From a virus (taxonomy: Duplodnaviria > Caudoviricetes): DNA of 55,716 nucleotides. Numbering within the stretch: the stretch's first letter is position 1; each line of letters starts with the position of its first letter. The stretch covers positions 1 through 55,716 of IMG/VR virus record IMGVR_UViG_3300024265_000060; one strand, 5' to 3'. Shown here piece by piece: positions 1 to 55,716 of this stretch. Below the pieces are notes generated by a model. The model saw nothing but the letters and a program-made list of their open reading frames with translations, was not told the origin of the DNA and ran no database searches. The position numbers and the translations under genes were made by a program.

Positions 1-77
1 CCCCCATCTGCGAACAACGCGTGATTTTCTCAGATGGGGGTGATGCTAATAAACCTCGAACGACTTAAACTTCGAGG
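1..77. repeat. Terminal overlap, left copy (circular genome, ~55,639 bp unit)
   Basis: Positions 8-60 are identical to 55647-55699 and 71-77 match 55710-55716. Positions 61-70 are the reverse complement of 55700-55709. Confidence 0.9.
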
Positions 78-238
78 CCCGATACAAGAGTTGCGGGCCG
101 CCTACAATCTTTTGACCTTCGGGTTTTTGGCTGCGGCGGGCAGGTGGGGCGTTGGTAGTAGATGATGGGGTAGACGGGAGCCAACCTCGCAATTTTTTTC
201 TGGGTAGATTTTTTGGCTAGAATTTCTGGAGCAGCAAA

Positions 239-499
239 ATGGACGATGAGGTTCAAGCTGAGCCGTTGCCGGTTATTGAACCGGAGGTGGTCGAGCCGGA
301 GGTGGGGGCGATCTTTTCGATTCTTGCTGGGGTTGTAGATGGCTGGACGAGGCTGGCGGTGAGGGTGAAGCAGGATGGGAAGATGGAGTTTTTGCCGCTG
401 GACAAGGTTAAGGATCAGAGGTTGCTGTTGAAGTATGCTATTGATCTTATTAAGCAGGCTGCGAAGGAGGAGGGGATTGTTTTGAGGAGGGTGGTGTAA
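239..499 (+). CDS. hypothetical protein
   Basis: 86-aa ORF with GGAG upstream; codon style matches the plus-strand block. Confidence 0.7.
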   Translation: MDDEVQAEPLPVIEPEVVEPEVGAIFSILAGVVDGWTRLAVRVKQDGKMEFLPLDKVKDQRLLLKYAIDLIKQAAKEEGIVLRRVV

Positions 500-501
500 C
501 G

Positions 502-663
502 ATGCCAGATACAGGCAAATACACACGGTGTCAGTGCGGGAAGCTTTATCTTGTTGCGGCATATTACGTTGGTGATCAGTCGGTTTGTTATGCGTGCCGG
601 AGTGCGCTTGATGCTGAGTATGCACGCCAACAGAAAGAAGATGGTCGTGACTTCTCTCGCTGA
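502..663 (+). CDS. small Cys-rich (zinc-finger-like) protein
   Basis: Read manually: MPDTGKYTRCQCGKLY...VCYACRS, 53 aa, with GGAGG upstream; below the ORF-track cutoff. Confidence 0.55.
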   Translation: MPDTGKYTRCQCGKLYLVAAYYVGDQSVCYACRSALDAEYARQQKEDGRDFSR

Positions 664-1051
664 CGAGGTGGAGGCACTGTGTCCATGCGATACGGGACGC
701 GATGAGTGGTGTGGGATTGTAGACTGTTCATGTATGTGGCCAAGAAAGAAGAGTGCTCCGCAGTGTGCAGACGAACATCACGATCTCGCCCGGCGAGTGG
801 GGGAGATGGACCACAAGGCCACGTTTCTTGTACCAAAGAGATTGCTGGATTGCAGCTACACGCTGAGGGAATGCTTCATGACTAGCCCCACGCCCTGCTC
901 GCGATGCGGGGGAATGGGTAGCATAGAAGTTGAGCGCGTCCGCATTCTTGGTGATGGTGTCTACGGTGAGCCGACATATGACTACCTCACTTGTATCGTT
1001 TGCAACGGCACCGGCCAGCAGCCGCAGAGGAAGGAGGCGGAGACGAGATGA
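641..1051 (+). CDS. Cys-rich protein with DnaJ-type CxxCxGxG zinc-finger repeats
   Basis: CSRCGGMG and CIVCNGTG motifs; start uncertain (641 or ~878). Confidence 0.6.
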   Translation: MVVTSLADEVEALCPCDTGRDEWCGIVDCSCMWPRKKSAPQCADEHHDLARRVGEMDHKATFLVPKRLLDCSYTLRECFMTSPTPCSRCGGMGSIEVERVRILGDGVYGEPTYDYLTCIVCNGTGQQPQRKEAETR

Positions 1052-1218
1052 GCGAGTTGACGACCTGTAACTACTGTTCGTACCGCGAAATAAAGGAGCG
1101 AGATAAGGGTAAGAAAGTTGAGTTGAGGCGCGACGAACACGGATGGCAGGAGGTGTTTGTCGCTGGAGAATCGGCTGGCGTAATCTTTATGGAAATCACG
1201 GACCGCTGTGTCTGCTGA
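1048..1218 (+). CDS. small hypothetical protein (CxxC...CxC)
   Basis: ATGA-coupled start after GGAGG/GGAG; MSELTTCNYC...DRCVC. Confidence 0.6.
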   Translation: MSELTTCNYCSYREIKERDKGKKVELRRDEHGWQEVFVAGESAGVIFMEITDRCVC

Positions 1219-1851
1219 TACGAAGTGATCGACCGTGCCAGCGACGGCTCTCAGTCAAGGAGTCGGGGACGTGCGAACGGCAGGCGGAAAGCATGCGCTT
1301 CGTGCCTCTGCAACCCATACCGAGCGATGCACGGGCCGCTCTCGCTGGCTCCGAACAATCTGCTTCGTGCGTTACGGCACGACTTCTTCGGATCACACAG
1401 CTTCCGTAACGGCTCTGATGATCACGACGCAAGTAGCTGGCCCGGCTGGCAGAAGGGCACCAAACTTCATAGATAGGAGGCGGGGATGAGTGAGATTCGA
1501 GGAAGCATGGGTCGCCAGCCTGCGCCAAGCGCTGCCCGCGAAAGAGCGGACAGATTGCGCTCGGAAGCAGACCAACTAGAGGCGTTGGCGGACGAAGCAG
1601 ATGCGTGGGACGTAAGCAGTAAGGCGGAAGTGGCGTTGTGGCATCTACTGATGAGGCAGCGATGACTAACCCACGAAGCGGAACGGGTGACACGTACACA
1701 CCCACCAACCTAATGAAACGTGATGAGTTGGCTGCACGGTTGCTGAGCTATCTGGACTGTTGCCTCTACATGACTGACCGAGGCAAACTTCGGAATATGC
1801 AGGCGCTCATGCTGCGGCTAAACGAAGCAATCATGCTTCATGTGGAGTGGA

Positions 1852-2628
1852 ATGATGACTGACGACACCCTCCGGCGGGAGATCGAGCGGATGATGCGGC
1901 CATTCCTGTGGCCGTGGAACGATACGGCGAGAAGTGTGCACCCAAAAGAATGGCGGTTGTTCCAGAAAGCCGTCGCCGTCGCGCTGGAGGTGGCGAAGAA
2001 ACACAAAGCGCCCGGAGGTGTGTGGTATAGCGCAGCGACGCTTAAGAAGGCGGTTCTGGCCGAACGGGGGGGGAACAAATCGGTGGTACGGTCATGGGCC
2101 TGCTTGGATTGCAAGAACGCAGACAAGCCTAAGATCGGTCACGCTACCTGCAAGCTGATATTCAAGGTCTTAGCCGACTTCGACCTGCTGGCCGACGCCG
2201 TCCGCAACGAAAGCGGCGGGGAGTCGCGAGCCGAGAATCCCGGCGTCCGCACCGACACCACATTCTGTGATGCGAAACGAGAGTCGCCGACCGAGCCGCC
2301 ACGAAGGCTGCGAGACGAGTCTACGCCCGAAGGCCGAAAGGCATGGGCAGCGGTTGATAAAGCAGCAGACAGAGCACCACAACAGTTCAAAGAATGCGGC
2401 TGCGGCACGACGGGGTGTACGGAGCATTTGTCGGATCTACCAAAAGGGAAACAGTGCCGGACGTGTGGTGACTTTGGAACCATCAACATTGTCTGTCCTG
2501 ACTGCAATAACGGCGACCCAGTCCCCAACTGCCAGCCGAGAGAGGAGCGGTGTCTGTGCCCACTCTGCGGTAAGGAACATATTCCTCAACCTCTGCACTC
2601 CCAGCCGAAGGAGCCAACCGATGTGTGA
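1852..2628 (+). CDS. Cys-rich hypothetical protein
   Basis: ~258-aa ORF with several CxxC pairs at the C-terminus. Confidence 0.6.
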   Translation: MMTDDTLRREIERMMRPFLWPWNDTARSVHPKEWRLFQKAVAVALEVAKKHKAPGGVWYSAATLKKAVLAERGGNKSVVRSWACLDCKNADKPKIGHATCKLIFKVLADFDLLADAVRNESGGESRAENPGVRTDTTFCDAKRESPTEPPRRLRDESTPEGRKAWAAVDKAADRAPQQFKECGCGTTGCTEHLSDLPKGKQCRTCGDFGTINIVCPDCNNGDPVPNCQPREERCLCPLCGKEHIPQPLHSQPKEPTDV

Positions 2629-2813
2629 TTGTGGTCCTGAGTTTGAATGCCTCACATGTCACTGGTGTATGTGTTGTTCAGGCCACGCAACTGGGTGCAG
2701 TGAGCCGCTGAAGGAGCCAACCAACGCGCAGAAAGATTTGTGTCGTGATGATGATGCACCACGTCGGGACTTTGAGCGTGAGACGTATCAGCAAGCAGAC
2801 GAGGAGCCAGCCG

Positions 2814-3002
2814 ATGGCTGAGCGTCCAAAAGTAGTCACCGATGATCACCTCAAATACCTCGACAACCTCCGAGAATCCGGCGTCACAAATATGTGGGGA
2901 GCCGGCACCTTTATTCTGAAAGAGTTTCCTGCGCTCACAGAGCCAGAGTCCAGGGCTGTCTGTAGCTATTGGATGAAGACATTTGGAGAAACCAGCCGAT
3001 GA
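2814..3002 (+). CDS. small phage protein (YLDNLRESGVTNM motif, DUF5049-like)
   Basis: GAGGAG RBS; the LDNLRESGVTNMWGA motif resembles a widespread small phage family. Confidence 0.6.
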   Translation: MAERPKVVTDDHLKYLDNLRESGVTNMWGAGTFILKEFPALTEPESRAVCSYWMKTFGETSR

Positions 3003-3220
3003 CACCTAAAGAATCCTTTGCGAAGGCGTGCAGGGAGGCGGAGGAATTGCGAATCCGCTGCCTTGATAATTTCGTAAGCGACGAAATGAAGGCCGCCCAC
3101 CGTGCGATGGCGGTAGCGTTCCTAAAGGGCATTGACCTTCATTGCGAAGAGTGTTTCGGCTGTAGGGGTGAAATTGTTTTGTTTATGTGCGACTGCGGAC
3201 TGGAGGATGCGACAGCATGA
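2999..3220 (+). CDS. hypothetical protein
   Basis: ATGA-coupled start with GGAG RBS; C-terminal CxxC...CxC. Confidence 0.55.
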   Translation: MTPKESFAKACREAEELRIRCLDNFVSDEMKAAHRAMAVAFLKGIDLHCEECFGCRGEIVLFMCDCGLEDATA

Positions 3221-3472
3221 ACAAGCCAACGGTAGAAGTTGAAAAGGTAAAAGTGCGGTGCTGGTTCAACGGGCAACCCCCAGTTATCGCAGGTGGAGAA
3301 ATCAAGTGGTGCAATGGTATTCGCATACTGATAATTCACGGCTGTATTGGCATGTCAGCATACCAAGTGACGGGCACGACACCATGACGAATGTGGAGGA
3401 GGCGCGGGAATCCTGTCTCTACTTTGACGATGAATCGATAGGCTCATCGCCAGCGTCCGGGCCGAGCAGCCG

Positions 3473-3997
3473 ATGAAGCAATGGACATGCGGCCACCACT
3501 TCCATGATCGGCGGGTCTACTTCGAGTCGAAAGCCGACTTCAAGCACCACATGGATGGCCATGCCGAGCAGCAAGGCCGATTGAAAGGCTGCCTCTGTAA
3601 CTGTCATACCGATACCGAGCATGTGATGTTCACCGGAGAGCATGATAACTGTCGAATGTGCATGGAAGAACTCGTCATAGAGGCAGAGGCAATGGGGAAG
3701 GCAGCGGCCGAGCAGCAGCCCCGGGGGCATGTGGCGGATTGTCGGTGCTGCAAGAAGCTGCGCGAGGCGGAAGCAGGATTAAAGGCACTGAATGAGGCGC
3801 ACGAATCGAGAATGAAAGAGCCGGGAGAAGTGCCCTGCCTCTGCTCGGAGTCATGCGGAGAGTTCCGCTGCTGGTTAGCTACATTTCGTGACGAAGCCCG
3901 CGCCGAGGTCGAGCGATTGAGACCAAACGGGAAATTGCCCACTAAGAGGTGCAGGAAAGCTACGAACAAAAGTGGAATGACGGGTGATGGTGGATAA
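3473..3997 (+). CDS. Cys/His-rich hypothetical protein
   Basis: 174-aa ORF with multiple Cys/His clusters. Confidence 0.6.
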   Translation: MKQWTCGHHFHDRRVYFESKADFKHHMDGHAEQQGRLKGCLCNCHTDTEHVMFTGEHDNCRMCMEELVIEAEAMGKAAAEQQPRGHVADCRCCKKLREAEAGLKALNEAHESRMKEPGEVPCLCSESCGEFRCWLATFRDEARAEVERLRPNGKLPTKRCRKATNKSGMTGDGG

Positions 3998-4436
3998 GCC
4001 ACAGCAATGTAAAGGTTGCCCATACTTCAGCCAACCTGGCCCAGTGTGGCCAGATGGGCCGAAAGATGCTAAGATAATGCTCATTGGCGAAGGGCCAGGC
4101 AGAGATGAGATTGCTGAAGGAAGAGGTTTTGTTGGGAGTGCTGGGCACGAACTCTGGGCTATTGGTAAGGCCGTTGGGTTGTTGCGTAGCATGTGTTGGG
4201 TTACGAACTTAGTTAAATGCTTGCCAATGGGGGCAGCAAGGGGAAATTATGCGTTGGACCCGGCGGCGATTAGACATTGCGGGCAGTTTTTGCTGAAGGA
4301 GATAGCTGGGTGCAAACCAAATGTGACCGTCCCAGTGGGGGGGATTCCGCTGCGGGCGTTGATATCGAAGGAACCGATAAGAAAATTTCGGGGGGCAACG
4401 ATGACGTCAAGCGAGAAGAAGTTATTGCTGACGTGA
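3987..4436 (+). CDS. uracil-DNA glycosylase family 4-like protein, N-terminal part only (lacks HPS motif B)
   Basis: CKGC, IMLIGEGPG (motif A), GRGFVGSAG, TNLVKC and IRHC give the Fe-S Cys set. The ORF ends shortly after FRG, before the HP motif. Confidence 0.9.
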   Translation: MVDKPQQCKGCPYFSQPGPVWPDGPKDAKIMLIGEGPGRDEIAEGRGFVGSAGHELWAIGKAVGLLRSMCWVTNLVKCLPMGAARGNYALDPAAIRHCGQFLLKEIAGCKPNVTVPVGGIPLRALISKEPIRKFRGATMTSSEKKLLLT

Positions 4437-4627
4437 ATAAGTTGCTGGATGAGTTGATAGAGGGGGAAGGGGATAAGGTTTTGTTGCTGGCTTTTATGAA
4501 TAGCCAAGGGCAGACGAAGGGTATGATTTGGAACTCAGGAAAGATGTTGGACTTGCAGGCGGTTGGGGATATGTTGAAGAAGGTTTTTTCTCAAGAGACG
4601 TTTGCTGAGGAAGGGAGTTTGAATTGA
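4433..4627 (+). CDS. hypothetical protein (start uncertain; possible C-terminal half of a split gene)
   Basis: Protein-like frame EEVIADVNKLLDELIEG...; the only nearby start is a GTG overlapping the UDG stop. Confidence 0.55.
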   Translation: MNKLLDELIEGEGDKVLLLAFMNSQGQTKGMIWNSGKMLDLQAVGDMLKKVFSQETFAEEGSLN

Positions 4628-4917
4628 GCTTGAAGACGAGAGTTGTAGAGTTGGAGCGGCAGGTACGGATGCAGTCTGAGATGGGTGGTGGTATCCAAAA
4701 TCGAATAACAAGCTTAGAAGCAAAGATTTTGGGTGCATATGTTGGTAATCCATACACGACCCTCTTCACCTTTGGTACTGCTGCAGCCCGAACAGGTGGC
4801 CTTGAAGAGCGCCTTGTTCGAGTTGAGACGGCTTTCAATAGGCTGCTTGATGAGAAAGCTGGCAAGTGTAAGGCTTGCAAACAACAAAAGCCAGTTGATG
4901 AAACGATGAAACTCTAA
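4624..4917 (+). CDS. coiled-coil hypothetical protein with C-terminal CxxC
   Basis: 97-aa ORF, GGGAG RBS, LExR repeats. Confidence 0.65.
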   Translation: MSLKTRVVELERQVRMQSEMGGGIQNRITSLEAKILGAYVGNPYTTLFTFGTAAARTGGLEERLVRVETAFNRLLDEKAGKCKACKQQKPVDETMKL

Positions 4918-5159
4918 TGTGGAGAATTGAATGGGACACGGACTGCACGGGGGCCGTGTATAATGGGGAGAGTTTGGCGTTCATGTTTGAATTGACTGAT
5001 TGTGGTGGGGATTCTAGGCATGAGGGCCATGAGAACATGAATGATTGTAAGGATTATGAGGGGCAGTTTGAGCAGTTGGAAAGCTTAATGATGTTCTTGA
5101 ATAGATATGGGTGGAGGAATAGTGAAGACGTTCAAGCTAACAAGCAAGTCAAAGGTTAA
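4917..5159 (+). CDS. hypothetical protein
   Basis: 80-aa ORF, TAATG-coupled to the upstream gene. Confidence 0.6.
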   Translation: MWRIEWDTDCTGAVYNGESLAFMFELTDCGGDSRHEGHENMNDCKDYEGQFEQLESLMMFLNRYGWRNSEDVQANKQVKG

Positions 5160-5457
5160 GCCGATTGGGGCGAGGGTGTTAGTGGTGCCGATACCCGTAC
5201 CGGATGAGACGACCAAGGGGGGTTTGTTGATTCCAGACACGGCTAAGGATAAGCCGCTCGTTGGGAAGATCGTTGCTTATGGGGATCCGAGTGAGACAGG
5301 AGCGGAGTTTGATGGGAAGTGGCCGCCGTTTCCAATCGGAACTGTGGTATTATATGGAAGGTTCGCGGGCGAGGACTTGAAGCTTGAGGATGCTAGGGAG
5401 GAATCGTGGCCGAAGATCATGACGATGCACGACCTTCTTGGCGTACTAGAGGGTTAG
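5122..5457 (+). CDS. groES: co-chaperonin GroES (Cpn10)
   Basis: VKPIGARVLV...ETTKGGLLIPDTAKDKPLVGKIVAYG...VLYGRFAG...DLLGVL is the Cpn10 signature; GGAGG precedes a GTG start. Confidence 0.92.
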   Translation: MKTFKLTSKSKVKPIGARVLVVPIPVPDETTKGGLLIPDTAKDKPLVGKIVAYGDPSETGAEFDGKWPPFPIGTVVLYGRFAGEDLKLEDAREESWPKIMTMHDLLGVLEG

Positions 5458-5993
5458 TTAGTCCTTATGAGGTAAGTCCGCCGGAATGGTTGAGATATTC
5501 GGGACTTGAGTGTCCGGAGTGTCACAATTCTGGACGCTTTGTTATTCACGCATATGCGGAGCAGCTTTTTGATCAAAACAAGCGCAAAAGAAGTGCGATC
5601 AGGTTCACGGACCTTGCTGAAGGTTGGACCGCGAGATTTGAATGTGCGAGGTGCTCGATCTTCTTCAAGGTTGGTGAAGATCGTGCCGATACTCCATCCG
5701 AGCTTCTTGTTGAGAGGGGGGTGGGCGTGGCGTGGCACGATGGCGAGAGATTTGCTAAAGATAAAGAACGAGGCGGAATTTCCGGAGGTTCGAAGACGTT
5801 CGGTGAGTTATTGCGGGGATTGGTTGCCAAAGCGGGTGAGAATTCCGGGAGAGGTTCCGGTGGCGGTCGATCTGGAGACGGTCAGAGGAAGACCGGGCGT
5901 GATAACGCAGGTGAACTGGGCGACAGAGGAAGGCTTAGCCTTCGCCGCTGGTTGGAACAAAGAGGTGGAGGCGGAGACAAAGAAAGCAGTTGA
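5406..5993 (+). CDS. zinc-ribbon protein (CPEC...CARC); C-terminal ~100 codons run out of frame over the polymerase
   Basis: GGAGG RBS before GTG 5406. The protein-like part ends near FFKVGE (~5678); the rest is a low-complexity overlap. Confidence 0.55.
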   Translation: MAEDHDDARPSWRTRGLVSPYEVSPPEWLRYSGLECPECHNSGRFVIHAYAEQLFDQNKRKRSAIRFTDLAEGWTARFECARCSIFFKVGEDRADTPSELLVERGVGVAWHDGERFAKDKERGGISGGSKTFGELLRGLVAKAGENSGRGSGGGRSGDGQRKTGRDNAGELGDRGRLSLRRWLEQRGGGGDKESS

Positions 5994-7659
5994 GGCAACT
6001 AGGACTATTGTCTTGCATAATGCTCAGTTTGACGAGGGAGAGTTTTGGCTGAATGGGATTGAGGTGGCGGGTCCGATCTGGGATACGATGATTGGGGCTG
6101 CGATTCTTGATCCGGACATGCCGAATAATCTTGAGCATGTTGCGAAGGATTGCACAGACTTGCCGCTTTGGAAACACCTTTCAGGTGTGGACTTAAGGGA
6201 ATATGGTTGTTTTGATGCGGATGCTACGATCCGTATTTTTAATTATCAAAAGCAGCAGCTAGGTGTCGAAAATGTGCGGGCGGTATTTGATACTAGTATG
6301 GAAGTGCTGCCGTTGCTGATTGATATCAGGCGGAAAGGGTTAAAGATTGATGTTGGAAAAATGCGCGCAATGGCTGGAGATTGTAAGGGAAAAGAGGAAG
6401 AGGCTGCGGGTGAGCTTAATCAAGAAGTTGCGAAGATTGAGAAGAGGGCGGAAGCGAAGGAAAGTCTTTTTTGTGAAGCAGCGAGGTTGGCAGACGAAGC
6501 CGCAAAGCTCAGAGAAGAGAGTAAAAAAGGCGCGGCGCTCAAACTGGAACGAGAAGCTAAGAGGCTGGTGAAGGCGGGGGAGTTACTGGTGAATGTGAAC
6601 TGGAATTCACCGAAGCAATTGACGGAGGTGCTGGATGACCTTGGGTTGCCAAGGAAGTATAGTAAGCACGGACGGCAGACGACGGATGCTGCGACGATGC
6701 AGGAGCTTGCGAGGGTTAGCGGGAACCCGATCTTGCTTAAGCTGCTTAGTTATAGACAAGCTAACAAGCTGCGGACGACATTCCTCCAACAGAAGTTCGG
6801 CGGGGATGAACGGGTTCATCCCACCTTTCTTCTTCACAGGGACTATGATATCGAAGGAGGGCTGGAAGGAGCTTGTACAGGCAGACTTGCTTGTAAAGAT
6901 CCCAACATGCAGAACTGGCCGAAGTCGGTGCGCGGGATTGTGGTGCCGGATGAGGATGGTTGGGAAATGGCTGCGGCGGACTATTCGCAGATAGAGTTTC
7001 GCATTATGGCTTGGAAGACTGGGGGGGAACTGTGGAAGAAGGTGAACGAGAATGGGTTTGACGTTCATACTATGGTCGCTGCGGAGGTTTTTAAGAAGCG
7101 GACGGACAACGTTACGCAGGATGAGAGATATCTAGGGAAGACCTCAGTCTATGCAGGGATTTATGGAGTGGGACCAATCACGCTTAGTCGGCAGCTGATG
7201 AAGAAGGGTATTTTTCTTCCGGTTGCCGAGTGCAGAAAGTTTCTCAATGCTTTCAAGAAGATGTTTCCGGATATTAAGAGGGTTCATAAGGCTGTTGTTG
7301 CGGAGGCTTATGCAACCAACAAGGTGACGAACCCGTTTGGGAGGTTTCGGCGGTTCTATAAGCCGTTCGCTGAGGCGACGGCGATTTATAATATCTTTCC
7401 GCAATCAACTGCAGGGGATGTTATCTTGAAGGCGATGGCGAGGCTTTATAAGGAGCTGCCAAAGCCCGCGAGAGTTGCGATCCAGATTCATGATGAGTTG
7501 GTTTTTTGTTATCCGAAGGAATTAAGAAAGGTTGTACATGAATGTGTTATAGATGTTATGACGGCGAAGCACCCGGAGCTGCCGGGGATGGCGTTCCCCA
7601 TATCCCTGAAGGCTGGAGACTCTTGGGGATCGATGAGTGGCAAGCGGGTGATAGGTTGA
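5674..7659 (+). CDS. polA: family A DNA polymerase with 3'-5' exonuclease; N-terminus carries UDG motif B
   Basis: Exonuclease motifs VDLET, HNAQFD, DTM and YGCFDAD; polymerase motifs TGRL, DYSQIEFR, RYLGKTSVYAGIYG, QSTAGD and IHDEL. Begins KIVPILHPSFLLRG. The frame is open from 5506 and the true start is uncertain. Confidence 0.95.
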   Translation: MKIVPILHPSFLLRGGWAWRGTMARDLLKIKNEAEFPEVRRRSVSYCGDWLPKRVRIPGEVPVAVDLETVRGRPGVITQVNWATEEGLAFAAGWNKEVEAETKKAVEATRTIVLHNAQFDEGEFWLNGIEVAGPIWDTMIGAAILDPDMPNNLEHVAKDCTDLPLWKHLSGVDLREYGCFDADATIRIFNYQKQQLGVENVRAVFDTSMEVLPLLIDIRRKGLKIDVGKMRAMAGDCKGKEEEAAGELNQEVAKIEKRAEAKESLFCEAARLADEAAKLREESKKGAALKLEREAKRLVKAGELLVNVNWNSPKQLTEVLDDLGLPRKYSKHGRQTTDAATMQELARVSGNPILLKLLSYRQANKLRTTFLQQKFGGDERVHPTFLLHRDYDIEGGLEGACTGRLACKDPNMQNWPKSVRGIVVPDEDGWEMAAADYSQIEFRIMAWKTGGELWKKVNENGFDVHTMVAAEVFKKRTDNVTQDERYLGKTSVYAGIYGVGPITLSRQLMKKGIFLPVAECRKFLNAFKKMFPDIKRVHKAVVAEAYATNKVTNPFGRFRRFYKPFAEATAIYNIFPQSTAGDVILKAMARLYKELPKPARVAIQIHDELVFCYPKELRKVVHECVIDVMTAKHPELPGMAFPISLKAGDSWGSMSGKRVIG

Positions 7660-7816
7660 CGAAGGGAGATGGGAGGTTGTACAGAATTGAGAAAATGAAC
7701 CGGGAGCATAGTTTTGTGATAATATCTATACCGGACATTACGACAGGAAGGATTCCATTAGTCAAGGCCGAGTTGTTGCAGGTGATGAAGGCAGGGTATG
7801 TGGGGGTGAGGAAGGT

Positions 7817-8005
7817 ATGAATTGGAAGGCGTTGTGGCAAGCGATTGGGGTTGTGGTGGGCGGGGGAATGGGGGTGGCCGGATTTTGGCTAGGGATCGCT
7901 TTCTATCCGAAAGTTCTTATGGTTGTTGTCGTTGCTATTCTAGCGTTTCTTGGAGTTTGTGTGGTGTATGTTATGATTGACGGCCCTGACAAGTGGCGTC
8001 TTTAG
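7817..8005 (+). CDS. small two-TM membrane protein
   Basis: Two hydrophobic stretches in 62 aa. Confidence 0.6.
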   Translation: MNWKALWQAIGVVVGGGMGVAGFWLGIAFYPKVLMVVVVAILAFLGVCVVYVMIDGPDKWRL

Positions 8006-8227
8006 ATGGATCTTAGCTGGATCGCAGCAATCTTCACGCTGCTTGGGCGACACCTTCTGGGCAAGAAGAGGATTGCTGGGTGGTGGGTAGAGATTATTGC
8101 GGGGTTGTTCTGGCATTGGATCGCCTTTAATCATGAAATTTGGGGCCAGTTGACGATGAGCGTTATTATACAGGTTATGAATGTTAGGGGACTAATTTTG
8201 TGGAGTCGCAATGCCAAGGGGCGGTGA
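8006..8227 (+). CDS. small PnuC-like membrane protein
   Basis: WIAAIFTLLG..LLGKK..GWW...NVRGLILW pattern of phage half-PnuC proteins. Confidence 0.55.
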   Translation: MDLSWIAAIFTLLGRHLLGKKRIAGWWVEIIAGLFWHWIAFNHEIWGQLTMSVIIQVMNVRGLILWSRNAKGR

Positions 8228-9626
8228 CGCACATGGATTTTATTATGAACACATAAAGTCTTGGCTGAGCAATACAAAGCTGAAGGGAGACAGGGGGAAG
8301 CTGCTTGATACGCTCGGGTTGATTAAGAGACTTGAGCTGAAGGTTAGTGAGGCTGAGCGGAGCGAGCTGAGGAACCTGCTGAAGGAAGCATTTGGGGCGA
8401 CTGATGCAGAGCTTCTTCATCTAATCCCCGCAGAACGTGCGGCGGAAGTGGACCGGCCAAAAGTGGAGCCGAGGCCGTTGCCGAGTGGGCTTGGATATGT
8501 TAATGATTATGTGGAGATGACGGCGGGACAGGAGAGTCCGGAGAGTTTTCATGCGTTTGCGTTGTTGACTTGTGTTGGGGCGGCGCTGGGCAGGAAGGTT
8601 TGGTTGGATCAGGTTTGGTTTAAGGTTTGGCCGAATTTGAGTGTTGTGTTGACGGGGCCAGCTGGTGGGCCAAGAAAGACGACCGCTTGGGATATGGCGA
8701 TGGCGACTGTGGAGGCAGCTTTTCGGGAGTGGAAACCGAAACAGATTTCAGATGCGAGTCCACAGGCGTTGGTGGAGGAGTTGGGGAAGGGTGGTGGAGA
8801 TGCGCAAGGGTTTATCTATGCACCGGAGTTTCGGCAGTTTTTTCCCAGTCAAAACTATATGGAAGGAGCAGTTCCACTTATTACTAGATTGTTGGATAAC
8901 CCAGATACATACCCCGTTTCTAGAATCACGAGGAAAGCTACGAACCTGAAAAATGTTACGCTTAGTATGGCTGGTGGGTCTACGCTGGACTGGATGAGCA
9001 AGCTGCCGCAGGACGCACAAGGGGGCGGGTTCTTGACGAGGGTTTTGCTTGTGCATGAGGAAGAGCCGAAGAGCCCGAAGCCCATACCGAAACGGCAGAA
9101 GTCTGGTGTGGAAGCGAAGGTGAAGGCGGCGTTGACTGCGATTGATCAGTATGGCAAGGGTGAGGTGAGGCTGGATGCGAAGGCTAGGAGATGGTATGAT
9201 GGGTGGTATAAAGAAATCCGGAAGACCAGGGCAAAGACGCCGAGGTTGACGCTTTATTTTAATCGGAAGCCGATGCACCTTTTGAGACTTGCTATGCTGA
9301 CGACCTTGCCGATGAAGGTGCTCAAGGAGGCGGATCTGGAGGCGACGGCAACCTTGATGGACTGGATGGAGCAGCCGCTTGGGGATGTTTACAAGATGAT
9401 TGGGATGAGCAAGGCGGGGGAAATGACGAGGTCGGTGCTGGATACTATCAAGGCGCTCGGGGGTGTTTGTGAGTATAAGACCTTGGCGAGGGAGATTAAG
9501 GGGCTGCTTAATAAGCGGGACTTGAGGATGGCGGTTGATACGCTCAAGGATGCTGGGCAGCTTGTGGAGGTGAGTGATGCGATGGAGCATACGGTTTATA
9601 TTAAGGAGTTGGGGGTGGTGGAATGA
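8211..9626 (+). CDS. DUF3987/YfjI-family P-loop helicase-like replication protein
   Basis: ESPESFH, PNLSVVLTGPAGGPRKTT, SPQALVEEL, GGFLTR motifs and a C-terminal winged-helix-like segment. Confidence 0.8.
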   Translation: MPRGGDAHGFYYEHIKSWLSNTKLKGDRGKLLDTLGLIKRLELKVSEAERSELRNLLKEAFGATDAELLHLIPAERAAEVDRPKVEPRPLPSGLGYVNDYVEMTAGQESPESFHAFALLTCVGAALGRKVWLDQVWFKVWPNLSVVLTGPAGGPRKTTAWDMAMATVEAAFREWKPKQISDASPQALVEELGKGGGDAQGFIYAPEFRQFFPSQNYMEGAVPLITRLLDNPDTYPVSRITRKATNLKNVTLSMAGGSTLDWMSKLPQDAQGGGFLTRVLLVHEEEPKSPKPIPKRQKSGVEAKVKAALTAIDQYGKGEVRLDAKARRWYDGWYKEIRKTRAKTPRLTLYFNRKPMHLLRLAMLTTLPMKVLKEADLEATATLMDWMEQPLGDVYKMIGMSKAGEMTRSVLDTIKALGGVCEYKTLAREIKGLLNKRDLRMAVDTLKDAGQLVEVSDAMEHTVYIKELGVVE

Positions 9627-9768
9627 AGCACGTTCCGCATTATCATAGTCATGTAGAATGCCCAAGATGCAATAGAGAATATGCTTGTACGAGAGTTGAT
9701 TGTGTGGGCAAGCGAATCCAAATGTGTGAGCAATGTGAAGCCGAAGAGGCTGAAGATAAGGAGACCAC

Positions 9769-10167
9769 GTGGCGATTAAGAAGCTGATCATTGATGATGA
9801 GATGAGGGGGCAGGACCAGAATGTTGTGGGGATTTCGGAGAAGCTAAATGAAGTGATTGATGGTTTGACTATTGTTGAAGGGGTGATAAGGACTCAGTTG
9901 AACTTGTTGCTTATGTTGAATCGCAGAATTGACTTAGGGCTTTTTGCGTCTGTCGATGCTGAAACTAAGGCCGCCATAGACACGGAATGTGTCAGAGAGT
10001 TCGGCAGCAGCGAAGGTGTGGAGGGGGAAGTGGCGGGTGACGCGGCCAAAGAAGCCGGAATCCTCACTGTCAGCGAAGAGGCCGCCCTCGATGGTCCAAG
10101 TTCGGACCCGAGCGGGGGGAGTCCAGCTGGTGAAGTCCATGACGACGGGAATGACTCGGAGAACTGA
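9769..10167 (+). CDS. hypothetical protein, converging into the lysis genes
   Basis: AAGGAG RBS + GTG; the 3' 234 nt overlap the minus-strand gene. Confidence 0.6.
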   Translation: MAIKKLIIDDEMRGQDQNVVGISEKLNEVIDGLTIVEGVIRTQLNLLLMLNRRIDLGLFASVDAETKAAIDTECVREFGSSEGVEGEVAGDAAKEAGILTVSEEAALDGPSSDPSGGSPAGEVHDDGNDSEN

Positions 10168-10617
10168 TGAATCTTTTGGAGAAATTTCGGTCAGCTCGCC
10201 GTCGAACTCGACCTTTCCTGAATGGGTTTGTCGGATGGAAGTTTTGAACTTAAATTTCTGGTTAACGTCTAAGGAGCGGAGGTCTTGATGAAAGAAAAAC
10301 CGTCCGTGCTCATCTGCCCAATCTGTGCATTTGAAATCACGGCAGGCGGCATCATCGCTACTGATGGCCCCACTATCGCCCTCGTGAACCGTATCCCGAA
10401 TGTCGAATCGACCAACGGATACAACGGCGAGACGATCCCGAACGTGTGCCGCATCGTTGAGAGCGTCCTTCAGCTCGCCAGAGAGGGATTCAATCTTAGC
10501 TTCAAGATCCGCCTTGGCGATGAGGTAGTCGTTGAGCTTGAAGCCACCCCAGAGAAGGAGACCGAGAAGCCCAAAGCTAATGGCTCCGGCGAGCTTTGAT
10601 TTTAGTGATGAGAGCAC
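9934..10617 (-). CDS. membrane-anchored coiled-coil protein with beta-rich C-terminus (spanin-like candidate)
   Basis: N-terminal TM (AGAISFGLLGLLLWGGF), coiled coil, C-terminal amphipathic strands; last gene of the late block. Confidence 0.65.
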   Translation of the reverse strand: MLSSLKSKLAGAISFGLLGLLLWGGFKLNDYLIAKADLEAKIESLSGELKDALNDAAHVRDRLAVVSVGRFDIRDTVHEGDSGAISSDDAACRDFKCTDWADEHGRFFFHQDLRSLDVNQKFKFKTSIRQTHSGKVEFDGELTEISPKDSSVLRVIPVVMDFTSWTPPARVRTWTIEGGLFADSEDSGFFGRVTRHFPLHTFAAAELSDTFRVYGGLSFSIDRRKKP

Positions 10618-10684
10618 GAACGCCTCGTCTGATTGCTTCGTTGGCTAGGACGCCGACGATTAGTCCGAAGATGAAGTTGAGCAT
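10577..10684 (-). CDS. 35-aa single-TM protein
   Basis: Read manually: AGGAG RBS, MLNFIFGLIVGVLANEAIRRGVRALITKIKARRSH. Confidence 0.55.
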   Translation of the reverse strand: MLNFIFGLIVGVLANEAIRRGVRALITKIKARRSH

Positions 10685-10695
10685 TTTTCTCTCTC

Positions 10696-11253
10696 CTAGA
10701 GTGTGATGTCTGTGATCAGATGTTTGGTCCGCTCATACAGGCCTTGAAGTCCGTTCACATCGCTTTCACAACGAGCCACCATAGTTGGCTTGATGCGTTT
10801 CCACTCAGCTGCGGCCTGTGCCCAGTCGTCGGCGGAGACGCTCATTTTTTGCTCGTCTAGTTGCAGCCAGCTGCAATAGTGGCCTTGAGAGCGCCGAGAC
10901 ATGATGGTCTTGGCTTTGAGCTGATAGTACATGTCGATGTGAGGACGCTTTTCGATCGGATCAATCTTGTGAATGAGCAGCCGTGTGTTGAGCATCTTGA
11001 TGTCGAAACCTCGACCGTAATATGTTACCCAGCAATCGAGGCCCTCTAGAGATGCTTTCGTTTTGATCAGCGTGGCGCGGTCTTTGCCAACCTTACTGAC
11101 TGAATGCGTGGTGGGCTCGGTTTGGAACTGTTTAATGCTGGCGCACAGCATGGTGTTGTAATCACCACGCAGGCCGCTTGCTTCTATGTCAATAAAGCCT
11201 AATGTGTTAGCTGACTCAACCAGTCGTAAAAAGCGTTGCGTGTCAATTTGCAC
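10696..11253 (-). CDS. RNase H-fold (DnaQ/YprB-like) 3'-5' exonuclease
   Basis: FIDIEASG, TYYGRGFD, HIDMY and RCESDV DEDD-type motifs; AAGGAG RBS before GTG 11253. Confidence 0.85.
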   Translation of the reverse strand: MQIDTQRFLRLVESANTLGFIDIEASGLRGDYNTMLCASIKQFQTEPTTHSVSKVGKDRATLIKTKASLEGLDCWVTYYGRGFDIKMLNTRLLIHKIDPIEKRPHIDMYYQLKAKTIMSRRSQGHYCSWLQLDEQKMSVSADDWAQAAAEWKRIKPTMVARCESDVNGLQGLYERTKHLITDITL

Positions 11254-11567
11254 TAGTCTCCCTTTTTGAAACTTTCGCGGCCGATTGCAATGACTTTCGC
11301 AAAGGCGTTCGAAGCTCCGACGGCGATGCAACCGGCAAAGGCAGCGCCTCCGTAACCTTTCCAACCTTCTGTAAGCGGTAAGGTTGTAAGGAAACCGAAG
11401 GCGAATGCAGCCATACCGAAGAGAGGTCCGAGGAGCAGGGCGAAGATGGGCTTGGAGTACCAGGTCCAATTTCGGCGCTTTGCCACGGATGCCATAGCTT
11501 CGGTCAGGCCCCAGACTGCGGCGATGACGGTTGCAAGTTGAATTGTGACTGTTGCTAGAATGTCCAT
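11253..11567 (-). CDS. holin-like membrane protein
   Basis: Three hydrophobic segments, basic C-terminus, AGGAG RBS. Confidence 0.65.
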   Translation of the reverse strand: MDILATVTIQLATVIAAVWGLTEAMASVAKRRNWTWYSKPIFALLLGPLFGMAAFAFGFLTTLPLTEGWKGYGGAAFAGCIAVGASNAFAKVIAIGRESFKKGD

Positions 11568-11577
11568 AACGGCTCCT

Positions 11578-11589
11578 ATTATAGCATAC
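11578..11589 (-). promoter_or_regulatory. putative extended -10 promoter (GTATGCTATAAT)
   Basis: TGnTATAAT just upstream of the holin-like gene; a near-identical motif occurs at 48663-48674. Confidence 0.35.
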
Positions 11590-14500
11590 TATCCGAGTGT
11601 GAAGAATCCGCGTTTCTTGGCCTTTTTGCCGCCAATTCGTTCGATGATGCCACGGCCACCACGGGGGAGGGAACCTTCTTTTTTGCCGAAGAGAGGTCTG
11701 GTCACGTGGCGCATGATTTCGCGCCCAGCAGAGCGGTGAATTTGGACGCCAAATGGGATGTTATCGACGACGAGTTGGGCGGTTGATGGGGTGACTGGTG
11801 CGCCCCGAATCTTGTTTACTATGTCAACAGCGACGCCGAAGGCTGGGCCGGTTATTTCGAGATTCATCATGAGGCTGATTGGGTTGATGCGGTGGCCGAG
11901 TTCGAAGGGTTTGCCTTGGACGCCTTTGCCGATGAGGTAGTCGGCGGACAACCTGTCAACGGCGGCAACAGCCCCACCTACTAGACCCTTGCCGCTGAAC
12001 TCTGGTTCATCTTCGCCGAGTAACATGCGTAAGAAGGGACCAGTTATGTTTGCGTCTACGCCACCTACCATGTGGGTTACCATCATGTAGAGCGAGACGA
12101 ACTTGAAACTCTTGAAACGGGCTGCCTTGTCTGGAGAAAGAAACATGTTGCGAACTTCGCCGCCGAGAAGTTGCAGCATTTCGATGCGGTAGGGTGAAAA
12201 TTGGAACAAGACGGAGCCGAGGCCGGAGCGGACCAAGGGGAGGCGGCCGGTACGGGTCATGTTGAACTGGGTGAGGTCACTCTCAAGGATGCCTGCCACG
12301 AGCGACATGTTTTCGTCAATGCCTGCTTCGCGGGCGGTTTTGTTCATAGCTGCGAAAGCGAGCTTTCGGTTGCGGTTCTCGATGCCGGTGAAAGAGCGCC
12401 GACCGAGGGTACGCCAACGGATGAGGAAGCCTTTGATTTGGCGCTGAGCCTGGATGCCAATGTCGGAGCGCAAGGTTTGATCGGCGAGGCCGGAGGCATT
12501 GAAGAGCTTTTCGATTTCTGGGTTGCTGGAGATTTCTCTTGCTGCCTTTAGGTAGCCATCTATGCCACCCGCTTTGAAGGAACCGAAGCGAGCAGAGGTG
12601 GTGAATGGGCCTTGGGTTGCGTTGATGGCATTTGTAATGGCTGAGAATTCGATCTTGGCTGCAAAGACCGCGCCACGGATGGCGTTGGCGGTGCGAGTAA
12701 AGGGGCGGCTGTCGGAAACTGCGAGACGGCGAATCCAACGACTTAGCCCTTCGCCGAACGCACCACGGCCGGAGGTTTGAATGCCGAGGTCACGGAGTTT
12801 GCGGCTCAAGACGGTATCCATGGGGTCTGGTTCGCCAACTGAGTAGCGCATCCAACGTTTGAACCAGGCTGCTTGTTCGTTACCGAGGGCTTGGAAGACT
12901 TCGGGACGGTTGAATTCGGCTAGGAACGGGTCCCAAGCAATCTTGCGGGCAGCTCCGCGCAGATAAATGTCCATGGACTGGAGCGGAGCAATCTCGAAGT
13001 CGAGCGTTTCGGTCTTGCGCTTTTGGAAGTTGCCAAAGAAGACTTCCCGGCCTGGGTTCATGTCGGTGGGGATTTCGAGATTGCCGAGGGCGTTTTTGGT
13101 GTAGAGTTTTGGGAAGTAGTCTTCCGTTCGGGCGCTCGGAGGGAGGTGGGCAAGGTCGGCGACAGAGTCGTGGAGATCGGCTAGCATGGCGGCGCGACGT
13201 TCGAGTTCGGCGAAGCGGGCTGGGTTTTGTTCGCGAGTGGGTAAGAGGAGTTCGGTGGTGGCGGGCTTGCCCCCTCTCATGATGGTGGACATGTTTTGGA
13301 GGAGCTTGCGGGTTTCTGAGAAGGCAGAGCTGTCGTCGATCAAGGAACGGCGCGCGACTTTGCGGGCTGGGTCGGCTAAGACCTCGTCAAGGCGGCCTTC
13401 GCGAATGAGGCGGACGGCAATTTGTTCTTGAGGGGAAAGGTCAGCGAAGACGGGCGCAAGGGCGTTGTTCCAGTTTTTGAGCAGCTCCGTTTCCATGGCT
13501 TGAATGCCGCGACCTTTGGTGTATGCGTCGAGCATGACGGGGTGGGACCAGAAAACCATACGGCGGACGACAGATTGCAGGCGTTGGACGCCACCCGGAC
13601 CACCGCCCCACGCGACTTGGCCGGATGTTGGATCCATGACGGTGTCGTCGGTTGAGAGCTTAGGATTAAATCTAAGATCTTCGAGGGCAGCTTTGAAGGC
13701 TTCGATCTCGCGAGAGCGCTCTGCTGAGAAAGCTTTACCGGTGCCTTTAGCGGATGTGGGGAAGAAGTCTGCGGTTTCGCTAAGCATCGCACCGAGTTCA
13801 GTCTTCCGGAACTCTTTAAGGCGTTCGATTGCTTCGAGAACGTCGCCGCCGGTTACCTTGAGGCGGTCGGGGAGGCCGAACTTCTTGGCCATCTCGCCCT
13901 GCAAAGTTGCGTAGTCGTTGATAGCACCAGCATAGCCTTTGGCTTGGTTGGTTAGCTCACCCCAAAGCTTCCAAGCTGTGATGCCTTTGGTTGGTTTGAG
14001 CTTGCCGATCATTTCTGAGATATGGCGCATTTGTTCTGGACCTTCGAGCGCAGCAAACTCGGTGTTGTCGAGGCTCTCGCGCCACATCTTGGAACGGAGG
14101 TCGTTGCGAGTTGCACCTGCTACGTCGGAGCCGGATGGGGTGGCTTCGCCAGTTAAGATGTTGTAACTGTTGCCGGGGGTGTAATCGGTTTTGAGGATTT
14201 GCAGGACGCCGGAGCGGGTGAAGAGACCGAGGTCTGAGCCATCTCTTAGGTCTGTAACTTGGAAGCGAAGGAGGCCACCATCTTTTGCGGTTGAAGGCTC
14301 AGCGGCTTCGTTAACGATGCCGACAGGTTCAATGCCGAAGCGGACATTTGTGCGGACTGGGTCATAGTCGGGGTGAAGCGCGTGACTCCGGAAGGTGCCG
14401 ATGATTTCGGCGGATTGACGGTCGCGGATGGTGACGAGACGGGGACGAAGGTCGCCGAACTTGGTGGCGAGATTCTGGCCTGCAAGGGTGGTGTCGGGCG

Positions 14501-17500
14501 TGATTTCGAAGACGAAGTCGGTTGCTTTGCTGTTGGGCGCAGTTGGCTTGTTGCCTCCGCCGGGCGGGCCAGTTGGGGATGCTTGTTTGGGAGGTTTCTT
14601 GGAACCTGTGCCGCCAGTGCCGAGGGACGGAAAGGTGATGTCTGGGTATTCGATTCCGCGCCGATTTAGCTCGGCCGAGAGCTGGGCGACGGTTTCGTTG
14701 TTCTTTGTGGCTTCGGGGTTTTTTAGCTGAGAAAGGCGAGCCTTCCTGAAGCGTTCCAATAATAGGGGGTCACCTACCCCTTGGAGGCGACGATTTACGG
14801 CCTTAGCGGGCGGCTCAGAGCCTCCGATTAGACGGTCGGCCAGTTTTAATTGGCCTTGGGCTGGATCTGGGTCGATTGCAAGTTGAGCGTCCACGTCTTT
14901 GACGGCTGAGGCAAGTTCGTTTTCGCGGGTGAGGGCGGCACGGAATTGCCGCTGGAGGGTCTTGTTTTTTGGGTTGCGGACTAGGCGGTTGCCAAGTTGT
15001 TCGCGGGCTTGGGTCAGTTGGCCAAGGGTTTTGCGGCGCATGTTGTTGAAGTGTTCGCCGAAAGCTTTTCCGGCAAGCAGGTCTTCCTGGGGGCCTCTAG
15101 CGACGCCGCCTTTTGTTGAAGCTCCTGCTGGGAGGGTTCTAAGGATGAGCTGCTTGGGGCCTTGGGGGTCGCCGAAGTCAACCGACTTCGGATCGGTTCC
15201 TTTCTTGCCACCAAAGACACGTTCGAGCTTGCCGGTCCGGCGGCGGATGAAGCCTCGGAACTGGGCTCCGACTTCGGTCTCGGTCATGTTGAAGCGAGCG
15301 CCGACTTCAGCTAGGTCTACGAAGTCTACGCCTGCGGTGGATCGGCCGTGCTCGTCGATGCCAAGATGAAGCTGGAGGATGTCACGCTGGAGCTTGTTGA
15401 GCGAGGCCATTTCCTCAACGAGCTGAGCCTGGGCGGCCGGGTCCGGGTTGCCAATGAAGTCTTTGAAGAGCTTAAAGGGCTTGGAGCGGGGGCCTCGGGT
15501 GCGAGGCGCTGCCGCTAACGGAGCTGGTACGACGGTTGGTGTTCCAGCGATAGCTGTACCTTCACCTGTGCCTGCTTCGACGAAGTCAGCGAGGTCAACG
15601 GTTTCACCCTTCTTGTTGACGGCTGTGATGGACTGGCCTTCGGGGGTGACGCCGCCGAAAACTTTGAACTGAAGGTCTGCTATAATGCCTTTGATGCGGG
15701 CGTTTGTGATTTTGCCGGTTCGAGCAGCTTCAGCGAGGGCGGTTTCGCGCACAAAGCTGCCAAGAGTTTCGCCTGTTCCTTCAACGCCGAGTTCCAAGTT
15801 GATGCCCTTGAAGGATTTGCGGGCAACGGATTCGACGAGACGGTCGATGGGGGGCGTGCCAGTTTGGCTGACGTTACCTTTTTCGTCAGTTACTTTACCA
15901 GGAGTGATGAGGCGGGTGAGGAGCTTTTTGGTTTTCTCGGGTGTCTTCGGGTCTTCGAGGGTGGTGAAGGTTATTTTGCGGACGCGGTCGATGGAGGATT
16001 CAGGAGGTGTTGCGTCTTCAAGACCAACTGTTTTTGGCCTCACTTCACCAAGAAGATTTTCGATAGCTTGGTTGGCACGTTGGACTTGAGATCGGCGTTC
16101 GTTTTCAACTGCAATACGCTGTTTGGCTACAAAAAGACGTTCGCCACCGGGCTCGGGTCTGGGGCCGGAGGAACCGAACAAGGAAGTTTGGCCAGCAAAG
16201 CTCTTGCCGAACGGCAATGAGCCTTCGACGGTAAGGCCAGCGATGGAATATGGAGTGGCGGTCAGGCTGTCGTTGATGGCTCTAAAGCGTTCTGGCTCGC
16301 GGACGAAGACAGCGTCTGGGTCGATGAGCATTTGGTCGAAGCCGTGGGCGAGGTCTTCGACTGGGCTGCGGCGGTCGAAACGGATGCGGCCGTTTTTGGC
16401 TTCTTCGGGAAGGACTGAGCGAATCCACTTTCCGCCGAGTGGGCCAATATCAAAGGAGGAAATGGCGTTGATAGTTTCGCCAGAGGCAGTTAGGAATGTG
16501 CGACGACGGGCATCGAAGACGTTGTTTGGGACGGAGTCGTTGGGGAAAGCTTCGTCTTTGGCGGATGCGACACGGTTTCTTTCGATGAACTCGGCTTCTG
16601 GGACCCAGCCCAGGCTACGAATGTCACGTTCGTAGCCTTTTGGGTTTGCGGTCGCGAGGGAATGTTGGCCTTCGTGCGCTAGGGTCTTGATGAGCATATC
16701 GAAGCCGGGGATACGGAGGGTGTTGATGTTTGTGGTGGTGCGAGGGAGGCGACCTGCATTGACCGTGACTGCGCCAGTATTTTTGTTGAAGCGGCCGAAG
16801 GTGTTGTCAGGGAGCTGGTCAGAAATGTGGACTCGGGTTACGTTGGCAAGAGCCTCTGCAGGCAAGACGCTGAGGGCTGATTTTACTTGCTGAACGCCAA
16901 GTTTTGACTGGCCGGTTGTGACGGTGACAGGAATCTTGATGCCATTTATGTTGAGGTCATTGACGGCTCCAACGAAGCTACGAAGTAGGGGCGGTTCGGC
17001 AGAAACCAGGTCGGCTGCACGGTCTTCGAGTTCTGGCTTAGCGGTCAGCTTACCAAGCAACCCCTCAAGCCTATTGATCTTAGCTCGGTTGGCCGTTGGC
17101 AACATTTCTTCGAGGCCCTTCTTGTCAAGGACAAGAAGCTCGCCAGCCTTTCCGCGTTCAAGCGTAACGATGTCATGGACGACGGGCAGTTCGCCACGTC
17201 GGGCGACGATGCCAACTCGCATTGACTTGCCATCTTTGGACCGCTCAAGGAACTGAACAAGCCGCCTCGTTTTGCCTCGGACCTGCGCGACCAAGTCTCC
17301 TTCTTTGATGATGGCCGGACGGTCGGCTAAGATTTTGCCTTCGGAGATTCGCCGCGCCTTCATCTCTCGAACACCTTCAGGAATGTCTGCGTTCACGCCA
17401 CCTTGTGGATCGCCGGGGCGGTAGTCTCTAATCAGTCCATCGTCGGTGCGGATGGTGAAGGTTCGGCGACCTGTGTTGTCGAGCTGGGTGCGCATCAAGG

Positions 17501-18716
17501 TAACAGGTTCGAGGGATTTTTGGCCAGCTCGGTTGATCCAGGCTGGGAGTTTCATGCCGGGCCGCGCCTTGCCCCCTCCTAGGACAGCAAACAGACCGAA
17601 GTCGAAGAGAAGCTGGTCGATGTATGGGTTGCCGGTTGGGCGGGCGGGGGAGGTGGAATCGCCAGTAAGGGCAACGAGTGGGAGGCCAAGGGCTGCTCCG
17701 CGAGCACCTAAACTAAGCCTTGAAAAGGCTAGTTTGCCTTGGAGTTGGCCGCCAAACAAACCTGGCAGCTTCTCGCTCAGTTTGCGGAGTCCAGGGATGC
17801 CGCTGAAGGTTCCCTTTGCGGTGGGGACCAAGAGGCTACCGAGTGCTGCACCATGGGCAATCGAAACGGCGGTTTGGGTTGGACTGAAGCCTTCTTGATT
17901 CTCGGGGGCGTCGCCGAGGATGCCTGAGACTTGGTTGACTACGTCTGCTGCGCCGGTTGCAATGCCGAGTTGGACTGCGTGGGCGAGGCGGGGCGCGAAC
18001 TTGCCACTTGCGAAGCCTTCAGCGAGACGAGTAAAGAAGGGGGAGACGCGGCCGACCTGACCAAAGGCTTTCTTGACTAGACCAACCGCCCCACTAATGG
18101 CCTTTAGGCCGGTGGCAAGGCCGATTGATTCTTCAACGAAGCGTTCGGTGGGGGAAAGTTCGCCTCCGGGTAACAGACGTTCTTTGATTTGAGCCGAGCC
18201 AAAGAGTTTCGGAAGGCCAAAGGTAAGCCCTTCAACGGCTGTGGTTATGCCACGCTGTGCTCTTGCGAGTTCGCGTTCGCTACCGAAGTCTTTTCTAAGG
18301 ATGTTTGGAGACTCGTCTGGGCCAAGGATTCTATTGCCACCGACAGTTGCTTCCGGGGAGGGGGCAATCCTGGTGGGGTCTTGCAGAAATGGTTCTTCGA
18401 CGCTTTCTGAAGGAATGATGCCTGGGTCGAAGCGGCCAGTTGGTGCGGTTACGCGAGGCAGTCCAGGCGAGACGCGGCGCTCTAATGGATCGCCAGTAGC
18501 TGTTCCACCTGGTGGAACAGGGTCTGGAGCTATTCCGAGTTGGTTTAGGATGGATGCTTGGTCCTGGGGTTTGTCAACGGAGTCTGCGAAGAGGGTGTCG
18601 AGGCGAGACTTGCGTTCTGGAGTTTCTTCGTCTTCAATGCCAAGGAGAGCGTTTAGGCGGCTACGTTGCTTGTCAACTCCGAAGAGTTTATCAAGGCGTT
18701 CGCGAGGCTCTGCCAT
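11589..18716 (-). CDS. giant (2375 aa) polyvalent internal virion/ejection protein
   Basis: Position after the ejection-like genes; zincin HEGQH motif with downstream EDLAH; sigma70-region-4-like HTH; helical C-terminal region typical of large polyvalent proteins. Confidence 0.8.
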   Translation of the reverse strand: MAEPRERLDKLFGVDKQRSRLNALLGIEDEETPERKSRLDTLFADSVDKPQDQASILNQLGIAPDPVPPGGTATGDPLERRVSPGLPRVTAPTGRFDPGIIPSESVEEPFLQDPTRIAPSPEATVGGNRILGPDESPNILRKDFGSERELARAQRGITTAVEGLTFGLPKLFGSAQIKERLLPGGELSPTERFVEESIGLATGLKAISGAVGLVKKAFGQVGRVSPFFTRLAEGFASGKFAPRLAHAVQLGIATGAADVVNQVSGILGDAPENQEGFSPTQTAVSIAHGAALGSLLVPTAKGTFSGIPGLRKLSEKLPGLFGGQLQGKLAFSRLSLGARGAALGLPLVALTGDSTSPARPTGNPYIDQLLFDFGLFAVLGGGKARPGMKLPAWINRAGQKSLEPVTLMRTQLDNTGRRTFTIRTDDGLIRDYRPGDPQGGVNADIPEGVREMKARRISEGKILADRPAIIKEGDLVAQVRGKTRRLVQFLERSKDGKSMRVGIVARRGELPVVHDIVTLERGKAGELLVLDKKGLEEMLPTANRAKINRLEGLLGKLTAKPELEDRAADLVSAEPPLLRSFVGAVNDLNINGIKIPVTVTTGQSKLGVQQVKSALSVLPAEALANVTRVHISDQLPDNTFGRFNKNTGAVTVNAGRLPRTTTNINTLRIPGFDMLIKTLAHEGQHSLATANPKGYERDIRSLGWVPEAEFIERNRVASAKDEAFPNDSVPNNVFDARRRTFLTASGETINAISSFDIGPLGGKWIRSVLPEEAKNGRIRFDRRSPVEDLAHGFDQMLIDPDAVFVREPERFRAINDSLTATPYSIAGLTVEGSLPFGKSFAGQTSLFGSSGPRPEPGGERLFVAKQRIAVENERRSQVQRANQAIENLLGEVRPKTVGLEDATPPESSIDRVRKITFTTLEDPKTPEKTKKLLTRLITPGKVTDEKGNVSQTGTPPIDRLVESVARKSFKGINLELGVEGTGETLGSFVRETALAEAARTGKITNARIKGIIADLQFKVFGGVTPEGQSITAVNKKGETVDLADFVEAGTGEGTAIAGTPTVVPAPLAAAPRTRGPRSKPFKLFKDFIGNPDPAAQAQLVEEMASLNKLQRDILQLHLGIDEHGRSTAGVDFVDLAEVGARFNMTETEVGAQFRGFIRRRTGKLERVFGGKKGTDPKSVDFGDPQGPKQLILRTLPAGASTKGGVARGPQEDLLAGKAFGEHFNNMRRKTLGQLTQAREQLGNRLVRNPKNKTLQRQFRAALTRENELASAVKDVDAQLAIDPDPAQGQLKLADRLIGGSEPPAKAVNRRLQGVGDPLLLERFRKARLSQLKNPEATKNNETVAQLSAELNRRGIEYPDITFPSLGTGGTGSKKPPKQASPTGPPGGGNKPTAPNSKATDFVFEITPDTTLAGQNLATKFGDLRPRLVTIRDRQSAEIIGTFRSHALHPDYDPVRTNVRFGIEPVGIVNEAAEPSTAKDGGLLRFQVTDLRDGSDLGLFTRSGVLQILKTDYTPGNSYNILTGEATPSGSDVAGATRNDLRSKMWRESLDNTEFAALEGPEQMRHISEMIGKLKPTKGITAWKLWGELTNQAKGYAGAINDYATLQGEMAKKFGLPDRLKVTGGDVLEAIERLKEFRKTELGAMLSETADFFPTSAKGTGKAFSAERSREIEAFKAALEDLRFNPKLSTDDTVMDPTSGQVAWGGGPGGVQRLQSVVRRMVFWSHPVMLDAYTKGRGIQAMETELLKNWNNALAPVFADLSPQEQIAVRLIREGRLDEVLADPARKVARRSLIDDSSAFSETRKLLQNMSTIMRGGKPATTELLLPTREQNPARFAELERRAAMLADLHDSVADLAHLPPSARTEDYFPKLYTKNALGNLEIPTDMNPGREVFFGNFQKRKTETLDFEIAPLQSMDIYLRGAARKIAWDPFLAEFNRPEVFQALGNEQAAWFKRWMRYSVGEPDPMDTVLSRKLRDLGIQTSGRGAFGEGLSRWIRRLAVSDSRPFTRTANAIRGAVFAAKIEFSAITNAINATQGPFTTSARFGSFKAGGIDGYLKAAREISSNPEIEKLFNASGLADQTLRSDIGIQAQRQIKGFLIRWRTLGRRSFTGIENRNRKLAFAAMNKTAREAGIDENMSLVAGILESDLTQFNMTRTGRLPLVRSGLGSVLFQFSPYRIEMLQLLGGEVRNMFLSPDKAARFKSFKFVSLYMMVTHMVGGVDANITGPFLRMLLGEDEPEFSGKGLVGGAVAAVDRLSADYLIGKGVQGKPFELGHRINPISLMMNLEITGPAFGVAVDIVNKIRGAPVTPSTAQLVVDNIPFGVQIHRSAGREIMRHVTRPLFGKKEGSLPRGGRGIIERIGGKKAKKRGFFTLG

Positions 18717-20123
18717 TTACTGAGCCGCTTCGAGGCGCTTGAACTCTTCCTCGGTTAGGTCGGTGTCAACGAGGTCTTCTGGGTTTTTGTTGAGGCGCGC
18801 TGCGATTTCGTTTCGGATTTCATCTCGGGTCAAAGTTGGTTCAGCTGCCTCTTGGCGCTGGGCTTCCTGAACAACTTCTCCGGCAGCTTTGAAAACGTTG
18901 CTGGTGATGCCACTGAAGAGTGTTCCCATGAGCTTGAGAAATGCTCCCGGTTCTGCAGAGGCGTCTAGAAGACTTTCGAGTTCCGAAAGTTTGTCAACGA
19001 CATCCTGGTCCTGACCTGCGCGAGCTAAGACGCCAGGAAAACCGAGTTGGCCGATGAGGATATCGACACGGTTTGGAATAGCTTCTTCGCTACCAAACAC
19101 TTTGGTTGCTAGTTTTCTTGTTCTTTCAACAAAAACATTTTCTGTGTTTAAGATCCTGTCACGTTGGATCTTCAGAGTTTCTTGAGGGATTCTAGTGAGA
19201 CCAGCGACTAGTTGGCGATCTGCTGGGGTTGCGTCAGAAGCGATACCAAGAATCTCGTCTACTACGTTTTGGATTGCAAGGCCGGTTGCTTCAGGGTCAG
19301 GAGAATCATTGACAATCTGACCAACTGCCCCAATGGCCGCAACACGGCGGCGTAGATCGAGTTCTTCGCCAAGGAGAGAGTTTCGTTCAGCTTGGTTAGA
19401 GGCTTGCTGACGAGCGACGCCAATTCGCTCGATCTCGGCTTGAGCTTCGACGAGCCGGGCTTCTTGGCTTTTGACGGCAGCCTCAGCTTGGACACCTGCG
19501 GCGGCGGCTTGGGGCTGTTGGACTGTTTCAAGAAGGTCGCGTTCAAGGCCAGTTCTTGCTTCCCCAGCTGCGATGTCTGCGGCTTCTTTTGGTGTAGGCA
19601 CTAAGGGGCCAGCTTTGATAACGTCTCCAGCTTCTTTTGTGCCAAGAACAGCGGGGTCTTGGAAACCTGGCTGGTCGCCTGGCTGGAGGCCGAGTCGAAG
19701 AGCCGTTTGCTGTTCAGCTGTCAAAGCTGTCCCAGATGAAATGGCATCAATGCCGCCTGTAAAGGCTGGGCTGTTACGGATGCTGGCGATGGCTCTAGAG
19801 TTACGGTCCTGCTCGATGGCTTCACGACCTCCTACGAAGCTTTGGCCGCCCGCAGCGAGTCCTTGCAAAATGCCACCTAGGCTGGAAACAGGCGAGTCGG
19901 TGCCAAACTGGGGAAGCTGAGTGGCGCTTAGGGCTGGGCCTAGGCGGCGCAAGAATTGGAGGAGCTTTCCTGGACCGTCTTCTTTGTCTGAGGCTTCGGG
20001 AGCTAGGCCGGTTGGGCTTGGTTCGGATTCGGCTACGCTGGTGGGGCCTGTCTTTGGGCGTCGCTTGATGCGTTGGATGCGGATTTCATCTTGTTCCTCG
20101 TCTTGATCCTCGCGAGGGGGCAT
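18717..20123 (-). CDS. internal virion/ejection protein (coiled coil)
   Basis: 468 aa, Ala/Gln/Glu-rich helical; podovirus synteny. Confidence 0.65.
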   Translation of the reverse strand: MPPREDQDEEQDEIRIQRIKRRPKTGPTSVAESEPSPTGLAPEASDKEDGPGKLLQFLRRLGPALSATQLPQFGTDSPVSSLGGILQGLAAGGQSFVGGREAIEQDRNSRAIASIRNSPAFTGGIDAISSGTALTAEQQTALRLGLQPGDQPGFQDPAVLGTKEAGDVIKAGPLVPTPKEAADIAAGEARTGLERDLLETVQQPQAAAAGVQAEAAVKSQEARLVEAQAEIERIGVARQQASNQAERNSLLGEELDLRRRVAAIGAVGQIVNDSPDPEATGLAIQNVVDEILGIASDATPADRQLVAGLTRIPQETLKIQRDRILNTENVFVERTRKLATKVFGSEEAIPNRVDILIGQLGFPGVLARAGQDQDVVDKLSELESLLDASAEPGAFLKLMGTLFSGITSNVFKAAGEVVQEAQRQEAAEPTLTRDEIRNEIAARLNKNPEDLVDTDLTEEEFKRLEAAQ

Positions 20124-20926
20124 TAGGCTACCGCCTGCCCAACCGCAGCACCTGCCGCGCCTCCTGCTGCTGACCCTGCAGGGCCGCCAAGGGAGCCAAT
20201 AATGGTGCCAAGTAGACTAATAAGAGCTGCTTGGTTTTGCGCTCCGGAGTTGTCGAACTGTGCTCGTGATGTGGAACCGCTGGCCGCACTTAGACCGTTG
20301 ATGATGGAATTGAAGAAGGCTTGAGTAGAGTTGAGCTGATTTTGGGCAGCTCGGCCTGTCCTAGCTTCGCGCAGACTGCCTCGCTGAGCGCCCAGCTGGC
20401 CTGCTTGTCCAATGATATCGCTGAGGAGATTTGTAGACTGAAGACGCCGGTTTGCAGCAGAGTCAAGGAATGGCAACACCTGTTCGTTGACGCCAAGAGC
20501 TGTGTCTCTTGCTGCTCTAGCACCAGCCTCTGCTTGGGGGGTGCCAAAGCGGATGCCGAACTGTGCACCCAAGTTTTCGTTGGTGGCTGGGAGCAGTTCG
20601 TTCTGCAAAAAGTTCTGAGACCGTTGAAAGATGGGATCTAGGTCAGGTCTGAAGCCTGTCTCAATGCCTTCTTGGAGGGTTCGGCCAGCTACCCCCGCCG
20701 TCCCTTGGCCTGTGCCCCCTAGAAAGTCTCCAAGCGCACCCTGGGCGATGCCGAAGAAAGGATCATCCTCGCCGATCTGTGTGAATTGGGGTCGGGTGAA
20801 TCCTGCACCTTGGGGGCTGTTGGTACTGAGTCCGGCAAGACGGCCGAAGCCAAGCTGCCGGAACTGACTTGCAAAAGGGTCTGCAGTGAAGGTGGGCTGA
20901 ATTGGTTCGCTGCCGCCGAGGGACAT
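20123..20926 (-). CDS. DNA transfer/ejection (pilot-like) protein
   Basis: Gly/Ala/Gln-rich with a hydrophobic glycine-zipper C-terminus; synteny. Confidence 0.65.
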   Translation of the reverse strand: MSLGGSEPIQPTFTADPFASQFRQLGFGRLAGLSTNSPQGAGFTRPQFTQIGEDDPFFGIAQGALGDFLGGTGQGTAGVAGRTLQEGIETGFRPDLDPIFQRSQNFLQNELLPATNENLGAQFGIRFGTPQAEAGARAARDTALGVNEQVLPFLDSAANRRLQSTNLLSDIIGQAGQLGAQRGSLREARTGRAAQNQLNSTQAFFNSIINGLSAASGSTSRAQFDNSGAQNQAALISLLGTIIGSLGGPAGSAAGGAAGAAVGQAVA

Positions 20927-21507
20927 TAGATTGGTTCCTTAGACATAACTATGGCGTCTGTTGCTTCACCATTATACACGAATTGGGCGCGTAAAATGCC
21001 TTCTTCAACGAACCCTAGGCGAGTTGCAAGGTTTAGTGCGGGGGTATTGAAAGCCGGAATCCAGGCATTTATATACTTCAACTTAAAGGTCCTGAAGGCC
21101 CAGTTGAGGGCGTCAGTGAGGGCATTTTCGAGTTCAGGAAAGCGTCGTCTTGAGAACACAACGATGTGCGTGAAGGCTGCGTGGCCGGGACGGATGGAGT
21201 CCAGCTCCATGATAACGGCGCGGTTTCCAAGTTCAAGGAAAACGGTGTTTGGGTTTGCGAGATTTCGTGCCAAAGCATTAAGGTTCCGCGCAGTGTCATC
21301 GAAGAGTCTAGGGACAGAAAGCAGGCGATTGGCAAAATTCTTGAGATCATCTAAGTCCTTGAACTCTAAAGGCTTAGCCCCGTCGGGCAAACCTAGAAAG
21401 TTTGCGGACCCGGCAGGTAATGAAGAACCACTTCCGATATCCCCGGCAGGCCCTGGTTTGTCTGGTCGTTTTCGAACCGTACTCGAAATTTCGTTGCTGT
21501 TGTCCAT
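20926..21507 (-). CDS. GNAT (RimJ/RimL-like) acetyltransferase
   Basis: WAFRTFKLKYINAWIPAFNTPALNLATRLGFVEEGILR motif; start uncertain. Confidence 0.8.
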   Translation of the reverse strand: MDNSNEISSTVRKRPDKPGPAGDIGSGSSLPAGSANFLGLPDGAKPLEFKDLDDLKNFANRLLSVPRLFDDTARNLNALARNLANPNTVFLELGNRAVIMELDSIRPGHAAFTHIVVFSRRRFPELENALTDALNWAFRTFKLKYINAWIPAFNTPALNLATRLGFVEEGILRAQFVYNGEATDAIVMSKEPI

Positions 21508-23033
21508 ATATCGAAGTTTACCACACCACCGTCAGATGTCAAGGAGGCTGGGGTTGGGGTGGCGCTTTGGAAAGTGTTGCCACCGTCGCCAGAGACGAGA
21601 CACTTGAGGTTGTTGGTGGTGCCGGTTCCTTTGAACCTCAGCTGGACTCTAGCGAGGGTCTTAAGGTGGCCAGTTGTCAAGACGGTTCCTCGGTCTCGGC
21701 TCGGTTGGCCTGCCATATCAATGTCGGCGCTTTCCCAGCTGGAAACGATAGCAAGTGAATTGTCGTTTGGAAAGCGTTCAGCCATCTCATCGACTGAGCG
21801 GTCTTTGTTCGCAACGATGGTAGCGGGTGAGCCGGTTGTGATTAAGTCTCCCCAACTCACGTCTCCTACCTGAGACCAGAGTTCGCCGGTTGTGTCAATG
21901 TCGCCCCAGGTTTGGCCCGTGCCACCAATGACGCGAGCGCCAGAGGTCAGGAAAGGCAGTTCCCATCGATTCCAATGGTTCTCTCGCCAATTGAAGACCC
22001 AGCAGACCTTCGGATGAGGGTCGGTTCCTTCGGGTACGAAGAGTCGATATTCGGTGTTTTTCGGATCAACCGTTGCAAAGACTTGACGGAGGGCGGCACG
22101 GTTTATGTTTCTTAGGTCTCGTTTGATTGCGTCGCCAATGGGAGTTAAGGTGTTGCCATCGAACGCATATACGTTGTCGTCGCCAAGGAAGAAGTGGTTA
22201 CCTTCGCCAGCTGCGGCTACCGAGAAGCCAGCGATGGCCCCCACGTTGCGGTTATGGAGAGCGAATCCGATTGGGACGATGAAGTTGCCGGTTTCGCGAC
22301 CAAGGAAGATCGAGTTTTCTTTGTAGATGACCAGGGAGCCTCTGATCGGAAGGAGCCTTGTGATGAAGTCTGGGGTGTCGATTAGTTCAGTCTGGCCTGA
22401 ATTTGCTGAAGTCCAATTTTCTGCATCTCCGAAAGCTGACCAACCAACTCGGAGGCCGCGAATAGCGGTGCCGTCGAAGATGTGGCCAATAACGAGACGG
22501 TTGGCAAAGGTGGTGATTGTCTTAGCTGGGCCCGGTGCGCCGTTGAAGGCTGTGATGTTGCCGGTGCCGGTCCACTTGATGAATTCTGTGGTGAGGTCTG
22601 AAACACCATTGGATGCATAGAAAACGTCTGTTTGGCTGGGGGTTGGTGCGATGGTTGCGTCGTAAGGTTCGGTAGAAATACCTTTCAAGACGATGGCTGC
22701 GGTCTTGTCGTTCCAGACACTCGCGGCGGACTGGAAGAATTTTCGATCTGCGTCGGTTGGGCCGCCCGTAATGGCAATAATTTCGGAGCCGCCGACCTCA
22801 GTTCGATACAAGAATGTGTTGACAATGGTCATGTTGGCGGTATCTACGCCGTCAGCGTCGCCGATTGGAGCGTCGTTGAAGTCGCCAAGGCCAGGGCGCT
22901 GTTCGGTGAAGCCATCACGAATCCGGACGTTTGGGGAGCGGGGACTGAAACCTGGACCGAGCCGATGTGGTGGGGCTCCGACGAAGAGCCCTCGGTTTGT
23001 AGGTGTGATGGTGACGGTTCGGAATTCGGGCAT
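21393..23033 (-). CDS. tail hub / packaged-DNA stabilisation protein (P22 gp10 / T7 tubular B-like)
   Basis: Beta-propeller-like 546 aa with VGWSAFGDAENW, LVIYKENSI and FFLGDDNVYAFDG patterns; synteny. Confidence 0.7.
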   Translation of the reverse strand: MPEFRTVTITPTNRGLFVGAPPHRLGPGFSPRSPNVRIRDGFTEQRPGLGDFNDAPIGDADGVDTANMTIVNTFLYRTEVGGSEIIAITGGPTDADRKFFQSAASVWNDKTAAIVLKGISTEPYDATIAPTPSQTDVFYASNGVSDLTTEFIKWTGTGNITAFNGAPGPAKTITTFANRLVIGHIFDGTAIRGLRVGWSAFGDAENWTSANSGQTELIDTPDFITRLLPIRGSLVIYKENSIFLGRETGNFIVPIGFALHNRNVGAIAGFSVAAAGEGNHFFLGDDNVYAFDGNTLTPIGDAIKRDLRNINRAALRQVFATVDPKNTEYRLFVPEGTDPHPKVCWVFNWRENHWNRWELPFLTSGARVIGGTGQTWGDIDTTGELWSQVGDVSWGDLITTGSPATIVANKDRSVDEMAERFPNDNSLAIVSSWESADIDMAGQPSRDRGTVLTTGHLKTLARVQLRFKGTGTTNNLKCLVSGDGGNTFQSATPTPASLTSDGGVVNFDIWTTATKFRVRFENDQTNQGLPGISEVVLHYLPGPQTF

Positions 23034-23407
23034 TAACCGGAAACCTCCACACCCCAGACAGTGAAGTTCACGTCGCCGGTGTCGGATTCAACTGCCATGT
23101 TACCAAGAACGTTGTTTATTGGCATGTAGACTGTCAAAATGGTTGAGGATCCAGCAGCGAGAGCGGGGTCGTTGTAGACCATTGTTGTGTTGTCGTAAGT
23201 TGTGCCGGTGTCGTGGACATAGATTTCTATTTTTGCTGCTCCGGTACCAGTGTTGCAGATGGAGATGGTACTGATGATACCGGAAAGGTTTGGGTTTGGG
23301 CTATAGATACTCGTGGGCGTTGCGGCAGATGGTTTGAGTTGGCCAAATAGTCGCTCCTCGCCTGAGATGTCACCTGTTGTTGGGGTGATTCTAAGTATCT
23401 TGCTCAT
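23033..23407 (-). CDS. small virion structural protein
   Basis: Beta-rich 124 aa, ISICNT...VWGVEV pattern. Confidence 0.65.
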   Translation of the reverse strand: MSKILRITPTTGDISGEERLFGQLKPSAATPTSIYSPNPNLSGIISTISICNTGTGAAKIEIYVHDTGTTYDNTTMVYNDPALAAGSSTILTVYMPINNVLGNMAVESDTGDVNFTVWGVEVSG

Positions 23408-23410
23408 GGG

Positions 23411-24919
23411 CTAAAACTCTTCTTCCCAGACAACTGACATGGTAACGTCGTGGCCTGTTCCGGAAGTGGCTTCGGCGGTTAGGCTACGAATCTCTCCAGG
23501 TTCAACTCCTGCATCGAGTGTGGTCAAGTCTAGTGTGGTCGAAGCTACTTTGCCGAGAACAAGAGTAAAGGTCTCAGTGCCGCCTGTTATCCCCGTAGCG
23601 GCAATGTCTTTGCATGCAACTGACGTGTTGAGGTTGATGGGTTGGAATGCAACAGGGCCGGTCAAGGTTGGACCAGCGCGGGCGCGTATGATGATTGACT
23701 TTGTTCCATCTGTGGATATGGTAAGGAACTTTGGTGACATTCGCACACGGTTTAGTTTGCCACCATGGGTGAGGGCGTTACGGATAGAAAGGATGGGTAT
23801 TTCCGTTGTGCCTACACTCAAATTAGTGTTGCTGGCGGCGTTGGTGACGCCCAATTGAAGGTGTACGTCGCCTTCAACGAATGCCGCCATTGAACCAGTC
23901 TTGAGTGTGATGTTGGTAGCGTTCGATGTGTTGGTTACAGCTGCGAATAGATGAAGAGTCGGGTTTTGGATAGATGGGACCGTTGCAGAGTTGGCATATT
24001 TTAGTATGTGGACAAGCTGAAAATTTCCGCTGTCGGAGTCTTCAACAAAGTATCGAATAGCACCGAAGCCGAGAAACTGGAATGACACCTTGAATACGTT
24101 TCCTTTTGTGGTGTCGAGGGTCATGCCTGATAGGCCGGTGCCATCCATCTTGTCTATGTTCCAGTCAGCTTGTGCTGTCCAATCGTCGGTGACGGCTGTT
24201 CCGGCTATGGTTTCTACAAATGCGCCCACAACACCCGTTGTGTCTGTGTCAACTAGCGAGAATGTGTCGGTTTTGTTCCCAGAGGACCAAGCTATGAAAA
24301 TGACCGTGCTGCTGTCTATGCCGGGTGTCCAGCCTAGACCAACGTCGTCAAAAACTGCGTTGCTGATCTTGACTGCTACTTCTCGGGCTGAGTCGCCAGC
24401 GACGACAGCGACCGTTTTGGCTACTCCGTCTAGATTAATGGTAATGTTACCTGTAGCTGTGACAGCACCTGTGGTGACGGTGAGGGTTTGAACTTCGGGC
24501 GTGCCGAGGTGTTTGTGTAGGATACCAAAAGCTGTGCCATCGAAGCCAAAGAAGAAACCCTCACCAGTTTCTCCAACGCCTATGATTTGCTCAGAGTTTG
24601 CAGCGCCAGCAGTAAAGACACCAGTGAACATAGAAGAGACCCCCTGGCCGGGATCGTATTTCACAGGAACGCGACTTACCAGGGCTACAGACGAGTTTGC
24701 TGATGCGCCTGTTTGCAGAACTGCCATGCTGTCGGCTTGGGTTAATGTACCAGCGTTATTGGCGCGTGTTTGGATGAAACGAGAATTGATGTTGTAAGGA
24801 AAGACGAGTTGGACTGCGGCGGTTGGTTCGACAACGACAAGTTCGCCGAAGGCAGACTTGACTACTGGCGGCGGGACAACAAACGAAGACGTGATACCGC
24901 TACTGATTACGTCGGGCAT
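23411..24919 (-). CDS. Thr/Gly-rich beta-sandwich virion/tail protein
   Basis: 502 aa; KSAFGEL start and QADWNIDKMDGTGLSG...FLGFGAIRY motif typical of phage structural proteins. Confidence 0.7.
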   Translation of the reverse strand: MPDVISSGITSSFVVPPPVVKSAFGELVVVEPTAAVQLVFPYNINSRFIQTRANNAGTLTQADSMAVLQTGASANSSVALVSRVPVKYDPGQGVSSMFTGVFTAGAANSEQIIGVGETGEGFFFGFDGTAFGILHKHLGTPEVQTLTVTTGAVTATGNITINLDGVAKTVAVVAGDSAREVAVKISNAVFDDVGLGWTPGIDSSTVIFIAWSSGNKTDTFSLVDTDTTGVVGAFVETIAGTAVTDDWTAQADWNIDKMDGTGLSGMTLDTTKGNVFKVSFQFLGFGAIRYFVEDSDSGNFQLVHILKYANSATVPSIQNPTLHLFAAVTNTSNATNITLKTGSMAAFVEGDVHLQLGVTNAASNTNLSVGTTEIPILSIRNALTHGGKLNRVRMSPKFLTISTDGTKSIIIRARAGPTLTGPVAFQPINLNTSVACKDIAATGITGGTETFTLVLGKVASTTLDLTTLDAGVEPGEIRSLTAEATSGTGHDVTMSVVWEEEF

Positions 24920-25077
24920 TATTTTTCTACTTTGCCCTTTAGCTCATAGACAGTCTTTATCAAGTCTTTAATGTCTTTACTCATGTGCGGCAGGTCGTTG
25001 TATTTAATCATTACAAATAGGATACACGTGACAATAGAAGCAACCTTCCCGCCGTAAGTTAGAATTAGATCTATCAT
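24919..25077 (-). CDS. 52-aa single-TM coiled-coil protein (BhlA/holin-like)
   Basis: Read manually: MIDLILTYGGKVASIVTCILFVMIKYNDLPHMSKDIKDLIKTVYELKGKVEK; GAGG RBS. Confidence 0.55.
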   Translation of the reverse strand: MIDLILTYGGKVASIVTCILFVMIKYNDLPHMSKDIKDLIKTVYELKGKVEK

Positions 25078-25078
25078 A

Positions 25079-27508
25079 TCAATTCCTCGTTGAGCCGCTG
25101 CTGGTTGAGCCGGAGCTGGTAGACATTGTTCCGGCTGATTCGTCGATGGGAAGGGTTATGAAGGACGTGCCTGCTTTGAACTTGACTGTACTGTTACCAC
25201 CTATGTCTGTATCGCGGGTAAACATTATGCCGAAGCGGAGGCGGTCAGTTGTTGCGCCAGTTTTTGGAGCCGTAATGGTACCTGCTATACTCTTGAGGCC
25301 GGTGGTTGAGAGGTCTTTTGGGAGGCCGCTTGGTAAAGTGCCATATGCGCTGACAAACGTTCCGTCTGCTTCAATGCGCTGGATATTAAGGTCTGTGATA
25401 GTGATGTTGTCGGCTGCCTTAGTGATGTCGAGGGTGACAGTCCAGGTTCCTTTCCACCAGTTTTTCCAATCTGGGAACGCTGCGGTGGTGAAGAAATAAC
25501 CTTGTTCGGCCGTGTCGAAGTCAACATCGACTGTGAACTCTTCATTGTCGATTGCTGAGGTACCAACATTGAGATTGTATTCAGGAGAACCAGGTCCAAC
25601 TAGGTCGGAGCTTCCATTTAATAAATAGAAATTGCGCAAGTGGATAGAAGTGATCTCGTCTGCACCGATGTCAGAAATGCCATCCTGAGCGTCTGGTCTC
25701 GTGTCTTCGTCAAAGTCGTCGGAGGCTGAAGTGGCATTGCCTCTGTCACGGTTTATTTGGTCTAGGACAGGAAGATGAAGGTTCCAATTAGCTACGTCTG
25801 CGTCGCTGGTATTGATAAAGGTTGATACCTCACAGATGTTGCCAGTGCCAAGGGTGGTAACAGTTGGGCATGTGAAAGTCCCTGAAGCTCCCACGATTAC
25901 TTCTGTCTCGGCTGTAGAAAGGAAGTTGTTGTTCTGGATAGTTGGTGCGCCGGAGGCAACGTTGAGCGCAAACGCTCCTGAGCGGTCTGTAATGACAATA
26001 TTATTACGAAACGTTGCTAGATCACCACCCTCAATCCAGATGCCCGTCTTGTGGGCATTATAGATTGTGTTGTTTTGTATTGTGCAAGCTGAACCATCGA
26101 GGCTTTTGAATCCAATGGCAACGTTTCGAGGGTCAAATCCGCCCCGGGCGCGGGTGTTATAGATAATGTTGTTTTCTACAAGGCAACTTGTTTCACCACC
26201 GCTGTCTGTACGAGGAGTGACATAGATTCCTTGGTCGAACGCGGCTGACCCTTCGGCGTTGCTTCCGCCTGAGACGTTTGTACCATAGATCAAGTTGCGC
26301 CGAATAATGACACTTCCCCAATCACAGAGTGGAGCGTCGCAGGCCCAGTTTGCTGTTGAGTTGCTGTCTCCGTTGACGACTTTGATTGCAGAATAACATA
26401 CCCAGTCACCGAAATTGAAATCTGCGTTTTCAACCCCCAAACATTTGAAAATGTTATCTTGAATCAGGATATTGTCAATGCTGCCTTCCTGGAATATGAG
26501 ACTAGTAGCATCGATTGTGGTGTTGTTCTGAAATGTCCAAGATCCAAGCATCACGCCGTCTGAGGTATGGGGGCCGTGTGGGTTGGCAATGCCTATGTCT
26601 TCATAGATATTGTTTTCATACAGCGCGTCTGCGTCAGCGTGTGCAAACGAGCGAAGCTCTCGGTGGGCTTTTCCGCAAGAGTCGTGAAGATAAGATCGTC
26701 TGACCGTAAGGGGGCCGACAAGTTTACCTATCTTAAAGATGTGGCCTCGTGCGTTGCCTGCGCAGCTGAGGCGAGTAAATGCGCCGAAACTTTCATCAGG
26801 GCAGCCATAGCCTGGCAATCCTGTCATCTTGCTGCCTGTTGTATGACTAGCATCTATGTAGTCGAATACCCATCCGCCGAATCCACATGTTGCACAATCC
26901 TGGTTGGCGTCCAAGTTAAACATGTGGTTTCCAACGTCTTCGAAGATAAGAAGGTCGTCGGGGGCTCCTTGGATTGTCCAATCGTCAGCGTCTTTGCTTC
27001 CTGCGCAACCCGCACCCGCGTCTTCGAGATCGATGAAGTGGTGAACTTCGTTAGTTTGCCAGATACAATCGTCGTTGATGTCGCCTGTGATTTCGACTGA
27101 AGCACAATTGTCGCCGTCTGTACGGTCTGGGGTGCAGAACGTTTGGACAGTGATGTCATCTACCTTGGGAGCGAGCCAGACCGCCTTACCATCACAAGTC
27201 GTTGAAGCTACAATTGGGTAAGTGCAGGTTGCGTCGGTGCCGAAACCTGAATTGTCGCAGTCTGACCCGCAACAAAGATGAATCGTGTCTGTTGGGCTTG
27301 CGTCGTCTGCGTTTGCTCCGTCAACGAGATAAGCGAAGCTAGTTGACAAGCCACTGCTACCGTCGTTAATTAGGCCGCATGGATTGTCTTTGCTTGTGCA
27401 AACCTGTCCTAGTGTGCTTGCTTCGTCGGAGAAGTAGAAGTCAGCTGCAGATGTGACCGAAGTTGCAGCAAGGAAGCAAAAGGCTAGGAGAAGCTTTCTT
27501 ATGTACAT
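25079..27508 (-). CDS. parallel beta-helix (pectin lyase-like) protein with N-terminal signal peptide
   Basis: Signal MYIRKLLLAFCFLAATSVTSA; repeated xxNN.I beta-helix units; DFDEDTRP...DIGADE motif; Cys-rich. Confidence 0.8.
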   Translation of the reverse strand: MYIRKLLLAFCFLAATSVTSAADFYFSDEASTLGQVCTSKDNPCGLINDGSSGLSTSFAYLVDGANADDASPTDTIHLCCGSDCDNSGFGTDATCTYPIVASTTCDGKAVWLAPKVDDITVQTFCTPDRTDGDNCASVEITGDINDDCIWQTNEVHHFIDLEDAGAGCAGSKDADDWTIQGAPDDLLIFEDVGNHMFNLDANQDCATCGFGGWVFDYIDASHTTGSKMTGLPGYGCPDESFGAFTRLSCAGNARGHIFKIGKLVGPLTVRRSYLHDSCGKAHRELRSFAHADADALYENNIYEDIGIANPHGPHTSDGVMLGSWTFQNNTTIDATSLIFQEGSIDNILIQDNIFKCLGVENADFNFGDWVCYSAIKVVNGDSNSTANWACDAPLCDWGSVIIRRNLIYGTNVSGGSNAEGSAAFDQGIYVTPRTDSGGETSCLVENNIIYNTRARGGFDPRNVAIGFKSLDGSACTIQNNTIYNAHKTGIWIEGGDLATFRNNIVITDRSGAFALNVASGAPTIQNNNFLSTAETEVIVGASGTFTCPTVTTLGTGNICEVSTFINTSDADVANWNLHLPVLDQINRDRGNATSASDDFDEDTRPDAQDGISDIGADEITSIHLRNFYLLNGSSDLVGPGSPEYNLNVGTSAIDNEEFTVDVDFDTAEQGYFFTTAAFPDWKNWWKGTWTVTLDITKAADNITITDLNIQRIEADGTFVSAYGTLPSGLPKDLSTTGLKSIAGTITAPKTGATTDRLRFGIMFTRDTDIGGNSTVKFKAGTSFITLPIDESAGTMSTSSGSTSSGSTRN

Positions 27509-28077
27509 GCACCAACCGCGTGAGCGTTCGTCCAGGTATTGGTTGAGGTGCACCAGCAGGTGCCGCCGGAGGTGTCGATGTAGAAGTCACCTATGGCACA
27601 GGCGGCTGGCGCGGCTGCGTGGGTGATGAATTGAAGGACGGTTTCACCTGAGTCGTTCGTGTCGAATTTCAAGACTGCAACCTCTGTGTCTGAGCCACTG
27701 TCGAGCGAGATGGTCATATCGCAGTCGTTGGTAGTGGGACAATTGACGATGATGCTGCCATCGACTGTTCCAGCATCATCTGAGTCGTCGAAGCTGTCAG
27801 TGGGCGCGGCGGAGGGAGTCAAAACAATGCTGTCTGTTTTAACCTGAGCCACACCTGCGCCGCTATTTGTGAAGTCATAGATGATGGTAGAAGCTGATGG
27901 GCTATCGATAGTAATGGTTGTACTAGCTGTTGAGATTGTGGTGTCTTGGGTGCCGCTCAGGACCATGTTGCCTGTAAGGGTCTGTACACCTGACCAAGTA
28001 TTTGCCATGTCCCAGTTGGCTGCATAGGCAAATGTGGCTAGAACGAGGATGAAGAAGATAGCTAGAAAGCTTTTCAT
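27499..28077 (-). CDS. secreted Thr/Ser-rich protein with C-terminal fibre-type Cys motif
   Basis: Signal MKSFLAIFFILVLATFAYA; ends PAACAIGDFYIDTSGGTCWCTSTNTW. Confidence 0.75.
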   Translation of the reverse strand: MKSFLAIFFILVLATFAYAANWDMANTWSGVQTLTGNMVLSGTQDTTISTASTTITIDSPSASTIIYDFTNSGAGVAQVKTDSIVLTPSAAPTDSFDDSDDAGTVDGSIIVNCPTTNDCDMTISLDSGSDTEVAVLKFDTNDSGETVLQFITHAAAPAACAIGDFYIDTSGGTCWCTSTNTWTNAHAVGACT

Positions 28078-28514
28078 TTGTCGGCCTCCGGGAGACTGTT
28101 GAGAGTGTCGATTAGTTGCTGGATGTGAAACTTCCTACCTGGGCAGGACTTTGAAGCAAAGTCTCGGTGGCCGAAGATTCGGTTTGCGGGGATGTTGAAG
28201 ATTTTCATCCAAGGTCTGATGACGCGTTCTGCGGCGACTTTTAGCATTTCGGATGGCGGGTCGGTTTCGTCGTAGTTGCCGATAAAGACGAAGCCGAGGC
28301 TAGTCTGATTCTTACCTTTTGTGTGCGATCCGCCCCAATCGAGTGGACGTCCTAGCAATACTTCATAGGTTTTGCCGACCTTCTCAATGCCTGCATGGTA
28401 GCCGATTTCTCGCCAACCCTTTGCTTTGTGAAAGCGTCTAATGGCGTCCCAGCTGACTGTGGCTGAGTCCTTGGTTAGACTATGATGAATAACGATTGAT
28501 TGCCAGTTTAACAC
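28074..28514 (-). CDS. N-acetylmuramoyl-L-alanine amidase (Amidase_2, T7 lysozyme-like endolysin)
   Basis: IVIHHS, GWREIGYH, GSHTKGKN and GHRDFASKSCPG Zn-amidase motifs. Confidence 0.92.
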   Translation of the reverse strand: MLNWQSIVIHHSLTKDSATVSWDAIRRFHKAKGWREIGYHAGIEKVGKTYEVLLGRPLDWGGSHTKGKNQTSLGFVFIGNYDETDPPSEMLKVAAERVIRPWMKIFNIPANRIFGHRDFASKSCPGRKFHIQQLIDTLNSLPEADK

Positions 28515-28526
28515 AGTCAGCCTATC

Positions 28527-29951
28527 TTAATCTGCTGGTCCGGGCGTGCCTAGCGCAACAATATCCAAGCATTCCCACGTATCTGCTGTATGACAAACAC
28601 AAAGTTCGACTGTTCCGCCTGTTGTGTCAAGAAATATTTCACCAACAATACAGGTCGCTGCGCAACAGTTTCCTACATCTGGTGAAAAATGCTCTGTACG
28701 AATGTCTGGAAGTTGCGAAGTGGTAGATGTGACATAGTTGGTTCCAATCAGTCGAAATGCGTTATTTGCAGAAACACTAACATCGAGAGCACTAGAATCG
28801 CTATTCGAAGCTCTAAAGTGTCCGCCGCGTGCGCCTATAGTATAGGTTCCGGAGGCGTGCACGTTATTACTTTTCATTGCATGCGTGTTCCCAGTTGAAT
28901 TGGGACGATTAACTTTAATAGTACAGTTGATGCACCAATCTTCTGCAGTAGACTCTCCTACACCAGTATGATCAAAACCAGCAGTATCGTTGCTTGTTCC
29001 AGTTCCTCGATCTGTAACATTAATCGTTGCGTCATAGAAATATGCGTGTGCCGCTAGAGCAGGATTTGTGTCAATTCCAATAGTATCAACACCGGCTCCA
29101 GTCGTTGTACGATCTACCCAAATATATTCTCCAACAGCATGTAGCTCCCAAACTCCAACTGTTGCGCCATTTGGGCTCCACCAAATTGCCCACGACTGAA
29201 CAGCAAGCCCTGCGGTACAGTTGTCGTTTGTGTAGCGGTTGTTGGCGAGGAGGTCATATCCCCCACCTTGAAGCTGAAGACCAACAGTACAATATTGAAC
29301 TTCATTATTGATAAATGTAAACTTTGGATCATTCGCTGCATTTTCAGTCGTCCAGTGTACACAACCAGGGGCGGGGACAATCGCGTGTGAAAGACATTGA
29401 AACCGTGCGTCATGAATATAGGCTTCATTGCGCTGAGTGGTTGTCCATTCGATCCCCGCCGACCCGTCAACAATACCTGTTTCTGTGTCAATAACAGTGA
29501 CGCCAGCAAGTTCGAACTTTCCGCCACTAACTTCAATAGTAACACCACCGTCTGTTGCGTTTGTAATAATAACTTGATCACGCCCAGCGCCTATGAGTCT
29601 AAGATGCGCGCTGTCATCGAAGGTCGCCGTTCCAATAGTAAGCGCTTCATCATATGTTCCAGGGCCGACATGAATAGTCCACGGAACAAAAACGTCACAA
29701 TCAGCATCAGCGGTACACGCCAAACCAATATCCCCAGCTGAACAAGTTCCAGCACTAGTGTCGCATGTTCCGGCTGTGAATAGGGTTGATGCGGCGTCGA
29801 TGGCTGCTTGGATGGTATTAAAGGTGCACCCAGTTTTGCAAACTTCTGCAAAGTCTTTAGGCTTACGGACGCGCCCCCAAAATCCTTGTGCTTCTATGGA
29901 CGCTGGAAACAGAAACATAGCAATTATAGCAGCAAGAAAGAGTTTCTTCAT
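28527..29951 (-). CDS. beta-helix (pectinesterase-like) protein with signal peptide and C-terminal fibre-type Cys motif
   Basis: Signal MKKLFLAAIIAMFLFPASIEA; FNTIQAAIDAA...TIHVGPGTYDE; ends TCIVGEIFLDTTGGTVELCVCHTADTW. Confidence 0.8.
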   Translation of the reverse strand: MKKLFLAAIIAMFLFPASIEAQGFWGRVRKPKDFAEVCKTGCTFNTIQAAIDAASTLFTAGTCDTSAGTCSAGDIGLACTADADCDVFVPWTIHVGPGTYDEALTIGTATFDDSAHLRLIGAGRDQVIITNATDGGVTIEVSGGKFELAGVTVIDTETGIVDGSAGIEWTTTQRNEAYIHDARFQCLSHAIVPAPGCVHWTTENAANDPKFTFINNEVQYCTVGLQLQGGGYDLLANNRYTNDNCTAGLAVQSWAIWWSPNGATVGVWELHAVGEYIWVDRTTTGAGVDTIGIDTNPALAAHAYFYDATINVTDRGTGTSNDTAGFDHTGVGESTAEDWCINCTIKVNRPNSTGNTHAMKSNNVHASGTYTIGARGGHFRASNSDSSALDVSVSANNAFRLIGTNYVTSTTSQLPDIRTEHFSPDVGNCCAATCIVGEIFLDTTGGTVELCVCHTADTWECLDIVALGTPGPAD

Positions 29952-30262
29952 CGGAATACGACGACCTCTACGTCGGTTGTGGATCCGGTGGCTTGTCCAA
30001 AGATTCTGCCAATATTGATTGGGCCGTCAATCGTCTTGATTGCGCCTGCAGGGATAGTAAAGTATCGACCAGCAGCAATTTCGCCTGCCGCATAAGCAAC
30101 TTTTAGATCCGCCGCAACAGCCTGAATATCGATTCTTGATGCTGGTCGAATTGCCTCGGTTCCGCCAGATTGAACCACAGCATCAAGATCAATTAACGTA
30201 GTCTCTCCTGTGGTAGCAACTGCAGTATTTCGTTTAGCGACCCCACCACTTATTAATGTCAT
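29948..30262 (-). CDS. small virion protein
   Basis: 104 aa, beta-rich, in the structural operon. Confidence 0.6.
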   Translation of the reverse strand: MTLISGGVAKRNTAVATTGETTLIDLDAVVQSGGTEAIRPASRIDIQAVAADLKVAYAAGEIAAGRYFTIPAGAIKTIDGPINIGRIFGQATGSTTDVEVVVFR

Positions 30263-30994
30263 CTAATTCTCCTTTGTCCAAGTCGTTGCTGGAGCCGCCC
30301 CGCCAACGCCCCAAGATGTAGTAGGTTTTGATCCAACGGTCCAAGATCCTGTAGCTGCGGCGGCTGCATTCCAACTTCCAACCCCCGCTGCCCCAATTGT
30401 CCAACCTGTAGCTGGCGCGCTTGCACCTGGCTGAAAGTCGCTCGTCGTATAGTGTACCTCAACGAAGACATTTGTGCAAGTGGGGCGGGAGGGGCCAGCT
30501 GCCTTGTAATAGCCCATTTCGAAGAGCTGTTCGGTAAAATCCGTTGCAACCCAAGCTTTGCCCGTAATCGGATTGACAGGCATCGAATGGCCCGCTTGTA
30601 CAAAAGCCGGACTAGCGAGATTGAGGAAAAACCGCTCGCCTACGTTTGAAACGGCTCCATCATGTCCAACCGCAATCCCTGCCCAAGCCCCACCGCCGAC
30701 CGAAAGACGACTGACGGCTGTCCAAATCTGCACCTCATCGATTGAAACTACGCCTGGAGGAAAGTCTGGAATCGCTGCCTTAAAGGTCCAATTAACACCA
30801 TCTGGATCGCTAAGAGCAAACCGAATATAGGTAGTATCCGTGTCGTTTTGAGACCTATTAGTTCCATCATCTACCATCTTGAAAGCGTTCGCAAGATTGC
30901 CGCTGATGATGTCACCATTATCCACATATTGCGCGTTAGTTGGCGTTGCGGAACCTTGTGCAACTGGGCTGAGTTTGACTAATCCTTTACCCAT
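30263..30994 (-). CDS. virion structural protein
   Basis: 243 aa; NPITGKAWVATDF motif; C-terminal TxWT repeats. Confidence 0.65.
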   Translation of the reverse strand: MGKGLVKLSPVAQGSATPTNAQYVDNGDIISGNLANAFKMVDDGTNRSQNDTDTTYIRFALSDPDGVNWTFKAAIPDFPPGVVSIDEVQIWTAVSRLSVGGGAWAGIAVGHDGAVSNVGERFFLNLASPAFVQAGHSMPVNPITGKAWVATDFTEQLFEMGYYKAAGPSRPTCTNVFVEVHYTTSDFQPGASAPATGWTIGAAGVGSWNAAAAATGSWTVGSKPTTSWGVGGAAPATTWTKEN

Positions 30995-31611
30995 TAGTCA
31001 CCAAACATCCAAACATATGGAGCAACGGCAGACTCTGGGACCGAAATGAAGCTTTCAAAGATGTCCCAGGTTATTGTTCCGTTCGAATAAGTGTGTCCGC
31101 CGCCAGCTGTCCAATCGATTGTAAAGTTAAAGCCCATGACAAGATCCGTGGTGATGGTAGTTGCTGTTAACGGGATGTCGAATGTAAGTTCAAGTGATTC
31201 CCCTGGGACAACAATGTTTCTTGACCTAATATCAACGCCCGACCAATCACTGGTGCCCGCTGTGAAGTCACTGGTGAAGTCTGTGGCCCAAGGATTCGTG
31301 CCGTCCCACCTGATCAAGACCTGAGCTTTGGGACGAAATGGTGCTGAAACTACATCCCAGGCTGAGTTTGAAGCTGCATACGCACCTTTGACAGAAGCGA
31401 AACGGTCTGGAAATGTTGCCACGTCAACGGACGGAAACTGGTCTATATAACCCCTATAAAAATAAACACCTGGAACCGGGAACTGTGTAAAGTTATCTGT
31501 TGCAATGACTGTGGCTTTTGAAGAAATGTCTGAGTCGCGCACATTAGCTAAGTTTGTCCAATCTGGACTCTTGATCAAAAACACATGGTTCGATGGTGTA
31601 AAGACAGCCAT
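30994..31611 (-). CDS. virion structural protein
   Basis: 205 aa, beta-rich, translationally coupled. Confidence 0.6.
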   Translation of the reverse strand: MAVFTPSNHVFLIKSPDWTNLANVRDSDISSKATVIATDNFTQFPVPGVYFYRGYIDQFPSVDVATFPDRFASVKGAYAASNSAWDVVSAPFRPKAQVLIRWDGTNPWATDFTSDFTAGTSDWSGVDIRSRNIVVPGESLELTFDIPLTATTITTDLVMGFNFTIDWTAGGGHTYSNGTITWDIFESFISVPESAVAPYVWMFGD

Positions 31612-32300
31612 TAGTGGACACGAAGCGTCAACATGAGATCGGCTGCGCCCCCTGCGGCTGTAATGTCAGGAATGAGCCAGTCGCCAGCAGAGAGTGCTGT
31701 AGTTGCAAGGCTAGTTGTAGCGTTAAAAAAACTTCCGATCGGAATAGTTGGTCTAGTGAGAAAGACGGTGGCGTCTGAAATGGAGTTTGGATTGGTTGCT
31801 GCTCCGGGTGCTTGAGCTATATGAAGCTGTACTACCGTTGACGCCGAAGTTGGAGCTGTGAAGACAATTAGCTCGCCACCAAGAACTGTAACAGCTCTAG
31901 GGACTCTAAAAGCAATCTTGACTCGACCCACAACGGCGGTTCCACTCAAAATAAACGAGATTGCTTTCGTATGTGTGTGGCCGGGGTCTTTGCTACTCGT
32001 GACATTTGGGCCAAAGATTCCGATTCCACCAATAGCGTCTGGATCAACGGTCATTCCTGAATCTTCAAAAGCAACAAGTCTACTTGTACCGTTTGATCTA
32101 TAAATGTCTGGACTTAGTCTGGAACCTGACGCGACCGCATGACGGCCATCGATGACGACTGAAACGCCGTTTGCGATGCCCGCAACTTGAAGTCTCTCGT
32201 CAAGATCAACCCTCAGGTTGCGAATCTCGTCATCGCCTTTACCAACCTTGTCTGAATCTGCTGGAGTAGTATTAACCCAAGCTCTAGTTCTGTCTGCCAT
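31611..32300 (-). CDS. tail fibre-related protein
   Basis: N-terminal PADSDKVGKGDDEIRNLR head-binding-like motif; C-terminal jelly-roll-like strand pattern. Confidence 0.65.
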   Translation of the reverse strand: MADRTRAWVNTTPADSDKVGKGDDEIRNLRVDLDERLQVAGIANGVSVVIDGRHAVASGSRLSPDIYRSNGTSRLVAFEDSGMTVDPDAIGGIGIFGPNVTSSKDPGHTHTKAISFILSGTAVVGRVKIAFRVPRAVTVLGGELIVFTAPTSASTVVQLHIAQAPGAATNPNSISDATVFLTRPTIPIGSFFNATTSLATTALSAGDWLIPDITAAGGAADLMLTLRVH

Positions 32301-32959
32301 TATTCACCACTCCCAAGGTTTTCTGTTTTTTCAACCAAATGCGGCTTGGCTGTGTCTTCACGGTCGAAGTCGGTTTCTGAAATCCTATCAATGCGTCTTG
32401 TGATCATCTGGAGGTATTCGGCCTTTTCGGTTTGGGCTGCTTGTTTGTCACCAAGCCAACTGAGAAGCCGAAAAACCGCCCCTTGAACAATGATCTCGTC
32501 CCATTCTCTGGGCAACGCACTGAGAGTTGCGGCGGTTGAGAGGGCATCAAGCCGCTTGATGTATCGCATCCGCAACGCTCTAGTTGTGGCGTTGTTTGCA
32601 GGTAACAAGAGCAACTCGTTCTTCCACCACATGTAGCGTTTTGGTTCGCCATTTTGAACAATGGCTGCACGATCAAAGCTTCTCGCGCTCATTGGTGTCA
32701 GTCGCTTACCATCGTCTATATTGCGGATTGAGACGATTGCGAACAAATCCAATGGAACTGCATAGTTCGACTGACCCTCAACCAAATCAACTGAAGCAGT
32801 TTCTTGATTCTCTGGAACTCGAATGCTCGTCGTTAGTTCATCATAAGCAAAAGTAACAGCGTCTGTAATTTGTGGGTCAATATTTGTCAAGTTCATCATG
32901 CGAAACTTGACAAGGGCTTCCATACTTGTGCGTGAGAGGCTACCCATTTTCAGACTCAA
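32300..32959 (-). CDS. head-tail adaptor (P22 gp4 / tubular A-like)
   Basis: LVEGQSNYAVPLD, GEPKRY, LLLLP and LPREWDEIIVQGA adaptor patterns. Confidence 0.75.
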   Translation of the reverse strand: MSLKMGSLSRTSMEALVKFRMMNLTNIDPQITDAVTFAYDELTTSIRVPENQETASVDLVEGQSNYAVPLDLFAIVSIRNIDDGKRLTPMSARSFDRAAIVQNGEPKRYMWWKNELLLLPANNATTRALRMRYIKRLDALSTAATLSALPREWDEIIVQGAVFRLLSWLGDKQAAQTEKAEYLQMITRRIDRISETDFDREDTAKPHLVEKTENLGSGE

Positions 32960-33248
32960 AGATCCCGTCAGACGGGATTGTTATGTCGTCTTGGACGGGT
33001 TCGGGAACTTGATCTGCGAATTTAGCCCAGACTCTAGACCCCGAAATGGGGTCTATGACTGTCTCTGAGAAGGGAACTTCGAAACCGGAACGCGCACAAA
33101 CAACCATCTTGCCGGATTCAAGACCAACCGTGCCAGATGCGTTGTCGTTTGCTGCAGTGGAATTGACTTCTGCGTCTAGAAGGTTTGCTGTACCTGCGCC
33201 CGGAGCAGTTGTCGGCCACCAGACACGGGTTGTTTTCGTGAATGGCAA
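32940..33248 (-). CDS. hypothetical virion-associated protein
   Basis: 102 aa with AGGAG RBS; CARSGF motif. Confidence 0.6.
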   Translation of the reverse strand: MPFTKTTRVWWPTTAPGAGTANLLDAEVNSTAANDNASGTVGLESGKMVVCARSGFEVPFSETVIDPISGSRVWAKFADQVPEPVQDDITIPSDGIFESENG

Positions 33249-33260
33249 AGGCCGCTCCTA

Positions 33261-33698
33261 TTAGTCGTTTGCTTCGTCGCTGGTTGCGCCGTCAGTCTGC
33301 GGAAAGCTTCGGACCCAAAGAACGATACAAACACAAAGGTCGTCAACTGTAGCAGAACCGCCGACATCGGTCCAAGTAATAGTGATCTGTTCCCCAGCCG
33401 CAACATCACGATTGGCGCTAGTTGCGCCAGAGATGTCTGCCTGCACACCCGCTGTATTAATAAGAGACCCAGCAAGAACCGCACCTGTGGTGGTATCTAC
33501 TTCAAGAGTGGAAGCTCCACCTTCGGCTGAGGCCGTATGTGTGATGGCCATGATACGACAATCAAACGGTGCTTCCCAATCGATCACCTGCGTAGCGGCA
33601 AGTTGAGCGCCGCCGAAAAAGATGTTCATGGGAACGACCTGCCCTGTCATCGGTCCTCGAACTGCGCTCCGCTGAAGGTGTCTATCTCCAAAAGCCAT
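33261..33698 (-). CDS. capsid decoration/fibre-like protein
   Basis: 145 aa with GGAGG RBS; APFDCRI pattern. Confidence 0.6.
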   Translation of the reverse strand: MAFGDRHLQRSAVRGPMTGQVVPMNIFFGGAQLAATQVIDWEAPFDCRIMAITHTASAEGGASTLEVDTTTGAVLAGSLINTAGVQADISGATSANRDVAAGEQITITWTDVGGSATVDDLCVCIVLWVRSFPQTDGATSDEAND

Positions 33699-33710
33699 TA
33701 GATACCTCCC

Positions 33711-34319
33711 TTATACCCGGAAGTGAAGTTCGCCAGCTTCAAGGACGCTCTGCGAAACGATGAAGCGGACGCGGACGTTCGTGTCGCCGACGATACCGTG
33801 GCCAGCTTCAAGGGTTTCGCCAGCGAAACCGTAGCCGCCCTTGAACAGGTAAGCGACTCTTTCTGTGCCTTCCTTGTCGGTGACGACATAGTTGCCGGTT
33901 GTTTCGTCAAGCATGATGGCAAGCTCCGCACCAATATCGGTGGTTGCAAATACCTGGGTATTGGTTTCGCCATCATCATCCGTGTCGGTAAAGTTCGCTT
34001 CAAAGATGTTGGTCGGGCAGAAGAGTGCGACTGGGATGACGTTACGAGTTCCGGAGGCGGTCGCTGAACCAAGAGCGAGGCCACAAATCGGACCCTCGTT
34101 CCCAGCTGTGGTCATGTCGGAAAGGTCAATAAGATCAACGGAACCGCTCGTGACGAGAGCCGTCCCGTCACAACTATAAACCTTTCCGTCACCATCCTCA
34201 AAGAAAACAACATCGCCAGCCTCAAGAGCTTCACCGGCAGGAAACGTTTCAACAAAAGGCGGCGCGTTTGTAGTCGTTCCTACAACTCGCATCGGGCGCT
34301 GTGCAATAGTCTGAGCCAT
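33711..34319 (-). CDS. capsid cement/decoration protein
   Basis: 202 aa directly after the capsid gene; AGEALEAGDVV beta-tulip-like start. Confidence 0.6.
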   Translation of the reverse strand: MAQTIAQRPMRVVGTTTNAPPFVETFPAGEALEAGDVVFFEDGDGKVYSCDGTALVTSGSVDLIDLSDMTTAGNEGPICGLALGSATASGTRNVIPVALFCPTNIFEANFTDTDDDGETNTQVFATTDIGAELAIMLDETTGNYVVTDKEGTERVAYLFKGGYGFAGETLEAGHGIVGDTNVRVRFIVSQSVLEAGELHFRV

Positions 34320-34355
34320 TCAAAAACCTCACTGCTTCAGCTCATCGCTGAAACT

Positions 34356-34384
34356 GAAAATCTGGGGCAGTCATCCCGCCCCAG
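34356..34384 (-). terminator. putative intrinsic terminator after the major capsid gene
   Basis: Stem CTGGGGCGG-gatga-CTGCCCCAG followed by ATTTT on the minus strand. Confidence 0.5.
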
Positions 34385-34390
34385 TGAGCG

Positions 34391-35287
34391 TTATCCGCCC
34401 GAAGAACCGTCGATTCCGCGCCAATCTCCGAACTGAGATTCGGCGAACCGGAGGTAAACCTTGTGCTTGGAGTCGCCAGTGTCGAAATCGTCGCCACTGG
34501 AGAATTCTGGCTTGTCGCGCCAGAAGGCATTGATGTCCGTGCTGGAACCCTGGAGATACCAACTATCCGTATCAGTGATGAAGTGCCAGACCTTGAACCC
34601 GAACTCGCCGCTCAAAGCATTGATGGTGTTTTCGTTCGTGAAGGGGAGCAACGGAGTCTTCAAGATCTCCGCAGCGATGTATCTCGAATCCTGCGGAATG
34701 ATCAAGATCTTCGGCACGATAGGAGTCTGGAAGCCGCGCTCCGAGACCGTCTTTTCCATACGGATCGAAGCTGCCTGCAAAACTGCAATCGAAATATCCG
34801 CATCGGTTGCGGGCCGGTTTGCAAAGGTTCCGCCACCCAACAACGCATGACTTGTGCTGATCAAAGATTCACCAGCATTATAGCCAACGAAACTTGTGCT
34901 GAAGGCGTTGTTGTGGGCAGCCGCACCAAGAACGTTCACGGACTGTCGAACCGAACGCTGCAAATGCCTAGGCGCTCTCGCAACCTGACGATATCTGTCG
35001 TCACGAAGCATAATCTTCGTCACGCGAAAACCGAGTCCATAAGCGGTCGGGTCATAACGCTTCGTGGTGCCCGCGATCGGATCGTCATACGTGACTGGCT
35101 GGCCTTCAGGAAGCTCAGGAATGAGACCGAAAAATGCCATCTTGTAGTCCGTAATAAACGGCTCGTTCATGGTCTGAACGTTTACGAACTGATTAAATTC
35201 GTCCGAAAGGATCGCAGCCTCATCATTGAAAATGCTGCGAAGCCCAGGATCAAGGAGTTTTGCCTGACTGGTTGAGGCGGTTGTCAT
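34391..35287 (-). CDS. major capsid protein (HK97 fold, Mu gpT-like)
   Basis: LLDPGLRSIF, PEGQPVTYD, YGLGFRVT, PKILIIP, TDTDSWYL and FGDWRGIDGS motifs. Confidence 0.88.
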   Translation of the reverse strand: MTTASTSQAKLLDPGLRSIFNDEAAILSDEFNQFVNVQTMNEPFITDYKMAFFGLIPELPEGQPVTYDDPIAGTTKRYDPTAYGLGFRVTKIMLRDDRYRQVARAPRHLQRSVRQSVNVLGAAAHNNAFSTSFVGYNAGESLISTSHALLGGGTFANRPATDADISIAVLQAASIRMEKTVSERGFQTPIVPKILIIPQDSRYIAAEILKTPLLPFTNENTINALSGEFGFKVWHFITDTDSWYLQGSSTDINAFWRDKPEFSSGDDFDTGDSKHKVYLRFAESQFGDWRGIDGSSGG

Positions 35288-35676
35288 TACTTAGAATCTC
35301 CAGGGGTCGGGTCTTCGAAGGTTGCAATGCCGAGGCTAGCACCTTCTGAGTGGAAGTCTTCAGCGATTTGCCGAACGACTCGTTTGTGATCGGAGCGGAG
35401 TTTTACTGCTTTTCTACGTTTATTGAATTCATCGATGGGACATTTCATCAAGATGGAATCACCGACACGAATGGTACCATCAGCTGCGATGCGAGGATCT
35501 TTGTCAAGCTTTTTACCATCGGTGTCAGAAACTTTGACAGGTTTGTAATGTTGCACTACCTGGCGTTTGGTAAGATTCTTAGAACCAAACTTGTTGTCGT
35601 CAAGGACCCAACGGTAATTGAACTTTGGGTCCTTGAAACCAAGTGGTAAGGTGTATTCTGCGTCGAAGTCAGTCAT
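35287..35676 (-). CDS. head-module protein
   Basis: DPKFNYRWV...GDSILMKCP motif, common upstream of this capsid type. Confidence 0.7.
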   Translation of the reverse strand: MTDFDAEYTLPLGFKDPKFNYRWVLDDNKFGSKNLTKRQVVQHYKPVKVSDTDGKKLDKDPRIAADGTIRVGDSILMKCPIDEFNKRRKAVKLRSDHKRVVRQIAEDFHSEGASLGIATFEDPTPGDSK

Positions 35677-36377
35677 TAATGGTTCACCGCCCCTATGATT
35701 CGGACACCATCGAAAGTTGTTGACTTGGCTTGCTCAGCATACTTGTCTTCAGTTACACCAAGCTTGCCTGCCATGGTTTTTTCTTCTGCAGTCATCTCAT
35801 ACTTGTTGTCGGCTGGGTCAACAACCTCAGTTTTGCTTGCAACACCCGGACCAGACATAGCGTTTTTGGACTGATACTCAGAAATCTGGGCCTCAACCTG
35901 TTTTGCAACAATCACATCGATGTTCTTTGACTTTGCTAAGTCCAAAAGATGGTCGTAAGCGCCCGGCTGGGAAAGAACCTCGTTGCTAATCTTTCCATTG
36001 GCCACAAGAGTCGCCACATGATCCTTGTATTCGTCCCAGTCTTCCTTTCGCTTAACCGACACCAATTCTTTCTGAGTATTCGCGTTGATTACAGCGTTCT
36101 GGGCCAGAATCGGCGCGGTCCGTTTGTTGAAAAGCTTCGTCATGGCCCCCTCGGGGTCGCCGACGATGTCTAGCTCTTCAGTTACCTCCTGAACAGGCTG
36201 AACTGAACCTGCCGCGTCTGCAATTACAGAAAGCTGGCCGGAAAGCTTGTCAAACTGGCTCCTGGACTGCTTTAGTTCCTCTGAAAGCAAGTCTGTGGTC
36301 TTCGAAAGCTCATCAATCCTTGGATCTGGCGTGGGTTCGACTGGTTCTGCGCCTTCTTTAGGATCTTTTTCGGTCAT
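35676..36377 (-). CDS. scaffolding protein
   Basis: Acidic coiled coil; C-terminal MTAEEKTMAGKLGVTEDKYA motif; synteny. Confidence 0.75.
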   Translation of the reverse strand: MTEKDPKEGAEPVEPTPDPRIDELSKTTDLLSEELKQSRSQFDKLSGQLSVIADAAGSVQPVQEVTEELDIVGDPEGAMTKLFNKRTAPILAQNAVINANTQKELVSVKRKEDWDEYKDHVATLVANGKISNEVLSQPGAYDHLLDLAKSKNIDVIVAKQVEAQISEYQSKNAMSGPGVASKTEVVDPADNKYEMTAEEKTMAGKLGVTEDKYAEQAKSTTFDGVRIIGAVNH

Positions 36378-36644
36378 TTAATAGCTCCTATTTGTGTCAT
36401 CTTGGATTATATCATGGCTGTCAAGGAGATCGTCCACAATATGTTGTGCCTTCTCCCAAGCAAGCCTACTGCCCCTGTGAATTGCCGTCTTTGACTGAAA
36501 TATTGAGGCTTCTAGATCCAGCGGGACCGTTTGCTCCAGGTCTAGACTGATTGCCTTCTGCTCCTTGAACACCTCCATCAGCGCCTGGAACCCCGGCTGC
36601 CTGCGCAGCTCCCGCAGCAGCGCCACCACGTGCGAGTTCGGCAT
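36378..36644 (-). CDS. small head protein overlapping the portal 3' end
   Basis: MPNSHVVALL... with GGAGG RBS; helical. Confidence 0.6.
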   Translation of the reverse strand: MPNSHVVALLRELRRQPGFQALMEVFKEQKAISLDLEQTVPLDLEASIFQSKTAIHRGSRLAWEKAQHIVDDLLDSHDIIQDDTNRSY

Positions 36645-38403
36645 AAATATCCTCCAAAGTGGGTAAGATTTCGTCTTGGCGGCGGTTTTCAAAGGCCGTC
36701 AAGACGTCTTTGACTAGAACTTCAGCGCCCCGAGCAAGCTGAATGCCAAGTTTGCTAAGGGCTGGCGGTATTCCAGGCGTCGCTAGAACCTGACCAAACT
36801 GGAAAACCTGTTGGTAAACGCTCATCATGAGCTGAAAGAGTGTCATGGCGTCTTGTCTGGCTACAGAAGCGTTCATGGTTGCCGAAGATGCCATAACTTC
36901 AACATCTATATCAGTTGGGATGTCTAGTTCTTCGTCGAAAGCGACACGGATTTCGCCAAATGGTTGGCCTTTCTTGCCGAGGATGCGAATGGCTAGTCCC
37001 TCAGCGTTGTTTTGCTGAAGCATGGAAAGAATCATAAGGCCAAGCTTCCCAAGAGGATGCCGCATATCCCTAACTTGGTAATCAAACTTCTTGTTGCCTT
37101 CTTGGATAATCGCCAGCGTCCCAGTCGCTGTGTCTCGGCCCGATGCACTCGGTTTGCGGCCAAGACCAAAGTCCGAGATTCCAGTGCGCCGTTCCGAATA
37201 GTCTCTAGCAAGAGCTTCTAATGGAATAGAATTTGCTTTGAGTGGTCCCAACCCAATTTCTTGAATGTCATCTGGATTTGCAAACCTGACCTTCTTACCC
37301 GGCCAAATCTTAGTCATCCCATCATCAGCCGGACTTCCAGCCCTCACGCCAAACATCTGAACAATAGAAACTGTAGTCGCATCAACAGTCTGATTATGCA
37401 CCGTGTTGATCTCGTCGTTCAGGTCACCGATCTGATCCGAGATGCCACTTCCAGAAATCATGTGTTCTCTTGCTTCAAGTCTGCCAACAACGAAAGGACG
37501 CATTCTGTGGAAGAACGGGTTAAGGTTGTATCTAAGTAGCTTTCCCCGGACCGGATCAATAATGATCTGAACCTCGACCTCGTCACCACCCTTTACTTCC
37601 CAGCGGCCCCAAATTTCGTAAAGCTCGATCGACAACTTATTTGACGGAATTATCCCCGCCACTTCGTGTCGCCTATCGGTCACATCTGAGCTGTCAAACT
37701 TTTCGACTAAACTATCTGTGTCACCAAACAAAAACTTACTCGACTTCAAACCCTTAATCTGCCCCTGCGTGAAGTTCAAGATGTGACAAAGCCAAGGGCA
37801 GGTTTGAATGTCATCATAGCCTGAAGACCAGACAAACTTCTCCGGCTTGACTGCTTCAACATTTGGTCTATCCTCAAGAACCTTCGTGTCCTTGACGACC
37901 TTAAAGGTTCCATCTTTTTGCTTCTTGTGCTTATAAATGGTTCCTTCGCGTTTCAACCAAGTTGCCTTCAGAACCCCCATACCCAGCTTGATCGAGTCCC
38001 ATGCGAAGTCTCTCGTGGCATCATACAAATCAAACTGATTCGTTCTTGACCAATCAAGGAGATCTGTAGCTGATTTTGAAAAGTCTTGGAAGTCTGGATT
38101 CCTTGCCTTCACGAGCCAAAACGGCCCCGGCGGATTAAACAGAGTCGTAACAAACCTTGCATGAATAGCTGAAGCATGAATAGCTACAAGCGGAATACTT
38201 GTGTTACTTGCACCCTTCCAAGGAAAGTTCTTGTCTGTCCTTGTGCCTTCATAAAGCGCGTGGGCGCGTTTCCAACGCTTTTCCAGTCTAGACCTATCAG
38301 CGATCCCCCGTCTCACCTGGTTCGTAAAATGGCTAACGATCGCCGCCGCCTCTTCTTCAGTCGTCTCAATCTGCTCGTAGAGTCCTTCGGCAAACTTTGG
38401 CAT
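36466..38403 (-). CDS. portal protein
   Basis: 645 aa after TerL; FPWKGASN, GMGVLKA, RPFVV and TATG motifs of P22/T7-like portals. Confidence 0.85.
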   Translation of the reverse strand: MPKFAEGLYEQIETTEEEAAAIVSHFTNQVRRGIADRSRLEKRWKRAHALYEGTRTDKNFPWKGASNTSIPLVAIHASAIHARFVTTLFNPPGPFWLVKARNPDFQDFSKSATDLLDWSRTNQFDLYDATRDFAWDSIKLGMGVLKATWLKREGTIYKHKKQKDGTFKVVKDTKVLEDRPNVEAVKPEKFVWSSGYDDIQTCPWLCHILNFTQGQIKGLKSSKFLFGDTDSLVEKFDSSDVTDRRHEVAGIIPSNKLSIELYEIWGRWEVKGGDEVEVQIIIDPVRGKLLRYNLNPFFHRMRPFVVGRLEAREHMISGSGISDQIGDLNDEINTVHNQTVDATTVSIVQMFGVRAGSPADDGMTKIWPGKKVRFANPDDIQEIGLGPLKANSIPLEALARDYSERRTGISDFGLGRKPSASGRDTATGTLAIIQEGNKKFDYQVRDMRHPLGKLGLMILSMLQQNNAEGLAIRILGKKGQPFGEIRVAFDEELDIPTDIDVEVMASSATMNASVARQDAMTLFQLMMSVYQQVFQFGQVLATPGIPPALSKLGIQLARGAEVLVKDVLTAFENRRQDEILPTLEDIYAELARGGAAAGAAQAAGVPGADGGVQGAEGNQSRPGANGPAGSRSLNISVKDGNSQGQ

Positions 38404-38409
38404 GGTTAT

Positions 38410-38721
38410 CTATTTTCGTTTTGCTGATCGGCCTGTTTTAGTTTTGTTTCGAACTCTTTTTGACTTACTGGTTTTGGTTCGGCCTGTTTTGCAGACTGTT
38501 GCTTTTCTTTTTTTGACATTCTTTGTCTCCTGATCCTGTAATTGCATCGAGGACAAAAATCCAATCGTCTTCTTCTTCGAGATCCTCATTATTCCAGCAT
38601 AAAGGTCTGTGATGCAACCAACACCTAATTCGATTTCTTCGACTTCTTGGCAATCTGGACACCATGCCCTCAATATCCAGTGTTCGGGCTCATTCCCGCT
38701 GTTCTTGCATTTTTTAGCCAC
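38410..38721 (-). CDS. hypothetical CxxC protein with basic tail
   Basis: WCPDC motif, Lys-rich C-terminus; start uncertain. Confidence 0.45.
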   Translation of the reverse strand: MAKKCKNSGNEPEHWILRAWCPDCQEVEEIELGVGCITDLYAGIMRISKKKTIGFLSSMQLQDQETKNVKKRKATVCKTGRTKTSKSKRVRNKTKTGRSAKRK

Positions 38722-40247
38722 GTCGTCGCATCCTCTTCTTTATCCGAGGGGGCTTTTCCACTAAAGACCCACATCTGGTCAGACAATGAATACGCGTCTA
38801 GTATATCACGAGTTGTGGTTTTGTCTGGAAACCAACTATATTCATCGATTAAATCTGTCATCTCCTTACGAATAAAGGTCCTGCCGCTTGCAAAGGTCTC
38901 GCCGACGACCTGGTTGATCCTTGCTTCTTTGGCTCCGGCGGCGTTTCCGCCTGAAATTGCCCTAACCGGCATCCACTTGCCTTTGCGCCTTGCCATTCTC
39001 TCTAATGGATGTTGCAAAAGACGACTGAAAAGGACCGCTTCAATCCCAACCTGACAAGGATGCCACTTGTCCCAGGCCGCATACACATCGTTCAAGGCTT
39101 CATACGGATCCTTTCGAATAGCAATGGCGTCGAGGACAAAAATCCTGCCAATCGGATCAATCCCAGTCACAACAATCGCGGTTCTATCAGCCCTGTTGCC
39201 TGGACTTTGGGCTGGATCTACCATTTGATAAACCCAAAGCGTTTCCAGCAACACAATAGAACCGTCATCGAGAATCAGGCATTTCTTGCCGTTCTCTGGA
39301 TGAATGCCCAGCTCATAATACCGTATCCAAGGCATTTGGAAGGCACTAGCTTCTGGATTCTTGGGATCATTCATATACTGACAGCTAAACTTATAAGGTC
39401 CCAGCTTGATCCTAGCCCTCGCCAGCTCATCAAGACTAAACCTCTCCGGCCAAAGCGGCGTCCCATCAGGCTTAATAGCTGCATCGCTCATGATCTCGCA
39501 ACCTGGCTCATGCTCTCGGATCCATCCATTGATGTCCTGCCGACTCCACCGATTCCCGACCGTATCCATCCAATCCCGTTCCGGATGCTCAAGCAACGGA
39601 AACGCATACTGGTGCCAGTTTATTCTTCGTTGAATTTCCAACTGGCTATCCGCAATGGTCTCGTCCACAAGATCATCTTCAATAATCCCAGTAAAATGCC
39701 GCCCCGTCACCTTTGAGCCCACCCCGACCGTAGAAATGCTTGGCTCAGATGTGCTCGTCCCCGCGATCCTCATGGCCTCTGTATTCCAAATCGTCTTCTG
39801 AAAGTCTGCCGGAATAATTTCCCCAAAAAGCCACTGAAAAAACACGTTCGTCTCAAACTGGTGTTCAATGGCCTGAATCTGAACAGACGCAACCTCGCCG
39901 CCGCTCATAACAAGCAACATGCGCTCGTCCGGCCCCCAAACCGGATACTTAGGGTCGCTCAGATCCTGCGCCTGGATCAACTTGTGGATCGTCTTTGACC
40001 TTGTGTAAACGGTCGTCTTGAGATGCCCCCTCGGCTCCTCCCCCAACCGTCTCTTGATCATCGTGTTCTGCGCGAACTGGCACATCACTCGATGAAACTT
40101 CGGCGTCAGGTCCACATACCCCAACACGGCTTTTGCCAAGAAGTATAAGCTCTTCCTTGACTTCATCCGTAAGACTTCTCTGATCATTTCCGGATCCGAG
40201 TGTGTCTCTTTCCCCAGTTGCTTCGCAAAATTCGACGTCTGTAGCAT
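38670..40247 (-). CDS. terL: terminase large subunit
   Basis: PRGHLKTT (Walker A), TGRH, IIEDD (Walker B), GNRW, LWPERF, QYMNDP; nuclease VDPA...DILDA. Confidence 0.92.
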   Translation of the reverse strand: MLQTSNFAKQLGKETHSDPEMIREVLRMKSRKSLYFLAKAVLGYVDLTPKFHRVMCQFAQNTMIKRRLGEEPRGHLKTTVYTRSKTIHKLIQAQDLSDPKYPVWGPDERMLLVMSGGEVASVQIQAIEHQFETNVFFQWLFGEIIPADFQKTIWNTEAMRIAGTSTSEPSISTVGVGSKVTGRHFTGIIEDDLVDETIADSQLEIQRRINWHQYAFPLLEHPERDWMDTVGNRWSRQDINGWIREHEPGCEIMSDAAIKPDGTPLWPERFSLDELARARIKLGPYKFSCQYMNDPKNPEASAFQMPWIRYYELGIHPENGKKCLILDDGSIVLLETLWVYQMVDPAQSPGNRADRTAIVVTGIDPIGRIFVLDAIAIRKDPYEALNDVYAAWDKWHPCQVGIEAVLFSRLLQHPLERMARRKGKWMPVRAISGGNAAGAKEARINQVVGETFASGRTFIRKEMTDLIDEYSWFPDKTTTRDILDAYSLSDQMWVFSGKAPSDKEEDATTWLKNARTAGMSPNTGY

Positions 40248-40554
40248 CTTCCTCTGAAATAGCTTCTAGCGCCTTAATGGTCCGCTCATCGAGCGAAAAA
40301 ACCTTCTTCTCAATCGACCTCTGAACCGGACTATACCCTGCCCTGTCTGCCCAATCCTTTGCCACCCAAGCTCTGGTCCGTTCAGATTCGCCCCCAAGCA
40401 TGATGTCAAGATGGGTCTTGAGCGCGATTGGCAGGCCATTCTGCAAAATCGCGTCTACCTCAACCTCTTCCATAGCTGGAAGGTCGTCCCGACCCATCAG
40501 ATCCAGCAGGTCCTTAAGAATGTTATTCTTCGAGATTGATGAGTCCATGGTCAT
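39949..40554 (-). CDS. putative terminase small subunit
   Basis: Directly upstream of TerL; AKDWADRAGY motif; acidic run-on overlaps TerL. Confidence 0.55.
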   Translation of the reverse strand: MTMDSSISKNNILKDLLDLMGRDDLPAMEEVEVDAILQNGLPIALKTHLDIMLGGESERTRAWVAKDWADRAGYSPVQRSIEKKVFSLDERTIKALEAISEEDATDVEFCEATGERDTLGSGNDQRSLTDEVKEELILLGKSRVGVCGPDAEVSSSDVPVRAEHDDQETVGGGAEGASQDDRLHKVKDDPQVDPGAGSERP

Positions 40555-40690
40555 CCAAGTATTCTAGCACCACGCCAACTGCCCCCTCAGCGATCTTATC
40601 TTCGTTTCCACTGAATTCGTCCATCCACAACGTGCCAGAAATGGCTTCTTCCAAATCGTTCTTGAGCGCCTCTAGGTCTTCCAACGTCAT
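40523..40690 (-). CDS. small acidic protein
   Basis: Read manually: MTLEDLEALKNDLEEAISG..., 55 aa, ATGA-coupled. Confidence 0.5.
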   Translation of the reverse strand: MTLEDLEALKNDLEEAISGTLWMDEFSGNEDKIAEGAVGVVLEYLDDHGLINLEE

Positions 40691-40887
40691 TCCCAGACCC
40701 CCAAGCCCACCAGGTCCTCCGGAAGCTCTGATCTTTTCCCAGAACCAACTATATATCCCAAATCCACAAGCTTCTCAGCCATCTCCATATGTTCTTTCAA
40801 AACACGTTCTGTGCCAGACAGTGGACTGGGAAACGTCTTCAGAATCTGTTGTTTCATCTCCGGTGCGAGTTTCTTTCCTGTTAACAT
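40687..40887 (-). CDS. hypothetical protein
   Basis: GAGG RBS before MLTGKKLAPEMKQQIL... Confidence 0.5.
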   Translation of the reverse strand: MLTGKKLAPEMKQQILKTFPSPLSGTERVLKEHMEMAEKLVDLGYIVGSGKRSELPEDLVGLGVWE

Positions 40888-41175
40888 CGTCAAATCCTCT
40901 CGCATTGGGGGGATCAGACCAGGACGGCCCAATCCCCCCTTTGCTGACCGAAGGGAGGTGCCACGCACCAGATATTGTATCACGCTTGTCAAGGCTTACC
41001 GTATATCGCGCCCATCGAACCTCTGGCTCCATTTTGTCCAGCGCCCGCTGCATCATGCCCGCCAGTCTCGCATCGACATCAGCTTGCCGCCTGTATCGTC
41101 TGCTCACTCCAACCACCACAGCAAGCCCCAATCCCAATCGTCCCAAAACTCCTTCAACCATTTCCACATACTTGC

Positions 41176-41184
41176 ATTATACCA
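41176..41184 (-). promoter_or_regulatory. extended -10 promoter (TGGTATAAT) at the head of the late block
   Basis: Perfect TGnTATAAT at the strand-switch point, facing the packaging genes. Confidence 0.5.
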
Positions 41185-41563
41185 CACCCCCAACGTCCCC
41201 GTAACTCCTTTGGTTGCAACTTTTTGGGCAAAAATTTGTAGCTCGAACGGCTTGCAGGTCCCTCACTCATCCACGCACAGCCATGGGGGGGTCCGACCAC
41301 TTCATTTTGCTGCCCACCACCCCACCTCGTCAAGCTGGGAGGGAGGGGGCCGAGGCAGCGGATTCGAGTTCTACTCAATCCAAACCCTCAACATATAACC
41401 AGAACAGGCCGCCCAGCCTGAGACGAGCTTGGGCATAGCGAGAAAGCTGGGGTTGCTCACCAGATACGAGTAAGAGCAGGCAGATGACTTGGCTTTGACT
41501 CTGGAGTAGCAGAGTAACAGTGTAGAGTCTACTCATACTCTACCAACCTATCGAGGTGCTCCA

Positions 41564-41866
41564 ATGGAGCCGAAAGCTGATGTTGTGGCGGAGGCTCCGG
41601 CCTCCCAAGTTCCTTGTCCCTACCAGTTCGACATCAAGGAATGGACTTCCAAGGCGAACAACAAGAGCCTTTGGTTGGTCCTGAGCAAGAATGGGACGGA
41701 AGTCATGCGGCTGAAGCGGGCCGACGTGGCGGAACTGGGTCCGATTCTCACCAATAAGTTGTACGGTGAGAAGGCGTTGGAATTGCTGCGGAAGGCCAGC
41801 ATTGCGCTGGTTGCTTCGGGTGGCAATGCTAAGGCGGCGGAAAAGGTGGTTGCGACGATCACCTAA
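41564..41866 (+). CDS. first early gene, hypothetical
   Basis: GAGGT RBS, 100 aa. Confidence 0.7.
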   Translation: MEPKADVVAEAPASQVPCPYQFDIKEWTSKANNKSLWLVLSKNGTEVMRLKRADVAELGPILTNKLYGEKALELLRKASIALVASGGNAKAAEKVVATIT

Positions 41867-41969
41867 GCCGGAGTTTGAGATGGGTGGGGAAACCTGCCCA
41901 TCTCTTCCGGGGCCAGTAGCTTGAGAAAGCTATTGACTCGGGGAGAGATAACCCCGCAAGGGAGCGTGT

Positions 41970-42311
41970 ATGCACATCTGCAAGGGTGGCAAGCACGTCT
42001 CTGGTTGTTTGGAACGGCACTCTACGCCTCGCGTTAGGGCTTCGTGTAATCCTGTCTCGCAAGGGCGTGTTTGTAAGCGTCATGAAGCGCAGAAGGGGAT
42101 TGCGGAGCGGAACTCTAGGCGGGGGAATCCGCAGCGGTTTATGCGGGTAGAGCAGGCGAGCTATTACTGGTGGAATTGGAGGCGTACAACGATTTTCTCC
42201 GGTGATAAGGCAAACCGTGTCGTGACGATTGATCAGGTTGACGTGGCAAGAGCAGCGAAGGCCAGTGACAGGCGGCGAAGCTTTGAACGGGTGGTGTTGA
42301 CGATCAAGTAG
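41970..42311 (+). CDS. Arg-rich hypothetical protein
   Basis: GGGAG RBS, 113 aa. Confidence 0.6.
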   Translation: MHICKGGKHVSGCLERHSTPRVRASCNPVSQGRVCKRHEAQKGIAERNSRRGNPQRFMRVEQASYYWWNWRRTTIFSGDKANRVVTIDQVDVARAAKASDRRRSFERVVLTIK

Positions 42312-42315
42312 TGTA

Positions 42316-42390
42316 GGAAAAGACAGAGCGTGTCGAGCTAGGGTGGCTTATTGAGAATCTGAACCCTAGTAGGCATTGCTCTGTCTTTTT
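42316..42390 (+). other. long interrupted hairpin (terminator or RNase III-type processing site)
   Basis: AAAAGACAGAGC/GCTCTGTCTTTT outer stem and CTAGGGT/ACCCTAG inner stem. Confidence 0.6.
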
Positions 42391-42411
42391 GTGTGCTTAG
42401 GAGGTACTACG

Positions 42412-42546
42412 ATGCGGAAGGTTTCGCAAAAGCAACCAAGGAATTACTGTGCAGTTTGCAAGGTGCTTCGAAAGTGGAAGCACGGAGTCTGTAAGGTTTG
42501 CGAAAGTTGGAGAGACTTCAAAGGAACACTTCGATTCAAGAAGTGA
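42412..42546 (+). CDS. 44-aa CxxC..CxxC protein
   Basis: Read manually: AGGAGG RBS, YCAVC...VCKVC. Confidence 0.55.
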   Translation: MRKVSQKQPRNYCAVCKVLRKWKHGVCKVCESWRDFKGTLRFKK

Positions 42547-42775
42547 AGAGGTTTCGCAATGAAAGTTTCATGTACATTGCGGTAGTAGTTGTCCTTGTGG
42601 CGTGTGCAGGGCGTTTCATCGAGAAGTTTCGCAGGAGGCATGATGCTAACAATGAACCAGAAGCTTAGAGGAGTGGGATCGTTGCTCCATAAGCTCACGA
42701 TGGAGAATGAAAGGTTGAAGGCTACCAAAGTTAGGTTGTTGGTAGCAATAACAATCATGCAGAAGGAACGGACTT

Positions 42776-43240
42776 ATGATCAATTACAAAGTCGCAAAGT
42801 TCATTCACGAAGAGGTTGAAAGACAGGGGTTTCGGGTTGGGACTGCTATTCATACGCAAAGGTGTATTTGGATGGCTGATGCTTGGGAGTTTGGTGAGTC
42901 TATGCGTGCTATCTCAGGTTCGATTATCACAAGTGATATCGTAACGATAGGACATTATGTAGAGCCAGAAATCAACGCACGAGGATTCAGAAAAGTTGGC
43001 GTGTGTGTTGGTGATTGGACTGCACCGCATCAAGATGCTGTTCCGAGGTTGATTGAGGCTTGGTGTGAAGCGGTTAATGACGGAAGATTTACGCCGGATG
43101 AGGCTTATAAAGAGTTTGAGCTAATTCATCCGTTTGCAGATGGGAATGGTAGGACTGGGAAGATCATTCACAATATGCTTGGGAACACGATGGATGAGCC
43201 GGTGTTGGTGCAAGATTTCTTTGGTTGTGGTGTTCCTTAA
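42776..43240 (+). CDS. Fic/Doc family protein
   Basis: HPFADGNGRTG Fic motif. Confidence 0.9.
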   Translation: MINYKVAKFIHEEVERQGFRVGTAIHTQRCIWMADAWEFGESMRAISGSIITSDIVTIGHYVEPEINARGFRKVGVCVGDWTAPHQDAVPRLIEAWCEAVNDGRFTPDEAYKEFELIHPFADGNGRTGKIIHNMLGNTMDEPVLVQDFFGCGVP

Positions 43241-43252
43241 GGAGAGTTCTCG

Positions 43253-43507
43253 ATGCTACTGAGAAGGTTTGATGTAGTGATGAGGTGCAGTAGACAATGT
43301 GAGTTGAAGCGGGCTGGGAGCGCGTCTGAGATGCGGCTTAGGTTGTTGGAGAAGGATGCGGAGAAACACGCGAAGAAGACGGGGCATGTTACGACTATGG
43401 AGTTTGATAGTCATGACATGGTAGTGAAGGGGTCTGTGGAGTTTTCGTGTGGTTGGGCGAGTAGGCCGCATGTTATGATGGGTTGTAGCGAGCAGCTTGC
43501 TTGTTGA
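43253..43507 (+). CDS. small C2H2-like protein
   Basis: AAGGAG RBS; CSRQC...HAKKTGH. Confidence 0.6.
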   Translation: MLLRRFDVVMRCSRQCELKRAGSASEMRLRLLEKDAEKHAKKTGHVTTMEFDSHDMVVKGSVEFSCGWASRPHVMMGCSEQLAC

Positions 43508-43511
43508 AGGC

Positions 43512-43844
43512 ATAGCCGTTCCTGCGGCTATTGAGCAGATGCGGTTCGTCGCGTAAGGATCGCCGAGTTGGACTAACTAGGGTGCTGTGCGTGAGATCGT
43601 ACAGGTGACGGCACTGAGGCTTAGTCAGCCTACCCTCAATCTAACCTTTCGGCGCAGATGACAACGCAGTCTGTTCACAACTGAGGACAGGAGAGAAGCG
43701 AGGATTACTCCAGCTTTATGATGGCTGCTGTAAGTGCTTCGCTTCTCTCCGCTCTTGAGTTGAGTTTGGTCGTGGTTTCACGACTGAAAGCTGAAGAATG
43801 TGAGGCTTGAGGGGGCAACTTGCGTTCTTCAGTCTTGAGTTGTG
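43512..43844 (+). ncRNA. candidate large structured non-coding RNA
   Basis: 360-nt intergenic gap almost fully occupied by nested stems, e.g. GGAGAGAAGCGA/TCGCTTCTCTCC, 12 bp perfect. Confidence 0.6.
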
Positions 43845-44049
43845 AGCTTTAAAAGAAGGGGAAAAGTATGAAATTTGAAGAAATTTGCGCTGAAACGCTA
43901 TGTATTGTTGGAGAAGAAGACTACAAATGCACACTCTTCGAGGGGCATGTAAGAACACATGTGTATCAAGGTGATGGCCGAGCTTATATAAAAGGTAAGC
44001 TAATGGCGATTAACTATACAATACTTTGGGAAAGCAAAGAGGTTTGAGC

Positions 44050-44281
44050 TTAAGGCTTCGCAAGTAACAAGGCTCGGCCATGGTGTTATCCGTGTAAGTC
44101 CGAGATGATTGCTTGCCGCCTTGAGGCTGCAATGGTGAGGCCACGTGGCTGTTGCAGACGAATACGTGGTTCGGTGGCGGTGAAGTTATTGTGTGAGGAC
44201 TCGCGGGTTCTCTTAGTAGCGTTACGGCGCTGCGCTTCGCCAGCGACACACTGGAGCCGAAGGTGTTCGGGCCGCCACTGA
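44050..44281 (+). ncRNA. candidate structured non-coding RNA
   Basis: Intergenic; stems CTTAAGGC/GCCTTGAG, CTGCAATGGT/GCTGTTGCAG and TCGGTGGCGG/CCGCCACTGA enclosing further hairpins. Confidence 0.5.
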
Positions 44282-44305
44282 TTCTTTTTCTTTGAGGAGG
44301 TTGGG

Positions 44306-44572
44306 ATGGCGCAGAGTGTGAAGGTTACAGGCACAGAAGTATCGAAGACGGTAAGCTGGACCGCTATCTGTACACATGGCGGCTTGACTGCGGCGAATGA
44401 CAAGCTTGGGCGCGAAGGATGCAGAAGAGTTCTGGCTACGTCAGACTATGCCCATTGCCTGGCAGAAGCTGTTCTCCACACCAAGAGCTACGAACACGAT
44501 ACGGCAGTTGCGGTTCAAGAGGTTACGGTCCACTGTATCGTGACTCCTTTGGAGAAATATAATGGAAAGTAA
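44306..44572 (+). CDS. small C2H2-like protein
   Basis: GAGGAGG RBS; C...C...HTKSYEH. Confidence 0.65.
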   Translation: MAQSVKVTGTEVSKTVSWTAICTHGGLTAANDKLGREGCRRVLATSDYAHCLAEAVLHTKSYEHDTAVAVQEVTVHCIVTPLEKYNGK

Positions 44573-44667
44573 CATCAAAGAGTTCGTCAAGGAGTTGTTG
44601 GCTGGAGCTTTGTTGGTGTTGCTTGGGTGGGTTTGGTATTGGGTGTTGGTTACTGTGGGAGGTTGAG

Positions 44668-44820
44668 ATGGCAGAGTCATTAATTATATTTGGAAGGTTA
44701 TTGCTATTTATCATTATCGTCTTAGGCATGAGTCTCGCTGAGCGCGGTAGTGTGCAACAGGTGCTGTGGGTTATAGCAATAATCTTAGTGTTGTTTCTTC
44801 CAGGAGGAGAGAAGAAATGA
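44668..44820 (+). CDS. small two-TM protein
   Basis: GGAGG RBS; hydrophobic. Confidence 0.55.
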   Translation: MAESLIIFGRLLLFIIIVLGMSLAERGSVQQVLWVIAIILVLFLPGGEKK

Positions 44821-44947
44821 GTAGAAAGAAAAAGCGCGGTGTTCCGTTGCCAAAGGGTTGGGCAAGGTTGTTGACGACGAAGTTGGCAATGGTGAGAGCG
44901 AAGCCGAAGAAGGCTGGGGCTGTGGTGATGGTTGCGAGGGTAAGATA

Positions 44948-45394
44948 ATGGTTGCGAAACAACTGTGTGCGCTTTGCTGCTGCGCCTTTCACCGAACGGT
45001 GGTTTCAGGAGTTTGTAGCTGCGGAAATGAGGGTGATTTAGGGGTGTGCTTTCATACGTCCCCCCTTAGAAAGGTGAAGGAGGCTGTCGAAATGCGTCGA
45101 TGCGGAGATGGCACTAGGTGTTGTTGCGATACGCTGCACACGTGTCCTCCAAAACCGAAACCAACACGGGAACATTATATTCTTGTGAAGAGGGATGACC
45201 CGCGAAGGGTGCTACACAAGTATTATAGTGCGAAGTGTTTAGATTGCAGCCAAGTACATACTTATACCTACGACTTCGTTACGCCAACTGCGTCAGAAGA
45301 GTGGGGTGTGAAGCATCTAGAGGCGTCTTCGCGGTGCAAGTTGGTTACAGTGAATGTGTCAACTGATGAATCGTTTTCTAAGGTGATAAAATGA
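44948..45394 (+). CDS. Cys-rich hypothetical protein
   Basis: Many Cys clusters; C-terminal CLDC...H. Confidence 0.55.
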   Translation: MVAKQLCALCCCAFHRTVVSGVCSCGNEGDLGVCFHTSPLRKVKEAVEMRRCGDGTRCCCDTLHTCPPKPKPTREHYILVKRDDPRRVLHKYYSAKCLDCSQVHTYTYDFVTPTASEEWGVKHLEASSRCKLVTVNVSTDESFSKVIK

Positions 45395-45617
45395 AGCTCA
45401 TGTGCGGAGTTGAAGTCTTGCTGGTCGTTGGTCTGTTTGGGCTTTGCAAGAAGGCGTATTGTTATGCTTGTAGAGTTTTTAGATAGCAAGATATCTGTTC
45501 GAGCAAGCTTTGTTCCAAGGGATATCAGGCTAGGAGTCTGGTGGTTTGGGACAGTGGAGAAGATTTTCGTTACGGTGAACTTCCCATTTTGGGAAGCTTT
45601 ATTTGTTTGGAGGAGAC

Positions 45618-46499
45618 GTGCGAAGTTACCCGAAGATTTTCGCGCTTGGACATAAAGCTGTCAAGGAGTTGCTTGATGGTGAGGTTGTTGTTCAAGAGAA
45701 GATTGATGGTAGTCAGTTTAGCTTTTGTTTGAAGAGTGGCAAGTTGGAGATGAGGAGCAAGGGGGCTGTTATTGATCCTGATGCGCCTCCAAGCTTGTTT
45801 AGCTCGGTGGTTGCAGGGATTAAAGAGATTCAGGATAAGCTGCATCCTGGTTGGAGTTATCGCGGGGAGCAGCTGAGTAAGCTGAAGCATAATACGATTG
45901 AGTATAAGAGGCTGCCAAAGCGGCATTTTGTGTTGTTTGACGTGGATACAGGAATGGAGGATTTCTTGACTCCACGAGAAATGCATGTTGAAGCGGAGCG
46001 GCTTGGGGTGTCGAGGGTTGCTTTGCTTGGGCAGTTTCCGGGGAAGATGTTGACGGAGAAGTTGATTGGAGAAATGATTGATGGGCCAAGTACGCTTGGT
46101 GGAGTTATTGAAGGGATTGTCATTAAGGCTTATGGGCGGTTTGGGGAAGATAAGAAAACGCTCATGGGGAAGTTTGTGAAGGAAGAGTTTAAGGAGGCTC
46201 ATAGGGCTGCTTGGAGTAAGACGAACCCGAGTGGGAAAGATGTTGTTCAGAAGTTGATTGAGGGGTTGAGGACTGAAGCTAGGTGGGAAAAGGCTGTTCA
46301 GCATCTTAGGGATGGTGGGTTCCTAGTAGATGAGCCAAAAGACATAGGGTTGCTGTTCAAAGAGGTCAATAGGGACGTTCTTGAGGAAGAAAAGAGCGAG
46401 ATCGAGGTGGTCTTGTTTAAGTGGGCTTGGAAAGATGTTTCAAGGGGGATTACGGCTGGGCTTGCTGAGTGGTATAAACGAGAGTTGATGAAGAGGTAA
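45618..46499 (+). CDS. ATP-dependent RNA ligase (Rnl2-like)
   Basis: YPKI, motif I EKIDGSQF, GE, FVLFDV, motif IV EGIVIK and motif V GKFVKEEFKE; GGAGGAG RBS before GTG. Confidence 0.88.
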   Translation: MRSYPKIFALGHKAVKELLDGEVVVQEKIDGSQFSFCLKSGKLEMRSKGAVIDPDAPPSLFSSVVAGIKEIQDKLHPGWSYRGEQLSKLKHNTIEYKRLPKRHFVLFDVDTGMEDFLTPREMHVEAERLGVSRVALLGQFPGKMLTEKLIGEMIDGPSTLGGVIEGIVIKAYGRFGEDKKTLMGKFVKEEFKEAHRAAWSKTNPSGKDVVQKLIEGLRTEARWEKAVQHLRDGGFLVDEPKDIGLLFKEVNRDVLEEEKSEIEVVLFKWAWKDVSRGITAGLAEWYKRELMKR

Positions 46500-46503
46500 G
46501 TTG

Positions 46504-46788
46504 ATGAGGGTTTTCTGCAAAAAGCCTCCGAAGATTGGGGAAACAGTGGTTTGGTTTGATTATGGACAGTCTTCCCAGGACGATTTTAAGCCTACTATGG
46601 AAACCAGAAAACTGCTTCTTGGCGTAGCCATGGATGTAGAAGGGCCTGAGAAATATGTAAAGATTATGGTAACAGAAGGATCGCCAAATATTGACAATGC
46701 ATACGTACCTGGAAGTGTTGTGTACTTATTCTGGGATGTATCGCTTCGAACAATCAAGGAGGTGGAAGATGCTAACGATGCCACATGA
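46504..46788 (+). CDS. paralogue 1 of the CxxxPKxGD family
   Basis: MRVFCKKPPKIGETVV. Confidence 0.7.
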   Translation: MRVFCKKPPKIGETVVWFDYGQSSQDDFKPTMETRKLLLGVAMDVEGPEKYVKIMVTEGSPNIDNAYVPGSVVYLFWDVSLRTIKEVEDANDAT

Positions 46789-46977
46789 AGTAAAGTTGGA
46801 AAGAGGTTGTTCGAAGATGGAAAAGATGGGAAGTGGGAAGACGGCTAGGAAGCGGGCTTCGAAGCATAAAAAGCCCGCTAGGTGTCTTTGTGGGAGAGTT
46901 TTAGAGTGTTGCCAAGTGGCAATAGGAAATAGTATGTGTCAGTGCGGAGAGTTTAAGGGGCATTGCGGGGTGAATTG

Positions 46978-47181
46978 ATGAGAGAGGTTTTTTGTAGAAA
47001 GTTTCCAAAGGTTGGTGACACGGTTGTTTTGGACTGTGATGACCTTTACTTTAGGAGAACTGTAAGAGAGGTGGATGGAGCTAGGAGAAATTTATTGCTT
47101 AGTGGCCTGCTTATGTGGTCCAGTTGGAATGATACTTGGAATGGTGTGCGAATGCAGAAAGTTGTCTTGGTCAAAGATTAG
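46978..47181 (+). CDS. paralogue 2 of the CxxxPKxGD family
   Basis: MREVFCRKFPKVGDTVV. Confidence 0.7.
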   Translation: MREVFCRKFPKVGDTVVLDCDDLYFRRTVREVDGARRNLLLSGLLMWSSWNDTWNGVRMQKVVLVKD

Positions 47182-47312
47182 TCCATCTAGGATAATACAG
47201 TGGCCCGTAAGTGAGCTAGTAGAGGCTCAAATGGTTCTTATGTCGGCCCATAGATGGGCAAGGCAACAGGTAATTAAGGAAGCAGCTTGCGGGTTGAGGC
47301 GAGCGGACTTTT

Positions 47313-47472
47313 AGACTTCCGAAACGAGTCTCTCGGCCTGTTGCCGACTGAATGAGTGGCCGGGATATCGGCCTTTTGGCGAACCTAGTCCGTCTCGGAT
47401 CGCCGAGGATCTTCGGATCTGGAGTTTTCATGAGCGGTAACGTCTTTGCTGAAAGCACCGGCCCGGCCACTC
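47313..47472 (+). ncRNA. candidate structured RNA element
   Basis: Intergenic; 11-bp perfect stem GAGTGGCCGGG/CCCGGCCACTC closes a multiloop that includes a cUUCGg hairpin. Confidence 0.5.
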
Positions 47473-47493
47473 TAAGTTTTCTTTGGAGGAAAG

Positions 47494-47733
47494 ATGCGAG
47501 AAGTTTTTTGTAAGAGATTTCCAAAGGTCGGTGATGAAGTTGTTTCGTTGGTGTGGCGGCTAGGTAGAGAGCGAGTTTGGTCGAGGGCGAGGGTTGTTGA
47601 GGTTGCGCCTCTAACGTCGCTACTGGTACGGTTGACACCAAACGGTTCTGAACTGTACGCAGTAGACCACGGACAACAGGTTTTCTGGTGGCGTTGGGGA
47701 GCCACTATGAGAATCGTGAAGAGGGTGGAATAA
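47494..47733 (+). CDS. paralogue 3 of the CxxxPKxGD family
   Basis: GGAGG RBS; MREVFCKRFPKVGDEVV. Confidence 0.75.
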   Translation: MREVFCKRFPKVGDEVVSLVWRLGRERVWSRARVVEVAPLTSLLVRLTPNGSELYAVDHGQQVFWWRWGATMRIVKRVE

Positions 47734-47972
47734 TGGCGAAGAAGCTTATTCTTTGCAGGTCGGAGAAGCGGTGGAAAGCGTTGAAAGCTGGAGACTTGGT
47801 TGGGTGCTCAAGACAAGGAATGTCGATATCAACGCTTTCTGGTCAACAACATGATGGGTTTATCTCTTTTAGAATTTCTGATATTCACGGTAATGTTTAT
47901 GATATTGAAGGCAGAGCAATGTTGAGATGTCCTCTATGTGGCGTTCCAGTAGAGATAGATGTGGCTGAGTAA
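47733..47972 (+). CDS. hypothetical protein with C-terminal CPLCG
   Basis: TAATG-coupled; LKAGDLV resembles the paralogue family. Confidence 0.6.
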   Translation: MAKKLILCRSEKRWKALKAGDLVGCSRQGMSISTLSGQQHDGFISFRISDIHGNVYDIEGRAMLRCPLCGVPVEIDVAE

Positions 47973-47973
47973 G

Positions 47974-48492
47974 TTACATGCAAATAGCGTTCCAATGAGG
48001 AGCATTAGGGGGTCGAAGTTTTTCGCCGCAACAACCAATAAACGTTGTGGTTATGGTTGCCCAGTCTTTTTCTGAGATGGAAGAGAATTTGGACGGAAAG
48101 CGGCGACCGGCGAGTTCTGAAAGGTGATCGTTTACTGAGCGAAAGTCTCCACCGTTGCTGTGGCAGCGACGTTCGTGTCTAGAGACTTGGAGTGGCCAGT
48201 GGCGAGGCAATAGGACCATATGGTGATGTTGCCAGGATGGTTCGGAGCGGAGAAGCCAGTTCAAGAACCAGCGACCACCATTGTCGATAGCTGCAGGACG
48301 CGCTGGGTGCCCTTCTAAGAGCAGGAAATCGACAATGGATAGGTCAGTAGGCTCAAGAGGAGTTTTATCGACGTAGGCGGCTACAGCGTCGTTCAGGATG
48401 GCATTCATAGGACGGCCTTGGACCTCTGATAGGCGCTTGACGATGTTGGCCAAATCTGCGTTGACCATTAGGAGCATACGGACTTTAGCCAT
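47974..48492 (-). CDS. ribbon-helix-helix domain protein with C-terminal extension
   Basis: N-terminal MLLMVNADLANIVKRLSEVQGRPMNAILNDAVAAYV has an RHH pattern. Confidence 0.65.
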   Translation of the reverse strand: MAKVRMLLMVNADLANIVKRLSEVQGRPMNAILNDAVAAYVDKTPLEPTDLSIVDFLLLEGHPARPAAIDNGGRWFLNWLLRSEPSWQHHHMVLLPRHWPLQVSRHERRCHSNGGDFRSVNDHLSELAGRRFPSKFSSISEKDWATITTTFIGCCGEKLRPPNAPHWNAICM

Positions 48493-48637
48493 TTTGGGCT
48501 TTTTCCCGTTCAATTCCTTCGTTTATGTAACGACGGACAAGGGCTGAACGGGTGACGTGTTGCTCTTCGGCGATCTTGTCGAGGAGCTGAATGGTGAACT
48601 GTTCGAAGTTGACTAGAATGCCCGCTGTGAATCTCAT
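48485..48637 (-). CDS. CopG-like ribbon-helix-helix regulator (50 aa)
   Basis: Read manually: MRFTAGILVNFEQFTIQLLDKIAEEQHVTRSALVRRYINEGIERE; AAGGAG RBS. Confidence 0.75.
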   Translation of the reverse strand: MRFTAGILVNFEQFTIQLLDKIAEEQHVTRSALVRRYINEGIEREKAQNG

Positions 48638-48662
48638 TGGGTTTTCTCCTTTTTAGGGGGCT

Positions 48663-48674
48663 AGTATAGCATAC
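48663..48674 (-). promoter_or_regulatory. putative extended -10 promoter (GTATGCTATACT) for the RHH pair
   Basis: TGnTATACT just upstream of the RBS. Confidence 0.45.
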
Positions 48675-49136
48675 AAAGTTTTATGACTATCTCGAAATTG
48701 TGTGTGACCACAACATTCTCAAATCGAAAAAAACTGGCCTTAAAGTGTTGCTATAAAGAGGGTTAGTGTGAAAAATGGTGCTAGTTGTAAAAACTTCTCT
48801 CTCTATAGGCCACAGTGAACCCCCCCACTCTTTTAACATATATAGAAATGGGGGTTGAGGAAGACTTGGTTTTGGGGGCTGTTTTTAGGGGTGATTATAT
48901 GTTATTGTCTTATACATAATAAAGGTGGGTGGGTTACAAGTGGCAGTATAGTCTAGGTAAAAAGGAGAAATGATTAAGAATTCGAGATAAGTTAAGTTTT
49001 CGCAATGGTTTAGATCCGGTTTTGCGTAGTAGCATGAATTGTGTGTCTACACGACGTTTCGGTATAGATGTAAGGGTTAATATGTGTTAAATGTCTAATG
49101 TAACCTATTCAAAACAGAAAGGAGGTGATAGGCTAA

Positions 49137-49568
49137 ATGAAAGAAGGCAACATTCTCGTCGTGAAGAACGACGGGTCAGTTCCTTCGAGATTCCGGAATC
49201 TCTTGGCGGGAACGCTTTGGAAGATGAAGGAAGATCGGGGAGGTGGAAGGATTACCGTGATGGACAAGAATTTCGCAGGCATTCGCACCAATTCGCGGTA
49301 CTTCGATGTGGTTGATGAACGGACGTTCGATCAGCTAACGGTCAATGGCGGTGAGACGGATATGTTTTTCCGGCTGATTGCTATTGAAGATGTTGGACCG
49401 GACACTGAGTTTCCGACTCCGCCTGGGTTTACCACGATCCAGGTGAATGGAGATTCGGTGGACGTTGCGACGGGGCTTGTGGGGAGCTTGAGTGCTCATA
49501 AGCCGGAGAAGTTGGTTCAGCGGAAGTTGGCAGGGGCTAACCACAGTTCTGCCAGTTGTTGCGGGTAG
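49137..49568 (+). CDS. hypothetical protein upstream of the amidoligase
   Basis: AAGGAGGT RBS, 143 aa. Confidence 0.7.
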   Translation: MKEGNILVVKNDGSVPSRFRNLLAGTLWKMKEDRGGGRITVMDKNFAGIRTNSRYFDVVDERTFDQLTVNGGETDMFFRLIAIEDVGPDTEFPTPPGFTTIQVNGDSVDVATGLVGSLSAHKPEKLVQRKLAGANHSSASCCG

Positions 49569-49646
49569 GTTTTTTCTGGGGGGAAAGGGGACAAATTGGG
49601 GACAAGTAATAGTTTGTCCCCTTTCCCTCTTGGAGGAGGTGAGAGG

Positions 49647-50693
49647 TTGAAAGGCGTTTGTAGCTGTGCACTTTGTAATACGAGGCAAAAGCCGACAGGC
49701 GTGATTACCCCTAGGATTGAACGGATGCGGGGGTATGAGATTGAGCTGACGAGGAGCATTGATGCAGGGATGGGGGACTGTAGCAGCCATTTCAAGTTTT
49801 GTGATAAAGGAGACGGGTGTTCGCTGCTGCAACCGAAGGATAGGGATTTCTGTGGATGCGAGTCGTGCAATGCGGAGAAGAAGGTTAAGGAGGGTGGGGC
49901 TCGAAAGTGTCCTGGACATTCGTGTGCAGAAAGAGGTACTTCGCAGTATTTGACAGAAATTGTCAAGAATAGCGTTGAGTTCCATGAGGTGCAGGGGGAT
50001 TTTTCGCAGCACAGAAGGACGCCGAGAGATAATGAATTCTGGGATCTCAAGACGGACAGTTCTTGTGGGTATGAGATTGCAACTCCGCCACTTACAGGGG
50101 GGGTTGTGGAGAAGGTTGTTGGGCCGGTTGTTAAAGCGTTGCAAGCGGAAGCGGAGTTGCATAAGATCGAGTTTGTTGGAAACGCTTGTGGCTTGCATGT
50201 GACATTTGATGTTCAGGATGTGGGGGCGAGAGGGATTAAGCAGGTTGTGTTTACGATGCTGAGGCATCAGGCGGCATTGGTGGGGACACAAGCGGGCTAT
50301 CGGAGGGGGAACGAAGCGTGCCCGTTTCTTCAGAATGGAAAAGATACGAGAAGAGAAGTAGCGACGGTGCCAAATATCAAGCGGCAGTTGCCGGGGAGGA
50401 TCAATAATCGGGGCGTGATGAACTTGTCGAAAGTTCAGCATGGGAGTGATTTGATTGAGTTCAGGTATGGCGGGGCGAGTCTTGATATTAAGGAGATTGC
50501 CGCGTTTGGGGTGTTGAATGAGTGTTTGATTCAGGCGAGCTTGCATAGGCCGGAAATTTGCATTACGAACAACAGGAAAAGGAGGCTGTTTGAGGAGATT
50601 GTGAAGCCTTATATAGGGGATAAGAGAGTGGAGGAGGCTTGGGAAGCGGTTTTGGAGCCTAGGCTGAAGGAATCAACGTTAGGGAGGGTTTAA
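49647..50693 (+). CDS. putative amidoligase (Amidoligase_2 / COOH-NH2 ligase)
   Basis: GYEIEL, WDLKTDSSCGYEIATPPL, CGLHV and IEFR motifs; start uncertain. Confidence 0.85.
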   Translation: MKGVCSCALCNTRQKPTGVITPRIERMRGYEIELTRSIDAGMGDCSSHFKFCDKGDGCSLLQPKDRDFCGCESCNAEKKVKEGGARKCPGHSCAERGTSQYLTEIVKNSVEFHEVQGDFSQHRRTPRDNEFWDLKTDSSCGYEIATPPLTGGVVEKVVGPVVKALQAEAELHKIEFVGNACGLHVTFDVQDVGARGIKQVVFTMLRHQAALVGTQAGYRRGNEACPFLQNGKDTRREVATVPNIKRQLPGRINNRGVMNLSKVQHGSDLIEFRYGGASLDIKEIAAFGVLNECLIQASLHRPEICITNNRKRRLFEEIVKPYIGDKRVEEAWEAVLEPRLKESTLGRV

Positions 50694-50706
50694 GGAGGGT
50701 TGAGAT

Positions 50707-51447
50707 TTGTGTAGAATTGCATTTTTCCCACCCAGGACGGATGTTAAAGATCCGCTGGTGATGCCACATCTCGGGTATTTAGTGGAGTATCAAGGTGGGG
50801 ACGGGGCGGGGATTGGAACCTGGAGTGGTGATAAGCAGGTGATGATCAAAGGGATGCAGCATGATGGGAAGTCGCTTGGGCGCATCCTGAAGAAAAGAGG
50901 GAATGAGACCGGGTGGTTGTTTCATGCTAGACTTGCAAGTGTTGGGCCGAAGGTGAATGAGTTGACACAGCCGATGAGTGCCGGGGATGAGCTGTTTGTG
51001 CATAACGGGCATTGGAGTGGTTGGGATAACTTGTATTGGCCGATGCTTATGCAAGGAAAGATTGATGTTAAGGAGAATGTTAGCGATTCTTTAATAATGT
51101 CAAGGATGATTGAAGCGACAGGGAGAGAGCTGTTGCAGAGGATGGCGAGTGGGGTTTTTGTGACGTTCCGTAAAGGGGCGGATCATGCGGTTTTGACGTT
51201 GCAAAGTGGAGCGTTTGCGTATAGTAGCTTGCCGGGTGGTGGGTTTGTTTATTCTAGTTCGTTTCCGGAAACTTGGCCGATGAAGGTTTATGAGTTCAAG
51301 TCGGGGACAGTGGCGAAATTGGGGGATATGGGGCCGGAGATTGTCTTTGGTGGGGAACCGTTCGAGACGAAGGGAACGTTTTCGTCTAAGGGTGGGTCAA
51401 GGAGTTGGCAAGGACATGCTGGGGTTCCGGCTCACTACATGCATTAG
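50707..51447 (+). CDS. class II (Ntn) glutamine amidotransferase
   Basis: N-terminal Cys (MCRI), DGAGI, HARLAS, HNG and VSDS motifs. Confidence 0.88.
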   Translation: MCRIAFFPPRTDVKDPLVMPHLGYLVEYQGGDGAGIGTWSGDKQVMIKGMQHDGKSLGRILKKRGNETGWLFHARLASVGPKVNELTQPMSAGDELFVHNGHWSGWDNLYWPMLMQGKIDVKENVSDSLIMSRMIEATGRELLQRMASGVFVTFRKGADHAVLTLQSGAFAYSSLPGGGFVYSSSFPETWPMKVYEFKSGTVAKLGDMGPEIVFGGEPFETKGTFSSKGGSRSWQGHAGVPAHYMH

Positions 51448-51456
51448 GAGGAAAAG

Positions 51457-51765
51457 GTGCAAACAGTCGTGCTTGAGGAGCTAGTGTCGGGGAATTTGAG
51501 GCCGAGGCGGATTTACGAGAAAACATGGCGAGCAAGTGGATGTGGGAGGATGTTGACGAATATCAAGGATGACCAGAAAGTAGTGTTTGTTACGCCGGGG
51601 TCTGTGTTGATGACGACCGATGAAGGGATAGGGAAGGCTGCGAAGCAGTTAGGGATTGTTGTGCATAAGATGGAGAAATTGGATAGGAAAACATTGAACA
51701 AGGAGCTGGAATTTGCTCCTTCGATGGGATTACGGCGTGCGATAAGGTGGACAATTGGGAGATAG
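51457..51765 (+). CDS. hypothetical protein
   Basis: AGGAGG RBS + GTG. Confidence 0.6.
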   Translation: MQTVVLEELVSGNLRPRRIYEKTWRASGCGRMLTNIKDDQKVVFVTPGSVLMTTDEGIGKAAKQLGIVVHKMEKLDRKTLNKELEFAPSMGLRRAIRWTIGR

Positions 51766-52085
51766 AGGTGAGGGCTGCATTTAGGAAGAAACGAGGAGTA
51801 TCGAGTGTTGAGGTAGTTTTAAGACAGACGGTTGCGGGGTTTTCGGGAAATTGCAGGAAGTGTAAGAGGAATGATAAGAAAGATTTTCGCCTTGATAAAC
51901 CGAAAGCTTTTATAAAGCATTTGAGCAAACATGTTGAGAACGGGGATCATGTGCAACCGGTGGTTATTGGAGCGATTTTGGGTGCGGTGTTGAATGAGGG
52001 GGTTTTTGTGCCTTCCTATCAGTTTGATGTGGGTGAGTTGGAAGACATTATAGAGTTTAGATATGATTCTCTTGATGATGAATAA
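51747..52085 (+). CDS. C2H2-like hypothetical protein
   Basis: CRKC...HVENGDH. Confidence 0.6.
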   Translation: MDNWEIEVRAAFRKKRGVSSVEVVLRQTVAGFSGNCRKCKRNDKKDFRLDKPKAFIKHLSKHVENGDHVQPVVIGAILGAVLNEGVFVPSYQFDVGELEDIIEFRYDSLDDE

Positions 52086-52482
52086 AAATGAGCAATTTAC
52101 GGCTTGGGCTGCCGGTGTTGCTGATGTGAGGATGTCGGTGCGGCCGGTGAGGTTTGGGAATAAGCAACCTGGGTATTCGATTGCTGTTGTACTTTATGGG
52201 GTGTCGGTAGCGATAGCGAAAGCCTGGGGAACGGTAATGGAGACCAGGTTGACAAGGACAACATGCAAGAGGAATAAGACGTTGGAATGGAGAGTTCCAG
52301 CGAAGGATCATGAAAGGGTTTTGAAGAGGTTGTTGCCGTTTATGCAGAATGATGCGGATGTGAGGAGGGGGCTGGAGTTTAGAAGGTTGAGGAGGGGCGA
52401 TATTGGCAGGAAGGGGGCAATTTTCACACTGTGGCGAGCGGTGAGGAAAAGGAGTAAAGGTGAAGGTTACAAGAAAGTTTAG
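52075..52482 (+). CDS. degenerate single-motif LAGLIDADG-fold protein
   Basis: AWAAGVAD helix, then YSIAV, WG, EWRV and LKRLLPFM pattern; acidic catalytic residue missing. Confidence 0.6.
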   Translation: MMNKNEQFTAWAAGVADVRMSVRPVRFGNKQPGYSIAVVLYGVSVAIAKAWGTVMETRLTRTTCKRNKTLEWRVPAKDHERVLKRLLPFMQNDADVRRGLEFRRLRRGDIGRKGAIFTLWRAVRKRSKGEGYKKV

Positions 52483-52921
52483 CCCAAAGGGGTGTTGGTG
52501 TTGTGGGGTTACGCATGGAGATGTAGATATAGAGGATGTTGATGGTGTGATGTGGTGTTTGTCGTGCTTGATTGGTGAGCATCCGGAGTGGGAGGTTGGG
52601 TATGATGTTTTTGATATCGTGGCGAAGTGTGGAAGTGGGAAGTGTGGACGAGTTTTGTCTATGTACAGGCTTAAGAGGTTTGAGCTTGCGGAGTTGCTGA
52701 CAACAGATGATTGGAAAAAATGTGACGTGTGTGGGGAGGATGCGATGGACTTGGAGGTTTGTCCGGTTTATCCGCACACAGTTGCACAGGAGTCAAGGAT
52801 GGGGAAGCGGAAAGTTACGGGGTATTTGGAGCCTGAGAAAAAGAAACCGGAGCCGATTCCGGTGAAGGAGCTGAGGGATGGCGAAGTGGGTGGAGTGCAA
52901 GAGGTTTCCGAAACAGGGTGA
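52460..52921 (+). CDS. multi-CxxC zinc-binding protein
   Basis: CWCC, CLSC, CGSGKC and CDVC motifs. Confidence 0.6.
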   Translation: MKVTRKFSPKGCWCCGVTHGDVDIEDVDGVMWCLSCLIGEHPEWEVGYDVFDIVAKCGSGKCGRVLSMYRLKRFELAELLTTDDWKKCDVCGEDAMDLEVCPVYPHTVAQESRMGKRKVTGYLEPEKKKPEPIPVKELRDGEVGGVQEVSETG

Positions 52922-53141
52922 TTTTGTTGTGAAGCGGGCGCTTGGCGGACTGATTGCTGGGGTTGTTGGTGAGGTTGATTTACGTTATAAGGCTGTCTAT
53001 GGGAGGGCCGCAGCTCCACCTGATGATTGGATTTCGGGACAGGAGTTGCATAGATGCCATCGCGACCATAGAGCTATTGAAGAGGGACGACCATTCAGTA
53101 TTGGATGGAATGCCACAGCGAGGATTTTGAAGCAAGTGTGA
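52878..53141 (+). CDS. paralogue 4 of the CxxxPKxGD family
   Basis: MAKWVECKRFPKQGDFVV...WNATARILKQV. Confidence 0.7.
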   Translation: MAKWVECKRFPKQGDFVVKRALGGLIAGVVGEVDLRYKAVYGRAAAPPDDWISGQELHRCHRDHRAIEEGRPFSIGWNATARILKQV

Positions 53142-53169
53142 TATGATGCTCCTCTAGGAGGGTTGAGCG

Positions 53170-54018
53170 TTGAAGACAAGCACGAGCAGGATGGGGGTGC
53201 TGGAAACGTGTCCGAGGAAGTTTTATTGGCGATATGTAGCGAATAGGGGGGAATGGACAGGGGTTAAGCAGGAATTCGGGATTATTATTCATGAAGCTCT
53301 GGCGACCCATTACAGGGGTGGTAACATATTAGAAGCGTTTGACTTAGGGGTTGCGGGTGCGACGAATGCGGAGCATCCGGATTTTGTCAAAATGTTGCCG
53401 GTTTGGAGGCAGAGGGTTGAGGAATATCCGAAGCATTACAAGGTGGAGGAGTGGGATGTCATCCTGACGCCGGAAGCTGAGCTGGAATTGACTTTTGGAA
53501 GCCATAAGATGTATGTGAGGTTGGACCTGATAGTGAGGTCCAAGAGGACGGGGCAGGTTTGGGTAGTTGACCATAAAACTACGGTGAGGACAGGAAGTAG
53601 TTGGTGGGCTCAGTTCTTTGTTGATAAGCAGGGGAGTGGTTATACACTAGCGGCTGAAGAAGCGTTGGGGGAAGAGGTTGCTGGGTGGCTTATTAATGTG
53701 ATTAAGCCGACCAAGACTGGGTGGTTTGAGCGGGAAGCTTTTACCAGAACCAGGGCTCAGTTAGAGTCGTTTAAGAGGCAGATGGTTTTTAGGTTGGATA
53801 GGTTGGTGGAGGAGTTGAAGCAGATTGACAAGGATGATCCGCTAAGTTATGATGCTATGTTAATAGTGGATAGGCTATTTCCACAGCACACTGGAAGCTG
53901 TCATGGGTTTGGGACGTGTCCGTACATTGCAGCTTGTCAGGTGGGTTATGAGCAAGTGAAGACGGTTGTGGAAGCGCAGTTTGAAGTGAGGAAACTGAGT
54001 CCGGTTGACGGGGCTTAG
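53170..54018 (+). CDS. PD-(D/E)XK exonuclease (RecB/Cas4-like, Fe-S Cys)
   Basis: TCPRK, GIIIHEAL, RLDLI, VVDHKT and C-terminal C...CPY...C. Confidence 0.88.
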   Translation: MKTSTSRMGVLETCPRKFYWRYVANRGEWTGVKQEFGIIIHEALATHYRGGNILEAFDLGVAGATNAEHPDFVKMLPVWRQRVEEYPKHYKVEEWDVILTPEAELELTFGSHKMYVRLDLIVRSKRTGQVWVVDHKTTVRTGSSWWAQFFVDKQGSGYTLAAEEALGEEVAGWLINVIKPTKTGWFEREAFTRTRAQLESFKRQMVFRLDRLVEELKQIDKDDPLSYDAMLIVDRLFPQHTGSCHGFGTCPYIAACQVGYEQVKTVVEAQFEVRKLSPVDGA

Positions 54019-54231
54019 GGGTGGAGTTGTTGGTGGTGGTAGTGATGATTTTTGCTGGATTTTGGATAGTGGATAAGTTGACCGAAAAGAAGTAAAGTGT
54101 GGTAAGATGGAGGAATTCAGGCCGGGAAGCCGGATAGGTGGGATGTTGGCGAGTGGCACTTGGGTCTATGGCCATAGGCCGCGATTGTTGGTAGAGCGCA
54201 GGGAGCCAAACCTGAATATTTTGGAGGAATC

Positions 54232-54978
54232 TTGGAAAAGAAACCATTGAGAGAGCTGGAAGTGAGCCATCATCTCTCTGTTCATATAACAGCACCTGCA
54301 AAGTATGGCAAGACGACGTGTGGGATTAGTGCACCGAGGCCGATTTTGTGGGGAGATGTGGACAAGGGGTTGGAGAGTTTGCTGAAGACAGATGTTGTGC
54401 CGAGCGAAATGCTTGATGGGATTGACATTACGGAGATTGAGAGCTATGCGCAGGCACAGGAGTTGTTTCAAAGTGGCTGGAAGGATGGACCAGGTGGGAA
54501 ACCGTATAAGACGGTGATTTTGGATACGTTTTCGACCCTTCTTAACAGGGTTATCAAGAAGAAAGAGATTTTAAAGGGTCGGGAAAAGATGGAGCTTCAG
54601 GATTGGGGCCTTTATTTGGAACGGGGGCTGCATATTGCGTTGACGGCACATGAGTTGGCGATCAAGGAAGATGGTTGCCATACGATTCTGATGTTTCATG
54701 AGGCGGACAAAGGGGGAGAGGATGGAGAGATTGGGAAGCTTGGACCTGCGGTGAGTGGGCAGTTGTTTAATATCTTGCCGGGGATTCCAAACTTTTCTTT
54801 CTTTCTGAGGATTCGGCGCTTGGGGCTTAATGCTAACAAGACGCCGAAGTTGGTGAGGCAGTTGCAGACTGGGGCAGATAATAGGACTCCGGCTGGGTCA
54901 AGGAGTTCTTTGGATATGTATGAAGCGCCGGATATTTCGGCGATTTGGGAAAAGGTTAAGAAGAAAGATGCCAAGTGA
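54232..54978 (+). CDS. AAA_24 / Sak4-like ATPase
   Basis: APAKYGKTT Walker A, KTVILDT Walker B, DWG and HE motifs. Confidence 0.8.
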   Translation: MEKKPLRELEVSHHLSVHITAPAKYGKTTCGISAPRPILWGDVDKGLESLLKTDVVPSEMLDGIDITEIESYAQAQELFQSGWKDGPGGKPYKTVILDTFSTLLNRVIKKKEILKGREKMELQDWGLYLERGLHIALTAHELAIKEDGCHTILMFHEADKGGEDGEIGKLGPAVSGQLFNILPGIPNFSFFLRIRRLGLNANKTPKLVRQLQTGADNRTPAGSRSSLDMYEAPDISAIWEKVKKKDAK

Positions 54979-55144
54979 AGAAGAGATTAGAAACTATTCA
55001 GATTTTGGCGGTAATGGTGAGTGGTTGCAGAGCGTAGAGGATTGGATCGAAACACAGGATGATGGAAAAAATTGGCTTTCGCGGCTTGCGGCAGACGTGG
55101 GAGTTCCGGTTCAATTAAGGCTGCCGTTTGAGGAGAAAGATTAA
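54968..55144 (+). CDS. small hypothetical protein
   Basis: MPSEEEIRNY...QLRLPF. Confidence 0.5.
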   Translation: MPSEEEIRNYSDFGGNGEWLQSVEDWIETQDDGKNWLSRLAADVGVPVQLRLPFEEKD

Positions 55145-55145
55145 G

Positions 55146-55604
55146 ATGGCGTTGCCAATTGACATGAGTACGGTGAGTGCTGCGGACAAGTATCCGGAGG
55201 GTAGGTTTCGGGTGAGGGTCTTGTCGGCGGAGGTCAGGCCAAAGGATGCAGAGATTAATGACCAGTGCGAGGTTGTTGGGCAGGTTACGGAGAAAGGGAC
55301 GCAGAAGTATTGTGGATTGTCAGTGGGGTTTCGGTACATCGAGCATCCGAGCAATTACACCGTGGATGAGAATGGGAAAGATCTGAGCATGGTGGGTCGG
55401 ACGCGGTTTCAGTTCTTCTCGATGCATCCAAAGATGATCAAGCATGTGAAGAGGATGTTTGTTGCTGCGGGTATTGAGGGGAGTGATGAGCAGGAGCTGG
55501 TTGGGCAGGAGATTGATATTGTGAGTGAGGATCAGGTGGATAATAGGGAACCTGATGGTCCGAAGGAGAGTAAGGTTACGAGGACTATGGTTGCGATGGG
55601 ATAG
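55146..55604 (+). CDS. ssDNA-binding protein (DUF669-like)
   Basis: YPEGRFRVRVLSAEV start and ELVGQEIDI; follows the nuclease and AAA genes. Confidence 0.65.
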   Translation: MALPIDMSTVSAADKYPEGRFRVRVLSAEVRPKDAEINDQCEVVGQVTEKGTQKYCGLSVGFRYIEHPSNYTVDENGKDLSMVGRTRFQFFSMHPKMIKHVKRMFVAAGIEGSDEQELVGQEIDIVSEDQVDNREPDGPKESKVTRTMVAMG

Positions 55605-55639
55605 TTCACCATAAATCCCACAGGTGAACCAGCAGGGGC

Positions 55640-55716
55640 GCGTCTGCTGCGAACAACGCGTGATTTTCTCAGATGGGGGTGATGCTAATAAACCTCGAAG
55701 TTTAAGTCGTTCGAGG
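55640..55716. repeat. Terminal overlap, right copy
   Basis: Matches 1-77 except the first 7 nt and the inverted 10-nt loop. Confidence 0.9.

Follow-up and report, generated by a model that had tools for sequence, protein, structure and literature searches.

A family-4 UDG domain split between two genes by a groES-bearing segment at a phage PolA locus

How is a UDG-PolA protein made, if it is made at all, when its coding sequence lies in two pieces with other genes between them? The question is raised by a 55,716-nt stretch of DNA from a Caudoviricetes virus (IMG/VR record IMGVR_UViG_3300024265_000060), referred to here as the window, in which frame reading of the ORFs places UDG-PolA coding on two ORFs in different frames, separated by approximately 1235 nt. 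The split is real and far beyond chance. The original prediction was that a single fused UDG-PolA results from precise removal of a segment of approximately 1.26 kb, whether the RNA is cut and ligated, the ribosome makes a very long hop or the DNA is excised; a naturally split UDG that reassembles in trans was offered as the alternative. It is this alternative that is favored by the complex model, selection, the clade tree and the conserved fragment ends described below. From sequence comparison and structure modeling, we consider it probable that the gene is in pieces and that its halves are translated separately and reassemble as proteins.

UDG-PolA fusions have been described in N4-like (cluster 17), SPO1-like and SP15-like phages (e.g., YerA41, phiLo) in two papers (Czernecki et al. 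2023, PMC10201439; Missoury et al. 2026, PMC13697223). The latter reports that the fusion's UDG domain is active and excises dU ahead of the fork, coupling uracil removal to replication (PMC13697223). The window shares with these fusions a family-4 UDG-like part and a family A polymerase with 3'-5' exonuclease, and its pieces align to them end to end. Unlike the fusions, its UDG domain is encoded on two chains and is cut inside the fold, separating motif A and the Fe-S cysteines from motif B.

The two halves and the genes between them

The UDG N-fragment gene (3984–4436, + strand, as are all features described here) encodes 150 aa from GTG3984, with ATG3987 as an alternative start. Its product matches the Pfam UDG profile PF03167 with E 2.1e-19 (70.4 bits; cut-off 24.3) over profile positions 3–100 of 141 only, and the Thermus family-4 UDG 1ui0 with E 4.8e-18 over residues 9–140 of 205. 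It contains motif A as GEGPG (residues 35–39), the cysteines C9, C12, C79 and C99, and Asn75. We take the names and roles of motif A (GE[AG]PG) and motif B, and the Fe-S role of the four cysteines, to be those usual for the family. Superfamily profile, solved-enzyme match, motif A and four cysteines together place the fragment among family-4 UDGs. As had been predicted, the ORF carries motif A and the four cysteines and stops at 4436, soon after the RG; the C-terminus is 13 residues past the invariant Arg136-Gly137. Motif B (HPS) is not on this chain and sits instead on PolA residues 9–11, counted from TTG5671.

A truncated ORF that fills only part of its Pfam profile could be a decaying pseudogene, a UDG recently broken and on its way to loss. 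However, dN/dS for the fragment is 0.142 between the window and L082, one of two related loci for which DNA is available (the other is L083), and the cysteines, the motif A Gly and the RG are unchanged among sequences 32–58% identical to the window's fragment. The same architecture is also found across a clade whose PolAs range down to 46% identity, and recent decay is scarcely credible.

The PolA gene (5671–7659) encodes 3'-5' exonuclease and family A polymerase domains (Pfam exo, E 2.7e-07; DNA_pol_A, E 1.6e-64). The motif B said to open its frame is present from about 5671, where the frame reads LVKIVPILHPSFLLRGGWAWRG. The first ~40 PolA residues correspond to the C-terminal piece missing from the UDG fold, namely the strand KIVPIL, motif B (HPS) and a helix. 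A PDB sequence search with PolA residues 1–60 alone gave no meaningful match. Over the first 30 PolA codons, dN/dS is 0.014 at a dS of 1.04 (window vs L082), and the ratios for the two halves, UDG N-fragment and PolA head, indicate that both are under purifying selection.

The candidate PolA starts, GTG5644, TTG5671, GTG5674 and GTG5683, are all four non-ATG. An upstream extension of PolA was considered and rejected, the open frame there being at chance level. A hairpin had been predicted at the PolA start and was confirmed at 5656–5683, with arms CGATCTTC/GAAGATCG at 5656–5663/5676–5683 forming an 8-bp stem around a 12-nt loop. Its fold energy is better than chance (dG -15.7, z -2.41, with 2/200 shuffles as good); by reading, one stem pair is disrupted in L082. 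The loop contains AAGG and the candidate starts TTG5671 and GTG5674. Candidate ribosome binding sites are this AAGG, 3 nt upstream of GTG5674, and a GGTGA 5 nt upstream of GTG5683. Although the site had been called weak, in 14 of the genome's 38 long ORFs the best match upstream of the first start codon is no longer than 3 nt, and the PolA site is not unusually weak for this genome. PolA from L083 starts at an ATG of its own; this ATG overlaps the upstream ORF's stop codon (ATGA) and lies 9 codons ahead of motif B. The N-terminal Met of two further relatives, P0005 and P0006, is found 7–10 residues ahead of motif B.

Five ORFs, groES among them, lie between the halves, in agreement with the prediction of a multi-gene segment. 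ORF A (4433–4627; 64 aa, function unassigned) occurs in each of the three loci with DNA, has no match in Pfam or PHROG and has a dN/dS of 0.111 (window vs L082). Its GTG start overlaps the UDG fragment's stop codon (GTGA), and the L083 equivalent starts at TTG2977, overlapping a TGA stop (TTGA). A -1 frameshift from the UDG fragment into ORF A was also considered and rejected: no canonical slippery heptamer was seen and L082 does not conserve the sequence there. ORF B (4624–4917; 97 aa) is not found in the ORF lists of L082 or L083 and has no family match in Pfam or PHROG at the thresholds used; by eye only, it has the look of a coiled coil. ORF C (4917–5159; 80 aa, from the ORF lists, function unassigned) has a homologue in L082 at 1096–1374, with none recognized by eye in the L083 ORF list, and is weakly constrained (dN/dS 0.79, window vs L082). 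The groES-like co-chaperonin gene (5107–5457) is present in all three loci and matches both Pfam Cpn10 (E 8.4e-13) and the PHROG co-chaperonin GroES (E 3.8e-09), with a dN/dS of 0.153. No recognizable homing endonuclease was detected in the insert with Pfam or PHROG.

The fifth ORF (5406–5993) encodes a zinc-ribbon protein (CPEC...CARC) of 195 aa, a length shared with L082, and has a core dN/dS of 0.181. A homologue search with its product found only the window's own 195-aa protein. The last 107 codons overlap the start region of PolA in another frame, and the overlap frame is free of stops in both the window and L082, where 6.45 and 5.78 stops are expected (P 0.0003 and 0.0010). With no zinc-ribbon stop near the PolA start, both frames open over 5506–5993 and a hairpin at the junction, PolA might be made as a zinc-ribbon fusion through programmed frameshifting. 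However, in a region that encodes the zinc-ribbon protein, a PolA frame open this far upstream of 5671 is no more than chance would give (P 0.36 and 0.55), a +1 shift would be required and no recognizable slippery or stop-hungry site was seen. L083 instead shows a clean stop-start overlap, and we regard such a fusion as highly improbable. Promoter-like and terminator-like sites occurred at the level of shuffles (7 vs 4.3, sd 2.4, and 6 vs 4.1, sd 2.2, respectively).

Relatives and ancestry of the split

Relatives of both halves were compared to place the split. UDG and PolA lie in one uninterrupted frame in 27/27 IMG/VR loci that match both. On the fused locus L002, the window's UDG fragment up to residue 150 and its PolA starting at residue 2 map to neighboring stretches with an 18-nt overlap. 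Among PolA relatives from other sources, the nearest 10, with 46–83% identity and lengths of 519–702 aa, are without a UDG Pfam domain; an eleventh short PolA, P0001, is the window's own product and is not counted among them. Seven of the 10 begin at most 50 residues before motif B, two were called from a Met past motif B and one is a truncated fragment. The next PolA matches (31% and 28% identity) are fused. In the tree, the 11 short PolAs form one clade (SH-aLRT 99) that is sister to the fused P0012 and nested among fused forms. This tree indicates that the split is old and common to a clade, and it suggests a single fused gene as the ancestral state. The nesting of this clade within fused forms, together with the end-to-end alignment on L002, points to descent of the window's pieces from the UDG-PolA fusion family.

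The UDG side gave a matching picture. In an exhaustive HMMER search of 1.84 billion representative proteins with a profile of the UDG fragment, the best 10 matches were 141–164 aa long and the 11th was the 805-aa fused P0012. Those best 10 stop 5–15 residues past the invariant RG, with all four cysteines invariant; the four cysteines and the RG are likewise invariant in 16/16 aligned sequences of the fragment.

DNA context within the clade comes from three members only, the window, L082 and L083. The gene order UDG fragment, ORF A, groES, PolA is kept in 3/3. The gap between the fragments is ~1235 nt in the window and 993 and 760 nt in the other two, with ORF B and ORF C gained or lost. Beyond the clade, PolA identity is at most 29% to IMG/VR fusions and ~24% to SPO1-like phages. 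A nucleotide search with 3900–7700 against 50,697 phage records gave no match. In IMG/VR, a single-protein scan found no relative and a profile scan found only relatives at 29% identity or less. Nor was there a relative among the 38 patterns matched in a scan of genome contigs.

The motif B His is not universal in the clade. At the position of the window's LHPSF, P0003 has LPLSF, and L083 reads HSG. With this His gone from P0003 and changed in L083, catalysis may not be the conserved function.

Junction signals and the proposed removal of the segment

The original junction was placed at two GAAGA copies, which are exactly where they were said to be, at 4415–4419 and 5676–5680; the downstream copy lies inside the 3' arm of the hairpin and covers the PolA Lys-Ile codons. 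By frame arithmetic, both proposed joins, UDG to PolA and the reciprocal circle, are in frame. However, the pair itself is at chance level, with an in-frame 5-mer common to the UDG tail and PolA head in 40% of 5000 shuffles (P ~0.40), and it is missing from both L082 and L083. L082 has no common 5-mer, the site aligned with the upstream copy reading GAGCA, and L083 has two, both out of frame.

Long-range pairing of the flanks had also been proposed. A duplex of -37.7 kcal/mol is predicted in the window; of 400 same-genome segment pairs at equal spacing, 4% do as well or better, as do 1.25% of 400 dinucleotide shuffles. This is marginal, and the pairing is not conserved. The duplexes of L082 and L083 fall within controls (10.7% and 9.3% of control pairs as low), and the four proposed helices go from 30/37 pairs in the window to 22/37 in L082, a loss of 8 pairs with no pair kept by two-sided change (ungapped register). 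Variable break points without conserved pairing had been set beforehand as the outcome that would speak against precise removal, and this is what the relatives show.

The machinery for removal was sought in the genome. The predicted absence of intron and intein features held: Rfam gave 0 matches at E up to 1 on 3800–6000, both strands, group I/II introns included, and the intein profile PF14890 had no match in the genome (control positive in 6/14 genomes). Pfam on the two ORFs returned UDG, or PolA and exonuclease, and nothing else, leaving no intein domain. Intein halves do not fit in any case, because the tails are only 5–15 residues and the heads 3–10 residues long. The recombinase profiles PF00589 and PF00239 had no match in the genome (controls positive in 14/14 and 12/14 genomes), and no direct repeats of at least 10 nt flank the insert. 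The genome does encode the predicted RNA ligase (PF09414, E 6e-15, 45681–46142); a second profile, PF09511, was uninformative, with 0 control genomes matched.

A search of sequencing runs listed one DNA run and no RNA run as containing the locus. In the contigs of a DNA run that may be the source of this DNA, a contig of 18,294 nt covers the locus in full, no deleted contig was seen, and neither 4419 nor 5681 has a joint nearby, although contigs cannot show rare forms. A single joint occurs in that run, 3915 to 4006, on a contig of 264 nt and depth 2.8 that belongs to a relative.

Programmed translational bypass of the T4 gene 60 type uses matched take-off and landing codons and a short gap, and known bypasses span tens of nucleotides. 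Here, a matched take-off/landing pair is found in the window only, with none in L082 and none in frame in L083, and the gaps are 760–1235 nt. The in-frame GAAGA pair with its in-frame reciprocal junction, the flank duplex and the RNA ligase gene all speak for precise removal. With no conserved boundary signals, gaps of varying length and gene content, a PolA with its own ATG in L083 and no intron, intein or recombinase, the original inference of an undescribed element resolved by RNA, hop or excision is unsupported, and we give it next to no credence.

Proposed reassembly as protein

The observations that remain to be joined are two ORFs that cover adjoining parts of the ancestral gene, one ending at a stop and the other beginning at a start of its own, and both under purifying selection, which is what is expected of a gene in pieces. 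We propose that a single ancestral gene for a family-4 UDG and a family A polymerase was broken when a small gene cluster, always with ORF A and groES and variably with other small ORFs, was inserted into the UDG domain at the β-hairpin turn that separates the conserved Arg-Gly from motif B. The locus would then be an ordinary co-directional string of genes in which the UDG fragment ends at its own stop, overlapping the start of ORF A, and PolA is translated from its own start codon a few codons ahead of motif B. Separate translation of the two ORFs is suggested by their sequences. Of the two polypeptides, the 150-aa fragment would bring motif A, the conserved Asn and all four Fe-S cysteines, and the PolA chain would finish the fold with a last strand, the histidine of motif B and a closing helix. 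Non-covalent insertion of the strand would give the polymerase back a UDG-like domain whose active site draws on both chains.

Structure modeling was used to assess this proposal, and it predicts that the UDG fragment and the PolA head reassemble. The complex of the fragment with PolA residues 1–60 scored 0.89 (runs 0.89, 0.89 and 0.90) compared to 0.01 for the best of 3 controls, on a score whose mark was reached by 58/80 solved complexes and 2/110 mismatched pairs; because in-house alignments were used for the window's complex, this calibration applies only roughly. Contacts agreed by at least 96% between runs and partner pLDDT was at least 69. In the model, PolA residues 3–7 insert as a strand into the sheet, between fragment residues 114–119 and 138–139. 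The fragment reached a pLDDT of 89 beside its true partner, compared to 65 and 61 when modeled with unrelated ones. Such a pass may merely mirror likeness to a much-solved fold, the two chains being halves of one fold. Folded alone, PolA had a mean pLDDT of 84.3, with residues 1–26 below 50.

The same data bear on a split without reassembly, in which the N-fragment has an independent role, e.g., as an Fe-S DNA- or uracil-binding protein, and the motif B stub is kept for the PolA N-terminus. This would accommodate the loss or alteration of the catalytic His in P0003 and L083. It is also in keeping with fused relatives whose UDG domains are degenerate (e.g., L007 and L010, which have neither the Cys nor the HP motifs) and with N4-like UDG-PolAs that, according to Czernecki et al. 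(PMC10201439), are without catalytic residues. However, the complex score far exceeds its controls, the fragment's pLDDT falls without the true partner, the stub is left unplaced when PolA is folded alone, and its dN/dS denotes very strong constraint. The fragment, moreover, always ends at the same β-hairpin, and we consider an independent role unlikely. A stronger form of reassembly would be an obligate two-chain UDG that shares its active site with the replicase. Excision or recognition would then occur only on a polymerase with the fragment present, and the arrangement would be kept clade-wide with the embedded groES, ORF A and, in part, the zinc-ribbon gene whose overlapping tail is selected to stay open. 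This fuller version is possible, and we hold it with some doubt.

Reassembly would make a striking split with in-frame junctions explicable without any new mechanism of splicing, hopping or excision. A UDG split clade-wide also offers a built-in test of how the domain docks and of whether its activity needs tethering to the replicase. The T4 gene 60 bypass is an example of a discontinuous coding region that gives one functional product, and the window differs from it in having no conserved take-off/landing pair. Fractured genes with split inteins likewise give one functional product from discontinuous coding, (Dassa et al., PMC2677866); unlike these, the window has no intein domain.

Few phage genes are documented to survive fission by protein reassembly, and the window would extend them with a case that is intra-domain and arises via multi-gene insertion. 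No description of a UDG domain split this way was found in the literature searched; supplementary files may list such cases. Czernecki et al. (PMC10201439) describe exo/pol gene fission in T7-like cyanophage PolAs (S-SBP1-like), for which AlphaFold2 predicts reassembly to the unsplit structure. As in the window, a phage PolA-related gene lies in two genes and reassembly is predicted. The S-SBP1-like split falls between domains, results from a 1-nt frameshift and leaves adjoining, overlapping genes, whereas the window's split is inside a domain, involves a multi-gene insertion and divides the catalytic motifs between chains.

The nrdA gene of Aeromonas phage Aeh1 is split by the mobE homing endonuclease gene, and its pieces assemble without RNA or protein splicing or DNA rearrangement, according to Crona et al. 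(PMC3045599). Both loci are essential replication-related phage genes fragmented by inserted DNA with assembly at the protein level, which is predicted in the case of the window. Unlike the Aeh1 insert, that of the window consists of groES and small ORFs, with no recognizable homing endonuclease. The mode of assembly also differs: for the window, β-strand complementation within one fold is predicted, not assembly through new tails.

The split UDG and the genes between its parts

The window is a complete virus record of 55,716 bp; comparison with 50,697 deposited phage records gave no relative at the nucleotide level. Its N-terminal UDG fragment (UDG-N; 3984-4436, + strand, 150 aa) matches the Pfam UDG profile (E 2.1e-19) at positions 3-100 of 141 only, and aligns with 1ui0, a family-4 UDG of 205 aa from Thermus, over residues 9-140 of the latter. 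GEGPG and four cysteines are present, and the stop lies 13 residues past the Arg-Gly pair. The family A DNA polymerase gene (PolA; + strand, from 5671) matches Pfam DNA_pol_A (E 1.6e-64) and a 3'-5' exonuclease (E 2.7e-07). From 5671 it reads LVKIVPILHPSFLLRGGWAWRG, which is the strand, motif B and closing helix absent from UDG-N.

Five co-directional ORFs on the + strand lie between UDG-N and PolA: ORF A (4433-4627), ORF B (4624-4917), ORF C (4917-5159), groES (5107-5457; Cpn10 E 8.4e-13, with a PHROG GroES match) and a zinc-ribbon ORF (5406-5993). No homing endonuclease or recombinase match was found among the five and, groES aside, none has a family match in Pfam or PHROG at the thresholds used. 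Elsewhere, on the opposite (-) strand, 11589-18716 is a single ORF of 2375 aa.

Relatives and the position of the break

PolA was searched against 5.8 billion clusters, which gave the window's own product (P0001) and ten close relatives (46-83% identity, 519-702 aa), in none of which was the UDG Pfam domain found. The matches that followed, at 31% and 28% identity, were both UDG-PolA fusions, 805 and 748 aa long. Seven of the ten (P0002, P0003, P0004, P0005, P0006, P0008 and P0010) start no more than 50 residues ahead of the motif B strand; P0007 and P0009 were called from a Met immediately past this strand, and P0011 is a fragment truncated N-terminally. UDG and PolA occupied a single uninterrupted frame in all 27 IMG/VR loci with both matches. 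On one fused locus, L002, the window's UDG-N and PolA map side by side, with an 18-nt overlap. The IMG/VR loci L007 and L010 (upstream of 8001) are also fused, with a UDG-like N-terminal domain that lacks the cysteines and a motif B of SP, not HP; these are degenerate UDG domains kept on PolA.

A maximum-likelihood tree of 37 PolAs was built by quick search without bootstrap, leaving out the fragment P0011 and all but 19 of 80 IMG/VR loci. The 11 short PolAs formed one clade (SH-aLRT 99) with the fused P0012 as its sister (98), both nested among fused forms. Another short PolA, P0014, lies on a long branch just outside the clade and may represent either a second fission or a misplacement, which are indistinguishable in this tree.

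UDG-N was searched exhaustively with HMMER against 1.84 billion representatives, using a profile from five split-clade sequences. The best ten matches were 141-164 aa long and end 5-15 residues beyond the invariant RG; the eleventh was the fused P0012. Four additional short matches, lower in the list and included in the alignment, end 7-18 residues beyond RG. Because these ends all lie 5-18 residues past RG, the break is always in the same hairpin and the residue varies. All 16 aligned rows have C9, C12, C79, C99, G35, P38, R136 and G137 without variation. Split-clade UDG-Ns carry about 4 extra residues beside the third Fe-S cysteine, and residues 79-87 (window 4219-4245) read CLPxGAxxGxY, versus CRPPxN in fused relatives.

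DNA context was examined for two split-clade relatives besides the window. In L082 (PolA 83% identical), UDG-N (456-890) is followed by ORF A, ORF C, groES and the zinc-ribbon ORF, then by PolA (from 1883); ORF B is missing. In L083 (PolA 51% identical), UDG-N (2516-2980) is followed by ORF A and groES, then by a different small ORF, and PolA starts at ATG3740. The gap between the fragments is ~1235 nt in the window, ~993 in L082 and ~760 in L083. Between the window and L082, dN/dS was 0.142 for UDG-N, 0.111 for ORF A, 0.153 for groES, 0.181 for the zinc-ribbon core, 0.078 for PolA, 0.014 for the first 30 PolA codons and 0.79 for ORF C. In P0003 the motif B His is replaced (LPLSF versus LHPSF in the window), and the L083 PolA (3740-5725) has HSG in place of HPS; both retain the flanking strand and the start of the GGWAWRG helix. 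Structure may be conserved more than catalysis, and any glycosylase activity may not be universal given these two substitutions. Decay of the UDG is the least credible explanation of the split among those considered.

Tests of a joined product

The original prediction held that the segment between UDG-N and PolA is precisely removed by RNA processing, a ribosomal hop or DNA excision. Its coordinates were exact (GAAGA at 4415-4419 and 5676-5680; hairpin arms at 5656-5663 and 5676-5683), its four long-range helices were located, and counting along the sequence puts each of its two proposed joins in frame. The in-frame joins have small weight as evidence. At least one in-frame shared 5-mer occurred in 40% of 5000 shuffles of the 42-nt UDG tail and 55-nt PolA head. 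The pair is not conserved: L082 has GAGCA upstream and no 5-mer shared between tail and head, and the two shared in L083 are both out of frame.

The best flank duplex (-37.7 kcal/mol) was equalled by 1.25% of 400 dinucleotide shuffles and by 4% of 400 equally spaced segment pairs from the same genome; some of its pairing draws on CTTCTTC, which is also an arm of the local hairpin. Conserved pairing with covariation was not observed: in an ungapped register, which may not suit bulged helices, 30 of 37 pairs in the window became 22 of 37 in L082, and no pair was kept by two-sided changes. The equivalent duplexes of L082 and L083 are unremarkable: as low a value was seen in 10.7% and 9.3% of their respective control pairs. 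The first 30 PolA codons carry 12 synonymous differences between the window and L082 (dS 1.04); no RNA structure is preserved there.

No direct repeats of at least 10 nt flank the segment. As predicted, no group I/II intron was recognised (no Rfam match on 3800-6000, even at E values as high as 1), and an intein splicing domain was absent genome-wide; tyrosine and serine recombinases were likewise absent from the genome, and positive controls matched in these domain searches. The phage does encode the predicted RNA ligase (PF09414, E 6e-15, 45681-46142, inside a 306-aa open frame), for which no link to the split locus was found. In X1, the one public sequencing run found to contain this DNA, the stretch lies in a single contig with no deletion joint there, rare forms being invisible in contigs. 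An excised circle had been proposed to fuse the zinc-ribbon ORF to a poorly started frame at ~4420. The UDG-N stop overlaps a GTG of the ORF A frame (GTGA, 4433-4436), a plausible coupled start, so ORF A can be accounted for without any circle. The zinc-ribbon ORF ends at its own stop (5991-5993), with 195 aa in the window and L082 alike, and does not require circularisation. A joined UDG-PolA product is highly improbable.

X1 also includes low-depth contigs (145 and 264 nt, depth ~3) with 90-95% similarity to segments of window 3708-4092; in one of these, 22 other letters stand in place of 3916-4005. The same sample contains a related phage with a differing UDG-N upstream region.

Predicted reassembly and the overlapping frames

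Reassembly in trans was the original prediction's alternative. UDG-N (14-row alignment) and PolA residues 1-60 (11-row alignment), with alignments made for this analysis, were co-folded and scored 0.89, 0.89 and 0.90 in three runs, whereas none of 3 controls scored above 0.01. Of 80 solved complexes, 58 reach the mark used, and so do 2 of 110 mismatched pairs. The runs have 96% or more of their contacts in common, and partner pLDDT is at least 69. PolA residues 3-7 are placed between UDG-N 114-119 and 138-139, and a PolA helix (residues 21-32) packs against UDG-N 60-66; the modelled topology is that of an intact UDG. UDG-N fold confidence was 89 with the true partner versus 65 and 61 with unrelated partners. 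PolA folded alone gave a mean pLDDT of 84.3 and pTM of 0.82, with residues 1-26 below 50. Structures of this fold have been solved many times, so likeness alone may account for the pass, and with alignments made for this analysis the calibration is approximate. A split gene whose fragments act independently is an unlikely alternative.

The best-supported account, and probably the correct one, is gene fission by insertion, with both pieces retained. An insertion inside the hairpin preceding motif B would have split the gene; both pieces would then have been kept long-term and translated separately, and would reassemble non-covalently on the polymerase. One chain would give motif A, the Asn and the Fe-S site, and the other the motif B His. 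By analogy with fused enzymes (PMC13697223), the reconstituted domain would inspect the template for uracil before synthesis reaches it. Fusions are described in N4-like, SPO1-like and SP15-like phages (PMC10201439, PMC13697223). For Aeh1 nrdA, fission by inserted DNA with assembly at the protein level is reported (PMC3045599). The literature searched, supplements aside, gave no account of a UDG domain broken within its fold so that its motifs lie on two chains. This arrangement appears to be new; fusions and gene fission are already known.

Stop-start overlaps recur along the gene string. In L083 a TTG overlaps the UDG-N TGA as the GTG does in the window (TTGA, 2977-2980), and the PolA ATG overlaps the preceding stop (ATGA, 3740-3743), which suggests translational coupling. 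The zinc-ribbon ORF extends 107 codons over the PolA start in another frame (window 5671-5993; L082 1883-2205) with zero stops in both genomes, compared to 6.45 and 5.78 expected when synonymous PolA codons are resampled (P 0.0003 and 0.0010); subsequent 107-codon windows of this frame contain 5-11 stops. PolA third-position divergence is not lowered in the overlap (0.40 vs 0.43), and amino-acid identity there (56%) is at the level of non-coding frames (44-56%). The frame looks selected for openness without sequence constraint, and may encode a genuine protein tail overlapping PolA or serve ribosome transit where PolA begins. A zinc-ribbon-PolA frameshift fusion is very unlikely.

PolA had been predicted to have a weak RBS within a hairpin. 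The hairpin exceeds chance (dG -15.7, z -2.41, 2 of 200 shuffles as good); the RBS is ordinary for this genome. Candidates are GGTGA 5 nt upstream of GTG5683 and AAGG 3 nt upstream of GTG5674, and 14 of 38 long ORFs of the same genome have a match of at most 3 nt upstream of the first start.

ORF A encodes a well-constrained 50-64-aa protein (dN/dS 0.111), without a family match, directly after UDG-N in all three loci (window 4433-4627; L082 ~905-1096; L083 2977-3138). Its product is a candidate third partner for the two UDG pieces. In all three loci its frame is open 110-160 nt back into UDG-N.
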